Positions 1 to 64,000 of a stretch of DNA of 64,000 nt are shown piece after piece. Source of the stretch: a bacterium (GTDB lineage Bacteria > UBA8248). The stretch is taken from positions 1,888,001-1,952,000 of the forward strand of contig CBDBZU010000004.1 in the NCBI GenBank assembly GCA_965213625.1, written 5' to 3'. A program made the translations under genes and the position numbers. Below the pieces are notes generated by a model, which had not been told where the DNA came from, ran no database searches, and worked only from the letters and a program-made list of their open reading frames with translations. Each line of letters starts with the position of its first letter. Position 1 is the first letter of the stretch.

Positions 1-267
1 TACATGACCACCTGTATCGACGACGACAAGGAATCGGCCATGAAAAATGGCGAGGCGTTCCTGCTCGATTACTACTACACCCCGTTCTGGGGCGATTCCA
101 TCGAGAAATGGGGCACATACGGCCCCGCCGAAGACTTGATTGAGCGCATCAACGCCTTCATCGATGCGGGGGCGGAACACATTTCCCTGCGCTTCACCCA
201 CCGAGATCAGATGAGCCAGTTGGAGCGCTTCACGAAGGAAGTGCTGCCATACCTCAACTTGGACTAA
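1..267 (+). CDS. LLM-class flavin-dependent oxidoreductase, C-terminal part (runs off the window start)
   Basis: C-terminus GPAEDLIERINAFIDAGAEHISLRF...QLERFTKEVLPYL is typical of luciferase-like monooxygenases. Confidence 0.7.
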   Translation, partial: YMTTCIDDDKESAMKNGEAFLLDYYYTPFWGDSIEKWGTYGPAEDLIERINAFIDAGAEHISLRFTHRDQMSQLERFTKEVLPYLNLD

Positions 268-342
268 GGCTTCTTCTCTCCTGCCGCTAACAGGATGTAA
301 GTCGGCTGCACTCGGCGGTTTCAGGCCAAGGAGCTGCGTTGC

Positions 343-1137
343 TCATCCTTTGCTAGTCAGCATCTCCCAGGAATGGCTGAGGAGGAACAACACCGAGGCC
401 GCCACGACGATGCAGGGCCCCGCGGGCGCATTCCATTCGACCGACCCCCACAGACCCGCCGCTACCGAAATGATCCCCGCCAGGACGGCGAACACCGCCA
501 TCTGCTCGGGCGTTCTGGAGAACCGCCTCGCCGCCGCCGGCGGTATGATGAGCATCGAGATGATGAGCAGAATCCCGATCAGTTTCATGGCGATGGCGAT
601 GATGAAGGCGATCAGGAGCATGAAGACGCATTTCACGGCGAAGGTCGGTATCCCTTCGGCGCTCGCCAGCTCCTCGTTCACCGTAACGGCGAGAAGCCCA
701 CGCCAAATCAAGGCGAGCGCACCAAGCGAAGCCGCCCCTCCGAGGTATATCCACCACAAATCCTGCGCGCCGACCGCGAGGATGTCCCCGAAGAGATAGC
801 CCAACAGGTCCACTCGGATCGACTCCATCAGGCTGACGGCAATGATGCCCACCGCGAGCGCCGTGTGCGCCAGGATGCCGAGGAGCGTGTCGGTGGATAG
901 TGTTTTCCGGCTCTGCAGCGTCATGAGAACGATTGCGAGACCGATGCAGGTGATGAGGATGCCGAGCCGCAAGTCGATACCGAAGGCGAAGCCAATTGCC
1001 ACGCCGAGGAGGGCCGTGTGGGCAAGGGAATTTCCAAAGTAGGCCATCTTGCGCCAGACGATGAAGCAGCCCACGGGTCCCGTCACCATGGCGACGCCCA
1101 CCCCGCCCATCAGTCCCCTCAATATGAAATCCTCCAT
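343..1137 (-). CDS. znuB: Zinc ABC transporter permease
   Basis: ABC-3 permease motifs (GCFIVWRKMAYFGNSLAH, YLFGDILAV); in an operon with znuC and zur. Confidence 0.93.
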   Translation of the reverse strand: MEDFILRGLMGGVGVAMVTGPVGCFIVWRKMAYFGNSLAHTALLGVAIGFAFGIDLRLGILITCIGLAIVLMTLQSRKTLSTDTLLGILAHTALAVGIIAVSLMESIRVDLLGYLFGDILAVGAQDLWWIYLGGAASLGALALIWRGLLAVTVNEELASAEGIPTFAVKCVFMLLIAFIIAIAMKLIGILLIISMLIIPPAAARRFSRTPEQMAVFAVLAGIISVAAGLWGSVEWNAPAGPCIVVAASVLFLLSHSWEMLTSKG

Positions 1138-1919
1138 CAGTCGTCTCCGTGATGGTGGTGGGCTTCTTCTTCGATAGGGAGTATCTCCCCTTCGGAACCG
1201 TGAACATGGTTGTGCTTGTGGGTGTATATGGCCAGGCTCTCGGCCGCATGCTTTCCAAAGAGGGCGAGGTATTCTGGGTTTTTGCTCACGGCTTCAGGAT
1301 GTCCGCAGCAACAGATGTGCCTGTTGAGGCACACCACGCGATCGGTGAACGCCATGACGAGGTGGAGGTCGTGCGAGATCATGATGACGCCGCAGCCCCT
1401 CTCGTCTCTGATCTTCGCGATCAGGCGGTAGAGTTCGCTCTGTCCGATGACGTCCACGCTCTGAATCGGTTCGTCGAGAACGAGCAGTTCGGGGTCGCGC
1501 AGCAGGGCGCGGGCGAGCAGGACGCGTTGGCGCTCTCCACCCGAGAGGCTCTGGACGGGATGATCCAGCAGGTTTCTCGCGCCCACCTCTTCGAGATGCG
1601 CCTCCATCTGCTCGAGCGACGGCTTTTGCGTAAGACAGAGCAACCTGCGCACTGTGAGCGGAAGCGAGGGGTCCACCTCGAAAGCCTGGGGCAGGTAGCC
1701 GACCGAGAGGCCCTCTTTCCGGTGGACTTCGCCAGAATCGGACTTGATCAGTCCGAGAAGCACGCGAACCAGTGTGGTCTTCCCTGCGCCGTTCGGGCCG
1801 ATGAGGGTAAGGATTTCACCCGCCGAAATGTCGAGACCGACGTTATGGAGTATCGTCGTTTCGCCGAATCGGAGATAAAGGTTCGCGGCGGTGACGAGAT
1901 TGTGCCGCGCGTCATTCAT
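1137..1919 (-). CDS. znuC: Zinc ABC transporter ATPase
   Basis: Walker [14 protein letters not shown] signature, [12 protein letters not shown] and a His-rich tail; start placed at MNDARH, overlapping the zur stop. Confidence 0.93.
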
Positions 1920-2391
1920 CTTCATGACACTCCTGGCACCTGCCGCTGATTTCCATGACGGGCATCTCCACCAGGAAACCGGCCCGGATGGCGCTCGCCT
2001 CGATGGCTTCGCCGATTTCCTGGCTGTGCGTCTCGGCCACGCTTCCACAATCGCGGCATATTAAGAACAGGGCATCGTGAGCATCCGCCGCCATGGCGCA
2101 ACCCACGAACGCCTTTTGGCTCTCGATACGGTGGATGAGGCCGTGCTTTAAGAGAAAATCAAGCGCCCGGTAGACCGTGGGTGGGGCATTTCGCTCCCCG
2201 TCCGCGTTCATACGCTGGAGCGCGTCATACGCGCCCAGGGGCGCGTGGCTTTCCAGGATGATCTCCAATACTCGTCTCCTGAGCGGCGTGAGTCTCGCCC
2301 CGCGCTCCCTGCAAAGCGTTTCGGCTTGTTCGAGGGCGCTCTCGATGCTGGCCCCGTGGTCGTGATTCCTTTCGGGAAATTTCTTATTCAT
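1912..2391 (-). CDS. zur: Zinc uptake regulator (Fur family)
   Basis: [21 protein letters not shown] and two CxxC motifs; adjacent to znuCB. Confidence 0.9.
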
Positions 2392-2427
2392 CGATGTCAT
2401 CCCCATAATTGCTTGACGAGAATAATT

Positions 2428-2450
2428 GTAATGATATAATATAACAATAT
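2428..2450. promoter_or_regulatory. Zur box in the divergent zur/znuA promoter
   Basis: GTAATGATATAATATAACAATAT resembles the proteobacterial Zur palindrome GAAATGTTATA-N-TATAACATTTC. Confidence 0.75.
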
Positions 2451-2493
2451 GAAAACTTTTTCAATCCAATTTCACGTCGAAAGGAAAGAATTC

Positions 2494-3618
2494 ATGAAAA
2501 GGATCGGATCAATGAAATATATGTTGTTCACTGCGGTTCTGACAATGGCGCTCCTCGCGCGCTTGGCCGCTCCCGCATCGGCCGCTCCCAAGGTTGTGGC
2601 CTCCATCAAGCCGCTTCACTCGCTGGTCTCAGGCGTGATGAAGGGGGTCGGCGAGCCCTATCTCTTGGTAAAAGGCGTCGCCTCGCCGCATACGTTTTCC
2701 CTCAAACCCTCCGACGCCAGGGAGCTCGAGAGGGCGCGCGTGATTTTCTGGGTGGGCGATGAGCTCGCTCCGAGCCTGGAACGTCCACTCGAAGTTCTGC
2801 CGAAACGGGCGGAGGTCGTCGCCATGGCGGAGATCAAGGGACTGGAGTTGTTGAAGCTCAGGGAAGGCGGTTTGTGGGAAGGACACGACGATCATCATGA
2901 CGAGAAGGAAAAAGGCGAGCATCACGACGAAGATAAGCACGCCAAGGGCAAAGACGCCGATCATCACGATGAGCATAAAGAAACCAAAGCCAAAGATGAC
3001 CACCATGCGCATAAGGAAGCAAAGGCGAAGGACGATCATCGCCATGATCATGATCACGAAAAAGCCAAGGACGATCATCACGGGGAGCATCGTCACGGCG
3101 TCTTCGACGTGCACGTCTGGCTCGACCCGATGAACGCCCGCAAGTGGGTGCATGCCATCACGCATGAGCTCGAAGAGGCGGATCCTGCGAACAGGGAAAA
3201 ATACGAGGCGAACGAAAAGAGGCTTTTTGCTCGACTAGACGCCCTGCACGAGGAATTGAAAAGTACGCTCGCTCCCTTGAAAGGCATGCCATACATCGTC
3301 TTTCACGATGCGTATCAATACATGGAGAAACGCTATGGGCTGAACGCCATTGGTTCGGTGACTCTCTCCCCTGAGACTAAGCCGGGCGCGGCGCGGCTGG
3401 TGGAGATACGCAAGAAGGTCAGGGACACGAAGTCGATCTGCGTGTTCAGCGAGCCGCAGTTCGAGCCCAAATTGGTGAAGGTCGTCATGGAGGGAACGGG
3501 GGCCGGAACCGGCGTGCTCGACCCCCTGGGCGCGGATATTTCCGCCGGTGAGGACGCGTATTTCACCCTCATGCGCAACATGGCGAAATCGCTCAAGGGG
3601 TGTCTTGCGGGGAAATAA
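2494..3618 (+). CDS. znuA: Zinc ABC transporter substrate-binding protein with long His/Asp/Lys-rich loop
   Basis: Signal peptide, VVASIKPLHSLV, ASPHTF, DVHVWLDP, FHDAYQY and a long His-rich insert. Confidence 0.93.
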   Translation: MKRIGSMKYMLFTAVLTMALLARLAAPASAAPKVVASIKPLHSLVSGVMKGVGEPYLLVKGVASPHTFSLKPSDARELERARVIFWVGDELAPSLERPLEVLPKRAEVVAMAEIKGLELLKLREGGLWEGHDDHHDEKEKGEHHDEDKHAKGKDADHHDEHKETKAKDDHHAHKEAKAKDDHRHDHDHEKAKDDHHGEHRHGVFDVHVWLDPMNARKWVHAITHELEEADPANREKYEANEKRLFARLDALHEELKSTLAPLKGMPYIVFHDAYQYMEKRYGLNAIGSVTLSPETKPGAARLVEIRKKVRDTKSICVFSEPQFEPKLVKVVMEGTGAGTGVLDPLGADISAGEDAYFTLMRNMAKSLKGCLAGK

Positions 3619-3855
3619 TTTGACCCGGCGTTCGGGGATGTGAACGAGCCCACCCGGATCCCCCGCACATCCTCGGAGCCGCCCGCATTTTCGTAGCGGG
3701 GAATGGAACCGAAGGGGGAGATAGATCTGTAGCTGGACAGGCGCAGGAGCCTGCCCGGGGACCTGTGTGGTCGGTGAAGGAAGCGAACCAGCCCGGTCCA
3801 GCGCTTCATGGCCCATTGTGAACGAGAAGTCTTAAAGGGGAAGGAGAAAGACAGA

Positions 3856-4989
3856 ATGAAGTGGAAAGCCTTGCTAATGGCCGGTATCGCCATGTTCCTA
3901 TGGCACGCGCCCGCATTCGCGCAGCAGTCCGTAGAAGAACGCCTGAAGAGCATGGAAAAACGAATCAAATATCTCGAAGAGCGCGTCTCCGCGCAGGATA
4001 AGGCGATCGTCGAAAAAGACAAGCAGATTTCCAAGCTCACCAGTGGAGACAACTGGTTCGAAGCCGTGGAGATCGGTGGAGCCATCGAACTCGAGGGAGC
4101 ATTCGCAAATCCCGCCGAGGGGGACAGCACTACGGATCTGGCCGTGGGAACGGTCGAACTCGGCATCGGAGCCCAGGTGAGCGACTGGGTGAAGGGAGAG
4201 GTCGTACTCCTCTATGAGCAGGGCGAATCCCTGGACGTGGATACCGCGACGGTGACGATTGGTCCGCCGGAAGGCTCTTGGTCCCTCACGGGAGGCCAGC
4301 TTTACGTTCCATTCGGCGCCTTCGAGACGAACCTGATTTCCGACCCCATGACGCTCGACATCGGCGAGACGAGGCAGACGGCTCTGCAATTCGACACCTC
4401 GGCAGGGGGTCTGAGCGGTTCGGTCTTTATCTTCAAGGGCGACAGCCCGGAGAACGATGAAGACAGGATTCAGGGTGCGGGCGTCGCGGTGGGCTATTCG
4501 ATCGAGAAGGAAAACTTCGAGCTCGGCCTGAACCTCTCCTACATCAACGACCTGGGCGATTCGGACGGCTTGCAGGACGTGATAGAGACCAGCATCGACC
4601 GCGCGGCGGGTGTTTCAGCGAGCGCGATGATGCGGATTGGCAGCATCACCGTGCTCGGCGAATTCCTCGGAGCCATGGACGAGTTCCACGCGGATGAAGT
4701 GGCGTTCGGCGACTATGGTGCGAAACCCTCGGCCTGGATGGTCGAGGCTGCCTATGGGTTCGAGTTGGCCGGCAAGGAGGCGACGCTGGCCGCGAGCTAC
4801 CAGACGACGGACGAGGCGCTGGCGCTCGAGTTGCCGAAAAAACGCATACTGCTCGGTGTTTCGGCCGAGGTGATGGAAGGGCTTTCCCTGGGCGTCGAAT
4901 GGGCGCGTGATACGGACTACAGCGTCGCCGATGGCGGAACCGGCGAGGACTCCGACACCCTCACCCTCCAGTTGGCCGCCGAGTTTTAG
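3856..4989 (+). CDS. Outer-membrane porin, LbtU-like family
   Basis: Signal peptide, N-terminal coiled coil, beta-strand-rich body, C-terminal Phe (LQLAAEF). Confidence 0.7.
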   Translation: MKWKALLMAGIAMFLWHAPAFAQQSVEERLKSMEKRIKYLEERVSAQDKAIVEKDKQISKLTSGDNWFEAVEIGGAIELEGAFANPAEGDSTTDLAVGTVELGIGAQVSDWVKGEVVLLYEQGESLDVDTATVTIGPPEGSWSLTGGQLYVPFGAFETNLISDPMTLDIGETRQTALQFDTSAGGLSGSVFIFKGDSPENDEDRIQGAGVAVGYSIEKENFELGLNLSYINDLGDSDGLQDVIETSIDRAAGVSASAMMRIGSITVLGEFLGAMDEFHADEVAFGDYGAKPSAWMVEAAYGFELAGKEATLAASYQTTDEALALELPKKRILLGVSAEVMEGLSLGVEWARDTDYSVADGGTGEDSDTLTLQLAAEF

Positions 4990-5100
4990 TCGGCGCCAGG
5001 GCACGGGCAGACCGAGCGGAGAGGACATTCCTCCGTTGAACAGGGGTAGCAGGGTCATTTTCAACCAGTCGAGAGACGCACCCGAGGAGGAACTGAAACA

Positions 5101-5478
5101 ATGAACATCGCATACGTTTTCGCCACCGACATGTCGGCCACCTACAAGCTGGGCACGATGATCCTGCCGCAACTCGAAGCCGGCAACCACGGGGTGAACG
5201 TCGTCGGCATGTTTTTCTTCGACGACAACCTGTTCTGCCTGCGCGAGGGCGACGAGGTGGGCGAGCGACTGGCCAAGGTTGCCGCGGAGCAGAACATCCT
5301 CCTCATGGTCTGCGATCAGTGCGCCGTAAGGCGCAACCTCGCCGAGGGCACGTTCGAGCAATGCGGATCGGGCGACGTCACGGCGAAGGGCCTGGTGGCC
5401 GGCGTAGGCGCAGGCTGCTTCCCGCAGCTTTACGCCGCACTCGCCCCCGCCGCGCCCGACCTCGTCATCACCCTTTGA
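5101..5478 (+). CDS. DsrE-family (SaoD-like) protein
   Basis: VVGMFFFDDN, CDQCAVRR and GCFPQLY motifs; strong RBS GAGGAGG. Confidence 0.7.
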   Translation: MNIAYVFATDMSATYKLGTMILPQLEAGNHGVNVVGMFFFDDNLFCLREGDEVGERLAKVAAEQNILLMVCDQCAVRRNLAEGTFEQCGSGDVTAKGLVAGVGAGCFPQLYAALAPAAPDLVITL

Positions 5479-5574
5479 GTGAGCAGCGCGTGTATTGACG
5501 AGTGCTGAAACGCCTGCCGTGACGCTAACCGGCCCCATCTTCGGTCTCGCCTTGTCGCAGGGAGAAGAGAGAAT

Positions 5575-5883
5575 ATGTTGATCAACACATCACCACGTCG
5601 CCCGAGCCTCGAACGGATTCGATATATCAAGGAGGCATTGCGCGCAGCGCTGACCCTTCCCGATGGTGCAACGGTTACGGTCACCGAGCTGGCATGTCTC
5701 GAAAAGGGGTGTGCGTCTATCGAGACCGTAGTCGCTCTGCTTCGGCCCGATGCCCCACCGCTGCAACACAAGCTTCACAAACCCACGGACGCCATTGACG
5801 CCGAAGACCTGGCCCAGGTCTGCAAGGCGTGGGGGTTCGACGTCCAAAATCCAATACTCTTACCTCTGCTCCAGGAGAACTAA
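5575..5883 (+). CDS. Small hypothetical protein (ELACxxxGC motif) abutting the COG0523 GTPase
   Basis: Stop directly precedes the GTPase start; VTELACLEKGCASIETVVALL. Confidence 0.6.
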   Translation: MLINTSPRRPSLERIRYIKEALRAALTLPDGATVTVTELACLEKGCASIETVVALLRPDAPPLQHKLHKPTDAIDAEDLAQVCKAWGFDVQNPILLPLLQEN

Positions 5884-7230
5884 ATGGACACTCCGCGAAA
5901 AGTACCTGTTTCCATCCTCACCGGCTTCCTCGGCTCTGGCAAGACGACTCTGCTCAACCGGATATTGAGTGAAGAGCACGGCAAGCGCATTGCCGTGATC
6001 GAGAATGAGTACGGGGAGGTCGGCATCGATCAGGCGCTCGTCATCAACGCTGACGAAGAGATCTTCGAGATGTCGAACGGCTGCATCTGCTGCACGGTGC
6101 GCGGAGACCTGATTCGCGTGCTCGGAAATCTCATGAAGCGCCGCGACAAGTTCGACTATGTGTTGGTGGAGACCACAGGGCTCGCCGATCCCGGCCCGGT
6201 CGCCCAGACCTTCTTCATGGACGACGAGATTCGTGAGGAGTTCTCGATCGACGGGATCGTCACGCTCGTCGATGCGGCCCACATCGAACAACAGCTTGGC
6301 CGAAGCGACGAAAGCACCGAGCAAATCGCGTTCGCAGACGTCCTGGTGCTCAACAAGACCGACCTCGTCAACGGCGAGGCGCTCGACAGGCTCGAGGCTC
6401 GGCTACGGGACATGAACCGAATGGCGCGAGTCGTGCGCAGCGAGCGGGCGAACGTCTCGGTCGACACGGTCCTCAACCTCGGTGCCTTCGACCTGGACCA
6501 GGTGCTCGAGCGTCGTCCCACCTTCCTCGAGCCGGAGTATCCGTTCGAATGGACCGGAGTCTATTCGCTCGATAACGGCCGCTACGAACTCGACCTCGCC
6601 GATGGACCTGATCCGGCGATGTCGCTCGTCGTCGTGTCCGACCAAGGCACGGATGACGCTGCCCTCCGTGAGAGTGCGGAGTGGTGTGTGCGGCGTTACG
6701 CCGAACCTGCGGAGATCATTCGCCCCGGGGAAAAGATTCCAGTCGGAAATCATGTGAATCTCCAGCTCGATTCCCCGGGACGCAAGTCGTTCTTCTTGGA
6801 GGTCGATACGCCGGTGCGGGTTGGCCTCTACGCCGAGCACAGCGCGGAGGAGTTCGATCTCCAACTGACGAACGCGGAAGGAGCGACAATCAGGCAAGAG
6901 GTCGAGCGCACCTGGGTCGCACAGCACGAGCACGACGACGAGGTGGGCTCGATCGCGATCGAGAGGGACGGCGACGTCGATCCCAAAATGCTCGACGCCT
7001 GGATTGGCGAACTGCTCAGTGAGCGCGGGGTGGACATCTTCCGAATGAAGGGCTTCATCAGCCTCGCGGGTGAGTCGCATCGCTTCGTCTTCCAGGGGGT
7101 TCACATGCTCTTTGACGGCCAGCCGGATCGCCCATGGGGAGACTCGCCCCGGCGCAATCAGCTCGTCTTCATCGGCCGAAACCTCGATGAGCAGAGCATG
7201 CGGCAGGGATTCGAGGCATGTCTGATTTGA
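5884..7230 (+). CDS. COG0523/CobW-family metallochaperone GTPase
   Basis: GFLGSGKT, GCICC, ETTG and NKTD motifs; CobW_C-like end (FRMKG, QGVH, LVFIGRNLD). Confidence 0.93.
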   Translation: MDTPRKVPVSILTGFLGSGKTTLLNRILSEEHGKRIAVIENEYGEVGIDQALVINADEEIFEMSNGCICCTVRGDLIRVLGNLMKRRDKFDYVLVETTGLADPGPVAQTFFMDDEIREEFSIDGIVTLVDAAHIEQQLGRSDESTEQIAFADVLVLNKTDLVNGEALDRLEARLRDMNRMARVVRSERANVSVDTVLNLGAFDLDQVLERRPTFLEPEYPFEWTGVYSLDNGRYELDLADGPDPAMSLVVVSDQGTDDAALRESAEWCVRRYAEPAEIIRPGEKIPVGNHVNLQLDSPGRKSFFLEVDTPVRVGLYAEHSAEEFDLQLTNAEGATIRQEVERTWVAQHEHDDEVGSIAIERDGDVDPKMLDAWIGELLSERGVDIFRMKGFISLAGESHRFVFQGVHMLFDGQPDRPWGDSPRRNQLVFIGRNLDEQSMRQGFEACLI

Positions 7231-7240
7231 ATGTCGCCAG
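7158..7240 (+). repeat. ~83-bp direct repeat, copy 1 (GTPase 3' end and WD40 start context)
   Basis: Near-identical to 8631-8713 (...gcatgtctgatttgaatgtcgccag). Confidence 0.85.
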
Positions 7241-7251
7241 GAGGAGTCTGC

Positions 7252-8382
7252 ATGATCGGCACCGAGAGCAGTGAAACCGTCTATGATGTAGTGGTCGTCG
7301 GCGCCGGTGCCGCAGGCGTGGGGGCCGCGGTGGCTCTCAAGCATGCTGGCATCGAGAACTTCATAGTTTCCGAGCGTCGCAAGGTCGGCGCATCGTTCGC
7401 CTCATGGCCAGCCGAGACACGCTTCATCACGCCCTCGTACCCAACCAATTCGATTGGCATGCTCGATTTGAACTCGATCGCGATTGGAACTTCACCCGCG
7501 TTCAGTTTGGGGGTCGAGCATCCGACGGGTAAAGAGTACGCGAGATATTTGCGTGCAGTAGCACGATTCTTTGAGGTGCCTGTACGCCAGGATACCGACG
7601 TGATGCAGGTCGCAAAGGTTGGCGACGGCTTTCGCATCGATACGGCCGACGAGACCTTGCAAGCCAAGCACGTCATTTGGACCGCTGGCGAGTTCCAATA
7701 CCCACGCTTAAGTGGGTTTGTTGGGAGCCAATTGTGTTGCCACACCGCGACCATCCCCAGCTATGAAGAGCTTGACGGTGACGACTTCATCGTTGTGGGT
7801 GGCTACGAAAGTGGTGTCGACGTGGCCTACCACTTGGCGTGTCGCGACAAACGAGTGCGGTTGTTCGACAAGGGTTGCCCGTGGGAGGACGAGAGTTCCG
7901 ATCCTAGTGTCGCGCTTTCCCCGTTTACGCTCGAACGGATGCGTGAAGACCAGTTTGTTGAGCAAGTGGAACTGTTTCCGCACACCCCTATCGAATCGGT
8001 CACTCGCGCGGATTCCATGTATGAAGTTACGGCTCGGGACGGACATCGGTTTCAAACCCGCGTGCCGCCACTATTGGCGGGCGGATTTGAGGGGAGTCAC
8101 AAGTTAGTCACGGATTTGTTTGAACGACGCGACGATGGCTCTCCGCTTCTGAGCGAACACGATGAATCGACCATCGTACCGGGAGTGTTTCTCTGCGGCC
8201 CCACAGTTCGCCATAACAATTACGTCTTCTGCTTTATCTTCAAGTATCGACAACGATTCGCCGTTGTCGCCAAAGCAATTGCGACCTCGTTAGGGCTGCC
8301 GGCGGAAAATTTGGAAGAGTACCGCAAGTGGGGCATGTATCTCGATGACCTCTCCTGCTGTGGGGAGGAGTGCGTATGTTGA
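7252..8382 (+). CDS. NAD(P)/FAD-dependent oxidoreductase with Cys-rich C-terminus
   Basis: VVVGAGAAG Rossmann motif, VGGYESG, ends LSCCGEECVC. Confidence 0.82.
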   Translation: MIGTESSETVYDVVVVGAGAAGVGAAVALKHAGIENFIVSERRKVGASFASWPAETRFITPSYPTNSIGMLDLNSIAIGTSPAFSLGVEHPTGKEYARYLRAVARFFEVPVRQDTDVMQVAKVGDGFRIDTADETLQAKHVIWTAGEFQYPRLSGFVGSQLCCHTATIPSYEELDGDDFIVVGGYESGVDVAYHLACRDKRVRLFDKGCPWEDESSDPSVALSPFTLERMREDQFVEQVELFPHTPIESVTRADSMYEVTARDGHRFQTRVPPLLAGGFEGSHKLVTDLFERRDDGSPLLSEHDESTIVPGVFLCGPTVRHNNYVFCFIFKYRQRFAVVAKAIATSLGLPAENLEEYRKWGMYLDDLSCCGEECVC

Positions 8383-8603
8383 CGGGAAACGACGAAGGGG
8401 CCGTCGTGTCTGACGCGGGGCGAAGCCGACTAGCCAGGGTGCGGAGCATCGAATGGCTCGGACAAACGGCTGCCAGCGTTTGCTGGATTGGCAGCATGCT
8501 GGCTTACGGGATCAGATCCAGTGGGGATTGGTTGCAGTTATTTGCTGCATCCGCATGGCTGTTGGCCAACATCGTAGCGATTGCGACTGCCGAGGCTGAT
8601 TGA
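8376..8603 (+). CDS. Small membrane protein
   Basis: Two hydrophobic stretches; overlaps the stop of the upstream gene. Confidence 0.5.
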   Translation: MLTGNDEGAVVSDAGRSRLARVRSIEWLGQTAASVCWIGSMLAYGIRSSGDWLQLFAASAWLLANIVAIATAEAD

Positions 8604-8630
8604 GATGTCGGTAGTACTTCAAGGAGTCGG

Positions 8631-8713
8631 TCATCTCGTCTCCATCGGCCGCAACATCGATGAGCAGAGCATACGGCAGGGGTTCGAAGCATGTCTGATT
8701 TGAATGTCGCCAG
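8631..8713 (+). repeat. ~83-bp direct repeat, copy 2
   Basis: Near-identical to 7158-7240. Confidence 0.85.
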
Positions 8714-9731
8714 TCAAAAGGGTGTTCTTCGCCGGGGCTGGTCTGCGGCGGTCGGCGACTACGCCATCGCCGGGGGCTGGACCCTCCGCGGTGAGGCGCT
8801 GGTGGTCGGTGACGCCGCGGGTGGCGTCTACGCATTCGACGGCAAGTCCGGCGCAAGCGCTTGGGCGCGGCAGGGGGCTCATGATAGCGGCGTGCTCGCG
8901 ATGACGATCCACCCAAGCGGAACCGCGTTCGCTACGGCTGGCCAGGACGGACGCGTCCTTATCTGGGGTGTCGCCGAAGGTCAGGTAAAACAGGCTATCG
9001 ACATCGGCAGTAGTTGGGTGGAGAACGTGGCGTGGTCGCCGGACGGACAATGGCTGGCAGTCTCCTGCTCCCGGCAGGTTCGCGCGTATGGCGTGGACGG
9101 CGCGGAGGTTTGGCGATCTGATGATCATCCCAGCACTGTCAGCGCGATCGCCTGGTCGAGCGAAGGGGAGCTGGCGACGGCCTGTTACGGTCGAGTGACG
9201 TTCTTCGACGCGCCCACTGGCGAACTTCGCCAGAAGCTGGAATGGCAGGGTTCCTTGGTGTCGATGGTACTGAGCCCGGACGGGGATATCGTGGCCTGCG
9301 GCAGCCAGGACAACTCGGTGCACTTCTGGCGTCGCTCCACGGAGCAGGACTACATGATGTCAGGATATTCTGCCAAGCCGTCGGCCCTGGCTTTCAATGA
9401 GACCGGCACCCTTTTGGCCACCGGCGGAGGGGAAGCAGTGACGGTCTGGAGTTTCCAGGGAAGTGGCCCCGAAGGTACGCGGCCCGGCGTTCTTGAGTTT
9501 CATGTTCAACCCGTCACGACGCTTGCCTTCGCTCGCCGCGGGATGCGCCTGGCATCGGCAGCAAGGGATGGCACCGTAGTGGTGTGGTCGCTTGAGAGTG
9601 ATGGAAAAGGCCGTTCGATCGGGTCCGCGGTTTTGGCGGGCATCGGGGCCGAACTGTACTGGCGGCCAGACGGGCGCGCGCTGGCAGCGCTCGACGCCCG
9701 GGGTGGCGTGACGGTTTGGCGGATAGGATGA
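8691..9731 (+). CDS. WD40-repeat protein
   Basis: Repeated AWSPDG / ATAGQDGRVLIW / GSQDNSVHFW units. Confidence 0.88.
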   Translation: MSDLNVASQKGVLRRGWSAAVGDYAIAGGWTLRGEALVVGDAAGGVYAFDGKSGASAWARQGAHDSGVLAMTIHPSGTAFATAGQDGRVLIWGVAEGQVKQAIDIGSSWVENVAWSPDGQWLAVSCSRQVRAYGVDGAEVWRSDDHPSTVSAIAWSSEGELATACYGRVTFFDAPTGELRQKLEWQGSLVSMVLSPDGDIVACGSQDNSVHFWRRSTEQDYMMSGYSAKPSALAFNETGTLLATGGGEAVTVWSFQGSGPEGTRPGVLEFHVQPVTTLAFARRGMRLASAARDGTVVVWSLESDGKGRSIGSAVLAGIGAELYWRPDGRALAALDARGGVTVWRIG

Positions 9732-9810
9732 ACAAAGGCCCGAATTGCCAGCGCACGCGTAGTGCTGCGCAACAGTGCGGCCAGCGGCTGATGTCGATGA
9801 TCTCGCACGG

Positions 9811-10164
9811 ACCCTCGCGCCCGTGAAAGGCGCACCCTATATCGTCTTTCATGATGCGTATCAATACATGGAGAAACGCTACGGGTTGAACGCTATCGGG
9901 TCGGTTTCCCTCTCGCCCGAGAAAAAGCCGGGCACGGCGCGGCTGGTGGAGATTCGCAAGAAGATCAAGAACACGAAATCGATATGCGTGTTCACCGAGC
10001 CGCAGTTTCAACCCAAACTGGTGCGGACCATCATCAAAGGCACGGACGCGAGGACGGGCGTGCTGGATCCACTGGGCGCAAAGGTTCCCGCCGGTGAGGA
10101 CGCGTATTTCACCCTCATGCGCAACATGGCGAAATCGCTCAAGGGGTGTCTTGCAGGGAAATAG
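9811..10164 (+). pseudogene. znuA: Duplicated 3' third of znuA
   Basis: Collinear with 3265-3618, last ~75 nt almost identical; lacks a signal peptide and N-terminal domain. Confidence 0.88.
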
Positions 10165-10290
10165 TTCACGGCGGCGCTTCCGGGGAATAGGAGGCGAGAC
10201 GGCCCGAGGCCGCTTTATTGCCACAACATATTCTCCATGCATTTCATGGATAATCGGCAGGTTTGTCTGGGCAGGAGGTGGTCTGACAGT

Positions 10291-11619
10291 CTAGAATTCC
10301 GCGTCTTCGGATCCAGGAATCTTGAGAGAACGGAAATGGCCCTCCAGTTCGCCCAGCGGAGCCGTGGCGTCCAAGCCCATCTTCGTCGTCACGCCATTCT
10401 CAGCGGAAGGGTCGAGGCGGCTGCCCCATGCGCCGGGAACGACGAACAAATCCTTGTCCGCCTGAAAGCGCGTGGCCAGCGCCCAGTCGACCTGCGTCGG
10501 GTTGTGGATGTCGATGTCGTGATCCACGCAGATGGCGTGCTTGACGTCGTAGTGCGCGGCGAGCGCCGCCATGAGTGCGCTTTTCGCTTCCCCCTCGTTG
10601 GTTTTCCGTATCTGGACGGTGCAGTGGAAGCGACCCGCGCCGGAGAGGGGGAGCACGACGTCCGTAACGGCGGGGACGGCTTTCTGGAGGTCTCTGAGGA
10701 GTCCCGCCTCCCTCGGCACGGCGCCCATAAGCAGATGGTCGTAGCCCGCCGCCACGATGGAATAAAAAACGGGTTCCTCGCGCATGGCGATGGATTTTAC
10801 CCGGAAGACCTCGCGTTCTCCCGCCGGGCTGTAGTAGCGAGGAAACTCGCCGAAAGGCCCTTCGCGCCTGCGTTCATTCGGCGGTATTTCCCCCTCGATA
10901 ACAATTTCGGTTCCCGCTGGCACGGGAATCCCCGACCAGGGGGCGGGGGCGACGTCCACGGCGCGGCCCTTAAGTCCGCCCGCCGCTTCCAGTTCGTCCT
11001 CCCCGGGCGCGAGCACGAGCTGGCTCGCCATCAGAAGCAGTGGGTCGAGACCCACGCAGACGGCCGCCTTAAGAGCTTCTCCGCGCTCTGCGGCGCGCCG
11101 AATCATCCCCTTCAGATGGCGCGGCAGGACGAGCAGGCCGAACAGGTCGGATTCTAAGGCGTGCATCCTGTGAATCGATACGTTGCCCGCGCCGGAATCG
11201 GGGTCCTGGGCGAAGAAGACGCCGGCGGAAATGTAGGGGCCGCCGTCCAGTTCATGGTAGGTGGGGAGGGGGAGAATTTTCTGAACGTCGATATCTTTGG
11301 TGATGACCGTGCGTAAAAACGGCGCATCGGCGATTACGTTCGGTTTTATCTTGATTTCCTGTCTACGCTGAACCTCGGTGAGCAATTCTCCGGGCGCCAC
11401 CCCCATGGCGTCGGCGTACCATTCTCTTTTGCAGGCGATGTTGGCGACGACGGGCATCGGCGCGCCGTCGGTTTGCTCGAATAGGAGTGCGGTCCGGCCA
11501 TCCGCTTTTTGCGACAAGGCGGCGAGTTCATGGCGGAGCGATACGCTGCGCGATACGCGCTTGAGCGAACCCCGCTCATTGAGGTGCGTGAGCCATGTTT
11601 TGAGGTCATGAGCGTTCAT
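10291..11619 (-). CDS. UbiD-family (prFMN-dependent) decarboxylase
   Basis: DGGPYISAG, NVSIHRM, EGPFGEF, VDHDIDI and WALATR motifs. Confidence 0.92.
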   Translation of the reverse strand: MNAHDLKTWLTHLNERGSLKRVSRSVSLRHELAALSQKADGRTALLFEQTDGAPMPVVANIACKREWYADAMGVAPGELLTEVQRRQEIKIKPNVIADAPFLRTVITKDIDVQKILPLPTYHELDGGPYISAGVFFAQDPDSGAGNVSIHRMHALESDLFGLLVLPRHLKGMIRRAAERGEALKAAVCVGLDPLLLMASQLVLAPGEDELEAAGGLKGRAVDVAPAPWSGIPVPAGTEIVIEGEIPPNERRREGPFGEFPRYYSPAGEREVFRVKSIAMREEPVFYSIVAAGYDHLLMGAVPREAGLLRDLQKAVPAVTDVVLPLSGAGRFHCTVQIRKTNEGEAKSALMAALAAHYDVKHAICVDHDIDIHNPTQVDWALATRFQADKDLFVVPGAWGSRLDPSAENGVTTKMGLDATAPLGELEGHFRSLKIPGSEDAEF

Positions 11620-11677
11620 GCGCGTATGATGGCAAATGGAGGGATGAGCGTCAAAAGCACGCAAGGAGCGAAGAGCA

Positions 11678-12574
11678 TCACATTTCTTGCGTTATCAAAG
11701 TTTCTTTCAGCATGGTGAGATAGTCGTTGGCGTAGGGCGGGAGGTAGACGTCGTTTCGCCGAAACAGGCCGATGCGTTTTTTCCCGAAAAGATGGGATAT
11801 GTTGGCGGTTCGCCATCCAGTTGTTGTTTCGGGCCGGGGCCAGAGCGCGTTGACGACCGCGATGCCCGCCCCGTTCAGAACGGCTTCGTTGATAAGGGTG
11901 TAGGAGGACGTTTCGAAAACGACGTTGATGGATAAACCCTGCTTCTCGAAGGTATGCTCGATGTGCTGGCGATCCGCCGTGCCGCGTTCCAGCAGTATGA
12001 GCGGATGCGCCGCGATCTTTTCGAGAGAGATTTTCTCTTCCTTCAAGGCGGCGTGCCCCTCTGGAAAAAAGAGAAGGTAGTCCGTCTCCGTCCACTCTTC
12101 GAAGGAGAAATTTCCCCGCGCCTCGGGCGCCGAGCCGAAAGCGAAATCGACGGCGCCTTCGGAGACGTGCTCGAGCAGATTCGTCCAGTTTCGCTCCAGC
12201 ACGGATATCTGGACGTTCGGGTAGCGTTCGCGAAACTTGAGGAGCGCTTCCCTGTGGCCTTTTAGAATCAACATGGGGGCGGCTTCCGCCACGACGAGCC
12301 GCCCGTGCGTCTCCCCGCGCAGATGCCTTTCGACCGTCTCGAGGGACTCAAAAAAAGGTTTCACGGCGTCGTAGAGGTACTCGCCGCTCGGTGTTAATTG
12401 AAACTTGCGACCGACGATCTGGTAGAGCTTCACTTGAAGGTCTTCTTCAAGCGCTTTCACCCGGATGCTGAGGGCGGGCTGCTGGATGGGGAAGGATGAT
12501 TGTCTCGCCGCACGGGTAAAGCCGCCGTGTTTCGCCACGTAGTAGAAGTATTCGAGTTGTCTCAGATTCAACAT
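11678..12574 (-). CDS. LysR-family transcriptional regulator
   Basis: N-terminal HTH LRQLEYF...FTRAA...QPALSIRVKALEEDL. Confidence 0.92.
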   Translation of the reverse strand: MLNLRQLEYFYYVAKHGGFTRAARQSSFPIQQPALSIRVKALEEDLQVKLYQIVGRKFQLTPSGEYLYDAVKPFFESLETVERHLRGETHGRLVVAEAAPMLILKGHREALLKFRERYPNVQISVLERNWTNLLEHVSEGAVDFAFGSAPEARGNFSFEEWTETDYLLFFPEGHAALKEEKISLEKIAAHPLILLERGTADRQHIEHTFEKQGLSINVVFETSSYTLINEAVLNGAGIAVVNALWPRPETTTGWRTANISHLFGKKRIGLFRRNDVYLPPYANDYLTMLKETLITQEM

Positions 12575-12887
12575 GGATACCTCATGAAACCATATGCCGT
12601 GTTGCATATCATTTCATTATGAATTTTGATGGTACGATGCTGTGCTGATCGGGCTCGTTTTCTCGTATTTCTTGCGAATAACTGGTGATAAAAGAAAACG
12701 ATCTTCCAAGGCACGATAAAATTATATGAGATATCCATTAAATTATTCAATAGGTTCGATTCAAATTTTCCCCATTGCGAATCCGCTGTCTTGCGTTTAA
12801 TCTACCAATGGAGCGTATATTTTTTCGACAGCCGATATGAGAGTTTCAGCGCGTTGTGAGCAAGGGGCGAGCATCCGCCCCGCAGTG

Positions 12888-13853
12888 ATGGAGAAAAACG
12901 TGACGCAAGATTATCTATCGCTCAGGGAACAAACCCAGTCGCGGGATCGCAGCCTGAGAGACAAGGTGATGACGCTCGAGGAGGCCTGCGATTTCGTGAA
13001 TGATGGCGAACATGTCAGCCTGGGCGGCTCCACGGCCTCGAGAACCCCCTTCGCCATGATATGGGCGCTGATACGTGCGAGGAAGAAAAACCTTTCCTTC
13101 TCGCGCAGCATCGTCTCTACCGAAGGCGACCTCATCTTCGCCTCGGGGGTCGGGAATCACATTCTCACGAGCTGGTTCAGCCAGGGAATCGTCTGGGGCG
13201 TATCGCGCGTCATGCGGCATTTCACCGAGAACAGGCTGGCTCGTTTCGAGGAATGGAGCCATATGTCCATCGGCCTGCGCTACAGGGCGGGCGCCATGGG
13301 CGTTCCGTTCATGCCGATGCGCTCGATGATGGGTTCGGACGTAGCCGGGCAGCTCGATAATCTCGAAGAGATGACTTGCCCATTCACGAGCGAGAAAATC
13401 CTCTTGGTTCCTGCTTTGAACCCCGACGTCGCCTTGATTCACGTGCAACGTTGCGACCCCTACGGCAACGCGCAACTGGACGGCCTGACGTTCATGGATA
13501 TCGACATGGCGATGGCGGCGAACCGCGTCATCATCACCACCGAGCGCATCATCTCGAACGATCAGATTCGCAGAAGGCCCGATCAGACGAGGATCCCCTT
13601 CTTCACCGTCGACGCGGTGGTGGAGGCGCCTTACGGCTGCGCGCCGCATGAATGCTTCGGCGTCTATGAGCCTTTATTCTCACACATGGACTATTATGCC
13701 GAACTCACGAGGAAAGAGCCGATGGAAGGCGTGAAGACGTATCTGGATGAATACTTCTACGCGCCCAAGAGCTGGACGGAATATCTGAATCTCATCGGCT
13801 TGGAGAAGCTCTTGGATGCGGCACGCAGGGGGAGGAGCATTTATGACGACTGA
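12888..13853 (+). CDS. CoA-transferase subunit A (glutaconate CoA-transferase-like)
   Basis: DKVMTLEEA, AGAMGVPFMP, VPALNPDVALIHVQRCDPYGN. Confidence 0.87.
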   Translation: MEKNVTQDYLSLREQTQSRDRSLRDKVMTLEEACDFVNDGEHVSLGGSTASRTPFAMIWALIRARKKNLSFSRSIVSTEGDLIFASGVGNHILTSWFSQGIVWGVSRVMRHFTENRLARFEEWSHMSIGLRYRAGAMGVPFMPMRSMMGSDVAGQLDNLEEMTCPFTSEKILLVPALNPDVALIHVQRCDPYGNAQLDGLTFMDIDMAMAANRVIITTERIISNDQIRRRPDQTRIPFFTVDAVVEAPYGCAPHECFGVYEPLFSHMDYYAELTRKEPMEGVKTYLDEYFYAPKSWTEYLNLIGLEKLLDAARRGRSIYDD

Positions 13854-14616
13854 GACGAAAGACTTCACGGCGTCGGAGCTTTTGTGCGTCATGAGCGCCC
13901 GCGCGCTCGAGGACGGTCAGGTGGTTTTCGCAGGCGTGGGGATTCCGCTTTTGGCGGCCACGCTGGCCCAGCGCCTCCATGCCCCGGGCGTGACGATTCT
14001 TTTCGAAGGAGGCACCATCGGCCCGCACGTCGTGCCCGGTCAGCTTCCGCCCACGACGAACGAGCAGCGCTGCACGCGCAAGGCGAACATGCTGGTGAGC
14101 ATCACCGAGGTGCTGCTCCTGCTCCAGCGCGGTTACGTGGACGTGGGCTTCATGGGAGGCGCTCAAATTGATCAGTACGGCAACCTGAACAGCTCCTTCA
14201 TCGGAAGCGCTGACGATCCTTCCGTGCGGCTGCCCGGCACGGGCGGGGGGAACGACATCTCGAGCCTCACCAGGATGATCGTGGCGATGCCGCAGGAAAA
14301 GCGCCGTTTTGTGGAAAGCGTGGATTTCATCACCAGCCCCGGCTATATCAGAGGCGGTACTTCGAGGCGCGATTCGGGCTTGATAGCCGGGGGCATGTAC
14401 CGCGTGGTCACTGATCTCGCGATTCTGGGGTTCGATGACGACACGGGCCGTATGCGCGTCGAGGCCCTGCACCCGGGCGTCACACCCGAACAGGCGCAGG
14501 AAAACACGGGCTTTGAGCTGATCATCGACTCATCGGTGGGAACCACGGAGCCGCCCACGGAAGAGGAACTGGCCGCGCTTCGCCATCTGGATCCGGACAA
14601 GGTCTACACCGCATAA
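13843..14616 (+). CDS. CoA-transferase subunit B
   Basis: VFAGVGIP, FEGG, GGAQIDQYGNLN, RLPGTGGGND. Confidence 0.88.
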   Translation: MTTETKDFTASELLCVMSARALEDGQVVFAGVGIPLLAATLAQRLHAPGVTILFEGGTIGPHVVPGQLPPTTNEQRCTRKANMLVSITEVLLLLQRGYVDVGFMGGAQIDQYGNLNSSFIGSADDPSVRLPGTGGGNDISSLTRMIVAMPQEKRRFVESVDFITSPGYIRGGTSRRDSGLIAGGMYRVVTDLAILGFDDDTGRMRVEALHPGVTPEQAQENTGFELIIDSSVGTTEPPTEEELAALRHLDPDKVYTA

Positions 14617-14631
14617 CCACATGGAGCTGTC

Positions 14632-15900
14632 ATGAGCGCCGAGCACAGAGAAAAAATTCTAGCCCAGGTCGACGCCCATCGGGACGAGATAATCGCCCTG
14701 CTCGCCAAGCTCGTGCAGATACCGAGCGTGACGGGGGATGAGGAGGAGATTCAAGGCTACATCGCGGATTTCCTGCGCGAGATGAACTTGGAAGTCGACG
14801 TCTGGGAATCAGACTGGGAGGAGCTTAAAAAACACCCCGAATACGTGCCCGTCACGAGGGGCTATGAGGGGAGGCCGAACGTGGTCGCCGTCCTCAAGGG
14901 CTCGGGTGGAGGCAAGTCGCTCCTGATGAACGGCCACACCGACACCGTCCCCAACGGCCCGGATGACGCCTGGGAGCATGGGCCGCTCTCTGCGGATATC
15001 GAGGGCGGCCGTCTGTACGGGCGCGGCGCTTCGGACATGAAAAGCGGGGTGGCGGCCATTATGATGGCGGCGAAATGCTTCATGGCGGCGGGGCTCAGGC
15101 CCAAGGGTGATGTGATTCTCGATTTCGTTGTGGATGAGGAGTTGAGCGGTCACGGCACGCTCGACACCATTTTGCGCGGCTATACGGCGGATGCGGGCAT
15201 ATGCTGCGAGACGAGCGGGAACGCCATCCAGCCCGGCTGCATCGGCAGAATCTGGTTCGAGATTCTGGTACGAGGAAAGGCGGCGGGCATCCAGCGGAGA
15301 TATCAGGGCGTGAACGCCATCGACCTGGGCTACAAGATCGTTCAGGCGGTGGCCGATCTTGAGAAAAAACGCCTGGAGACGGTATCCCATCCGCTGTATC
15401 CCAAGATCATCGACGCGATACCCTGCATGGTCGGCTCGATGGAGGCCGGGAGTTTCCCGAGCGCTTTCCCGGACACCTGCGTCCTTAAGGGGAGTCTCGC
15501 CACCGTGCCCGGCGAGGATCACGACGCGGCCAAGCAGAGCCTGGTCGATCAGGTGGCGCAGGCGGCGCAGGATGACCCGTGGATGAAGGATCATCCGCCG
15601 GAAGTGCGTTTCGTGGGGTATTACGCCGAATCGGCGGCGGTGGACGCTGAACACCCGATCGTCAAGACGGTGGCGAGCGCTTACCATGAAGTATCGGGCA
15701 ATACACCTGAAATATCGGGACGCCAGGGAGCGGCGGACACACGCTTTTTGAACGGTTTCGCCGGCATCCCGACGGTGATCTTCGGCCCGGGTCCCACCAC
15801 CCAGATGCACGCGAACAACGAGTGGGTGGCGGTGGAAGACGTGATCGACGCGACGAAAACACTGGCGCTCTCCATTCTGGATTGGTGCGGAGCGGAATAA
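14632..15900 (+). CDS. M20 ArgE/DapE-family amidohydrolase
   Basis: LMNGHTDTV, GRGASDMKSG, VDEE, MHANNE. Confidence 0.9.
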   Translation: MSAEHREKILAQVDAHRDEIIALLAKLVQIPSVTGDEEEIQGYIADFLREMNLEVDVWESDWEELKKHPEYVPVTRGYEGRPNVVAVLKGSGGGKSLLMNGHTDTVPNGPDDAWEHGPLSADIEGGRLYGRGASDMKSGVAAIMMAAKCFMAAGLRPKGDVILDFVVDEELSGHGTLDTILRGYTADAGICCETSGNAIQPGCIGRIWFEILVRGKAAGIQRRYQGVNAIDLGYKIVQAVADLEKKRLETVSHPLYPKIIDAIPCMVGSMEAGSFPSAFPDTCVLKGSLATVPGEDHDAAKQSLVDQVAQAAQDDPWMKDHPPEVRFVGYYAESAAVDAEHPIVKTVASAYHEVSGNTPEISGRQGAADTRFLNGFAGIPTVIFGPGPTTQMHANNEWVAVEDVIDATKTLALSILDWCGAE

Positions 15901-15916
15901 GACCGAGGGAATCGAC

Positions 15917-16873
15917 ATGTCAGGAACAGACGTCAAGTACGGAATCGCCATGCGGAATTTCACCGCTTATCCAGAACTCCCCGACGCGGAGGCGCTCATC
16001 GAATACGGCGTCGCCATGGAGGAGTTGGGCTTCGAATCCCTGTGGGTGTGGGACCACATTCTGCTGGGCGTGGAGCCGCACTTTCCCATCATCGAGTCGT
16101 TGACGCTCCTGACGGCGGTGGCCGCTCGGACGAGCAAAATCAAGCTCGGCACGGGTGTGCTCGTCTTGCCGCTCAGGAACCCGCTCGTCGTGGCGAAGCA
16201 ATTATCGAGTATCGATCAGATCTCGAACGGCCGGCTCGTCGTCGGTATGGCGTCGGGCTGGTACAAACGTGAGTTCGACGCGGTGGGCGTTCCTTTCGAG
16301 AAACGCGGCAACATCATGGATCAGAACATCGAGATCATCACGAGGCTGTGGACCGAGGATATGGTGCGCGCCGAATATGGACAATACAATCTTAGAAACT
16401 CCGTCATGTTCCCGAAGCCCGTGCAGAGCCCGAGGCCGAGCATTCTCATCGGGGGTTACGTCGATCGCGTGCTCAAGCGCGCCGGAGAAAAGGGCGACGG
16501 CTGGCTCACCTACTTCTATACGCCCGAGAGCTTTACGAAGTCATGGGTAAAAGTGCTCCGCTTCGCGGAAGAAGCAGGACGCGATCCCGCCATGCTCGAG
16601 AGTACGAACCAGCTTCCCATCATGGTGGGGGATTCACGCGCTGATATCGAGGAGCCGATGAACGAATGGCTCCACACGGAGTGGGACTACGCCTCCTGGA
16701 GCGAGTCCACGGCAGAGAGCGCCGTTATGGGAAACGTTGATGAGTGCGTGGCGCAGCTCCAGGCCCACGTCGACACCGGGGTCGACCGGCTCATTTTCGT
16801 TCCCTACAAATACCAGATGGAACAGGTGGAAATAGTGGCGAAGGAAATCATCCCTCGTCTGAGAGCGGGGTAG
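15917..16873 (+). CDS. LLM-class flavin/F420-dependent oxidoreductase
   Basis: GFESLWVWDH, KLGTGVLVLPLRNP, PKPVQSPRP. Confidence 0.9.
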   Translation: MSGTDVKYGIAMRNFTAYPELPDAEALIEYGVAMEELGFESLWVWDHILLGVEPHFPIIESLTLLTAVAARTSKIKLGTGVLVLPLRNPLVVAKQLSSIDQISNGRLVVGMASGWYKREFDAVGVPFEKRGNIMDQNIEIITRLWTEDMVRAEYGQYNLRNSVMFPKPVQSPRPSILIGGYVDRVLKRAGEKGDGWLTYFYTPESFTKSWVKVLRFAEEAGRDPAMLESTNQLPIMVGDSRADIEEPMNEWLHTEWDYASWSESTAESAVMGNVDECVAQLQAHVDTGVDRLIFVPYKYQMEQVEIVAKEIIPRLRAG

Positions 16874-16910
16874 TATAAGGAATCACGCGCCGCCTCACGG
16901 GAGCAGCACA

Positions 16911-17963
16911 ATGCAAGTGACATCGAGAGCATGGGATAGCCTGGCTTCGGTATCGGAGACGATTTTCGACGCGGTGGGTTTTACACCGCTTGTGAAACTC
17001 GGCCGCATCGCACAAGGACTGGGACCTGAGATTTTCGCCAAAATCGAATGGTTTTCCCCCACGGGCAGCTTGAAAGACCGCATCTATGAGCAGATGATCT
17101 CCCGCGCCGAGGAGCGGGGGGAGTTGACGCCAGGGAAGGTGATTCTGGAGTGTTCGTCCGGCAATGCGGGCATCGCCTGTGCAGCTGCCGCCGCGGTCAA
17201 AGGGTACGCGTGCATCATCGTCATGCCGGAGTTGATGAGTCCCGAGCGAAAGAAGATGATTAGCGCCTTTGGGGCGGAACTCATCACGACGCCGGGTGGG
17301 GAGAGCGATGTGGACGTCGCCCTCGTGCGTATGAAGGAAATAGCCGCGAGCGACCCCGGCAGATACTGGGTACCCGCCGAATTCGAGAATATGGACAACG
17401 TGGATACGCATTACACCACCTCGGGTCCTGAAATCTGGGAACAGTTGGATGGCCGCGTGGATGCGCTCATCGCTGCGGTAGGCACGGGCGGCTGGCTCAC
17501 GGGCGTGGGACGGTTTTTAAGAGAGAAAAACCCGAAGCTCAAAATCTACGGCGTGGAGCCGACGGAATCGCCTCTCATCAGCGAGGGAATATGCTGCGGG
17601 CACGGTATCGCGGGAATCGGCGACGGACTGATTCCCAACATACTGGATTTATCGATCATCGACGGCATCATCACCGCCTCGACCGAAGAATCGCTCCGCA
17701 TGGCGAGGCGCGCATCGCGCGAAGAGGGACTTTTCTGCGGCATCTCCTCGGGCTGCAACCTGGCGGCTGCGGTAAAGTTCGCGCGCTCTTACCCCGATGC
17801 CGGTCGAATCGTCACCATTTTCGGGGATTCGGGGCAGCGCTACTTCTCCACCCCGCTTTGCCATGACGAATCGGGCATGGAGGCGGCGCTGCAGGACGTT
17901 GTCGAAGGAGACAGGGAGATGATGCTCCAGAAATTCAGAACCTCGTGGGAGATCATCGAATAG
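16911..17963 (+). CDS. PLP-dependent cysteine-synthase-family enzyme 1
   Basis: PTGSLKDR (PLP lysine), SSGNAG, GTGG, GIGDG. Confidence 0.88.
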   Translation: MQVTSRAWDSLASVSETIFDAVGFTPLVKLGRIAQGLGPEIFAKIEWFSPTGSLKDRIYEQMISRAEERGELTPGKVILECSSGNAGIACAAAAAVKGYACIIVMPELMSPERKKMISAFGAELITTPGGESDVDVALVRMKEIAASDPGRYWVPAEFENMDNVDTHYTTSGPEIWEQLDGRVDALIAAVGTGGWLTGVGRFLREKNPKLKIYGVEPTESPLISEGICCGHGIAGIGDGLIPNILDLSIIDGIITASTEESLRMARRASREEGLFCGISSGCNLAAAVKFARSYPDAGRIVTIFGDSGQRYFSTPLCHDESGMEAALQDVVEGDREMMLQKFRTSWEIIE

Positions 17964-17993
17964 GGTATTTCCCTTCTTATTAAGGCGTAAGAA

Positions 17994-19049
17994 ATGGGTA
18001 TTCAAAAAAGAACTTGGGATTCTTACAAACGCTATTCGGAAAACATTTTCGACGCCATCGGGGGTACGCCTCTGGTTCGCTTGAACAAAGTGGCGGCGGA
18101 CGTGGAGCCCGAAGTCTATGCGAAGCTCGAGTGGTACTCGCCCTCGGGGAGCCTCAAGGACCGCATCTACTACAACATGATCTTGAATGCAGAGGAACGC
18201 GGCGACTTGAAAGCCGGCATGACGGTGCTCGAATGCTCTACCGGCAACGCAGGCATCGCCTGCGCTTTCGTATCCGCGGTGAAGGGTTACTCCTGCATCG
18301 TCGTTATGCCCGAGGGCATGAGCGATGAGCGCAAAAAGCTCATGCGCGCCTACGGGGCCGATCTGGTGTTTACGCCGGGTGGGGAGAGCGACGTCGACTT
18401 GGCGCTCGATAAACTCGAAGAAATCCGGGCGGCTACGCCCGAGAAATACTGGGTTCCCGCCCAATTCGACAACCTCGACAACAACGAGGCGCATTACCTT
18501 ACGACGGGGCCTGAGATTTTTGAGCAATTGGATGGGCGTGTCGACGCCGTGGTAGCGTCGCAGGGAACGGGTGGCTGGGTGAGCGGCGTGGGGAAATTCC
18601 TGCGCGAGGACAACCCGGACGTTAGGCTCTACGCCGTGGAGCCTGAGGAATGTCCGCTCTTGAGCGAGCGGGGCTGGGGGCCGCACGGCATCGAGGGCAT
18701 CGGGGACGGCTTCGTGCCCAGGGCGCTCGATTTGTCGCTGCTAACGGGCATCGTAACGACGACGACGGATGAATCGGTCGAAATGGCGCAGCGCCTCGCA
18801 CGCGAGGAGGGGGTTTTTTGCGGTATTTCCTCGGGCTGCAACGTGGCGGCCGCCGTCAAGCTGGCCCGCAGGCATCCCGAACTGGCCAACATCGTCACGA
18901 ACATCAATGACACGGGACAACGCTATTTCACCACCGCCTTGTGCGGGGAGGAGAAACACGTCGATATTCCCGAGCGCGAGCACCACGTGGACCCATACAG
19001 CGCGGCGCAACTCGATCGATATTCGAGCGAATGGGAAATCATCACCTAG
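17994..19049 (+). CDS. PLP-dependent cysteine-synthase-family enzyme 2
   Basis: PSGSLKDR, STGNAG, GTGG, HGIEGIGDG; paralogue of the upstream gene. Confidence 0.9.
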   Translation: MGIQKRTWDSYKRYSENIFDAIGGTPLVRLNKVAADVEPEVYAKLEWYSPSGSLKDRIYYNMILNAEERGDLKAGMTVLECSTGNAGIACAFVSAVKGYSCIVVMPEGMSDERKKLMRAYGADLVFTPGGESDVDLALDKLEEIRAATPEKYWVPAQFDNLDNNEAHYLTTGPEIFEQLDGRVDAVVASQGTGGWVSGVGKFLREDNPDVRLYAVEPEECPLLSERGWGPHGIEGIGDGFVPRALDLSLLTGIVTTTTDESVEMAQRLAREEGVFCGISSGCNVAAAVKLARRHPELANIVTNINDTGQRYFTTALCGEEKHVDIPEREHHVDPYSAAQLDRYSSEWEIIT

Positions 19050-19070
19050 CATCTACCGCAGGTAAGACAG

Positions 19071-19937
19071 ATGGTTTACGCTCAGATTCTGATTAACAGC
19101 ATTCTCCTGGGAGGCATATACGCCTGCATCGCAGTCGGCTTCTCGCTCGTCTGGGGCGTAATGAACATCCTCAACATTATGCACGGTACGTTCTTGATGC
19201 TGGGTGGCTACGTTACGTTCTGGATGTTCAAGCTCTACGGGGTGGATCCGTTTTTATCCCTCCCAGTTTCCGCCGTCACCATGTTCTGCGCCGGTTATGT
19301 AGTGCAGCGCGGATTGATCAACAAAATCGTACGCGCGCCCATGTTCATGTCCTTGATTCTCACCTTCGGACTTCAATTGCTCGTCGTGAGGCTGGCGATT
19401 TATTTCTTCACCGGTGATTTTAGGTCGGTTCAGCCCACCTATGCGGGTTTTTCCATTCCCCTCATGGGTCTTTCGATACCGTTCGTTCGAGTTTCCATTT
19501 TTGTGCTGGGCGTCGTTCTCACGAGCATTCTCTTCTGGTTCATGGGGCACACGCGCACGGGCCGGGCCATACGCGCGACGCGGATGGATTTGGACTCCGC
19601 CCAGTTGATGGGCGTCGACATCGGAAGAATCTACGCCATCACGTATGGAATCGGCGCAGCCGCTGCCGCCACGTCGGGGTCCCTGGTGAGCGTGGGTTTC
19701 GCCATTTCGCCGGTGAGTGACGTGGAGTTCCTCTCGAAATCTTTCATCATCTGCACCATCGGAGGTCTCGGAAACATCACGGGTGCGCTTGCGGGGGGGC
19801 TGATCCTGGGACTCGCCGAGAATTTCGGGGCCCTGTATCTCGGCCCCGGGCTGCAAAACGCCATCGGCTACGTGCTCTTGATTCTGGTGCTCTTCATCAA
19901 GCCGTCGGGCCTGCTGGGCAGAAAGGGTTTTGAATAG
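19071..19937 (+). CDS. Branched-chain-amino-acid-type ABC permease (LivH-like)
   Basis: GFSLVWGVMNILNIMHG, TRTGRAIRA, GGLGNITGA. Confidence 0.9.
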   Translation: MVYAQILINSILLGGIYACIAVGFSLVWGVMNILNIMHGTFLMLGGYVTFWMFKLYGVDPFLSLPVSAVTMFCAGYVVQRGLINKIVRAPMFMSLILTFGLQLLVVRLAIYFFTGDFRSVQPTYAGFSIPLMGLSIPFVRVSIFVLGVVLTSILFWFMGHTRTGRAIRATRMDLDSAQLMGVDIGRIYAITYGIGAAAAATSGSLVSVGFAISPVSDVEFLSKSFIICTIGGLGNITGALAGGLILGLAENFGALYLGPGLQNAIGYVLLILVLFIKPSGLLGRKGFE

Positions 19938-19938
19938 C

Positions 19939-20922
19939 ATGTTCAAGCCTTGGGCCCACATTCAATGGTTCAGCATGGGAGCGGGCGTCCTTGCCCTCAT
20001 ACTCTTGCCCTCTTTCGTGGAAAACGACGAGATCCGAAAGTGGATGGACATCCTGATGGTGGCTATTCTGGCGACCAGCTGGAATTTCATCGGCGGCCTG
20101 ACGGGCTACCCCTCTTTCGCGCCGGCGGCCTTTTTCGGGCTGGGTGCGTACACGACGGCCATCCTCATGAACGCAGGTTTCAATTTTTTCATCACGTTGG
20201 GTATCGGCGCCTGTTTGGGCGCGCTCGTGGCGCTCGCCTTGGGCGTTCCCATATTGAGGCTGAGGGGCCACTACTTCGCCATCGCCACCTTCGGCGTAGC
20301 GGAGTTCTTCCGTGAACTGGCGGATAATCTGCGCATCACCGGCGGGGGGGACGGCATCAACCTGCCCCAGATTACGGGCGGGCCGGATTATTTCACGCGC
20401 TTTTTTTACTTCTCCATGCTCGGGGTGGCCGTGCTCGCGGTCTTGACGCAGTATTTCGTCACGCGACACCGCTTGGGCTATGGACTCGTCGCCATACGCG
20501 AGAACGAGGACGCGGCCGCCATGACGGGTGTGGATACGACGAAATACAAGATCATCGCCTTCGTGCTCTCATCCATTTTCCCCGCGATGGGCGGTGGTGT
20601 GTACGCCTACCGCGCCGCGTTTTTGGAGCCAATCGATGTTTTCGACGTCATGTTCTCGATCAAGGCGATTGTGATGTCGATGCTCGGCGGCGTGGGGACG
20701 GTGATGGGCCCGCTCGTAGGCGCGGTGATGATGGAATACTTGTCGGATTACCTCTGGGGGGCGTTCACGGAATTCCACAGCGCATTTTTGGGAATCATTA
20801 TCGTGCTGGTCGTATTGTTCATTCCGCGCGGCCTCATGACCCTCTCCCAGGAAGTGAAGAGCCGAGGATGGGGGTCATTGGGGCTGATTCTCAAGAGCAA
20901 CATACAGAGGTTCAAGGTGTGA
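19939..20922 (+). CDS. ABC permease (LivM-like)
   Basis: SWNFIGGLTGY, LRLRGHYFAIAT, AIRENEDAA. Confidence 0.9.
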   Translation: MFKPWAHIQWFSMGAGVLALILLPSFVENDEIRKWMDILMVAILATSWNFIGGLTGYPSFAPAAFFGLGAYTTAILMNAGFNFFITLGIGACLGALVALALGVPILRLRGHYFAIATFGVAEFFRELADNLRITGGGDGINLPQITGGPDYFTRFFYFSMLGVAVLAVLTQYFVTRHRLGYGLVAIRENEDAAAMTGVDTTKYKIIAFVLSSIFPAMGGGVYAYRAAFLEPIDVFDVMFSIKAIVMSMLGGVGTVMGPLVGAVMMEYLSDYLWGAFTEFHSAFLGIIIVLVVLFIPRGLMTLSQEVKSRGWGSLGLILKSNIQRFKV

Positions 20923-21686
20923 GCCAAACACTATTGGAGGGCAGGGGCGTCACGAAGCGATTCGGCGGACTCACCGCTGTCTCGGCGGTGGATTTCACCG
21001 TGCGCAAGGGGGAGATCCTGGGCGTCATCGGCCCCAACGGCGCGGGGAAGACGACGCTTCTGAATTGCATCACGGGCCTCGACCCGGCGAACGAGGGCGA
21101 AATCCTCTTTCATGGCGAGCGCATCGAAACCATGAAACCCCACTCTATTACGCGTATGGGAGTCGCACGTACGTTTCAGATCGTCCAGCCTTTCGCGGGT
21201 CTCGCGGTGCGCGAGAACGTCGTGATGGGCGCGCTGTTCGGTTCTCAGAAATCAAAGAAAGAGGTGAAGCGCGCCCAGGAACTCGCGGATGAGATGCTGG
21301 CGTTCGTGGGCTTGAGCGACAAGTCAGCGCAACTCGCCTCCCAGCTCACTCTCGCCGAGAGAAAACGCCTGGAATTCGCCAAATCCCTGGCCACGGAACC
21401 GGAAGTGTTGCTGCTTGATGAGGTGAATGCAGGGCTCAACACGACGGAAATCGAAAACGCCATCTCTCTCATCCACAAGGTGAGGGAACAAGGCGTGACC
21501 ATCCTGGTGATCGAGCATTTGATGAAGGTGATTACGGACCTCTCGGACCGCGTCGTCGTTCTGCACCACGGGGAGAAGATAGCGGAAGGTTTGCCGAGTG
21601 AGGTCACGAGCGACGAGCAGGTCATCAAAGCGTATCTGGGCGAGAAGTACGTGGCGATGATGAAAAAACTGGCCGAGGAGTCTTAG
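20919..21686 (+). CDS. ABC ATPase (LivG-like)
   Basis: [23 protein letters not shown]; GTG start overlaps the upstream stop. Confidence 0.9.
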   Translation: MSQTLLEGRGVTKRFGGLTAVSAVDFTVRKGEILGVIGPNGAGKTTLLNCITGLDPANEGEILFHGERIETMKPHSITRMGVARTFQIVQPFAGLAVRENVVMGALFGSQKSKKEVKRAQELADEMLAFVGLSDKSAQLASQLTLAERKRLEFAKSLATEPEVLLLDEVNAGLNTTEIENAISLIHKVREQGVTILVIEHLMKVITDLSDRVVVLHHGEKIAEGLPSEVTSDEQVIKAYLGEKYVAMMKKLAEES

Positions 21687-21691
21687 GCGTG

Positions 21692-22429
21692 ATGACGCAT
21701 GAGTCACTCGGCGGGGAGAGCCTTCTCGAAGTACGCGGCTTGGCGGGTGGGTATGATGTCGTGCAGGTTTTGTGGGGCATCGATTTGAACGTACGCGAAG
21801 GCGAGATTGTCGCCATCGTCGGCAGCAATGGCGTTGGAAAATCCACTTTCCTGCGAATGCTGTCGGGCGTTCTCCCTCATCAGGCGGGAACGATAACGCT
21901 CGGTGGTGAGTCCATCGAGGGAATGGCGCCGGAAGGTGTCGTCGCCAAAGGGATTTCCCATGTGCCCGAGGGCCGCAGGCTCTTCGCCGCGATGAGCGTG
22001 GAGGAGAACCTTTTGATGGGCGCCTACGCCCGGAAAATGGCGGATCAGGAATTGGCGGCGGATTTGGAGAGAGTGTACGGGTTTTTCCCGAGATTGGCGG
22101 AGCGGAAATCCCAGCTTGCGGGGAGCATGTCCGGCGGTGAGCAGCAGATGTGCGCGATTGCCCGGGGATTGATGGCGCGTCCCAGGTTGCTCTTGATCGA
22201 TGAGCTCTCCCTGGGGCTAGCGCCCCGTCTGGTGGAGGAACTGTGTGGATTCGTCCGGCAGATCAACGAGGAAGGCGTCGCCATCATTCTCGTGGAGCAA
22301 GATGTGCTGACCGCGTTCGAACTCGCGAGCCGGGCCTATGTATTCGAAACGGGTCGCGTAACAATCTCCGGCACCTCGGATGAGCTGCTGGCGAATCCCG
22401 AAGTGAAAAAAGCGTATCTGGGCATGTAG
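21692..22429 (+). CDS. ABC ATPase (LivF-like)
   Basis: GSNGVGKS, VPEGRRLF, MSGGEQQM. Confidence 0.9.
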   Translation: MTHESLGGESLLEVRGLAGGYDVVQVLWGIDLNVREGEIVAIVGSNGVGKSTFLRMLSGVLPHQAGTITLGGESIEGMAPEGVVAKGISHVPEGRRLFAAMSVEENLLMGAYARKMADQELAADLERVYGFFPRLAERKSQLAGSMSGGEQQMCAIARGLMARPRLLLIDELSLGLAPRLVEELCGFVRQINEEGVAIILVEQDVLTAFELASRAYVFETGRVTISGTSDELLANPEVKKAYLGM

Positions 22430-22526
22430 CTTGTTTTCATATACTCTGTCTGGAATCAAAATGCATGAAAATAGCGAAGAACTCGAGAACGCAAGAGGTA
22501 GCATTCACTTAATGAGGAGGCGAATC

Positions 22527-23735
22527 ATGAGAAGGCGGAATTTGTTGTTTCTCATCGCAACTGTCTTGTTTGTCACCTTCGGCTTGACGGGCCTACAGGG
22601 TCTAAGCGGCGCCCAGGCGGCGGAGGTCAAGTTCGGCGCTGCATTGCCGCTCACGGGTCCGCTCGCCACCGAGGGGAAAAAGCAGCAGGCGGGTTATGAA
22701 ATCTGGCGCGAGCGCGTGAACAAGGCGGGCGGCATCAACGTAGGCGGCAAGAAGATGAAAGTGAAGATCGTCTACTACGACTACGAGAGCAAGACGCCGA
22801 CGGCCACCAAACTCGCCGAGCGGCTCATCACCAAGGAAAAGGTGGACCTCCTTCTGGGCCCGTTCGGTAGCGGAGCGACGAAATCCGTCGCCGCGATTAC
22901 GGAGCGCTATCAGGTTCCCCTCATCGCGCCCGTGGCGAGTTCCGAGCCGATTTTCGACCAGGGCTATAAATACCTCTTCGGCCTCCTGGCGCCGAATGCG
23001 TATTTACCGAACAACTTCCTTGCGCTCTTGAAAGAGCAAAAGCCGATGCCGAAGACTATAGCGTTCGTGACGCGAAACGACTTCTTCCCGCGCGCCGTCA
23101 CGAGGATGATCAGAAAAGCGGCGAAAAAACAGGGTTTCACGGATGTTTACTACGCCGAGTTCCCGAAAGACTCCAAGGACATGTCCACCTGGCTCACGAT
23201 CGTGAAGGGCAAGAATCCCGACGTGCTCATGGTGGCCGGGTATCTTCCCGACACCCTCCTCGCCACCAAGCAGGCGAACGAGTTGGGAGTGAAACCCAAA
23301 ATTCTGTTCACCATGGTGGGTCCGGTATACGCACAGTTCACGGAATCGCTCAAGGGCGCGGCCAACAACATCCTGACCGCCGCCTGGTGGGGCGAGGCGC
23401 TCGATTACAAGGGCGATTTCATCGGCTCCGCGCGGGATTTCGGGAAAATCTGGCGCGCGAAGTTTAAGCAGGAGCCGGACTACGTCGCCGCGGCGTCGAC
23501 CGCAGCAGGCATCGTCGCCCAGAAGGCCATCGAGGCGGCGGGCACGCTGGATAAGAAGAAGGTTCGCGATGCCATTGCGAACACCAACTTGAAAACTTTC
23601 TTCGGCCCCGTGAAGTTCGACAAGCTCAACATGAACGCGGCCAGCGCCATCGTTTTGTTCCAGGTGCAGGACGGAAAACGCAAGACAGTGGGACCGAAGA
23701 GCGTGGCGAACGCGAAGTTCAGGTATCCGAGATAG
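22527..23735 (+). CDS. ABC substrate-binding protein (LivK-like)
   Basis: Signal peptide, GAALPLTGPLA, VNKAGGINVGG, LLGPFGSG. Confidence 0.88.
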   Translation: MRRRNLLFLIATVLFVTFGLTGLQGLSGAQAAEVKFGAALPLTGPLATEGKKQQAGYEIWRERVNKAGGINVGGKKMKVKIVYYDYESKTPTATKLAERLITKEKVDLLLGPFGSGATKSVAAITERYQVPLIAPVASSEPIFDQGYKYLFGLLAPNAYLPNNFLALLKEQKPMPKTIAFVTRNDFFPRAVTRMIRKAAKKQGFTDVYYAEFPKDSKDMSTWLTIVKGKNPDVLMVAGYLPDTLLATKQANELGVKPKILFTMVGPVYAQFTESLKGAANNILTAAWWGEALDYKGDFIGSARDFGKIWRAKFKQEPDYVAAASTAAGIVAQKAIEAAGTLDKKKVRDAIANTNLKTFFGPVKFDKLNMNAASAIVLFQVQDGKRKTVGPKSVANAKFRYPR

Positions 23736-23814
23736 TTCTATAGTTTTCGGGCCGGATTCAGGAGAGCCGCCCTGGTTGAGGCGGCGCTCCAGGTCTGGTG
23801 TTTTGAGGGTTTTG

Positions 23815-24612
23815 ATGCCGACGATTCACCAGTTGGCCGACAACGAGGTGCCCGAGGCGGCGCGCGATCTCGTAGAACGCGTCAAGACGCGCGAGAAGCG
23901 CGTTTTCGGGGTCGATACGCTCTCGAACATCTGGCGCTCCATGACCCACCATCCCGAATACATGAAGGCGAATTGGGAGCGTTCGCGCGCCACGATGCAG
24001 CGTGGAGACGTGCCGCCTTTGGTAAAGGAGATGGTCGCCTCGTCGGTTTCAATCGTCAATGCGTGTGAATACTGAATCGATTCTCATATCGCCGCGGTCA
24101 TGCGGATGGGGGTCGATGAAGTGGGCATCACGGAGTTGATCGGATTGACGGATCACGTCTCGGGAATGAACAAGGTCGCTTTTGGTTTGTTGTTGGAAGA
24201 TGAGGATACGACACCCCTTTTGCCTTATCCGGATGAACTGGAGATCGCATCTGTCGTTCAGGAGCTGATGCGTGAGGTGGAGGATGTGGAATCGGCGCGA
24301 CTGGGCAGGGATGGCATTCCGCGCTATTGGCGCTGTCTGGCGCGGAACCGGCATTATTTCGAATCGACGTGGAACAAGCACAAGCTCATGCTCGATGGAG
24401 GCGTTCTCGAAAAGCAGGCCAAAGCGGCCGTGGGTTATGGCGTAAGCGCCACGAACGGGTCCAGGTATTTTATACGGTATTTTCATTCTTATCTGGTGAA
24501 TCTGGGCTGGGACCCGGGGAGAATTCTCGAAATTCTCGGCGTAGTGGACCACTACAACAGTTTCAACGCCCTGGCGACGGGAATGCAGATTGAATCTGAC
24601 ATCAGACCGTGA
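23815..24612 (+). CDS. AhpD/CMD-family probable selenoprotein (CxxU; UGA at 24073-24075 read as Sec)
   Basis: Two ORF-track pieces lie in one frame; read-through gives VNACEY-U-IDSH, matching the AhpD N-x-C-x-Y-C-x-x-x-H motif; hairpin directly after the UGA. Confidence 0.82.
24076..24117 (+). promoter_or_regulatory. Putative bacterial SECIS element
   Basis: ATCGATTCTCAT/ATGGGGGTCGAT 12-bp lower stem (with G-U pairs), ATCG bulge, CCGC/GCGG upper stem, loop GGTCAT. Confidence 0.72.
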
Positions 24613-24686
24613 ATTCTGAGGACTTCTGGCGCGCGCCGGGTGAGCGTGGCTTCTGACGAAGAGAAATTATTAGGGTAGGGCAGGAA

Positions 24687-25541
24687 ATGGAATTTTTACG
24701 CGCTGCATCGGTAGAAGAGGCGCTAGCGGCTGCGCGGGATGGGGCCGCTTTCGTGGCGGGCGGAACGAACCTCGTGCCGGACGTGCTCTTTAGACGCAAG
24801 AAAATAGCGCGCGCGGTAGACATCAGCCGTCTCGATGAGCTTCGCTTCATTGAGGAAGCCGACGGAAAAATCAGAATCGGTGCGCTGGCGACGGTCACGG
24901 ATTTGCTGGATTCTGACTTGATACGCGCCGCCGCCTCGCCTTTGTATGAGAGCGCTCTGGAGTTCGCGGGGCCTTTAGTCAGAAACCGCGCGAGCGTGGC
25001 GGGCAACCTCATGGATGCCTCGCCCGCCGCCGATTTGGCTCCACCGCTTCTGGCGCAGGATGCCGTCATCGAATTGGCTTCAGTGGAGGGCGAGCGCGCC
25101 CTGTCGCTTTCGGAATTTTTTCTGGATTACCGAAAAACAGCTGTACGTCCGGAAGAACTCATGACGGCCATCGTCATCGAGCCGCTGGGGCCAGAGGATC
25201 GTTTCGCATATTACAAACTCCAGCTCAGGCGCGCGATGGCCATCGCCGTCGTGGGTGTGGCGGTCGCTCTCCGGATGAATGGAAGCGTTTGCACGGAGGC
25301 CGCCATCGGTCTGGGGGCAGTAGCCGCGATTCCGTACCGCGCACTCTCCGCCGAGGAACTTCTGCGGGGCAAGGAAATCGGAGAAACGGAAATCGAGGCG
25401 GCGGCAGCCGCCGCGGCGGATAGCGCGCAGCCGATTGACGATGTACGGGCGAGTGCGGCGTACCGCAGGAAAATGTGTGGGGTATTGGTCCGCCGCTTGT
25501 TGAAAAAAGCGCTGGGAATGCCGCAAACCGTGGTCGTGTGA
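24687..25541 (+). CDS. XDH/CoxM-family FAD-binding subunit
   Basis: VAGGTNL, IGALAT, VRNRASVAGNL, PIDDVRASAAYR. Confidence 0.92.
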   Translation: MEFLRAASVEEALAAARDGAAFVAGGTNLVPDVLFRRKKIARAVDISRLDELRFIEEADGKIRIGALATVTDLLDSDLIRAAASPLYESALEFAGPLVRNRASVAGNLMDASPAADLAPPLLAQDAVIELASVEGERALSLSEFFLDYRKTAVRPEELMTAIVIEPLGPEDRFAYYKLQLRRAMAIAVVGVAVALRMNGSVCTEAAIGLGAVAAIPYRALSAEELLRGKEIGETEIEAAAAAAADSAQPIDDVRASAAYRRKMCGVLVRRLLKKALGMPQTVVV

Positions 25542-25571
25542 TGAGAAATATATTTTTTGCTTGAGAAGACG

Positions 25572-26054
25572 ATGAAAACATATGAAATAAAATTGCGCGT
25601 GAACGGGAAGGACGAAGCCCTCGAGGTGCGGGGGGATGAGACGCTCCTGCGCGCGCTCAGGCGAATTGGCTATGTCGAGGTGAAACTCAGTTGCGAGGGC
25701 GGCGATTGCGGTGCGTGCGCCATTTTGCTCGATGGCGTGGCGGTGAACGCCTGCCTCATGTTCGCGGCGCAGGCGGATGGCTCCGAAGTCACCACCGTGC
25801 GCGGTATCGGAACGGAAGACGATCTCCATCCGGTACAGGAGCAACTCATCGAAAAAGGAGGCGTGCAGTGCGGTTTCTGCACACCGGGGATAGTCGTATC
25901 GGCGAAGACGCTTCTGGATGAGAACCCCGCGCCCACGCGTGAGGATATACAACGCGGCCTCGCCGGAAATCTTTGCCGTTGCACGGGTTACAAGAAAATT
26001 TTCGAGGCGGTATCGGCCGCCGCCCGGCAGATGAACCAGGGAGGCGACTCATGA
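25572..26054 (+). CDS. XDH/CoxS-family [2Fe-2S] subunit
   Basis: CEGGDCGAC, QCGFCTPG, NLCRCTGY. Confidence 0.94.
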   Translation: MKTYEIKLRVNGKDEALEVRGDETLLRALRRIGYVEVKLSCEGGDCGACAILLDGVAVNACLMFAAQADGSEVTTVRGIGTEDDLHPVQEQLIEKGGVQCGFCTPGIVVSAKTLLDENPAPTREDIQRGLAGNLCRCTGYKKIFEAVSAAARQMNQGGDS

Positions 26055-28333
26055 ACACGCGCGTCGTCGGCCAACCTCATCCCATCATCGATGCCGTGGA
26101 GAAAGTTTCCGGCGCCACGATTTACATCAATGATCTGGAGCTTCCGGGCGCGCTCACAGGCATGGCGCTCAGGAGCCCTCATCCGCACGCCAAGATATTG
26201 AACCTTGACACCTCGGATGCGGAGCGCTTGCCGGGCGTCGCCGTCGTTCTGTCGAAAAACAACACGCCGGACGCTCCATTCGGCATCAATCACAAGGATG
26301 AAGCCGCATTTTGCCGCGAAAAAGTGCGCTATGTGGGGGACGAAGTCGCCGCCGTGGCGGCCGTGGACGAGGAAACGGCCCGTGAGGCGCTCTCGCTCAT
26401 CCGCGTCGAATATGAGGTTCTGCCCACGGTTGCCGATCCTTTCACGGCGCAGGAGCCGGATGCGCCTCTCGTCCATGATTCCGTCGCCGGAAATATCGCG
26501 AACGAGTTTCACATCAAGCGCGGTGAGATAGACGAGGCGTTTCATGCGGCGGACGCCACGTTTGCGGATGAATTTCACACGCATCTCGCGCACCAGGCCT
26601 ATATCGAGCCCACGGGTTGCGCAGCGCAGTGGCACCCGGACGGAAAAATATCCGTCTGGGGCTGTCTGCAGTCGGTGTTTTTGATTCGCACCTTCATGCT
26701 GGGGCCCGCCATGGGCATGTCCCCCGATGATTTTCGCGTGACGCAGACCAAGCCGGGCGGCGCCTTCGGCGGCAAGCTGGACGTGAAAGCGGCCCTCATG
26801 GCGGCGATGCTGAGCCGAGCGGCGGAAAAGCCGGTCAAATTCATGATGAGCCTGGAAGAAGACTTGATCGCCATGCGCCCGAGGATGCCGGTGCACATAT
26901 CCCTGGAATCCGCCTGGAAGCGCGACGGCGCGCTTGCCGGCAAGCGCGTCAAGATTGTGGCGGAAAACGGCGCTTACAGCTCTCTCTCGCCGGCCATTAT
27001 GAGTTCCATCGCCCTCAGGACGGATAATCTCTACAAAACGCCCGCCGCCGAAATTCAGGGCAAACTCGTCTACACGAACATCATCCCTTCGGGCCAGATG
27101 CGGGGGTTCGGCAACGTGCAGGCGACCTACGCCTGGGAGAGCCACCTCGACAACGTGGCCGATGGACTGGGCCTGGACCCGGCCGATCTTCGCCTCAAGA
27201 ACTACACCGAAAAGGGCGACGTCTCGCTCCACGGCTGGAATATAGCCAGTTGCGCCGTGGCGGACGCCACCAGGCACGTGGTGAAGGAGATGGACTGGAA
27301 AGCCAAGCGCGCCCGGGGAGGCAAGGGTCGCGGCGTGGGTCTCGCCAGCTGCATCCATGTTTCGGGCAACAAGGGGTTTTCCGTGGAACTGGGGCCGGAC
27401 GGCACCGACCCCTCAAGCGCCGTGCTCAGGGTGGATGAGGAGGGCAAGGTCGAAATATGGTCGGGCGAGTCGGACCTGGGCCAGGGCGCCACGAGCGTGA
27501 TGGCCTATATCGCCTCCGAGGTCATGGGTATTCCGGTCGAGCGGTTCAAGGTGCCTCCCACGGATACGGGCTATATGCCTTTCGGCATGGGGGCGTTCGC
27601 CAGCCGCATCACCCTGATTGGCGGCAACGCCGTCAAAATCGCCGCCGAAGACACCCGCAGAAACCTTCTGGACGCGGCGGCGGAAATCATGGAAATCCCT
27701 GCGGAAGAACTCGAAATAATCGAGGGAGAAGTCCGGGCGAAGGCCCTGCCTGAGCGGAAGATGGCGGTGGGCGAGGTCGTCAGCCGGGTGGGCAGCATCA
27801 TCGAGGGTGAGGGCAAGTGGCTGGCCGGGGGAGACGTGCTCGACAAGGATAAATACGGGAATCCCTCGACGACGTATTCTTTCAGCACCCACGGCGCCGA
27901 GGTGGAAGTCGACATGGAGACGGGAATCGTCACCGTTTTGCAGATTTGCTGCGGTCACGACCCCGGCCGGGTGATCAACAGGCTGGGCGCGGAGGGCCAG
28001 GTCGAGGGCGGCGCGGTGCAGGGCATGAGCTTCGCGATGATGGAAGGCCTGGCGCCGCAGGAGGGGCATCTGCGCGGCAGGAATTTCCACGACTACCTCA
28101 TCGCCACCTCGATGGACGCCCCGCCGATTGAGAACGATTTCTTCGAGTCGATGGACCCCTACGGCCCTTATGGCGCCAAGGGGCTGGCCGAGGTGGCGAT
28201 AAACCCGATCACGGCGGCGATTTGCAACGCCGTCTATCACGCGACGGGCGGCGCGCGAATCCGCACCCTGCCCGTCAGCCCCGAACGCGTACTCGAGGCG
28301 ATCGAAGAAGCCAGGATACAAAATCCCTCTTGA
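26051..28333 (+). CDS. XDH-family molybdopterin-binding subunit
   Basis: GGAFGGK, MRGFG, GQVEGGAVQG, GAKGLAE. Confidence 0.93.
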   Translation: MNTRVVGQPHPIIDAVEKVSGATIYINDLELPGALTGMALRSPHPHAKILNLDTSDAERLPGVAVVLSKNNTPDAPFGINHKDEAAFCREKVRYVGDEVAAVAAVDEETAREALSLIRVEYEVLPTVADPFTAQEPDAPLVHDSVAGNIANEFHIKRGEIDEAFHAADATFADEFHTHLAHQAYIEPTGCAAQWHPDGKISVWGCLQSVFLIRTFMLGPAMGMSPDDFRVTQTKPGGAFGGKLDVKAALMAAMLSRAAEKPVKFMMSLEEDLIAMRPRMPVHISLESAWKRDGALAGKRVKIVAENGAYSSLSPAIMSSIALRTDNLYKTPAAEIQGKLVYTNIIPSGQMRGFGNVQATYAWESHLDNVADGLGLDPADLRLKNYTEKGDVSLHGWNIASCAVADATRHVVKEMDWKAKRARGGKGRGVGLASCIHVSGNKGFSVELGPDGTDPSSAVLRVDEEGKVEIWSGESDLGQGATSVMAYIASEVMGIPVERFKVPPTDTGYMPFGMGAFASRITLIGGNAVKIAAEDTRRNLLDAAAEIMEIPAEELEIIEGEVRAKALPERKMAVGEVVSRVGSIIEGEGKWLAGGDVLDKDKYGNPSTTYSFSTHGAEVEVDMETGIVTVLQICCGHDPGRVINRLGAEGQVEGGAVQGMSFAMMEGLAPQEGHLRGRNFHDYLIATSMDAPPIENDFFESMDPYGPYGAKGLAEVAINPITAAICNAVYHATGGARIRTLPVSPERVLEAIEEARIQNPS

Positions 28334-28370
28334 ATTCCCGCAAATTCGCTTCAAATCCCCGGGTGGACTC

Positions 28371-30008
28371 ATGGAAAACCTCTCCTGCGACGTAGTGATT
28401 CTGGGCGGCGGCCCCGCCGCGATGACGGCCGCCATCGCCGCCATGGAAAGCGGTGCGGAAGCACTTCTGGTCTGCAAGCAATCCCCCGGGAATTCAGGCA
28501 ACATCGTCATGGCCCGGGCGGGGCATTCGGCGAATTTCGCGCCCGATGACAGCGCGGCCCTCTTCCTCGAAGACACCCTGGAGGGCGGCGATCACCTGAA
28601 TCATCCGGATGTCGCCGAAGCCATGTGCGCGGATTCCGCCGCGCGGATTCGCGATCTCTACGACTGGGGCATCCCCTTCATCACGCGCGAGGACGGCTCG
28701 TTCGACTTGCACCCCCAGGGCGGCCACAGGCGCGACCGCGGACTCTACCCGGTCAGGAACTGGGGCGTGGAGGTGGCGAGGCCGCTGCGCAAAAAGCTCG
28801 ATGCGGACGGCGCGCGCATTCTCGAACACGTCATGGCGGTCGATTTGCTCGTGGATGATGGGGTCTGCCGGGGGGTAATCGGCTTCGACACGAGAACCGG
28901 CCGGATTTACGCCATCCACGCCCCCGCCACCATACTGGCCACGGGCGGGGCGGGGCAGATATACGCCGAGAACACGAACGCGGGCGGCATCACGGGAGAC
29001 GCCTTCGGCATGGCGCTCAGGGCCGGTCTCGCGCTCTCGGACATGGAATTCGTCCAGTTCTACCCGGCCGTCATCAAGCGGCCAGAGAGCAACATGGTCG
29101 TGGCGCCCACGCTGTTCCCGCTCGGCGCGCGCTTTTTGAACCGGGACGGCGAGGACATCATGCGCGACGTGCCCGGCGGCGGCGCAACGCGGGATTTGAT
29201 GGCCCGTGCGGTCTATCTCGAACTCATGGGGGGCGGCGGGGTGGATGGCGCCGTGCAGATGGACCTCTCAGGCATCCCGATGGCCGATCTCGAGCATTTC
29301 GCCCCCGACAACTTGAAACTCTTCGCCAGGCGCGGCGTGTCGGCCCACAGCAGCGAGATATACGTCGCACCGAAGGCCCATTTCTTCATGGGCGGCGTGC
29401 CGATAGACGGCGCGGGCGCAACGGCCATGCCGGGCTTGTATGCGGCGGGGGAGGCCGGCGCGGGCGCGCACGGGGCGAACCGCCTCTCGAACAACGCCTT
29501 TACCGAGGCCCACACGCTGGGCTGGCGCGCGGCCAAAGCCGCTGCGGAATATGCGCGCAGGGTGAACGGGACGGCGTTAAACCAGGCGCTCGCGCGCAGC
29601 CACGCCGATGCCTTAACGGCGCGCGCGGGGAGGCCCGCCCGCGCGGTGGAGCTCATCCGCGATATCAAGCGCGTCTGCTGGGAGAACGCCGGCATCGTGC
29701 GCGAGGGGACCCTGCTCGAAGAGGCGCGGGGCGAGCTCGGCCGTATCGGGCAAGGTCTTACGGCCTGCGGGGGGAGCGAACCCGCCCGTCTCGTGGAGGC
29801 CGTGGAAGCCGAGAACATGTGCCTGAGCGCGCGGGCGGTGGTGGAGGCCGCCCTCATGCGGACCGAGAGCCGGGGCGCGCACTACCGGACCGATTATCCC
29901 GATCCCGACGACGCGCGGTGGCGGGTGAACGTTTTCGTGAAAAAAGAGGAAAACGCATTTTCGGCCCGCTCCCTTCCCGTCGGCTCGATTGCGTGGCAAA
30001 ATAAGTAA
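28371..30008 (+). CDS. SdhA/FrdA/NadB-family flavoprotein
   Basis: LGGGPA, LATGGAG, DMEFVQFYP, HFFMGG, HGANRL, RTESRGAHYR. Confidence 0.88.
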   Translation: MENLSCDVVILGGGPAAMTAAIAAMESGAEALLVCKQSPGNSGNIVMARAGHSANFAPDDSAALFLEDTLEGGDHLNHPDVAEAMCADSAARIRDLYDWGIPFITREDGSFDLHPQGGHRRDRGLYPVRNWGVEVARPLRKKLDADGARILEHVMAVDLLVDDGVCRGVIGFDTRTGRIYAIHAPATILATGGAGQIYAENTNAGGITGDAFGMALRAGLALSDMEFVQFYPAVIKRPESNMVVAPTLFPLGARFLNRDGEDIMRDVPGGGATRDLMARAVYLELMGGGGVDGAVQMDLSGIPMADLEHFAPDNLKLFARRGVSAHSSEIYVAPKAHFFMGGVPIDGAGATAMPGLYAAGEAGAGAHGANRLSNNAFTEAHTLGWRAAKAAAEYARRVNGTALNQALARSHADALTARAGRPARAVELIRDIKRVCWENAGIVREGTLLEEARGELGRIGQGLTACGGSEPARLVEAVEAENMCLSARAVVEAALMRTESRGAHYRTDYPDPDDARWRVNVFVKKEENAFSARSLPVGSIAWQNK

Positions 30009-30287
30009 ACACGTTATTTATCAGCTATTTATACCTCATTAAATTTATCGTTATTTATCCAAATTTATCTAATTTTTCAGAAATTCGAGCCTTTTCGAAA
30101 AACGGACGGCCCACCCTATCACCAGGCGATCCTGCCACGCCCCCCGGCTCCCGCCACGACGCCAAATGCGGGGAAATGCGCGCGCGATTTTCACCCTTCG
30201 ATACAAACCCTCCTTTCTCAGGGTTGTTGAAAAACCCGGTTCTGATAGCGAGCGCGTACCCCTCGTCATTTTTGGCTACTTAATCGA

Positions 30288-30431
30288 CCTCACCCTGAGT
30301 AGCCGCCGTAGGCGGCGTATCGAAGGGCGAGGGAAGTCGAACGCCTCGCGCCGGGGCGAGAGAATGCAATCCCTCCTTCATTAGTCGGACTTGACCTTCG
30401 ATACGCGGCTTCGCCGCTACTCAGGATGAGG
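30288..30431. repeat. REP/RIME-like composite palindromic element
   Basis: CCTCACCCTGAGTAGC...CGTATCGAAGG is inverted against CCTTCGATACG...GCTACTCAGGATGAGG. Confidence 0.7.
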
Positions 30432-30484
30432 CGGAAAGGTCTTTTTCAACATCCCCCTCAAGAAGGGAGTGAATCGGTTCTCGA

Positions 30485-30991
30485 TTACGAATCCTGCCCG
30501 GCGGGGGGCGCGGCGGTGCGCCGGATGAGTTCCCCGAGCGCCTCGCGCTGGTCTCCGAGCACGGCCATGTTTTCGCGGTGCTGTTCGCTTTGCACCACGC
30601 GCTGAGCGGTAAGTTCCTCCATGGCTTCCCGGTGCCGTTCTTTCTCGGCCTCGCGCTCGGCGGCCAGCGCCGCCATGTTCTCGTGGTGCCTGCGCTCCAT
30701 CGCCTCCATGGATTCACGGTGCCGGCCGGCAATCCCTTCCATGGCTTCACGGTGGCGGGTGTCGAGCGCCTTCATGGTTTCGCGGTGCTGGGCGTCACGG
30801 TAGCGCGCGGCCTGGCGCATGAAGTAGAGGCCGTACGCAATCAGGGCGCACTGCGTGGCCCCGACGAGCGCGGCGACCCACACGGAGGCCTGCTGCGCCG
30901 CGAGGGAGGCATGCTGGATGGCCAGGGCGGCTTCCTGCAGTTTGAGGGCGGATTCTTGCAGTGCGAGGGTCGCGGTTTGGAATTCCGTCAT
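30485..30991 (-). CDS. Hypothetical single-TM coiled-coil protein with RHRExM repeats
   Basis: Start MTEFQT after GGAG; one hydrophobic helix; roughly 11-aa repeats. Confidence 0.6.
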   Translation of the reverse strand: MTEFQTATLALQESALKLQEAALAIQHASLAAQQASVWVAALVGATQCALIAYGLYFMRQAARYRDAQHRETMKALDTRHREAMEGIAGRHRESMEAMERRHHENMAALAAEREAEKERHREAMEELTAQRVVQSEQHRENMAVLGDQREALGELIRRTAAPPAGQDS

Positions 30992-31201
30992 TCGTTTTTC
31001 TCCCACCTGGGTTGAGTGGGTCCTCAGCGTGTTCCGCAAGAGTAGCGAACCGCCGCGCGCCGCGTCAATGTCTGGCCCGGGCGGGGGTGGAGAGCGATTA
31101 CGGTTTTGTAGCGGACAGGCCCCTGCGCCTGTCCGGGGCCTCCGTGCCTGTCCGCTTTCTATTGAGCCGGAATGACGAACAATATCCCACCGCATCTTGT
31201 T

Positions 31202-31229
31202 GTAGGGACAGGTCGCGACCTGTCCCTAC
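31202..31229. repeat. GTAG-type REP palindrome
   Basis: Perfect palindrome GTAGGGACAGGTCGCGACCTGTCCCTAC. Confidence 0.75.
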
Positions 31230-31320
31230 GGGATCATCATGTCGCCGACCGGGGGAAACAAGGTCTTTATCAACAACCCAGAGGAGCGAGCGTTTGCCGG
31301 TTTTTCCAACGAACGAGAGA

Positions 31321-31628
31321 GCAATTCACTCCCCCCTTGGGAGTTCTTGCGAACCGAGTAGAGAAGCAATTCACTCCCCCCTTGAGGGGGAGTCACAGAG
31401 GCCGAGTCCTCTGGACGAAGGCCGATGTGGTGGGGGGTATAACGCGTTTATTGCCATTCCGAATAATACCCCCCACCGAATCGCTTGCGGGCTTTCGCCC
31501 ACAGCTCTTCGACTCCCCCTCAAGGGGGGAGTGAATTTCGACTCTATTTGTTCGGCAATAGCCCTCAAGGGGGGAGTTGATTCTTCACGCTGCTTTTACG
31601 GCAATACCCCTCAAGAAGGGAGTGAATC
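31321..31628. repeat. Cluster of CCCCTTGAGGGG-type REP/MITE-like repeats
   Basis: AATTCACTCCCCCCTTGAGGGGGAGTC (~31369) is inverted against GACTCCCCCTCAAGGGGGGAGTGAATT (~31511); partial copies flank it. Confidence 0.7.
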
Positions 31629-31690
31629 TCTTCTCTACTCTTCGGGGTTGATTCGCAAGAAGGCCCGGAGCCGTCCTGCGCCGCCATCGA

Positions 31691-34048
31691 CTACCTGCGC
31701 GCGCCGAAGGCGCCCACGTAGCTGCGGGTGACGGCGTCGTCGCCTTCCCCCACTGTGCCGGTCACGCCGAAGGTGCCGGCGACGGCCGCGGGGGCCGTAT
31801 TGGCAGGTCCTTCCACCACGTCTTCGGTTGCCGCATCGTCCGTCGCCGGGCCGTAGAACCGGCCGCTCCAGGTGCCGTTGTAGGGGTACGCCACGGTGTC
31901 ATCGTCCCGGATCACGCCGGCGCCCATCCGGGCGTTGCCGGAGAAGTCACCCGCATCCGTGATGTCGGCTTCCCTCAGGCTGATGGTGTCACCCGTGGCC
32001 ACGCCGCCTGCGTAGATGCTGGTGATCGAGCCCTGAATGGTGCCTACTTCATCGTCGGCGGCATTTTCATCATCAGCCGTTCCAGGTGCGCCGAAGTTAG
32101 CGGTAAGCGAAGCATCGCCCTCGAAGTAATCTACGCTGCTTCCTGCTGTGTACACGCCTGTAGCTTTACCATTGTAAGTCGCCGTTCCGGTGAGCGTGAC
32201 ATAGTCAGCGAAACTTGCTATCGGCTCACCACCGTCGGCGAAGGCTGCGACACCGGGCGAGTCACCATCGTTGAGCCAGACGCCGAAGGCGAGATAGTCG
32301 CTATCCGGAACCGGACCAGTTGCCGCAGTCAACTCAAAATCATCTTCAGTCACATTCACCACATATTTCACCAGCCTCGTCAGCTCCCCGTCTTCAATCT
32401 CGAATTGGCAGTCGGTTGGTGTGGTCGAGCCGCATACGAACTCCGCCGGAACGGGATTCGTATCCTCATCGCCGTCATGGTCGTAGGCGGCGCCTGTCAG
32501 ATCGGTTGCGCCGTCCGCCAGAACAACCTCAGATTTGGATACGGGCTTGTTGCTTATGGTCAAATCGATGGTTACAGCATCTTTTGCGGCTACCGTCTGC
32601 TCGATATCGGTGAAGACAATAGCGTGATTGGAACCATCCGAGATGGAATACCCGTGCATGAAGCCGGACACGCCATCGATCCGGGTGGCCGTCTGCGGCA
32701 TGGCCGAGATATTGTTGCCCGGGTCCGCCTCCACGGCCGTCGTCCTGAAGGTCAGCGCAACACCGGTGCTTGGGGTAACGATGATTTCAAATGCGCCGGC
32801 CGCGAATTCCACAGGCGGGTCCGCCTGCGTGTCAGGCTCCCAGGAGGCCGTCGCCGTGGCGCCGCCGGAACCACCGGTTGTGGTGCTGTCGTTGTCGGCG
32901 TCCGCAGGCGTGCCCGCCGCCGCGCCGATCGCCGCCGCAACGGCCATCACGCGGACAGCCCGGGCGCCTTCATCCGTCGATTCGTCTATGTCCTCGGTAT
33001 CTGGATTATCATCTGCATCTATCGCGGCTTCCACGTCGACGGCGTTCGCCGCCTTGAGCAATCCGAGCACGTGCGCAGCCACCGGGGTCCGGGGGGGCGG
33101 CATGGGGGTAACCGGAGCAGCAACGCCGGTATTTAGTCCGATTCCCATGCCGTTCAGGTTCAACAGGTAGGTCACGAGCGTTTCGTAATGCTCCTTGGCC
33201 TCATCCCGGGCGTCTCGCGCGTCCTCCGCCATCGTGGCGTTCTTCGCTTTGCGGGCCGCAGCTGCCGCGTCGGCCGCCGCTTTCCGTATGATGGGGAGCG
33301 CGGCTTCCGCACGTTTCAGTACCGCTTCCGCCTTTTTCGCTTCTTCCTCCGCCTGCGCGTAATCCAGCCTCGCGGCCTTGGCCCTGTCCGCAGCGTTTCG
33401 CGCCTCTTCGGCTTCCTCGCGGATCAATGCAATCCTGAGGGCCGCCCCGTGTCCGTTTTCTATGACGCTGCCGTCCCTGGGATCGATAATCCTTGTGAAA
33501 CCGTTCGCCAGGGCTCGCGCAGCGAGGTCTTTGTACATATCGGCCGCCTCCTGCGCGGACGCCAGGCTCGTCGCTCCGCCGTACTTGATGACTTCATCCC
33601 GCGCGGCCTCGGCATCTTCCCGGGCTTCTACCGCCATGTCCTTGTATTTCGTGGCGTCATTCAGCGTATCCGCGTCTTGCGCCTTGTCGGCCGCCTCCTG
33701 CGCATTCTCGTACGCGGTCTTGGCCCTGCCCAGCTCAGCCGTGGCCAGGGCGAAATGGATGGGGGCGGCGTCCCGGTCGCCGGCGGCGTTGCTCAGAGTC
33801 TCCTTCGCGGTTTCCAGCGCGGCATTGGCCAGCTTGGCCGCCTCATTGGCGTCGTCTTTCGCATCCATGATCATCTGGGCGATTTCCGCCTCCGTCGGTC
33901 CCGTCATGGGCGGGTCCACCGGATCCGCAGCACCGTCGTCGCCGCCGACTCCGCCGCCTCCGCCGCCGCAGCCCGCCAGCGTCAGCGCGAACACCGCCGC
34001 CAGCGCGAAAGCGGAGAACCTGCTTATGGATTTCGCTCTGAACATCAT
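31691..34048 (-). CDS. Surface lipoprotein paralogue 1 (TbpB-like C-terminal barrel, putative Slam/T11SS cargo)
   Basis: Lipobox LAGC, poly-Gly tether, Ala-rich helical stalk, YLAFGVWL, GTATYNGKATG, ends VGAFGARR. Confidence 0.75.
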   Translation of the reverse strand: MMFRAKSISRFSAFALAAVFALTLAGCGGGGGGVGGDDGAADPVDPPMTGPTEAEIAQMIMDAKDDANEAAKLANAALETAKETLSNAAGDRDAAPIHFALATAELGRAKTAYENAQEAADKAQDADTLNDATKYKDMAVEAREDAEAARDEVIKYGGATSLASAQEAADMYKDLAARALANGFTRIIDPRDGSVIENGHGAALRIALIREEAEEARNAADRAKAARLDYAQAEEEAKKAEAVLKRAEAALPIIRKAAADAAAAARKAKNATMAEDARDARDEAKEHYETLVTYLLNLNGMGIGLNTGVAAPVTPMPPPRTPVAAHVLGLLKAANAVDVEAAIDADDNPDTEDIDESTDEGARAVRVMAVAAAIGAAAGTPADADNDSTTTGGSGGATATASWEPDTQADPPVEFAAGAFEIIVTPSTGVALTFRTTAVEADPGNNISAMPQTATRIDGVSGFMHGYSISDGSNHAIVFTDIEQTVAAKDAVTIDLTISNKPVSKSEVVLADGATDLTGAAYDHDGDEDTNPVPAEFVCGSTTPTDCQFEIEDGELTRLVKYVVNVTEDDFELTAATGPVPDSDYLAFGVWLNDGDSPGVAAFADGGEPIASFADYVTLTGTATYNGKATGVYTAGSSVDYFEGDASLTANFGAPGTADDENAADDEVGTIQGSITSIYAGGVATGDTISLREADITDAGDFSGNARMGAGVIRDDDTVAYPYNGTWSGRFYGPATDDAATEDVVEGPANTAPAAVAGTFGVTGTVGEGDDAVTRSYVGAFGARR

Positions 34049-34288
34049 GAAGTGGGTCCTCCTGAATACGATAGAAAAAGGGATTTTCCGTTTCTTCCCG
34101 GCTTTTTAGGTGGAGGACTCTTTTGAAATAGCGTTGAATTCTTGTATCTATTTGATATTTATTTTGTTACAATTGTTTCATGATGGCGTGGATTCTGTGT
34201 ATCAAGGCCCGTAATCAAAACGAAAGCAGGTTCGTTAAAACGCCTGCGTATCTAGGGGTGCGCCTGTCGCGGGAGGTGCCTGTTGCTT

Positions 34289-34441
34289 GAAGCCGTTCCC
34301 GGGGAAAACCCGACGTACGGAATTTAAGGGGGGGCGGCTGGAAACGTGGCTCAAGGCGGAACTGTGACCCCACCCTGCAACCGAAAGGGCAGGGCTGGAA
34401 ACCCTCCGCCTGAAGGTGCGCGCGCCAGTGCTCTACCCGAC
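34289..34441 (+). mobile_element. Group II intron 3' fragment (domains V-VI), no RT ORF
   Basis: DV-like GAAGCCGTTCCCGGGGAAAACCCGACGTACGG with AGC triad and AC bulge; long DVI ending CTCTACCCGAC. Confidence 0.78.
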
Positions 34442-34442
34442 A

Positions 34443-34548
34443 GAAGGCCAGCCACCACCTCCATCCCGAGTCATGGGCCGCTACCCGCGAGGGTGGGTGG
34501 CTAGCGTTGACAGGGGCGCGTGCGTGCGGGGCTATTGAACACCGAAAA
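34443..34548 (+). mobile_element. Probable group II intron domain I fragment
   Basis: CCCGAGTCATG...CGCGAG...AGCGTTGACAGGGG...GCTATTGA resembles bacterial group II intron 5' regions. Confidence 0.5.
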
Positions 34549-34689
34549 TGAATCATCATTTATCAACATTGGGGCTTTGCGCAGCGGATTGATCTGGTTA
34601 GCGGTAAATGGAGCAGATACGATGTAGGGGTGGCAGACAATTCTAACATTATAATTGAACATTAACATTAGATATGGTAGTGTTCGGGA

Positions 34690-35715
34690 ATGATGTTAGA
34701 TAGCTGTCATATCCCTTCAGACAGGGGCGAATATCGCGACCGGCTCGAAGCCTATCTCGAAGCCATTCTAAAGCGCGACGTTCCTTTGAAAGACTGGGGC
34801 GGGTATGAGGCGCTGCCTGTATTTCTGACCCGTTTCTACCAGTTTTTTGAGACGCGGATCGGTCAAACACCACTCCTCTTCATGTCGGCGAGCCAAGCCG
34901 CCGAACATACGCCAGCAGAGCTCAGGAAACACCTTGAGTTGGCGAAGGAGGGATTCGACGGAATAGTCGTATATTCAGTTGAACGACTTACAGCCGCCTT
35001 CCGCGCTCGGCTTATTGCAGCCGGCGTCGCTTTCGCCGTGCCCGGAAATCAGCTTTTTATTCCGGAACTCGCGATGGACTTGCGCGAACATTTCAGGGCG
35101 CCGAAACCGGAGCGGCCTGAAAAATTATCTCCGTCGGCTCAACTGGTTCTGTTTTTCCATCTCATCAAAGATGAGCAGGCTCGACCTTGGACGCCAACCG
35201 AGCTGACGGAACCACTTCGGTATTCGATCATGACCATGAGCCGGGCTTTTGATGAGCTTGCAGCTGTGGGCCTTGCCCGGATAGAGCGGCGTGGCCGCAG
35301 GAAGCTCTTGTCGTTCTGTTCCGAGGGGCGCTTGCTGATCGACGCTTCGAAGACACTTCTGATTCGTCCTGAACGCCGACTGGACCATGTCCGTTGGTTG
35401 AAGAGACCGCCTGGATTTCCGTTGGCCGGCGAGCACGCCCTCGCACGATTCAGCGATCTCAGCCCACCGGCCGCGCCACCGGTTTACGCAGTGACGCCGA
35501 AACAGATATGCGACCTGCTCGCGGCCGGGTGGGCGGAACAGAGAGAGGCTGACTATGACTCTGATGGTGCGCTTGCAATTTGGCGATACGATCCCGGGAT
35601 ATTGGCTCGGAACCAGATAGTCGATCCGCTCTCTCTCTTCGCGCAATTCTGGGACGACCCCGACGAACGCTTGTCCATGGCCGTCGACCAACTCCTGGAG
35701 CAATGGACATGGTGA
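34690..35715 (+). CDS. HTH-containing AbiEi-like antitoxin/regulator (start uncertain)
   Basis: Central HTH (PTELTEPLRYSIMTMSRAFDEL), LAGEHALARFSDL, VDPLSL; overlaps a nucleotidyltransferase gene. Confidence 0.6.
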   Translation: MMLDSCHIPSDRGEYRDRLEAYLEAILKRDVPLKDWGGYEALPVFLTRFYQFFETRIGQTPLLFMSASQAAEHTPAELRKHLELAKEGFDGIVVYSVERLTAAFRARLIAAGVAFAVPGNQLFIPELAMDLREHFRAPKPERPEKLSPSAQLVLFFHLIKDEQARPWTPTELTEPLRYSIMTMSRAFDELAAVGLARIERRGRRKLLSFCSEGRLLIDASKTLLIRPERRLDHVRWLKRPPGFPLAGEHALARFSDLSPPAAPPVYAVTPKQICDLLAAGWAEQREADYDSDGALAIWRYDPGILARNQIVDPLSLFAQFWDDPDERLSMAVDQLLEQWTW

Positions 35716-36476
35716 AAGGACTTGACCGGTTCCGAGAGTATTTCGCCGGGCACGAAAATAGCTACGCGCTTATTGGCGGCGTTGCCTGCGATATTCTTTT
35801 CGGCGAAGCCGGACTTGCGTTTCGAGCCACCAAAGACTTCGACATTGTGCTGTGCGTCGAGGTGGTAGGTGTCGAGTTCGGTATGGTCTTTGCGGATTTC
35901 CTGGAAGCAGGCGGATATCAGGCCAGAGAGCGCTCGACCGGCAAGCGGGAATTCTGCCGCTTTCATCGACCATCCGACGAAACGTTCCCGGCGATGCTCG
36001 AACTCTTCGCCCGGCGACCGGATACACTGAAACTGCCCGGCGGAGCCAAGCTATCTCCGATACCTGTTGAAGAGAATGTGATCAGCCTTTCGGCCATCCT
36101 TATGGATGACGACTATTTCGAAGCGATTCAGAAAGCGCGGCGCGTTATCGACGACATAAGCCTTATCGACGAAACGATCCTTATCCCGTTTAAAGCACGC
36201 GCTTTTCTCGATCTTTCCAGACGCAAAGCAAATGGTGAAGACGTTGATGCCCGACACATACGAAAGCACCGCGCCGATGTGTTCCGGCTCGCCCAGCTAT
36301 TACCGGGTAGCGGTAACCTGCCCCTGGCCAGACCCATTCGGGCTGACTTGGCCGCGTTTCTTGAGCAGGTCGCAAGCGATTCGGACTTCGACTACAAGGC
36401 GTTGACGCTACCACTGACGTTGCCGGATGCGACGGCAATACTCGATGGATACTATCAGCTCGGCTCTTCTGCCTAG
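35709..36476 (+). CDS. AbiEii-like nucleotidyltransferase (type IV TA toxin)
   Basis: LIGGVAC, RATKDFDIV, KHRADVFRL. Confidence 0.68.
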   Translation: MVKGLDRFREYFAGHENSYALIGGVACDILFGEAGLAFRATKDFDIVLCVEVVGVEFGMVFADFLEAGGYQARERSTGKREFCRFHRPSDETFPAMLELFARRPDTLKLPGGAKLSPIPVEENVISLSAILMDDDYFEAIQKARRVIDDISLIDETILIPFKARAFLDLSRRKANGEDVDARHIRKHRADVFRLAQLLPGSGNLPLARPIRADLAAFLEQVASDSDFDYKALTLPLTLPDATAILDGYYQLGSSA

Positions 36477-36643
36477 GTTGAAATGTCTAAAAATCCTTGA
36501 TACGCAATTGGGAGTAGGGGAAGCGTTATCCGAACGGCACGGCGAGGGCCCTGCTGAAGTTACTCGACAAGGCTCCCGAAACCGCGCTGCGCCTGCTGAC
36601 CTGAGCGGGCTGCAACAAATCGCTCAGCAGTCGGCACGACATG

Positions 36644-36687
36644 CCCGGCAGTTGATCCTGAAATACAAGTTGGGAGGAGACAACTGA
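36644..36687 (+). pseudogene. HicA toxin C-terminal remnant
   Basis: RQLILKYKLGGDN stop overlapping the hicB start resembles HicA C-termini. Confidence 0.45.
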
Positions 36688-36899
36688 TGCACAAGTACGA
36701 GATCATCATCTATTGGAGCAACGAAGATCAGGAGTTCATCGCCGAGGCGCCCGAATTGCCCGGATGCACGGCTCACGGCGACGATCAGGAAACCGCGTTG
36801 CGGAATATCAAGGATGTCATGCAGTTCTGGATCGATCGGGCGAAGGAACTGGGACGGGCCGTTCCGCAGCCCAAGGGCGAGCGCCTGATGCTCGTATGA
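36687..36899 (+). CDS. hicB: HicB-family antitoxin
   Basis: YEIIIYWSNEDQEFIAEAPELPGCTAHGDDQETAL. Confidence 0.85.
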   Translation: MHKYEIIIYWSNEDQEFIAEAPELPGCTAHGDDQETALRNIKDVMQFWIDRAKELGRAVPQPKGERLMLV

Positions 36900-37059
36900 T
36901 CACAAGGCGCAAGGCTGTTCTACCGTCGAGATATCGTGACTGTGGACGAGAGGCATTGCGGGAGCGTCGGTGCACGGCAGTAATTCTGGTCGTGCCTGCC
37001 GGCCATCTCCATCTGCGGACTGTTGATAAAATTTGCAACCCAGCAGGCATGACATGACC

Positions 37060-37122
37060 ATGAGCACGATGAACATATCACAGCCAGAGATGCTGAAGTC
37101 CTTCGTTGACGACCAAGTCGGC
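37060..37122 (+). pseudogene. ParD/RHH antitoxin N-terminal remnant
   Basis: MSTMNISQPEMLKSFVDDQVG, cut off by the IS fragment. Confidence 0.55.
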
Positions 37123-37540
37123 ATAAACCGATTGCCCACCAGCAACGCCAACAAACTGTCGCGGCGCAAATACTCGTGGTCGTTCAGGTCCTCGTAGCCC
37201 AGCGCCAGTGCGTACACCCGCTGTGCCACCAGTGAGCGTACTAGACGCTCCACGCTGCTGGGCTTGCAGTATTCACGAAAACACCGCGCCAGACGAGCCA
37301 TCAGACCCAGGCGAAGATTTGTCTATCGAAACAGCACCCCGCCGGTGTCCGACGTGATTCGTCCGCCGTCGAATCGAGCGACGATATCACGTCTTCCGTG
37401 GGCGTGAAAGAGAAGCTGTTCGGGTATATAATGTGTATTTATGGGACCTCTCTGTTGGACGGGTGTAAGATGTTCATCCAATTCATATTATCCGACAATC
37501 AGAAGTCCCATGCCATTTGCCGGTGAAATATCCGGGCTAG
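37123..37540 (-). mobile_element. IS1380-family fragment (left end plus degenerate transposase 5' part)
   Basis: FDGGRITSDTGG and LVAQRVYALALGYEDLNDHEYLRRD; end-like CTAGCCCGGATATTTCAC. Confidence 0.78.
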
Positions 37541-38014
37541 AAACGAATCGAAAAAGGCCGCAAAAAAGCGAGAGATTCTCCCGGGTTGCTTGGAGACTTC
37601 GTTGGCGCTCGAAACGATCGAGGGGCGAGAATGGCCGCAAACGGAAACCGAAACTAACTTCTTCGTTCTGCGAAGTTCACCGCACGGGACATCTTTCGAG
37701 ACATAGAGAGGGTCTAAGAGAAGAAGAGATTGATCGAATCAGACTTAATATCCCCGAAATTGCCGAAATAATCGGCGAAATACCTGCGAGACCAGGCGTA
37801 ATCGGAGAGCGAAAATATAGAGATACAGTCCTGCCTGACGACCATAGTGAACAATCTATATCGGCTCTCCGCCGTTCTTTTTGTTCGATTATGCGCTCTC
37901 TGGAGAACCCTCTGGATACCCGTGGCAAGCACAAATTCCACCATGTCCCCGGTGTGAGCCAAGCCGCCTGAACCTGAATACGAAACATTCCCTAACCCGA
38001 TTCTTCAGCAAACC

Positions 38015-38212
38015 CTATTCTGAAATTGACGATTCGTTAAATTCATCAATTGTACGGCGCGGCGGATAGTTTACATAGCTGCGGTTGGAAGTCTCCTGCC
38101 TGTCCCTGATGTCGCGAAAGATCGCACCCAAATCATAGCTGAATCGGGCAGCGTATTCGTCACGAATCGCCCGAACTTCGGCGATGATAGGGTCAGTCGT
38201 TATCGGATTCAT
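38015..38212 (-). CDS. Small hypothetical protein (possible antitoxin)
   Basis: DPIIAEVRAIRDEYAARFSYDLGAIF with RBS AGAGG. Confidence 0.55.
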   Translation of the reverse strand: MNPITTDPIIAEVRAIRDEYAARFSYDLGAIFRDIRDRQETSNRSYVNYPPRRTIDEFNESSISE

Positions 38213-38748
38213 GCCGTGCCTCTTTGTTGTGGGAGTTACGATCACAGGTGCACGGTACGTGCGGTGAAGAAAATTATGTTGCCTTCGAACTCTTCAAGAA
38301 CCCCGCTTGGAAGAGGTTATTGAGATCAACGAAACATAATTTGCTGCGCAACATAAAATATGTAATGTGTTACTCAATATAACCACTCGATGAACGATGG
38401 CGACATCCGCCCCTGCCCGCCGGGGGACGGACGCCTAAGGACCGGCGCGAAACGAGGCCGTTCATATGGTGGCAGAACATTCAGTCAATAATTTTCGTGT
38501 TGACAATATCGTGTGCATGACAAATAATTTCCCGAAGTTAGACGTCACGAAAAGAAAGAAAGAAGAATTCAAGAGTACTCACAATGAAATCAAAATGGCT
38601 CAAGAAGAATTCGATAAGTTTAATGATCGCTGATTGCACGGACAAAGAATCAATAAATGGTTCTTTAGAATTTACCATCAAGGCACTGCAATGGAAGCAA
38701 GGATAGACGCCCTTGATGATATGGTAACTGCTCTCGAAAAGTAATATT

Positions 38749-38855
38749 GGGGTTGTCCGTTGGTTGCCTCTACATCGTCGGGAGGCAAATTGTACCGCAT
38801 TCCTGGGCAAGAGTTTGAGTCCTCTCACCGGGATTCGGGAACAATGGGCAACCCC
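38749..38855 (+). ncRNA. Candidate structured RNA motif, orphan and diverged copy
   Basis: 14-bp closing stem GGGGTTGTCCGTTG/CAATGGGCAACCCC; core TGTACCGC..TCCTGG..GAGTTTGAGTCCTC..CCGGGA shared with three other copies. Confidence 0.6.
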
Positions 38856-39714
38856 ACTTTTTGTAGCCGCTTCTTAGGAATCCCTCCTGCCAGGGCGACC
38901 GTGGTGAGAAGCGGCGAATCGCCCCTTCCGACTTCATAAGTCGTGCAGTCATAGTCGCGAGAAACTGAATATGATTGGAAAAATGAAGTCTCTCCTCATA
39001 CACAAGGCACCTCCAAGCGGGAGGGGAGACGACTCAAAAAGAATTATGATGGACGATGAAACCAGACAGGCATTCGAGAGGCTCGGCAAGGAAATGCGCT
39101 TAGGTTGCATGTGAATGGAAGGCCGAATACAGAACCTAGGGAGCCGGGTGTCCACTCTGGTGGCGCACGTTTATAAAGTGGAAAAGAGCCAAGATGCTTT
39201 CGGCAAGGCGTTTGCCGATTTTAGGCTCGAAATGCTTGACCTCATCCGTGAACGGATCCAGTTATAATGAGCTCCGAGATTTAGAACCACGCCTATGCAT
39301 TCATGGCGCTTATCGCCGCTCAACTGAGCCGCCAGCAAAAGGCAAATCTTAAATACGTCCTGGACAACTACAAGCAGCAGGAATCCGTCGACGATACCGT
39401 GACGGAAGCCAACCTGCGCTTTAGGAAACTCCTGCTCTTCCTGGACGAAAACCTCTGTTGTGTATGAGTCGAATTGAAGAAGGCACCGCACGAACCATTG
39501 CTTGCCGAGCGACATTCCAGGACAAGTCGCCAATATTGACGATGCCTGTCCATGGTGGACACAATCCGCCGCCATGTCAAATTTCCGGATTCGTCAAAGG
39601 TGCTGCCTATCCGGAGGAGAAAAGGTGTTTGCCAACGATGGGAAAACGCGTAAAATCGGCTTAATGTCTACTTAAATATACTTTACAATAGATTCTGTCT
39701 GCAGGAGAAGACAA

Positions 39715-40056
39715 ATGCCCGGAAGAATTGAAAACACGCTGCCGATTCCGGTTCGCCGCGCCCTGAGGAAACTCGGCGAGGAAATCCGCGACGCACGCCG
39801 GCGGCGGCGTATTTCGACGGCGGTGATGGCCGAACGCGCGCTCATCAGCCGGATGTCCTTGTACAAAATCGAAAGGGGCGATCCGGGCGTGTCGCTCGGG
39901 CTCTACGCCTCGGTCCTCTTCGTGCTCGGGATGAACGAGCGGCTCGCCGATCTCGCAGACCCGCGGCACGACCCCGTGGGCTTGAGCCTTCAGGATGCAT
40001 TGCTGCCCAGGCGCATCCGTTCGCCCCGTTCCGGCAAGCCCGGGGGCGGCGCGTAA
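39715..40056 (+). CDS. XRE-HTH antitoxin (HipB-like)
   Basis: LGEEIRDARRRRR...AERALISRMSLYKIERGDPGV; overlaps hipA. Confidence 0.85.
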   Translation: MPGRIENTLPIPVRRALRKLGEEIRDARRRRRISTAVMAERALISRMSLYKIERGDPGVSLGLYASVLFVLGMNERLADLADPRHDPVGLSLQDALLPRRIRSPRSGKPGGGA

Positions 40057-41312
40057 TGGAGCGGGAGATTCTCGTCCATATCGACCTGCATGGCTCGCCC
40101 GTCCTCGCCGGGCGATTGTGGACCCGCATCCTCCGGGGACGCGAAAGCGCTTCCTTCGAGTACGACGCCGCCTGGCTGGCGCACCCCGAGCGTTTCGCTC
40201 TGGAGCCGGCTCTGACACTTGCGCCCGGCCCATTCCACAAGCCGCCTGAAAGGGCGCTCTTCGGCGCCATCGGAGACTCTGCGCCCGATCGGTGGGGCCG
40301 TATGCTCATGCGGCGCGCGGCGCGCCGGCGCGTCGGACAAGAGGGCCTCTCGCCCCGGACCCTGTTCGAAGCGGATTTCCTGCTACGCGTGGATGATGAG
40401 GCGCGCCAGGGCGCGTTGCGCTTCGCTGAGGATGCTGGCGGGCCGTTCCTCGCCCCGGCCTCCGAACTGCGCATCCCGCCGCTCGTCCGGCTTCCCCGGC
40501 TTCTCTCCGCCGCCGAGAGGTTCACTGAAGATGAAGACGATGACGATGACCTGAAACAGTTGCTGGCACCGGGCTCCTCCCTCGGCGGGGCGAGACCGAA
40601 GGCATCCGTTCGCGACCACGATGGACACCTGGCCCTCGCCAAGTTTCCCCACAGAGGGGACGACGTCGACATCGTCCTCTGGGAGGCCGTTGTCCTGGCG
40701 CTAGCCGCCAGGGCGGGTATCCCCGTTCCCGATTGGCGAATCGAGACGATCAATGGAAAGGCGGTGCTCCTCACCCGCCGGTTCGACCGAGAAGCCGGGC
40801 GGCGCATCCCGTTCCTCTCGGCCATGAGCATGCTGGGCGCAAACGACCGCGAGACGCGCTCCTATCTGGAGATCGCCGATGCCCTCCGCCGCTACGGGGC
40901 GGCGGCGAAAGAGGACCTTGCGCAGCTTTGGCGGCGCATCGTGTTCAACGTGCTTGTTTCGAACACGGACGACCATCTGCGGAACCATGGATTCCTGTAC
41001 GCGGGTCAAGGCGGCTGGCGCCTTTCTCCTGCCTATGACCTGAATCCCGTTCCCATCGATCTGGGCCCGCGCCTGCTCTCTACGGCCATCGATCTCGACG
41101 ACCCGGCGGCCTCGATCGAAGCGGCTCTGGGCACGGCCGAATATTATGGCCTCCGGACGGTGGAGGCGTCGTCCGTTGCAGGGCAAGTGGCGCGTTCCGT
41201 ATCGGGTTGGCGCAAAGAGGCGACAGGCCTCGGGATTCGTGCCCGCGAGATCGAACGCATGTCCTCGGCTTTTGAGCACGCGGATCTGGGATTTGCCCTC
41301 AAACTCACATGA
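40056..41312 (+). CDS. hipA: HipA-family kinase toxin
   Basis: DSAPDRWG, GSSLGGARPKA, NTDDHLRNHGF, LSPAYD. Confidence 0.92.
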   Translation: MEREILVHIDLHGSPVLAGRLWTRILRGRESASFEYDAAWLAHPERFALEPALTLAPGPFHKPPERALFGAIGDSAPDRWGRMLMRRAARRRVGQEGLSPRTLFEADFLLRVDDEARQGALRFAEDAGGPFLAPASELRIPPLVRLPRLLSAAERFTEDEDDDDDLKQLLAPGSSLGGARPKASVRDHDGHLALAKFPHRGDDVDIVLWEAVVLALAARAGIPVPDWRIETINGKAVLLTRRFDREAGRRIPFLSAMSMLGANDRETRSYLEIADALRRYGAAAKEDLAQLWRRIVFNVLVSNTDDHLRNHGFLYAGQGGWRLSPAYDLNPVPIDLGPRLLSTAIDLDDPAASIEAALGTAEYYGLRTVEASSVAGQVARSVSGWRKEATGLGIRAREIERMSSAFEHADLGFALKLT

Positions 41313-41887
41313 CTCCATTATCTGTTCTCCGTCTTCATGGGCCACATGATGCAGGAGACACGTTCCATCTTGCCGGTCAAGTGAAGGCGAATGAAGGGAT
41401 TGGATGCACGTCCTGGGAGGGGAACCGGAACCACGAGGCGGGAAACCGCTTAAGGAGAAGCCCTCGGCCGATATGCGCCAAATGAAATTTCGGACTTCTG
41501 TAGTCGCTCTCTAGATGGGCTCAAAACACAATCCGGCATACGGCATTCATGTCGGCACGAGGATTCGACAGGAAGAAGTTCAGGAGCTTTCGTTGATCGA
41601 GAGGAGAGGCGTCCGGAGGACACCTGCCAGTGAAGCGGCGACATTCCCGGGGGCGCAGCGGCGTTCGCCGGTCGAGCGTGATTCGGTCGTATTGATTCCG
41701 CTCACTTGCGCTCTCTCCTTGTCGGTATAATCGGGAGCATCCCTTGCTCCTGCTTTGTTAGCACGTGAAGAGTTAGCGCCCACGACGATATTCGCTCGAT
41801 TTCCAATCGGAGCTCTGGAGACTTTGGATCCATCTTGCCGCATGGCCTATTGCAGGTTATATTACTCGCAATACAGGGAAGTCTATC

Positions 41888-42190
41888 ATGAGTAATATAT
41901 CCCAAAGACGTGCGACAAAAAAATATCGAAGCCGTTTGGCTGAACGCGGTATGGCCCGCTTCGAGGTCCTCGGTCGCGAAGCCGACCGGGATCTTATCCG
42001 CTCGCTGGCCAGGCGTTTAGCCGAGGACTGTCCGGAAGCCGATCGTCTGAGGACCGTCGTCAGCCAGAGCGTCGCCGGCAAACCGCCACGGAAAGGCGGA
42101 ATCCTCGAAGCGCTGCGCCGCTCGCCGCTCGTCGGCGCCGAAGCTATTGCATCCCGTCCATTCGAGTCCGGTCGCAAGGTTGATCTGTGA
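41888..42190 (+). CDS. Antitoxin paired with a PIN toxin
   Basis: Short basic ORF overlapping vapC (GTGA junction). Confidence 0.65.
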   Translation: MSNISQRRATKKYRSRLAERGMARFEVLGREADRDLIRSLARRLAEDCPEADRLRTVVSQSVAGKPPRKGGILEALRRSPLVGAEAIASRPFESGRKVDL

Positions 42191-42622
42191 GCCGGTATCT
42201 TCTTGACACCAATATCATCAGCAGTGTGACGAAACCAGTACCACCGGAGTCTCTGGCTGGCCTGGATGGCCGATCAGGATGATGAAAACCTCTTCATTTC
42301 CGCGCTCACCATCGCCGAGGTAAGACGCGGCGTGCTGGAGAAGCCTGCCGGTCGCAAACGTGATCAACTTGAAGCGTGGTTCGCTGGTCCCGAAGGTCCA
42401 TCAGCTCTTTTTGCCGGTCGTGTCCTCCCCTTCGACGAGAAGGCCGGTCTCGTCTGGGCAAGACTAATGGCGGAAGGCAAGGGGCAAGGCCGTTCCCGCA
42501 GCGCGATCGACACAATCATCGCGGCGACTGCGGAAGTTAATGAATGTATCGTCGTGACCGACAATGAAAGGGACTTCATCGGCGTCGAGACGTTCAACCC
42601 GCTTCGAAACGCGGCGCGATAA
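42187..42622 (+). pseudogene. vapC: VapC PIN toxin with frameshift near 42256
   Basis: GTG start gives SRYLLDTNIIS; the frame shifts at ctggctggcctgg; the rest has LTIAEVRRG, DTIIAATA, VTDNERDF. Confidence 0.75.
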
Positions 42623-42676
42623 ACCAGCGAGTGCTCAGCGTTCAGTTCGTTATGGCGAGTTATCAAGGAGAAGAAG

Positions 42677-43121
42677 ATGTCGGAAACCCGGATAGAGTGG
42701 ACGGATGCAACCTGTAATCTCGTGGCGATGATGCGCTGTCACACTTTGCTCAGAAGACATCGGGATGAAGCTGGTCATACGCTTTTTGCGGCAGTGGGAT
42801 TGATGTATGGCCTGTTCGCTTTCCCCGCAAATGCTCGTCGGCCTGATCGTCAAAACCGAGACCAACCCCTTCTTCGTGAAGATGAAAGAATCCGCTCTCG
42901 GAAGAACCCGCGCGCTCTGCGCGACCGCCATGTGTTTTCCCGTCAGGATGGCACGCTTAGGGGTCGAGGCGGTCTTCGAGTTTGTCATCACGGGCAGGAA
43001 GCCTGAGAACACGCCCGGCCTCGATTTCCACGACACGGGCGTTGTACTGGTCACCTATGAACCGGTTCAGGGCATTCCATCCATCTCAACAGAGCGTGCT
43101 TTGAAGGATTGCTGGGGATAA
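42677..43121 (+). pseudogene. Fused remnants: DUF5131-like N-terminus and sugar ABC binding-protein fragments
   Basis: MSETRIEWTDAT; LIVKTETNPFFVKMKE joined to GLDFHDTGVVLVT...ALKDCWG with the middle missing. Confidence 0.5.
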
Positions 43122-43216
43122 TCCTTCGGGGCAAGTAGAGTGCGCACTGCGGATGAAGCGTTGGTTTCTGGATGATCGCACAGACGCTGGCGCCATCCCC
43201 GTCCGGGCTTTCGAAC

Positions 43217-45661
43217 TCACGTGGCGGTTGCGACACCGGGCCGCTCGACCGTGTAGCCGAGGCTCTCGTAGCCCTTGACGCGCTTACCGCACATACGCCT
43301 GAGCGCCGGCACGGCGTCGTCGAGATAATCATAGACCAGCACTTCGCGCTTCTCCGGATGGAGCCTGTGCAGGCGGCCGACGTACTGGGCCAGCGTCCCC
43401 TTCCACGACACGGGCATAGCCAGAAACAGCGTGTCGAGACGGGCATCGTCGAATCCCTCTCCGATATAGCGGCCGGTCGCGACGAGTACCCGTTCCTCTC
43501 CGTCGGGAATATCTTCCAGGCGCTTCATGATCTCGCGGCGCCCTCTCGTCCCCATGCCACCTCTGAAAAGCAGGACGTTTCGCGCGAAGCGCCGGAGCCT
43601 CCAGGCAAGTTCGCCGGCGTGGTCCTTGCGCTCTGTGAGAACGAGGGGGGAGCGTCGCGCCTCAAGCGCCGCCAGCACGTCATCGATGATCAGTGCGTTG
43701 CGCTCTTCGTCACCTGCCAGCGCGGAATATACCTCCTGGATCGGCGGGCGTTCGGATTGAACGCCCGCTGGCAGCCGGAACTGCGTCGGACGCAGGATTG
43801 CCCGGTGCCGGAAAGGGTGGCGTCGCGCCTCCGCCTTCGCACTTGCCCGGTAGCGGATCGGACCGCACTGCATGAAGACGATCGGGTGATGCCCGTCCTT
43901 GCGCGTGAGGGTCGCCGAGAGCCCGAGCAAATACCTCGCCCTGGCGCGCCGTGCCACCGCTTCGAAGCTGACCGCCGAGAGGTGATGGCACTCGTCAATC
44001 ACGAGATGACCGTAGTCGGAGACGAGATCGTCCACTACGCTTTTGCGCTTCAGACTCTGGAGCATGGCGACGTCGACGATACCGCCAGGCTTGCGGACGC
44101 CGCCCCCGATTCGGCCGATGGCGGACGCGGGAAGATCGAGAAAAACCCCGAGCCGCGCGATCCATTGCTCCATCAGCTGACGCCGATGAACGAGGACGAG
44201 CGTGTTCACGCCGCGCGCGGCTATCATCGATGCCGCCACGACAGTCTTGCCGAACCCGGTCGCCGCCGAGAGCACGCCGGTCTCATGCGCGAGCAGGGAA
44301 TCAGCGGCTGATCTCTGCTCCCGGGTCAATTCGCCGAGAAATGCCGCATCGACGGGGTGGCCGGGACTTCGCTCATCACACAGTGCCAGACCGACCCCGA
44401 GTTCTTCGAGCAGTTGCCGGGTCGCCTCGAGACAGCCGCGCGGAAGCGCAACGTGGTGGGAGAGGAGCTCCGCACAGGCGATGACGCGCGGGGTGCCAAA
44501 AGTCGAACGCCGCATCGCCTGCGCCCGGTAGAACTCGGGGTTCTGGAACGCCGCCAAGCGAATGAGCCGGTTGACCAGGCCCGTGGGCAGACCGGCGCGC
44601 GGGATATAGAGCTGGTCCGCCAGGACGGCCTCGATCCGCTCCGGCAGCGTGCCTGCGATCGGAAGCGCGGGCCTTCGCCTCGAGGGCGATGCGCTCCAGG
44701 GCTCCTCGTCCTCCTCCTCGAGCGGCAGGCGCAGACCGACGACCCGGCCCCCCTCGCCGGCCGCCTCAACGATTGCCGTGGCTTCCACAGGCGTCAAGCG
44801 GCGGAGCGAGGAGAGGAACGCCCATTGGTCCTGATATGGCGTAAAATCCTCGCCCAGGAACACGCTGTTGCCGCGCTTTCTGGGACCGCCCTGTAAGGGC
44901 AGCGCAATGAGGTTCCCGAAACCGCCCTCGGGCAGGGTGTCCTGGCTGGGGAAAAGCCGGTCGTAGGACTCGAACCCGATCTCGGGATTGTTCTCCATCG
45001 CTTGGGTCAAGAGATATGAACCCAGCCGGCGGGCCAGTGGCGCGGGCACGGGTTCGGTGAAGAATATCCAGACGTGCCCGCCGTTTCCTGAACGCGAGCG
45101 CTCCAGCGCCGCCGGTACCCGCTTCGACCGGCAGGCGGCGAGGAACGCGCCCGCATCGCTCCGCCAAGTCGCCTTGTCGAAATCGATGGCCAGAAACTTG
45201 CATTTGCCATCCGTCAACATGGGGTAGACGCCGAGCGTCTCGCGGCCGCGCAGGTGAGAATCGATCGCCTCGTCCGTAACGAGGCGAAAGGCCTGGTTCG
45301 GACAGGCGCCGCACCTCACCTTTGGCTTCTCGCACAGGCGTGGCTTCCATTCGTTGTCGCATACCGGCGCGTAGCCGGCTTTTCGGGTGCGGGCGTTCTC
45401 CCAGCGTTTGGGGTAGACGTCGTCGCGACCGCGAAAGAGCGAGCGAAAAAACGCTATTTTCTCTGATGCCGGGGAGCGATCGTTCACGGCAGGCCCGCCT
45501 GGGCGAATGTCCCTCCCGGCTGTCGCCCCGGCATCGAACTCCGCCAGGCGCGCCTCGAGGGCCTCCCGTTCGGTCGCGAGAAGCGCGAGACGCTCGCGAA
45601 TCCGAGCAGCTTCTTCGACCTCGCCGGCTTCGGGAGTCAAAGGGGTCTCTGTATTATGCAT
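43217..45661 (-). CDS. AEP primase-like domain fused to SF2 helicase (TOTE-conflict-like)
   Basis: FRGRDDVY, GVYPML, IDFD, ERSRSGNGGHVW, GNLIALPLQ; ATGFGKT, DECHH, GEGFD, QYVGRLHR. Confidence 0.82.
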   Translation of the reverse strand: MHNTETPLTPEAGEVEEAARIRERLALLATEREALEARLAEFDAGATAGRDIRPGGPAVNDRSPASEKIAFFRSLFRGRDDVYPKRWENARTRKAGYAPVCDNEWKPRLCEKPKVRCGACPNQAFRLVTDEAIDSHLRGRETLGVYPMLTDGKCKFLAIDFDKATWRSDAGAFLAACRSKRVPAALERSRSGNGGHVWIFFTEPVPAPLARRLGSYLLTQAMENNPEIGFESYDRLFPSQDTLPEGGFGNLIALPLQGGPRKRGNSVFLGEDFTPYQDQWAFLSSLRRLTPVEATAIVEAAGEGGRVVGLRLPLEEEDEEPWSASPSRRRPALPIAGTLPERIEAVLADQLYIPRAGLPTGLVNRLIRLAAFQNPEFYRAQAMRRSTFGTPRVIACAELLSHHVALPRGCLEATRQLLEELGVGLALCDERSPGHPVDAAFLGELTREQRSAADSLLAHETGVLSAATGFGKTVVAASMIAARGVNTLVLVHRRQLMEQWIARLGVFLDLPASAIGRIGGGVRKPGGIVDVAMLQSLKRKSVVDDLVSDYGHLVIDECHHLSAVSFEAVARRARARYLLGLSATLTRKDGHHPIVFMQCGPIRYRASAKAEARRHPFRHRAILRPTQFRLPAGVQSERPPIQEVYSALAGDEERNALIIDDVLAALEARRSPLVLTERKDHAGELAWRLRRFARNVLLFRGGMGTRGRREIMKRLEDIPDGEERVLVATGRYIGEGFDDARLDTLFLAMPVSWKGTLAQYVGRLHRLHPEKREVLVYDYLDDAVPALRRMCGKRVKGYESLGYTVERPGVATAT

Positions 45662-46293
45662 TCAGCGTTCCCGCCATGGATTGTTCCTCAAGGAAACTCT
45701 ACCGGTCCCCAAGCCGATTCCAGACAATAAAACTGAAACTCGGATGGATGTCCACATACGCTTCACGGCGCATCCCTTATGCGATGAATCACCGGGCTCC
45801 TGAAAATCCCATCTCAGCAGGAATGCACCATATCTTACAATACAGCCAATATATCATTTCTGAAAACTCTTGGACGTGAGGGTGGCGAAGGCCGAGGTGG
45901 TTTGCACAGGCGCCCGGCTGATTCTTGTGGAAGGGAGTTGGAAGAACTGATGGAACATCACATGGACAAGAAGATGGTTCGGGAGCATATGCGCACGCGG
46001 GTTTCTTCCTCCTCCTCTGGGCGGGAGTAATCCCAGGCAGACCTCTCCCCAGATACGTATAACCACCGGACCCGAGGCCGTATCCATACATCCTGAAAAA
46101 AGCTACAATTCTACTCTCAGAAATCGGGCCGGGGAGTACGTGACGATCCCCCGACGCGGGCCCGATGGGGGACGTGCAGGAGTTGGAATCAAATAGCGGG
46201 AATCATTCCCCAGGGACCGAACGCCTGCATGAGCGCGGGGATGTGAACAGGGTGGGGCCCGAGATGTCGGAGCTTGTCGCGGTTGCGCGGGCC

Positions 46294-46449
46294 GACCTCG
46301 ATGATGCCCGCAAGCCCTCGGACCTCGCTCTGCCCGGCTAGCGGCTTCACCCGCTGAAAGGCGATCTCAAGGGGTACCGGGGCATCTCGGTTTCTGGAAA
46401 TTGGCGAGTCACGTTTCGCCTCGTGGAAGGTGACGCTTACGACGTCGAC
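46294..46449 (+). pseudogene. HigB/RelE toxin remnant
   Basis: DLALPG-stop-RLHPLKGDLKGYRGISVSGNWRVTF. Confidence 0.72.
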
Positions 46450-47123
46450 CCGGAATTCCGGAGTGAGGTAGTCCACGCCATCCGGCGGGGCGGGAACGCC
46501 CAGGTCCACCGGCCGGAAATCGAGTCCAACCGGATTCGGTGCGTGAGGCGCCGGCTCGCTGATAATCGCGGCGCCGCCACCCACGTCGCCGCCGCAACCG
46601 GCCGCCATAAGCAGGAAACACAACAGTATAAACAACCTCAATGATGTAACCCTGGCGATAGATGCGCGGCGCGTGACTTTCTGTGAAGGGTCAAATCCAA
46701 GAGATACCAGGAGTGCGGAATTACATCGTCTCTTTTCGAGCGAGGAAGGGACTAGGCATTTCAGCCTTCCGAGTCTCCTCCTCCGGGTCTTTCTTGCGGA
46801 TAAGTTTGCTCGACCGCCATGAAATTCATACTCCGATCGATCATCCATATCGATGTCCTTTGTTCGGTGCTGCTTTGATTATGCCGATAACCTGGTGTCG
46901 CATAACAGGCCAGATGCGATCCCTCTGGTGAAGTGAAGATTGGAACGCAGCCCCTTTGAGTTTATTGACCACCTTTATGGTTATATACCAAATAAGGGAC
47001 CAGAATCGCCAGATCGGAGCACTATGCTACGAGGAAATTTCCACGTTCCATTGTTGTTTTCAACCTCGCGCGTCATTGCCTCTTAAATTGATGCGGTTTC
47101 CGCGCGCAATGTATGCACCCAGG

Positions 47124-47396
47124 AGGTTCCGGGACTTGCCGGGCCTGCCTTTTCTCGGAAACCTCCACCAGGTCCGCTTTGAGAGGCTCCACCTGGTTAT
47201 CTAGGAATGGGCGCTACGTTACGGGCCCATTTACCGGATCGCCATGGGCCCGCGCCGGCAGGCGGTGGTTTCGGATCTCGGCGCCATCCGGCGTATGCTG
47301 GGCCCTCGGCTCCACGGTTTCAGACGCGCGAGCCCGCTCGGCCCCGTGGCCGAAGAGATGGACCTCCTCGGCATCTTCGCCGCTGAGGGAGAAGGC
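47124..47396 (+). pseudogene. Cytochrome P450 N-terminal remnant
   Basis: LPGLPFLGNLHQV...-stop-EWALRYGPIYRI...GIFAAEGE. Confidence 0.55.
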
Positions 47397-47439
47397 TAGC
47401 GCCGCCAGCGGCGCATCCTCTTTCTCGAATTGGAGTTCG

Positions 47440-47800
47440 AGAATCGACGCACCCCTCACCCAAAAAATCGCGTATCACCACCCCTGCCATCTGTTTCACG
47501 CGCTCAAGGTCCGCAGGGAGCCACTCGAGGTTCTCTCCGCGATCCGAAACGCCGAAATTGCACCCCTTGAGGAGAGCGACTGGTGCTGCGGCTCCGCGGG
47601 AAGCTACAACCTCACTAATACGGAGGTTTCCATGCGGCTTCTCGACAGAAAGATGGGTCACGTGAAAGACTCGGGTGCGCCCGTAGTCTGCGTGTAACCC
47701 CGGTTGCCAGATTCAGATCGCTTTTGGCGCACGTAAGCTCGACATGGACCTTCGGGTGGCGCATCCCGTCGTCCTGCTCGACGAGGCGTATGAGGCTGAA
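47440..47800 (+). pseudogene. GlcF-like (CCG domain) Fe-S protein C-terminal remnant
   Basis: AYHHPCHL, DWCCGSAGSYNL, frameshifted NPGCQIQI, HPVVLLDEAY. Confidence 0.7.
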
Positions 47801-48204
47801 GGCGTATACCGAGGCGCGACGCTTCCATGATCTGATAACCAGCGAGAAGCACAGCCCATGAGGCAACGGGGAGATTGCGATGTGTCTTGACTTCATCAAA
47901 TTCTTCCTCGATGAAGTCGAGATCATGGTCGACGCGCCTATCATGGCCACGTTAAACGAATACAGAGCGCTGTTAGCCGGCCACTCTGCGTACATCCTGC
48001 GGGTAGCCGACTGGCCCAAGCCCGGCTATCCGAGTCATCAGGGAGTGTGAATAGTTTCCCCGTCTGGGCGCATGCCTTGGGTTCAGAATTTCCATTGCGG
48101 ACTATTCCGGTCCGGCTCTGCATTTTGCGTTGTGTGCCGTGCGGGCGCAACCTAGGGTTTAAGAGGACGTGAGTACCGTAAAGCGCAGACCGAACTGGAA
48201 ACCG

Positions 48205-48957
48205 CTAGTAAATACTGAACGGGAAATACCGCTTGTTAATCTTCTCGTAAGTGCCGTCGGCGAGAATCGCTCGGAGCGCCATATTCAAATGGCGGCGCAG
48301 CGCCCTATCCTCCTTGCGTACCGCGATGCCGATGCCCTCATCGAGGCGATATCCTTTGCCCACGAAATCGAAGCGGGCGCCTTTCGGGCTCTGGAGCCAG
48401 TTCCAGAACCCGAGCCCGTCGCCGAATACCGCGTCCACCTTGTTCTCATAAAGCGCACGCAAGAGCGCTTCATGTTCCGTGAACAGCCTAACCGTGACAA
48501 CACTCGAGAAATTGTCTTCCAGCCAGTCCGAGGCAATCGTTGCGCGCGCCACGCCGATTGTCCGTCCCGCCGGAGCGGAAGGATCGAAGCCAGCGCCCTT
48601 GGGCGTCACGAACCGTACGACGTTGCTGTAGTATCTGTCGGTGAACGCGACAAGCTCCCGGCGCTTCTCGGTGATCGACATGCTGGACACGATGGCGTCG
48701 TACTTGCCGGCTTGTAAGCCGGGTATCAGATTCTCCCAGTCCTGTCGGACGAACTTGCACTCGGTTTTCAACTTAGCGCAGAGCGCCAGGGCGATATCGA
48801 TGTCGAAACCCTTGAGAGCGCCCCCATCGTCGATATAGCTGAAGGGCGGATAGCCAGCGTCGACGCCGATACGCAGATTACTTGGCGCAGCGTCGACGAA
48901 GAGAACCGGACAATGCAAAAGAAGAAAAAAGAAAAACGTCTTGGCAAATATTTTCAT
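48205..48957 (-). CDS. Polar amino-acid ABC substrate-binding protein (orphan)
   Basis: YPPFS, GFDIDIA, SMSITEKR, GIGIAVRK. Confidence 0.9.
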   Translation of the reverse strand: MKIFAKTFFFFLLLHCPVLFVDAAPSNLRIGVDAGYPPFSYIDDGGALKGFDIDIALALCAKLKTECKFVRQDWENLIPGLQAGKYDAIVSSMSITEKRRELVAFTDRYYSNVVRFVTPKGAGFDPSAPAGRTIGVARATIASDWLEDNFSSVVTVRLFTEHEALLRALYENKVDAVFGDGLGFWNWLQSPKGARFDFVGKGYRLDEGIGIAVRKEDRALRRHLNMALRAILADGTYEKINKRYFPFSIY

Positions 48958-49493
48958 GAATGTCCCTTATCCGATATCAATACAGTTTAACCCAATTCTC
49001 CCGCGAGTGGAAAGAAGCCGAAAAAGAACACCCAATCTGGAGATTGGATGTTCGCGAAAAAATAAATCAAGAGAGTAAAATACCTCACAGGTAGAATGAT
49101 GCTCACCCTGTATCACCAATACATCGGCGAACACCCCCCTGTTTCATCCCACTGGGTGACTCGGCTCCTCGACGACCATGAGCGTTTTAACGGAAACACC
49201 ACGGCCAACGGGTTGAAAAGAGTTTGGAACGGAAAACCTTGGTGTACTAGTGCAGCTTCTGCGTGGACTGGAAGCAGAACGTCAATAGGGTTGCGCGTTG
49301 CTCTGGCGGGCCTGTAAAAATGAAAGCGGTGCGTCCACCGAAAAACGTAGGTGCGGACGCAGGACTTGGGTCCAAAGAAAGGTGAGGGGTTTCGAGTCGC
49401 CTGTGGTCAACGCCGCGCATGGCCGTACGGCGGGCGTGTGTGCCTGGACGGCCGGGCATGGCGAGGGAAATCGGATATGGTCTGGTGGTATTA

Positions 49494-49919
49494 ATGGTCG
49501 ATGACGATCAACTGAGGGCGAAGCTCGCCAAGGTGGAGGCGCTGTTCCGGCGGGCCGGCAGCGAGGGAGAGCGAGCGGCGGCCGAAGCCGCGCTGGAGCG
49601 GCTGAGGGGCCGTCTGGGCGCATCGGATGAGGATCACGAGCCGGAAAACGAGTTTCAGTTCTCTCTGCCGGACATGTGGTCTGTCCGGTTGTTCGTGGCG
49701 GTCTGCCGCAAGCACGGCGTACGTCCCTACCGCTATGCGCGGCAGCGGCGGACGACCGTCATGGTACGCGCCCGCCAGGAGTTCTTCGAGCAAGTGGTGT
49801 GGCCGGAATTCAATCTCCTCCACGATGAGCTCGAGAGCTACTTCGAGGACGTCACCGATCAATTGATAGAGCGCGCCCTGGGTTCGGACGGCGACGACGG
49901 CTTCCCTGCTCCGCGCTAG
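49494..49919 (+). CDS. Hypothetical protein (DUF2786-like N-terminus), left-arm copy
   Basis: KLAKVEALFRRAGSEGERAAA; near-identical to 57966-58388. Confidence 0.65.
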   Translation: MVDDDQLRAKLAKVEALFRRAGSEGERAAAEAALERLRGRLGASDEDHEPENEFQFSLPDMWSVRLFVAVCRKHGVRPYRYARQRRTTVMVRARQEFFEQVVWPEFNLLHDELESYFEDVTDQLIERALGSDGDDGFPAPR

Positions 49920-50234
49920 CAGCCCGGCGGGACGAATTCGGGCGATTCCAGCGGCTTTCGGAATGGCCTCCCTGTGCCCATCAGGAGGTCGCCGAAAAGC
50001 TCGGTCGGACAGGGGCGGCATTGCCCAGTCCTGTTTGGCAACCTTTTTTTGGACACTGCAATGGCGACCGGCTTGCCGGATCAAACCATCAGCAGGAGTC
50101 TGGACGCCGCGCGATTTGGTTTTACATCGAGCCGCCTCACAACAAAAGGGTCACACACTGCCCGTTATCATGATGGGGTAAGTGTGCATTACCGCTTCCA
50201 TCCGCTGGCGGGTTGTCGCGTGACTTGCCTTGAG

Positions 50235-50340
50235 CTTCCGGCAGTTCCTCTTGCGCGGTCTCGACAAGGTGGAGGGTGAATGGGTTCTGGTGATGCTGGC
50301 CTACAACTGCAAACGCTTGCACAATCTGACGTTGGCGTGA
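50235..50340 (+). mobile_element. IS1182/IS5-like transposase C-terminal remnant
   Basis: FRQFLLRGLDKVEGEWVLVMLAYNCKRL-stop. Confidence 0.65.
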
Positions 50341-50831
50341 TCGGGCTGTAAACGCCTTCATACCGTGGTCTGTTGGCGGCCATAACGACCGTCATCGGGC
50401 CGGTGAGGGGCCAATCGTGACTCATGGCGCCCCGAATCGCCGGCTAAAGCGAATCGATGACCGTGAGCCCCGGGAATCGCTTCCACGTCGGCGCTTCACC
50501 CCTTCCAGCAGTAATTACCTGATATCAAATACATCGATTCAAAAGGTTCGGCTTCGAAACCATGGATCAAATGGTAGGATGATATGCTCCCTTGAAATAA
50601 GGGATGCGAAAACCCGCCAAGAGGTTTCTGGTGTTCTTGCGACAAGGCAGGCACGAACAAGAAAAGGCATACTCGGCACGGGAGAAAGGAAGCGAGAGCG
50701 GAAAACTCCTGCATCTACACCGCATAGCTTGACAGATGTCCACATAAGAAAGGGACCACCCTCCCTCTCTATCCCGGGTTGTTCCTGGAGAGGGGGGCAG
50801 TCCCTTTTTCTCTTGGTTCATAAGAAGAACA

Positions 50832-50931
50832 GGGGTTGCTCGTTGTTCCCGTTCCCGGCTCGAGGACTCAAACTCATAGCCAGGAGCGGTACAGTTTACC
50901 CATCACGAGAGAGCAACCAACGAGCAACCCC
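50832..50931 (-). ncRNA. Candidate structured RNA motif, downstream of lipoprotein 2
   Basis: Perfect 14-bp closing stem; conserved core. Confidence 0.6.
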
Positions 50932-50946
50932 CCTATTCGTTCTCCT

Positions 50947-52869
50947 TCATTTCGCCTTCTTGATGTTCACGCCGAACCCGCCCGCGGCGGTTCCGTCCGT
51001 GAAGTTTGCGTTGAACTCGCCAGTAACAGCGCTCGGCGCCGTGTTGATGGCGGGAGTACTACCATTGCTATCATGGTCAACTTGTCCCGCTGTGCCGAAG
51101 AAAGCGCCGCTCCAAGAGCCTGCGGCCGCCGAGCTGTCACCCGTGGCAGTGCCGCTGAAGGTATTTTCGAATTGACTTCCTGCTGCCTCTTTGCCCGGGC
51201 CCATGCCTGTCCTGCCGCTGAAGTCAGTGGCATTCAGCTTCACTGCCCAGTCGTTATCAGCCGCATTTGAATTACCGCCGTCATCAGTGGGGTGCAGGGT
51301 GAAGTTCTTGACCTCTCCGCTGATGACGAACTGGTTGTTGACGCCGATGTTGCCACCGCCGAAGTTCGCGTTAAGCTCAACGTCCGCCTCGAACTGGCCG
51401 GAAGTGGACGAGAGGGTAGCGCCCTGGTTATCGGTCACGTTTTTCACGTACACGCCGGCAGCGCCGCCTTCATACGTCGCGTCGCCTGTAACTTGCCCAA
51501 TGTTCTGAGCGTCGCTTCGAGCTATTCCGTCCGCCCTGGCGAAGGTTTCGACTTCGTTGTAGACGGTGCCGTCTTTCGCCGACATCGTCCGCTTCAGCCA
51601 GAAGCCGTAGGAGAGGTAGCTGGCATCCGCTACGTCGACGGTTTCACCATCACCGGGAATGAACACCCAACCAGCGCTCATTCCGACTATCTCGCCCTTC
51701 GCGTTGAGGTTCACCGTGCAATTGACGTTTGAATTACACTTGTACGTGCCATCCGCGCCGTTGTAGGTGCCGGCGGTTTCAAATGCCGCACGCGGCTGAT
51801 TTCCATCGGTTTCTGAGTCGTTGTCCGCTATGAAATGGTTGAAATTAAGATTGGTCCCCGAGCCGGCGCCGGGTACAAAGGCAGACGACCTGACCAGCTT
51901 AAGCTCCGCTGAATCCGGTGGCGAGTTGGAGTCTGCACCAACAGATTTAGCGGTGAAGTCGTCTTCGGCATTGCCGTCGTTATCGGCGTCCATGGTGGGC
52001 GCGAGATCAACGTTCAGCATATACACGCCTTTATTGTCTCCATCGACCGCGAACGGCCTGGCTGTGGGTTCGGCGATGTCCGTGCGGACCACCACGACTT
52101 CCGATTCGGTCTCGCCGTCGTCGTTCTCTTTCATCGTGCGGACCTGCATGCTGCCATTGGCGAAACCCACGACCTCCGAGAATTGCGGATCTTCGTCCGC
52201 ATCCGGATTTGCTGTGTCAGTTACCTTGACCGTTATGCCCATACGGTTGCGGCTGACGGTGTACGAGTAAGTGCTAACAACTACCCCATCAGCAAGGGTG
52301 CCACCCACATTGGCGTCGGTCGTCTGTGCGGCTTCTGCAGCGATGGCCTTCACTTTTGTTCCGGCCGATTTCGTAACCGCCGCTGCTGCTGCTTTCGCTA
52401 CTGCCGCCGTTTCCGCCAAACCCGACGCCGTCATGGCATGGCTACGCGCCGTGGCGGCATTACCTGCTTCGGCCTGGGCCTGAGCGGCGAGCGCTTCCGC
52501 CGCTGCCGGGTCCGTCGCATTTGCAGCTGCGTCCGCCGCAGCCTTGGCCGCCATGGCGGCTGCTTCCGCAGAAGCTACAGCCGCAGCCACGGCCGCGTCG
52601 CCTTGGTGGTCCAGCATAGCCGCCGCATCAGTGTCCGCACGCGCGTTGGTTGCCGCCGTATCAGCGTTTCCTTGCGCCGTCACAATTCTTTCCTCGGAAG
52701 TCGGGGGCGGATCCACGCAGGCCCCGTCCATCATGACTTGAGGCGCCGTGCACATCACCGTATCCATAGCAGTAGTGCCACCGCCGCCGCCGCAGCCCGC
52801 CAGCACCAGCGCGAAGACGCCCGCAAGTGCAAAAGCGTAAAGCTTGCTTGATTTATCTCTGAACTTCAT
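50947..52869 (-). CDS. Surface lipoprotein paralogue 2 (TbpB-like C-terminal barrel)
   Basis: LAGC plus poly-Gly, Ala-rich stalk, YLSYGFWL, GDATYEGGAAGVYV, AGGFGVN. Confidence 0.75.
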   Translation of the reverse strand: MKFRDKSSKLYAFALAGVFALVLAGCGGGGGTTAMDTVMCTAPQVMMDGACVDPPPTSEERIVTAQGNADTAATNARADTDAAAMLDHQGDAAVAAAVASAEAAAMAAKAAADAAANATDPAAAEALAAQAQAEAGNAATARSHAMTASGLAETAAVAKAAAAAVTKSAGTKVKAIAAEAAQTTDANVGGTLADGVVVSTYSYTVSRNRMGITVKVTDTANPDADEDPQFSEVVGFANGSMQVRTMKENDDGETESEVVVVRTDIAEPTARPFAVDGDNKGVYMLNVDLAPTMDADNDGNAEDDFTAKSVGADSNSPPDSAELKLVRSSAFVPGAGSGTNLNFNHFIADNDSETDGNQPRAAFETAGTYNGADGTYKCNSNVNCTVNLNAKGEIVGMSAGWVFIPGDGETVDVADASYLSYGFWLKRTMSAKDGTVYNEVETFARADGIARSDAQNIGQVTGDATYEGGAAGVYVKNVTDNQGATLSSTSGQFEADVELNANFGGGNIGVNNQFVISGEVKNFTLHPTDDGGNSNAADNDWAVKLNATDFSGRTGMGPGKEAAGSQFENTFSGTATGDSSAAAGSWSGAFFGTAGQVDHDSNGSTPAINTAPSAVTGEFNANFTDGTAAGGFGVNIKKAK

Positions 52870-53709
52870 TTAGTGAGTCCTCCTGAATACATAGAAAAAG
52901 GGATTTTCAGCGAATTTCCGACTTTTTAGGTTGAGGACTCATTTTGGGAAGCGTTGAATTCTTTTATCTAATTGATATTTAATTTATTACAATCGTTTCA
53001 TGATGGCGTGGATTCTGTGTTTCAAGGCTCGTAATCATAAAGATAGCGGATTCATTGTAAATTCTGCGAGTCCTATCGCGCCTGTGTCGGCTGGCCGCCC
53101 GTCGCGACGAAGCGGGCTTCACCGCCAATGAGATGCGGATGATTTTGTTGACCTATCAAAAAAATTGATCTTGCAGAACCGTTCATGCACCCAATGCCCC
53201 CGGATATTCTTCCGAATTGAATGGCGCCGTCAGCCTGTCGCCGCCGTCACGGCATGAGTGAACGAACGCCGGGGGAGTGTCGGCAAATGAGATTTTCGCG
53301 AGGGGCAGAAAACACAATCCGGCATGCGGGGTTCATGCCGCGCAAGGATTCGACAGGAACATGTTCAGGAGGCATTTTGGGGATGTATGCGCTCCAAACG
53401 TAGTGCGCCCAATGCAAGGAAAAGAAATTATTAAGCCCGATTGGAGACCAATCAGCGTGACAAACTTCACAAAAGGCCACCTTGTCGCACGCCACCCTCA
53501 TCGAGGCCGTCTACCGCATGGTCTACGTGATGGCGACCCTGGATCGGCGTCGGTGAAGCTGAAACCGGCCTCGGACTGCGCGGCTCGCGGGAAGTACGCC
53601 GCTCGCCGCGTTCGGCCTCATGACACCAGACCAGCACCAGGCACAACAGCGCGCCGCCGAAGCCGCACCAGGCGCCGAGCTCGGCGGACCGCTTCGCCGT
53701 GCGGAAGAG

Positions 53710-54343
53710 TAGATACCGTCCGCCCATAGATATACGAACTCCTCGCCATGCCACGCCCGCTTGTGTCACGCGGCGTACGCGCGGTCCCAGCCCTCCTTGA
53801 GACGCGCGATGCTCGACGGGGACAATCCCCCCACCGATTCGCCGAACAGCGCCCGCAGCGCCCCGAAGTCGTTCGTCGATACCCCCTTCAGCTACAACCA
53901 CGGGATCACCGCCTCCACACGATTCGTCTTCTTCAGGTACCGAGGCAACAACTCCGAGCGGAAGCGCCGGCCAGAACCCGAGCGGTCCCGCGTCCGCGGC
54001 ACCTGGACCTCGACCGGGCCCACACCCGTCAATACCTCCCGCGACGGAAGATAACCGTTGCGTACCACCGCGCGGCGGCCCTGCGCGTCATGCTCGCCTG
54101 CATGTTCTCCCAGAAAGGCCTTCAACTCCGCTTCCACCGCCTGGCGGATGATTCGCTGCGCGCCCGCGCGCACCAGATCGCTCAACTCGTCACGGAACGC
54201 TGGACTTACAAAGGGTATCGTCTTATCTTCTCTCATGGTGGCGCATCTCCTTGTGCTGAATGACCGGGCTCTTTGACAAACCCATTTCAGCAGGATGCGC
54301 CGCCTTTTTCAATTCAGCTCATACACAACTTCTGACAGTAACT
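53710..54343 (-). mobile_element. IS256-family fragment (left end plus truncated transposase with stops)
   Basis: RNGYLPSREVLTGVGPVEVQVPRTRDR, LKGVST, YLWADGIY; end-like GAGTTACTGTCAGAAGTTGTGTATGAG. Confidence 0.8.
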
Positions 54344-54645
54344 CGGCGCCCCATGCTGACGGCGCCATTCAAATCGGAAGAAGATCCGGGCGCTTTGGGT
54401 GCATAAAGGGCTCTTTAAGATCGATTTTTATTGAGAGAACAACAAAATCATCCGTATCTGGTCGGCGGTGAGGCCCGCTTCGTCACAGCCCGCCGGCCGA
54501 CACCGGCGCGACAGGCCGCGCAGAATTTGCAATGAATCCGCTATCTTTATGATTACGGGCCTTGAAACACAGAATCCACGCCATCATGAAATAATTGTAA
54601 CAAATTAAATATCAATTAGATAAAAGAATTCAACGCTTCCCAAAA

Positions 54646-54717
54646 TGAGTCCTCAACCCAAAAAGTCGGAAATTCGCTGAAAATCCCTTTTTCTATGTAT
54701 TCAGGAGGACTCACTAA
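54646..54717 (+). promoter_or_regulatory. Conserved lipoprotein leader with anti-SD/SD inverted repeat
   Basis: TGAGTCCTC (54646-54654) is complementary to GAGGACTCA (54705-54713), which overlaps AGGAGG; same arrangement upstream of paralogues 1 and 2. Confidence 0.55.
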
Positions 54718-56769
54718 ATGAAGTTCAGAGAGAAATCGATAAGCAAGCTTTACGCTTTTGCCCTGGCGGCGGTTTTCGCACTGACGCTGGCCGGCTGCGG
54801 CGGCGGCGGTGGCACGGCTGAGGAGCCGCCCCCGATGCCGACTCCGCAGGAGATGTGCGCGGATGCGGGCAATAGCTGGGTGGACGGTGCGTGCCTGACG
54901 CCCGCACAGGTGAAGTTCAATGAGACGCTCGCGGCCATCATGGCGGCCACCACGGCGGAAGCTGCCCAGGCGGCTTACGATGTGGTAAAGGACGATGTTA
55001 GCGCCTCGGATGGCGAGAAGCTTCAAGCTGCGGTCGATGAAAGAGTGGGTGCGCTTGCAATGATGGCGCGGGCCGAAGAGCAGAAGATGGCGCTGACGAT
55101 GGCCGCCGCCGACCTTGGCGCGATCGATCTTGAAGATCTGGACACGGCAGAAAAGATCGCCGCGGCCAACGATGCTATTGAGGCACTCAAAATGGCGTTG
55201 GCTAACGCGGCCGACGTGAGCGACGAAGACAAGGCCATGTACCAGACACAACTCGACGAGGCGGGCGCCGACGTGCGGATGGCGCAGACCGGTCTCAATA
55301 CCCAAGAGCGCATGGCGGCGCAGCGCACGGAGATCAACAATGCGGCCTCGATGGCCCGGACTGCGGTCGCCGGGGTGAGCGACACCTCCACCGATAGCGA
55401 GGTTGCTGCGGCGGACGCGGCGGTCCAGGCCGTCAAGGACGCGATCGCAGCCGCAGCGGATCTGTCGGAGGACGATGCCGCCATCATCGCTGCCAACGCC
55501 GTGCTTGAGACGATCGAGCCGCTCCTTGCCAAGGCCAAGACGAGCCGCATGGAGTATTTGGCCAAGAAGGGCGACGAGGACATGAAGGCCAATACCGCTC
55601 TGGGCAAGGCGCTGCACGCGGCGCTGGGAGGGCCCCAAGCAGGTGGTAACGCGCTGGCCAACATCGCCCCACCGACCCTGTCGGCGACCGGCCTCGACAT
55701 TGATGCTGCCCAAGGTGCGGGAGCTCTCGGAGACAGCGATGACGACCCTCGCCTCGCGACCCTCAAGGCCGGCGATTCCGCCGGAGCGTTGGGCAGCTGG
55801 AACGGCATGGACTATGCTCAATCCTCGGGTACCGGCGACGACAAGGTCACGAACGAAGCCAGGGTGTACACCAACCGGGGTCCGGCGGGGACGCAACCCT
55901 TCAGCGGGACAGGCGGAAAATACAACCTCGACGAAAACGGTTCGGTGGCGGTGAGTAACACAGCGCTAGTCATGGCCGCCGCATTCACGCACCAGGGAAA
56001 GCAGGATCACGCGGTGCCGAAACAACAAGATGCGGTGTACATTAAAGGCACATACGACGGTGCGCCGGGGACATTCAGATGCCAAACCGGTTGTTCATCG
56101 ACCAATGACGGCAAGGGCAGCCCGAATGAATTGGGCGGAATCTGGACGTTCGAGCCCGAAAAGGGCGCGATGGCGTCCAAGCCCGATGCCAACTACCTGT
56201 ACTACGGCTGGTGGGTGAGCAAGGACAATGACGGCGAGCCGACGGCCGCCAGCGCGTTCACCGGGATAGTGGGCAATGTCGACGGCGACCAGGCCGCTGT
56301 TAACGGTATTAATCTGACCGGCTCGGCGACCTATGTCGGCAAAGCCGTCGGCAAGTTCGCCATGAGCAATCCACTTGACGGCACGGGCAACGGCGGCCAC
56401 TTCACGGCGGACGCCGAACTGAAGGCCACGTTTGGGTCTGGCGCGACTGCAGGTATGACTGGCACGATCGACAACTTCCGGCTGAACGACGGGTCCGAGG
56501 ATCCAGGCTGGGGCGTGTCGCTGGCCCGCGGCACTTGGGCTGCCAACGGAGAAATCACAGCTCCCTCTGAGAAACCCACGGTCTGGTCGATCAACGGCAA
56601 CAAGGCGCCGGCGTCCGGCACCTGGAGCGGTAGGATGTACGACGAAATGCCCGGAGGCGCACCGGACGGCGACGGCAACAACATCCCGACCACTGTGACC
56701 GGCACCTTCTATTCCGAGTTCAGCACGATTGGCCGGATGGTCGGCGCGTTCGGCGCGAACAAGCAGTAG
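54718..56769 (+). CDS. Surface lipoprotein paralogue 3 (TbpB-like C-terminal barrel)
   Basis: LAGC plus poly-Gly, Ala-rich stalk, YLYYGWW, GSATYVGKAVG, MVGAFGANKQ. Confidence 0.75.
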   Translation: MKFREKSISKLYAFALAAVFALTLAGCGGGGGTAEEPPPMPTPQEMCADAGNSWVDGACLTPAQVKFNETLAAIMAATTAEAAQAAYDVVKDDVSASDGEKLQAAVDERVGALAMMARAEEQKMALTMAAADLGAIDLEDLDTAEKIAAANDAIEALKMALANAADVSDEDKAMYQTQLDEAGADVRMAQTGLNTQERMAAQRTEINNAASMARTAVAGVSDTSTDSEVAAADAAVQAVKDAIAAAADLSEDDAAIIAANAVLETIEPLLAKAKTSRMEYLAKKGDEDMKANTALGKALHAALGGPQAGGNALANIAPPTLSATGLDIDAAQGAGALGDSDDDPRLATLKAGDSAGALGSWNGMDYAQSSGTGDDKVTNEARVYTNRGPAGTQPFSGTGGKYNLDENGSVAVSNTALVMAAAFTHQGKQDHAVPKQQDAVYIKGTYDGAPGTFRCQTGCSSTNDGKGSPNELGGIWTFEPEKGAMASKPDANYLYYGWWVSKDNDGEPTAASAFTGIVGNVDGDQAAVNGINLTGSATYVGKAVGKFAMSNPLDGTGNGGHFTADAELKATFGSGATAGMTGTIDNFRLNDGSEDPGWGVSLARGTWAANGEITAPSEKPTVWSINGNKAPASGTWSGRMYDEMPGGAPDGDGNNIPTTVTGTFYSEFSTIGRMVGAFGANKQ

Positions 56770-56785
56770 TAGCGAAGAGCAACGA

Positions 56786-56828
56786 CGCCTCAGGCCTTCG
56801 GGGCTTAACGGCCCCGGGGCCCAAGGCG
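56786..56828 (+). terminator. GC-rich hairpin after lipoprotein 3 (no clear U tract)
   Basis: GGCCTTCGGGGC/GCCCCGGGGCC stem. Confidence 0.4.
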
Positions 56829-56846
56829 AATGGAGGAAGCGAAAAG

Positions 56847-56946
56847 GGGGTTGCCCGTTGGTTGCTCTCTCGTGATGGGTAAACTGTACCGCTCCTGGCT
56901 ATGAGTTTGAGTCCTCGAGCCGGGAACGGGAACAACGAGCAACCCC
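56847..56946 (+). ncRNA. Candidate structured RNA motif, downstream of lipoprotein 3
   Basis: GGGGTTGCCCGTTG...CAACGAGCAACCCC with conserved core. Confidence 0.6.
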
Positions 56947-57965
56947 TGTTCTTCTTTCTACGCGACTCGGATGTGCTTGAAATAAGAGAAAAAGGGACTA
57001 CCCCCCTCTCCAGGAACAACCCGGGATAGAGAGGGAGGGTAGTCCCTTTCTTATGTGGACATCTTTCAAGCTATTCGGTGTAGATTCAGGAGTTTTCCGC
57101 TCTCGCTGCCGTTCTCCCGTGCCGAGTATGCTTTTTCTTATTCGTGTCTGCCTGTCGCAAGAGCACCAGAAACCTCCTTGGCGGGTTTTTGCATCCCTTA
57201 TTTCAAGGGAGCATATCATCCTACCATTTGATCCATGGTTTCGAAGCCGACCCTCTTGAATCGATGAATTTGACTTTAGGTATTTACTGATTCATGTTCC
57301 CGCCAGCGCGGAGATGAAGAGGGGAAGCCGGAGGATTCACTCGGAAACCCCCACCAAGAAAGCAAATTAAGCTGCTTTCGCCGGGAGACGACGGCGCATC
57401 CAGCGTTCCAGCCCCCCGGTATCCGGTTCCAGCGGAAGATGCATGTCCTTCGTCGCAGGCCTGCGCGTGTCCGGCTCATCAGGGGATCAAGTTCATCCGG
57501 CCGGGTTTCACGGATCAAGTCAAGGACCAATTCGGGTAAGAGCGCGCGGCACGGTCGAAGACTTCGACCGAAATCGCTCCTGCTCATTCTCAAGTCGGTG
57601 CGCTTGGATAACGGTCTCGAAAGCGGTTGCACCGGTCTTCCTGATGGTCTTCATTCGAACTCCGAGCGGGGCAAACCGGATTGGCGGAAGCGGTAATGCA
57701 CACTTACCCCATCATGATAACGGGCAGTGTGTGACCCTTTTGTTGTGAGGCGGCTCGGAGTAAAACCAAATCGCGCGGCGTCCAGACTCCTGTTGATGGT
57801 TTGATCCGGCAAGCCGGTCGCCATTGCAGTGTCCAAAAAAAGGTTGCCAAACAGGACTGGGCAATGCCGCCCCTGTCCGACCGAGCTTTTCGGCGACCTC
57901 CTGATGGGCACAGTGAGGCCATTCCGAAAGCCGCTGGAATCGCCCGAATTCGTCCCGCCGTGCTG

Positions 57966-58388
57966 CTAGCGCGAATCGAGGACGTCGTCGCCGTCCGAAC
58001 CCAGGGTGCGTTCGATCAATTGATCGGTGACGTCCTCGAAGTAGCTCTCGAGTTCATCGTGAAGGAGATTGAATTCCGGCCACACCACTTGCTCGAAGAA
58101 CTCCTGGCGGGCGCGTACCATGACGGTCGTCCGCCGCTGCCGCGCATGGCGGTAGGGACGTACGCCGTGCTTGCGGCAGACCGCCACGAACAACCGGACA
58201 GACCACATGTCCGGCAGAGAGAACTGAAACTCGATTCCCGGCTCGCGGTCCTCATCCGATGCGCCCAGACGGCCCCTCAGCCGCTCCAGCGCGGCTTCGG
58301 CCGCCGCCCGTTCCCCCTCGCTGCCGGCCCGCCGGAACAGCGCCTCCACCTTGCCGAGCTTCGCCCTCAGTTGTTCGTCGTCGACCAT
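57966..58388 (-). CDS. Hypothetical protein (DUF2786-like N-terminus), right-arm copy
   Basis: Near-identical to 49494-49919. Confidence 0.65.
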   Translation of the reverse strand: MVDDEQLRAKLGKVEALFRRAGSEGERAAAEAALERLRGRLGASDEDREPGIEFQFSLPDMWSVRLFVAVCRKHGVRPYRHARQRRTTVMVRARQEFFEQVVWPEFNLLHDELESYFEDVTDQLIERTLGSDGDDVLDSR

Positions 58389-58753
58389 CGGATACGATTT
58401 CAATCGCCAGGCGCGGCGTCGACCAAGGGCGGCCGAAACCCTTCGCCCTCCCTTGGACCCAAGTCCTGAGTCCGTACCTACGTTTTTCGGTGGACGCACC
58501 GCTTACGCTTTTACACGTCCGTACGAGCACCGCGCAACCCTATTGACGTACCGTTTCCAGCCCACGTAAAAGCCTTCACTGGTATGCCAGGGTTTTCCGT
58601 TCCAAACTCTTTTCTACCCGTTAGCTGTGATGCTTACCCGCGGTAAACAACGGCGCGAGACTTCAGGCGCTTCAGACAATCGACAGACGGGCGCTTGCTT
58701 GCCTGCCCACGACATGATAACAAATTGCTATCGGATATTTGGAGGAGATGGCG

Positions 58754-59011
58754 ATGGCTACGATCAATGTGCGGCAACTTGACGACAGCGTTGTGGACCG
58801 GCTCAAGCGGCGTGCTTCACTGAACAACCGCTCTCTGGAAGGCGAGGCGCGCCATATTCTGGAATGCGCCGCCGACAACGACATGGCGGCCAGACGCGCC
58901 GCGTTCCTGGCGGCTTCGGACCGACTGCGGCGAAAGACGGAGGGCCGCAAGCATACTCCGGCGGAAGTACTGATCCGCGAAGATCGCGACCACGGGCATC
59001 GTGACTTCTGA
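58754..59011 (+). CDS. FitA-like RHH antitoxin
   Basis: MATINVRQLDDSVVDRLKRRASLNNRSLEGEARHIL; RBS GGAGGAG. Confidence 0.85.
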   Translation: MATINVRQLDDSVVDRLKRRASLNNRSLEGEARHILECAADNDMAARRAAFLAASDRLRRKTEGRKHTPAEVLIREDRDHGHRDF

Positions 59012-59439
59012 TGCGGCTCGTCGTCGATGCAAGCGTGACGCTCAAGTGGCTGATTGGGGAAGCGGACTCTAGTTTTGCGCGAGACCTGGCGAAGAGCGGC
59101 GACGAGTTGCACGCGCCGCGCTTGATGGCCTGTGAAATCGCCAACGCCCTTTGGCGCAAGGCGCGCCTGGGCGAGATCGAGCGCGGCGACGTGGGCGCCA
59201 TGCTGGCTTTGGTGCCGGACATGCCGGTGCGCTGGGGCTCCGACGAGGCGGTATCCGCCGATGCGGCGCGTCTGGCGCTTGCACTCGATCACCCGGTCTA
59301 CGATTGCGTATATCTCGCGCTCGCGTACCGTATCGGCGCGGTGGTGGTGACGGCGGACTTGAGGTTCGCCAATATGCTGACGTCAACCGAACATGGCGAG
59401 GCCGTGCTAACACTGACCGATTATTCCAGGACACGATAG
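59011..59439 (+). CDS. vapC: VapC PIN toxin
   Basis: LVVDASVTLKW, EIANALW, VYDCVYLALA, VTAD. Confidence 0.88.
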   Translation: MRLVVDASVTLKWLIGEADSSFARDLAKSGDELHAPRLMACEIANALWRKARLGEIERGDVGAMLALVPDMPVRWGSDEAVSADAARLALALDHPVYDCVYLALAYRIGAVVVTADLRFANMLTSTEHGEAVLTLTDYSRTR

Positions 59440-59699
59440 CGAAATATTTCAGGTAACCCTAAAGGGGTGTCCTGTCCGGACGAAAAGAACTTCAAGGGAC
59501 GAGCTTATGATTCCAAGCGGGAAGCCCCTTACCCGGTCGTTTGACATCGACCCGTTCACAGATTCAAATCCGCCTCCATGAGAGATAGAGGAGTGGTCTA
59601 GCGGTCGGACATCCAGGCGTTTCCAGAAGACACAAGACCGGGGCAATCTGGAATTACGGTCGTGGAGGTGCCCGATCGAGTGAGCGGGAACCTTGCGAA

Positions 59700-61035
59700 C
59701 GTGGCGTCGCCGACGAGTACGAGCTTGGGTATGCGCAGGGCGCCCGCGCTCCGGAGCAGGTCGCGGGCCTGGACGGTGGAGGCCAGCGATCCCTCATCAA
59801 CCACCAGCACGGTCTTGGCGAAGGCCGCGTGCATCTTTCTGGCGGCCCCTTTCGTGAGGCGGCCCTGGGCGACGCTGGCGTTGCGCGCCAGGAACCGCTG
59901 CAGGGTCTCGCTCTCAATCCCCGATTCCGCCTCCAGCCTGCGCACCACGGACGCCGAGGGGGCGAGGCCCGCTACGCGCCAGCCCTTCTTCCCCGCAATC
60001 GTTCGCGAGCGATCGAGCATCCGCGTCTTGCCCGCGCCGGCGTAGCCCTGCACGCCAACGGTCCGGTCCTTTTCTGTAAGGATGAGTTTCACCGCCCGCT
60101 TCTGCTCGGCCGTGAGCGGCCCCTTGCGCAGCTACCGGTCCACCATCCAGCCGCGCATCGCCGCACCACCCCGGCCCGAGCTCGCACGCATGAACGCGAT
60201 CGTCTCGCGCTACCGGGTGGCGGCCACATCTGTGGTGAGCCCGTCGCCTCCCTTGAGCGCAGGCGCATCGTGAACGCGGCCCTCGCGCGTGTGGTCCCCG
60301 ACGACCCGCTCGATGGCCCCGATGGACACGGAGCCGGGGCCGTGGGCGAGTGCTGCGGCGAGAATATCCGTCCTCGCGAACACCGCATAACGCTCCGAGA
60401 GATGGGCGAGCGCCCACTCGACGGCCTCCTTCGCGGGGTCCGTCCCGGGCGAAATATCCCCGCCCGCTTCCCGCGCCCACTCTTTCTTCAGGCCATGTAA
60501 CGCCCGTTGGCGGCCGATGCGACGAACGCTTTCGATTCGAGGCCGAGTTCCGACGCCTGTTTTTCCCAGATCCCGCGCAGCGCCTCCCTGTCGACCTCGC
60601 GCTTGTGCTCGCGGGTCATCAGGGCCGCCCGCCGGGCGAGGTGCTGGTTCTCCGCCGTGGCGCCGTGGCCCCGGCCCTCCATCGCCGCCTCGATCTCGGC
60701 GCGGCGCGAGGAGAACGCCTCGATGGTTTCGCGCGAGACGCCACCGATCTCGAACCGCCCGTCGGCGTGGGTCTTCTCGATGTCTCGTGCCGGAACGTGG
60801 CGATCACGGCCTTCTGGCCGCCGGCCCGGACCATGCGTCCGCTCGCCTGGTCCCGCATCCTGGTCTCGGCGGCGTTTCGCTCGAACTCCCCGAGCGCCTG
60901 GGTGACGGCGCGATCGTGGGCGGCTACGATGCGCGCATCCCCGCCGATGAGCGCGACCAGGGATACGGATTTGGGTGCGGAGAAGGTGAGGTCGCGCCCG
61001 GGCCGGTGGTGAATCTCTCCCTCCCGGGTCCTGCG
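59700..61035 (-). pseudogene. MOBF (TrwC/TraI) relaxase-helicase remnant
   Basis: PGRDLTFSAPKSVS, FRHETSR, FSSRRAEI, QGYAGAGKT, VVDEGSL; multiple deletions and frameshifts. Confidence 0.85.
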
Positions 61036-61141
61036 GCTTGAAAGATGTCCACATAAGAAAGGGACTACCCTCCCTCTCTATCCCGGGTTGTTCCTGGAGA
61101 GGGGGGCAGTCCCTTTTTCTCTTGGTGCATAAAGAAGAACA

Positions 61142-61242
61142 GGGGTTGCTCGTTGTTCCCGTTCCCGGATCGAGGACTCAAACTCATAGCCAGGAGCGGT
61201 ACAGTTTACCCATCACGAGAGAGGCAACCAACGGGCAACCCC
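61142..61242 (-). ncRNA. Candidate structured RNA motif, downstream of lipoprotein 4
   Basis: Near-identical to 50832-50931. Confidence 0.6.
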
Positions 61243-61261
61243 CTATTCGTTCTCCTTCATT

Positions 61262-61298
61262 CGCCTTTGGCGATGGGGCAAGCCCATCGCCAAAGGCG
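61262..61298 (-). terminator. Perfect 16-bp hairpin after lipoprotein 4
   Basis: CGCCTTTGGCGATGGG-gcaag-CCCATCGCCAAAGGCG. Confidence 0.5.
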
Positions 61299-61312
61299 TC
61301 TTGCTCCGCTGA

Positions 61313-63064
61313 CTAATCCTTTAACCGCGCGCCGAACGCGCCGGTAGCGCTTCCGTTGACGAAAGTGGTGTTGAACTCGCCAACCAATACTTCAGGAGCA
61401 TCTGCAGGAGCTCTACCATTAGGAGCGTGGAATTGCCCGGTCAGGGAACGGGAACCCTCATTCCCCTTCATGCCGGAAGCTACTCCATTTTCTAGCACAA
61501 ATTCACTTGTGATGCCTGCTGTAATACCTACATTCCAGTTATGGCTTTCGCCATGCTCCAATTGAAAATTGGAAATACTACCGTGGATCGAGTTTTCTTT
61601 CCGGGTTGTGCTTCCATCGAAGGCAACATTCAGAGACACGTCCGCAGTGAACCTGCCGGATGTTTTAACAGCTACAGTTGAATCCGGATTTAACGTGTTG
61701 TGAACGTAAACTCCCGCGGCCCCCCCGGAATATTCCGCCGTTCCAGTAACTTCATCCAATGTTCCGGCTGCATCTGGAAGTGAAGAGAAAGCAAAAGTTT
61801 GAACGGTGTCGTAAGATGAGACAGCCCCATCTTTTGTCGTTGTTTCCAACCAGAAGCCGTAGTGCATATAGTCCTTATCCGCAACATCAACCATGGCTCC
61901 GGAATCTGGAGTGAACGTCCATGTTCCCGTCATAGCTGTTGCCTTACCTTTATCGTTAATTGTTACTACACAATCGGCATCGGTACACAGATATGTGCCC
62001 ATCGCACCATCGAAGCTGCCTCTGTGCATACCCTCATTTACAGCTGGAGTTGTACCATCGTCATTATCGAATTCTTTCCTTGTTGTGGCGCCTTCGTCAG
62101 GTATCGTTAAACCCAGGTCCACATGCGCCAAATGGTCGGTAGTGTTTACTTGAAGTGCTCTGAAATCATCTGCAGTGGTGTCCGTGTCGTTGTTTGCATC
62201 CAACCTATAGACCTTGGAAAACGCGGTCGGTTTGGGAGCCTCAATATCCGTGTGAACGACGATAATCTCCCTGCTGCTTCCGATATCTCGTGTAAGCATC
62301 TGACCATCGCCGAACCTGGCAACGCTGGAGAATTTCGGGTCGCCTTTGGCAAGGTTCTGCTCGTCAAGGACACCAACAGTTGCCATTGTCCCATCGTGCT
62401 TTACTGTAAGCCTATAATTGGTGGTAGCATCTGCATTAGGTTCAGCTTCATCTCCTATATCGGTGTCACCATCGAATGGCCGATCTTGTCCAGTACCGGA
62501 ATTTGCTTCTGCTGCGATAGCATCTTCCTTTGTTCCTGCGACCTTGTTGGCAGCCGCTTGCGCCGCCGCCGCCGCTGCCGCCGCATCGTCATCCGCCTTG
62601 GCCTGATTCACCATGCCGGCATACGCCACAGCGTCATCCCTGGCGGCTTCCGCATCCGCCTGAGCAGCTTCTGCCGCTCCTGACGTGGTGGCGGCCTGGG
62701 CAGCGCTGTTCGCCGCCTCCGCCGCACCGAGAGCCCGCAGAGCGGCGTCGTAGGAATCAGAGTCGGAATCACGATTCGCCGCCGCTGCGTTCACAGCCGC
62801 CATAGCCGCATTGTAAGCAGCCTGCGCTGCTGCTTGTGCATCTGTCAGTTTCATGGCTTCCAGTTCCGCAGCCGTGGTGCATGTGTTGTCCGCATTCCAG
62901 CGGCCGCCCGCATCCACGCATTCCATCTGCGGATCAGGCATCGGGGGCGGCTCTTCAACGGCAGCAGTCCCGCCGCCGCCGCCGCAGCCGGCCAGCGTCA
63001 GCGCGAACACCGCCGCCAGGGCAAAAGCGTAAAGCTTGCTTATCGATTTCTCTCTGAACTTCAT
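61313..63064 (-). CDS. Surface lipoprotein paralogue 4 (TbpB-like C-terminal barrel)
   Basis: First 34 aa identical to paralogue 3; YMHYGFWL, GTAEYSGGAAGVYV, TGAFGARLKD. Confidence 0.75.
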   Translation of the reverse strand: MKFREKSISKLYAFALAAVFALTLAGCGGGGGTAAVEEPPPMPDPQMECVDAGGRWNADNTCTTAAELEAMKLTDAQAAAQAAYNAAMAAVNAAAANRDSDSDSYDAALRALGAAEAANSAAQAATTSGAAEAAQADAEAARDDAVAYAGMVNQAKADDDAAAAAAAAQAAANKVAGTKEDAIAAEANSGTGQDRPFDGDTDIGDEAEPNADATTNYRLTVKHDGTMATVGVLDEQNLAKGDPKFSSVARFGDGQMLTRDIGSSREIIVVHTDIEAPKPTAFSKVYRLDANNDTDTTADDFRALQVNTTDHLAHVDLGLTIPDEGATTRKEFDNDDGTTPAVNEGMHRGSFDGAMGTYLCTDADCVVTINDKGKATAMTGTWTFTPDSGAMVDVADKDYMHYGFWLETTTKDGAVSSYDTVQTFAFSSLPDAAGTLDEVTGTAEYSGGAAGVYVHNTLNPDSTVAVKTSGRFTADVSLNVAFDGSTTRKENSIHGSISNFQLEHGESHNWNVGITAGITSEFVLENGVASGMKGNEGSRSLTGQFHAPNGRAPADAPEVLVGEFNTTFVNGSATGAFGARLKD

Positions 63065-64000
63065 TTAGTGAGTCCTCCTGAATACATAGAAAAAGGGATT
63101 TTCAGCGAATTTCCGACTTTCTGTAAATTCTCACATCCTCCTTTCTTATCATTGAAATCCATTATCTAACCCTGGGTCATTGTCTTCCAATTAATGGAGG
63201 GCGGATACTACCGGGCACGCCATCCGGACTTCATGGGACACGATTCCTGATTCAAAAAAAATTGTTTGGTCCATTAAGCTTCATTATCTTGAACCCGTCT
63301 CCTTTTTCAGGCGACGACCACTCCGTTCGAGAACCCTTCCATTGAACCAGCACAACCTCAATACCGACATGCGTTCGGGGTCGGCTACAACGTTTGCCAC
63401 GAGGCCCGAACTACCAATGTAGGCCCCCGCCTGTTCCGATCCTCATGAGAGGACCATATCCTACCCAGCGAGCATCCCCGAGTCAATCGTGCCTCTTGAT
63501 TTCTTCTGCTACATTGATATTGCTACAGCTTTTTCCGTTTTGTCAAGGTGATTTTCTCGGTTGATTCGGCCTTGGGTGAGAAGACCGCAATCGGCGGGCG
63601 GGCAAAACATAAAACCATCACCTTATTAACTATCATTATATGAATATGAAGTGAATCCCGGCAGATTGTCAAGTTATTCCTTTTGCCCAGCGGGCTATTG
63701 CCGAACCCGGCGTGCCGACCCTGTCTCATCAAACGTTTGCCCCTTGATTTTTTTCCGGCCTGCCATCGTTCCTGTGTCATTCGCTCCAGGGTAGCTCGGG
63801 TGCTCGGGGATACCCTCGAGTTTCTCCCCGCCCCGAAACGCAATTCCCCTGGTCCGCAGGCGCATGCACGATGAGCGCAGCGCCGGAACAGCGACGATTC
63901 GAGCGTTTCGAGCGGCATTTTCGCCGCGAGTTGCGTCGCCGCTCATACGAAGTGATGACGGAAAAACCCTCGGGGAGGCGCGCCGGCGATGGCGGGCCGC

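Follow-up and report, generated by a model that had tools for sequence, protein, structure and literature searches.

Positions 23815–24612 on the + strand of the window (the 64,000-nucleotide stretch of DNA that was analysed) very probably form a single selenoprotein gene of the AhpD/CMD fold, and there is next to no doubt about the selenoprotein identity of its 265-residue read-through product. We infer the insertion of selenocysteine (Sec) itself from the evidence presented below.

Gene structure and the in-frame UGA codon

Two open reading frames on the + strand, 23776–24075 and 24100–24612, have starts 324 bases apart and thus share one frame; the sole stop between them is the TGA at 24073–24075. 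Reading through this codon from the ATG at 23815 to position 24609 gives 265 residues with a single in-frame TGA at codon 87, followed by a terminal TGA at 24610–24612. An RBS-like purine run, GAGGG (23805–23809, +), was recognised by eye 5 nt 5' of the ATG. The context around codon 87 is N-A-C-E-Y-U-I-D-S-H, which contains the motif C84-E-Y-U87-I-D-S-H91. The reading of the UGA (24073–24075, +) as Sec (U87) draws on a conserved TGA column, on the Cys present in distant homologues, and on dN/dS values of 0.08–0.34 obtained both before and after the UGA, which indicate purifying selection on both sides.

Among the homologues, a TGA occupies the equivalent codon in all 29 loci checked (22/22, 2/2, and 5/5 of a clade of approximately 40% identity), a count that overstates independence since the loci are kin. 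Within the phylum, an in-frame TGA was found in 37/37 matches from 31 of 51 genomes and five genera. Alignment by tblastn covered residues 1–265 in all but two of the 22 loci, in which it spanned at least residues 13–265. Using the narrower alignment of seven Sec forms (A4) as the query, only two new loci were gained, and the nearest Cys form (P0127) found no relative when used in turn as the query. In all nine full-length examples among the more distant homologues (21–32% identical; continuous chains of 247–267 aa), both motif positions are Cys.

The sequence-only reading had claimed that the two open reading frames were parted only by the TGA within a common frame and that the UGA stood at the second Cys of an AhpD CxxC motif. 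The former is borne out by the sequence and its translation. As for the latter, codon 87 falls within CSYCAHSH when aligned with PDB 2ouw and within the CxxC of 2oyo and 2prr, and the pairing of TGA with Cys that it had proposed looking for in homologues is present at this column.

Predicted public proteins of the family are fragments, with all 120 among the matches listed covering at most 67% of the query. Three aligned public fragments start at residue 88 or 96. Among the 150 representatives listed, at least 21 begin at query residues 93–96 and eight end exactly at residue 86. Such fragmentary gene calls would be expected of a broken CMD gene in which the TGA is a nonsense mutation or an error of sequencing or assembly; with the identical TGA recurring in every independently assembled locus and across five genera, with purifying selection acting either side of the codon and with the Sec machinery present in the genome, this explanation is exceedingly improbable. 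The fragments could also be true products if the UGA were a genuine stop, leaving one protein of 86 residues and another of 170 residues that starts at the ATG at 24100, 24 nt past the UGA. Many 170-aa entries do exist in the databases. Against two proteins, both the CMD domain (residues 47–122) and a model helix (residues 85–97) cross the UGA, the Cys homologues are continuous, and codons 88–95, which separate the UGA from the ATG, show conservation at the protein level. For one homologue, the gene caller placed its start directly after the UGA, which marks the downstream start as a gene-calling artefact. A pair of small proteins is very unlikely.

Read-through might instead insert Cys, Trp or Gly. 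UGA has been reassigned in some bacteria, and SelB systems short of selenium can insert Cys by mistake. Here, TGA is a normal stop since the gene itself and 20 of 22 homologous loci end in it. The genome has a dedicated tRNA-Sec together with SelA, SelB and SelD, the homologue column holds a redox Cys, and nine of the ten TGA-bearing CMD matches in the genome present C-x-x-TGA. Insertion of a residue other than Sec is accordingly given very little credence, and Sec at codon 87 is the reading carried forward.

The hairpin 3' of the UGA and selenium use of the genome

A SECIS-like hairpin of the bacterial type (24076–24117, +) is indicated by folding, conservation and low synonymous variation. 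It is composed of a 12-bp lower stem, a 4-nt bulge, a G+C upper stem of 4–5 bp and a small apical loop with G (GGUC). The loop, which starts 21 nt past the UGA, reads GUCA, extended to GGUCAU when the closing G-U pair opens. The segment 24073–24125 folded with an energy of -20.9 kcal/mol versus a shuffle mean of -14.41 (sd 2.41; z = -2.69), and equally good folds came from 3 of 200 shuffles. The hairpin is retained in 23 sequences; across 22 distinct sequences, the pairing was kept in 90.4% of cells versus 29–51% in slid controls. Covariation in the hairpin was not above chance, as two pairs show changes on both sides, a number reached in 101 of 500 shuffles.

Synonymous variation over codons 88–101 was 0.37 compared to 0.55 elsewhere (Mann-Whitney p 0.013). 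The gene minimum falls here, and of 247 sliding windows, the eight with the least variation all overlap the hairpin. The hairpin also lies within the coding sequence of a conserved peptide, A-A-V-M-R, itself a limit on variation. An Rfam scan of 23700–24700 at E values up to 10 gave a chance snoRNA match and no SECIS family. The same GGUC loop was observed 21–22 nt past the UGA in five paralogous TGA-bearing CMD genes of the same genome. Bacterial SECIS elements are described as stem-loops that follow the UGA immediately and end in a small, G-containing apical loop (PMC1088965, from the available part of the text), and the hairpin at 24076–24117 agrees in both position and loop.

The components needed for Sec insertion were all located in the genome. 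SelA was matched at 505 bits, and a SelB wing domain is present in a 652-aa frame approximately 2.3 kb downstream. SelD was matched at 333.5 bits and has an in-frame TGA of its own in G-G-U-G-S-K; a tRNA-SeC(tca) of 96 nt completes the set. Thus, the bulged hairpin with a G-starting apical loop that the sequence-only reading had noticed right after the UGA is confirmed by folding and conservation, and the selA, selB, selC and selD genes on which it had made its claim depend are all present. Selenium use appears to extend well beyond this gene, as 10 of the 22 CMD matches in the genome contain one in-frame TGA. YqeB and two YqeC genes also score above their cut-offs alongside SelD, a combination described as a marker of the selenium-cofactor trait (PMC9312934, consulted in part). 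With ten TGA-bearing CMD matches, a Sec-containing SelD and YqeB/YqeC, the genome invests heavily in selenium, in agreement with BSepDB, which ranks the lineage among the bacteria richest in selenoproteins.

Fold, repeats and active site

The Pfam CMD family (PF02627) matched residues 47–122, a span that includes the UGA, with an E value of 3.1e-15 (56.3 bits against a cut-off of 23). The sole NCBIfam model to exceed its cut-off was the generic TIGR00778 ahpD_dom (38 bits against 27.8); the family-specific models NF041238 for AhpD-related (seleno)proteins (24.1 against 175) and TIGR00777 for true AhpD (22.7 against 191.95) fell short. AlphaFold2 predicted one compact fold (pLDDT = 94.5, pTM = 0.92) of twelve helices arranged as 2 x 6, in which helix 85–97 runs across the UGA site. 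A Foldseek search with the model returned the two-repeat protein 2q0t as the best match (TM 0.66–0.72), followed by AhpD-core proteins; the Foldseek probability was 1.00 for 2q0t, 2prr, 2oyo, 6k40, 2ouw, 1knc and others.

The protein may be considered in terms of two repeats. The first (residues ~11–130; 23845–24204, +) bears the CxxU motif and is recognised by PF02627 and TIGR00778. The second (residues ~143–262; 24241–24600, +) is degenerate and without the redox motif, and is identified by internal BLASTP, the AlphaFold2 model and the 2q0t match. Aligned with each other, residues 11–130 and 143–262 are 24% identical over 120 residues (E 1e-16), and the C-E-Y-U-I-D-S-H column of the first lines up with G-S-R-Y-F-I-R-Y of the second. 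The earlier suggestion of two CMD-like repeats, of which the second had lost its redox motif, is therefore upheld by the internal alignment.

The putative active-site stretch (24028–24087, +) comprises E72, C84, Y86, U87 and H91, assigned to the AhpD proton-relay positions from spacing and alignments. The relay residues are given as Glu36/Cys48/Tyr50/Cys51/His55 in PA0269 of P. aeruginosa and as Glu118/Cys130/His132/Cys133/His137 in M. tuberculosis AhpD (PMC3141380, consulted in part), and the spacing in the selenoprotein is identical to that of PA0269. In the alignment A3, whose 23 rows combine Sec and Cys forms, no variation occurs at C84 or column 87 and next to none at E72, Y86 and H91; all five positions are invariant in the seven rows of A4.

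Both M. tuberculosis AhpD and PA0269 are all-helical and share the relay spacing E-x11-C-x-[HY]-C/U-x3-H, but these proteins use Cys and have one functional unit per chain of 145–177 aa, whereas the present protein has Sec in a tandem arrangement with a dead second repeat. M. tuberculosis AhpD also works with AhpC and lipoamide, whereas no AhpC gene adjoins the selenoprotein gene. The same two-repeat architecture is found over the full length (265–272 aligned columns) of 2q0t from Burkholderia xenovorans (249–258 aa), although the identity is 15–16% and 2q0t is a structural-genomics entry of putative function that is not a selenoprotein. A weak match to the sestrins (Pfam PA26) covered residues 21–102 with an E value of 0.007 and 15.8 bits against a cut-off of 29.4. 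Sestrin 2 is made of two AhpD-like halves and keeps the redox Cys in the first only. As sestrins are eukaryotic, much larger and Cys-using, the resemblance is one of design.

Genomic neighbourhood and proposed function

Directly upstream of the gene is a Liv-type ABC importer (19071–23735, +), assigned by Pfam as two permeases, two ATPases and a Peripla_BP_6 binding protein. Directly downstream is a three-subunit XDH-family Mo hydroxylase (24687–28333, +), for which Pfam places the FAD subunit at 24687–25541, the 2Fe-2S subunit at 25557–26054 and the Mo-cofactor subunit at 25973–28333 (all +). The last gene of the + strand run (28371–30008, +) encodes a FAD_binding_2/Succ_DH_flav_C flavoprotein by Pfam, with NCBIfam scores below the cut-offs. 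A gene similar to that of the flavoprotein lies near the homologue in locus L049. For the hydroxylase, every NCBIfam equivalog also scored below its cut-off, including the selenium-dependent equivalogs to which the Mo subunit was compared (TIGR03311, 343.7 versus 830.45; TIGR03313, 255.8 versus 1101.9).

Thirteen sequencing runs recorded as RNA each contained no more than 10% of the sampled words. In four RNA-labelled runs, contigs from relatives (90–97% identical) span the gene of the binding protein and the beginning of that of the selenoprotein; the one that extends 51 nt beyond the UGA is an 837-nt contig from run X16. Contigs from RNA libraries may be DNA, and they were given no weight with respect to translation. 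The interval 24260–25620 is uncovered and therefore uninformative.

The neighbourhood recurs. An XDH-family Mo large subunit was found near the selenoprotein gene in 26 of 30 places and in three gene orders; within approximately 4 kb, these are the window, 18/18 close loci, 3/5 loci at 55–59% identity and 4/5 loci at ~40%. The module neighbourhood was absent in four of 29 loci (L026, L027, L029 and L061). The importer is kept upstream in 18/18 close loci, in the Acidimicrobiaceae locus L029 and in 5/5 loci of the ~40% clade. In this last clade, a lone Mo-cofactor subunit without adjacent FAD or 2Fe-2S genes shares a single gene run with importer and selenoprotein. A quick tree placed the Mo subunits of the ~40% clade outside the group formed by those of the other two clades, which suggests that the pairing of selenoprotein and Mo subunit was not simply co-inherited. 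The gene is found in catabolic clusters that also encode PhzF-like, isochorismatase-like and luciferase-like enzymes, and a MOSC-domain gene adjoins the homologue in L026.

Recurrence near an XDH-family subunit in three gene orders supports a functional link. From this conserved neighbourhood, a tie between the selenoprotein and the Mo-hydroxylase/importer module is on balance the favoured reading. The sequence-only reading had proposed a coupled redox or sulfur/selenium-handling role from the position before the hydroxylase; the link stands with the recurring neighbourhood, and the sulfur/selenium-handling part is left without direct support.

A mechanism may be outlined. SelB with Sec-tRNA(Sec) likely binds the hairpin at 24076–24117 right after the UGA and would direct Sec to the codon at 24073–24075. 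In the AhpD motif, here C84-x-x-U87-x-x-x-H91, the resulting U87 would stand in for the second Cys, and E72 and Y86 would make up the rest of the relay. The U87 selenolate could then attack an oxidised partner, which may be a peroxide, a disulfide or a protein sulfenate; resolution of the adduct by C84 would yield an internal selenenylsulfide, and a dithiol reductant would restore the enzyme. The second repeat, having lost the motif, would be structural. AhpD-type redox chemistry of this sort is probable. Since importer, Mo hydroxylase and selenoprotein gene make up a conserved module, the selenoprotein most likely serves that catabolic unit, in which it would either scavenge peroxides or disulfides or act as a redox helper.

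A more intimate role is conceivable, in which the selenoprotein is not a scavenger and is instead a dedicated partner of the Mo hydroxylase, handling electrons or the sulfur/selenium of its Mo=S/Se ligand. The lone Mo-cofactor subunit of the ~40% clade would suit such a partner, as would the MOSC-domain gene in L026 and the occurrence of YqeB, two YqeC and SelD in the genome. Nevertheless, YqeB and a YqeC lie approximately 570 kb from the gene; a distance of approximately 1.3 Mb applies to the second YqeC, which stands approximately 6 kb from a different Mo subunit (C4:606630). The neighbouring hydroxylase is far below the TIGR03311 and TIGR03313 cut-offs, and none of the nine other TGA-bearing CMD genes in the genome is within 10 kb of a Mo subunit. 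A dedicated partnership is thus considered unlikely. The selenoprotein could also act on the imported small molecule, either as a decarboxylase of the true carboxymuconolactone type or as a reductive dehalogenase like Bmp8, a CMD-fold debrominase that uses a reductive dehalogenase mechanism. The best structural match, 2q0t, is annotated as a putative gamma-carboxymuconolactone decarboxylase subunit, Bmp8 (6ohj, 6ohi) is among the structural matches, and the gene resides in catabolic clusters. Retention of all five AhpD relay positions favours thiol/selenol redox chemistry over plain decarboxylation. Moreover, Bmp8 is no closer than other AhpD-core structures (query-normalised TM 0.53, 11–12% identity) and is absent from the matches of the sequence search. 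Action on the imported compound is therefore a slim prospect, and the redox helper or scavenger remains the working description.

CMD-like and AhpD-like selenoproteins with CxxU have been on record from 2005 to 2026 (PMC1088965, PMC2398784, PMC9312934, PMC13188914; all consulted in part). The CMD-like family and 'AhpD-like 2' come from the marine selenoproteome surveys of Zhang, Gladyshev and co-workers (2005/2008) and appear in reviews from 2022 and 2026. The present protein resembles them in the PF02627 domain, in Sec at the second CxxC position and in the marine setting, as far as the available portions of these accounts describe them; the published examples and the 265-aa tandem form are set side by side by description only. 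Since this kind has been known since 2005, the gene adds a member to it. The AhpD-like 1 selenoproteins (COG2128/YciW, TIGR01926) likewise share the superfamily, the CxxU motif and the Sec machinery, but the TIGR01926 score of 34 bits against a cut-off of 81.8 places the gene outside that subfamily. In their available portions, the published accounts of CMD-like and 'AhpD-like 2' selenoproteins do not connect these proteins with XDH-family enzymes or ABC importers, and a literature search combining CMD, selenocysteine and xanthine dehydrogenase found a general review only.

CMD-like/AhpD-like proteins are described as being among the commonest marine selenoproteins, with function unknown (PMC13188914, in the part available). 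Since the public entries inspected for the family are all cut at the UGA, annotations of sponge-associated and marine lineages miss a full-length redox enzyme. What is novel beyond the ordinary is the recurring place beside a Mo enzyme and an importer, and current knowledge is not overturned by it. It is improbable that the selenoprotein is an obligate third component of an unrecognised catabolic unit with the Liv-type importer and the XDH-family Mo subunit, in which the C84/U87 selenenylsulfide couple would exchange electrons directly with the Mo enzyme or maintain its Mo=S/Se ligand. Such a role would be most important in lineages whose operon encodes the Mo subunit but no FAD or 2Fe-2S partners and, if true, would provide the first defined job for the widespread CMD-like selenoproteins. 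The recurrence of importer, Mo hydroxylase and selenoprotein in three gene orders offers a concrete handle on CMD-like selenoprotein function.

Reading frame and fold

The open reading frames at 23776–24075 and 24100–24612 share one frame, and the sole stop between them is the TGA at 24073–24075. Translation of the plus strand from the ATG at 23815 (a GAGGG identified by eye lies five bases before it) with TGA read as U reproduced the 265-residue product of the sequence-only reading, with U at position 87 inside N-A-C-E-Y-U-I-D-S-H and a terminal TGA at 24610–24612. The bulged hairpin said to start directly after the UGA was recovered on folding, with a stem of exactly 24076–24117. The sequence observation at 23815–24612 is confirmed.

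The product matches the Pfam CMD family (PF02627) across the UGA (residues 47–122, E = 3.1e-15) and scores over the cut-off of the NCBIfam AhpD core-domain model; it is below every cut-off of the specific models TIGR01926, TIGR00777, NF041238 and TIGR04169. In a sequence search against solved structures, U87 aligned with the second Cys of C-S-Y-C-A-H-S-H in 2ouw (E = 2.4e-13) and with the CxxC of 2oyo and 2prr. An internal alignment bore out the claim of two CMD-like repeats, the second without a redox motif: the halves share 24% identity across 120 residues (E = 1e-16), which marks them as homologous, and the second presents G-S-R-Y-F-I-R-Y in place of C-E-Y-U-I-D-S-H. The AlphaFold model, calculated from 23 aligned sequences, has twelve helices (pLDDT = 94.5, pTM = 0.92). 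Its best full-length match in the PDB was a two-repeat protein (PDB: 2q0t, TM 0.66–0.72), followed by AhpD-core proteins, the D. radiodurans alkyl hydroperoxide reductase, the debrominase Bmp8 and M. tuberculosis AhpD.

Residues E72, C84, Y86, U87 and H91 are spaced as the AhpD proton relays described for M. tuberculosis (Glu118/Cys130/His132/Cys133/His137) and PA0269 (Glu36/Cys48/Tyr50/Cys51/His55) (PMC3141380). All five are invariant in a 7-row alignment of Sec forms. When Cys forms are included (23 rows), C84 and column 87 are still invariant, and E72, Y86 and H91 are nearly so. These data support a selenoprotein of tandem AhpD/CMD build with a C-x-x-U site of the AhpD type; the protein would most likely work through a selenenylsulfide.

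Conservation and decoding of the UGA

Among public species-representative genomes, TGA occupies the homologous codon in 22 of 22 loci from relatives 44–93% identical, within the motif C-x-Y-TGA-[IMV]-D-S-H; two further loci from a second scan also have TGA. Searching whole genomes across the phylum gave matches in 31 of 51 genomes and 5 of 15 genera, and each of the 37 matches carried a TGA. Five of these form a second clade of about 40% identity, again with TGA at codon 87 (5/5). When 1.84 billion representatives were searched exhaustively, the matches included full-length proteins of 247–267 aa at 21–32% identity; nine of these were aligned, and every one has Cys at the two motif positions. 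TGA in near relatives and Cys in distant ones constitute classical Sec/Cys pairing, in agreement with the sequence-only reading.

None of the 120 matches listed by a word-based search covers more than 67% of the query, and three aligned public entries begin at residue 88 or 96. Counted by hand among the 150 representatives listed by the exhaustive search, at least 21 begin at query residues 93–96 and 8 stop exactly at residue 86. Public annotation truncates this known selenoprotein family systematically.

The hairpin has an energy of −20.9 kcal/mol compared to −14.41 ± 2.41 for 200 shuffles (z = −2.69), three of which fold as well. It is topped by a G+C stem with a small GUCA loop, or GGUCAU if a G-U pair opens. 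The hairpin is kept in 23/23 sequences, with 90.4% of cells paired versus 29–51% when partners are slid, the structure having been taken from one of the 23 sequences tested. Covariation was not above shuffles (two pairs with double changes, reached by 101 of 500). A test of synonymous-codon entropy, independent of base pairing, was clearer: the normalised value is 0.37 over codons 88–101 versus 0.55 in the rest of the gene (p = 0.013), and when 14-codon windows are slid along the gene, each of the eight with the least entropy among 247 overlaps the hairpin. Ala93 is GCC and Arg97 CGG in 23/23 sequences, while Ala94 is GCG and Val95 GTC in 22/23. The ~40% clade keeps the upper stem with two loop bases changed. 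A search of Rfam found no family matching the hairpin.

The genome (4.15 Mb, 4 contigs) was found to encode the complete selA, selB, selC and selD set: SelA (505 bits), a SelB wing domain within a 652-aa frame about 2.3 kb downstream of SelA, SelD (333.5 bits) and a 96-nt tRNA-SeC with anticodon tca. SelD, at 1518879 on C4, the contig carrying the window, is itself a selenoprotein, with a TGA within G-G-U-G-S-K followed by a hairpin.

One shared set of evidence contradicts each of four other readings of the UGA, namely a nonsense mutation, a sequencing error, a pair of separate small genes and read-through without Sec: the TGA is conserved, selection acts on both sides of it, the CMD domain and a helix cross it, TGA also serves as the ordinary terminator of the same gene, and the genome has dedicated Sec machinery. 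dN/dS against the window sequence (Nei-Gojobori, 15 comparisons where synonymous sites were unsaturated) is 0.09–0.32 for codons 1–86 and 0.08–0.34 for codons 102–265, from which it follows that translation continues past the UGA. The sequence evidence thus supports a hidden selenoprotein in which UGA 24073–24075 is decoded as predicted Sec.

Related selenoproteins

CXXU proteins of this kind were reported from the Sargasso Sea as new families, an 'AhpD-like protein' (27 sequences) and a 'CMD domain-containing protein' (4 sequences) (PMC1088965), and from GOS as AhpD-like 1 (COG2128, 299 genes) and AhpD-like 2 (pfam02627, 70 genes) (PMC2398784). Reviews from 2022 (PMC9312934) and 2026 (PMC13188914) carry an entry 'CMD-like protein, PF02627, CxxU'. 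Since such selenoproteins are already published, the gene is a further member of a known family. A literature search of limited coverage found no published link between CMD-like selenoproteins and XDH-family enzymes. In BSepDB, Nitrospinota-labelled MAGs with 48–54 selenoprotein genes each are among the selenoprotein-richest bacteria (PMC13326102).

The genome has 22 CMD-domain matches, ten with one in-frame TGA; nine of the ten, including the window gene, have C-x-x-TGA. The other TGA-bearing genes are at C4: 465532, 373192, 718702, 1265434, 1487915, 1594773, 1819940, 2711840 and 3156998, and five of them have a short G+C stem with a GGUC loop 21–22 nt after the UGA. A single genome thus holds a large expansion of AhpD/CMD selenoproteins.

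Gene neighborhood and possible role

The selenoprotein gene lies in a long plus-strand run that also encodes two CoA-transferase subunits, two PLP enzymes, an M20 hydrolase and a luciferase-like monooxygenase. A Liv-type ABC importer (19071–23735) precedes the selenoprotein gene, and the FAD, 2Fe-2S and Mo-cofactor subunits of an XDH-family enzyme (24687–28333) and a fumarate-reductase-like flavoprotein (28371–30008) follow. The hydroxylase meets no NCBIfam equivalog cut-off, the best being 4-hydroxybenzoyl-CoA reductase alpha (559.5 bits versus a cut-off of 994.55). A 785-aa ORF with an ATG start (31691–34048, minus strand) matches no Pfam family at E 1e-5, and the same holds for several neighboring ORFs between 30485 and 36476; these may be proteins without a known family, or they may be shadow ORFs produced by high G+C content.

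All 18 close loci (≥78% identity) have the window arrangement with the Mo subunit downstream, 17 also with FAD and 2Fe-2S subunits. At 55–59% identity, the Mo subunit is directly upstream in 3/5 loci and a PhzF-like gene directly downstream in 4/5 (L027, L030, L049, L050). Isochorismatase-like, UbiD-like, NMT1-like and luciferase-like genes lie near these four, and such neighbors suggest heteroaromatic catabolism. At L026, a MOSC-domain gene (150–797, minus strand; Mo-cofactor sulfurase C-terminal domain family) adjoins the homologue on the opposite strand. An Acidimicrobiaceae locus (L029, 44% identity) has a Liv-type importer upstream, and no Mo subunit was found there.

In four of five ~40% clade loci a permease, two ATPases, a lone Mo subunit, the binding protein and the selenoprotein follow one another in that order, with unrelated genes beyond. 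In this sister family, an XDH-family Mo-cofactor subunit thus stands inside a Liv-type importer operon with no FAD or 2Fe-2S gene adjoining (L057:3092–5479; L060:2150–4468; L058:9198–11528 and L059:8285–10612, both minus strand); the ATPase genes flank it on one side and the binding-protein gene on the other, and the selenoprotein comes directly after.

A role in sulfur or selenium handling, also proposed from sequence alone, is conceivable but not supported. The genome encodes YqeB (C4:2486067–2486849, minus strand; 370.7 bits, cut-off 220) and two YqeC proteins over their NCBIfam cut-off (C4:2482653–2483312, minus strand; 599591–600235, plus strand). YqeB, YqeC and SelD together mark a selenium-cofactor trait (PMC9312934), here that of selenium-dependent molybdenum hydroxylase. 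These genes are far from the selenoprotein locus, the second YqeC is about 6 kb from a different Mo-cofactor subunit (C4:606630), and the hydroxylase beside the selenoprotein scores far below selenium-dependent models.

In 26 of 30 places, and in three gene orders, a Mo large subunit is encoded no more than about 4 kb from the gene; since the loci are kin, they do not amount to 26 independent events. In a quick, midpoint-rooted tree with SH-aLRT support only, the Mo subunits beside the gene in the close and middle groups form one cluster (support 98), separate from the nine other paralogues among the genome's ten XDH-family large subunits, and those of the ~40% clade fall elsewhere. The conserved company of Mo hydroxylase and importer is the selenoprotein's only unusual feature, and it gives moderate support to the view that the selenoprotein may be functionally tied to this unit.
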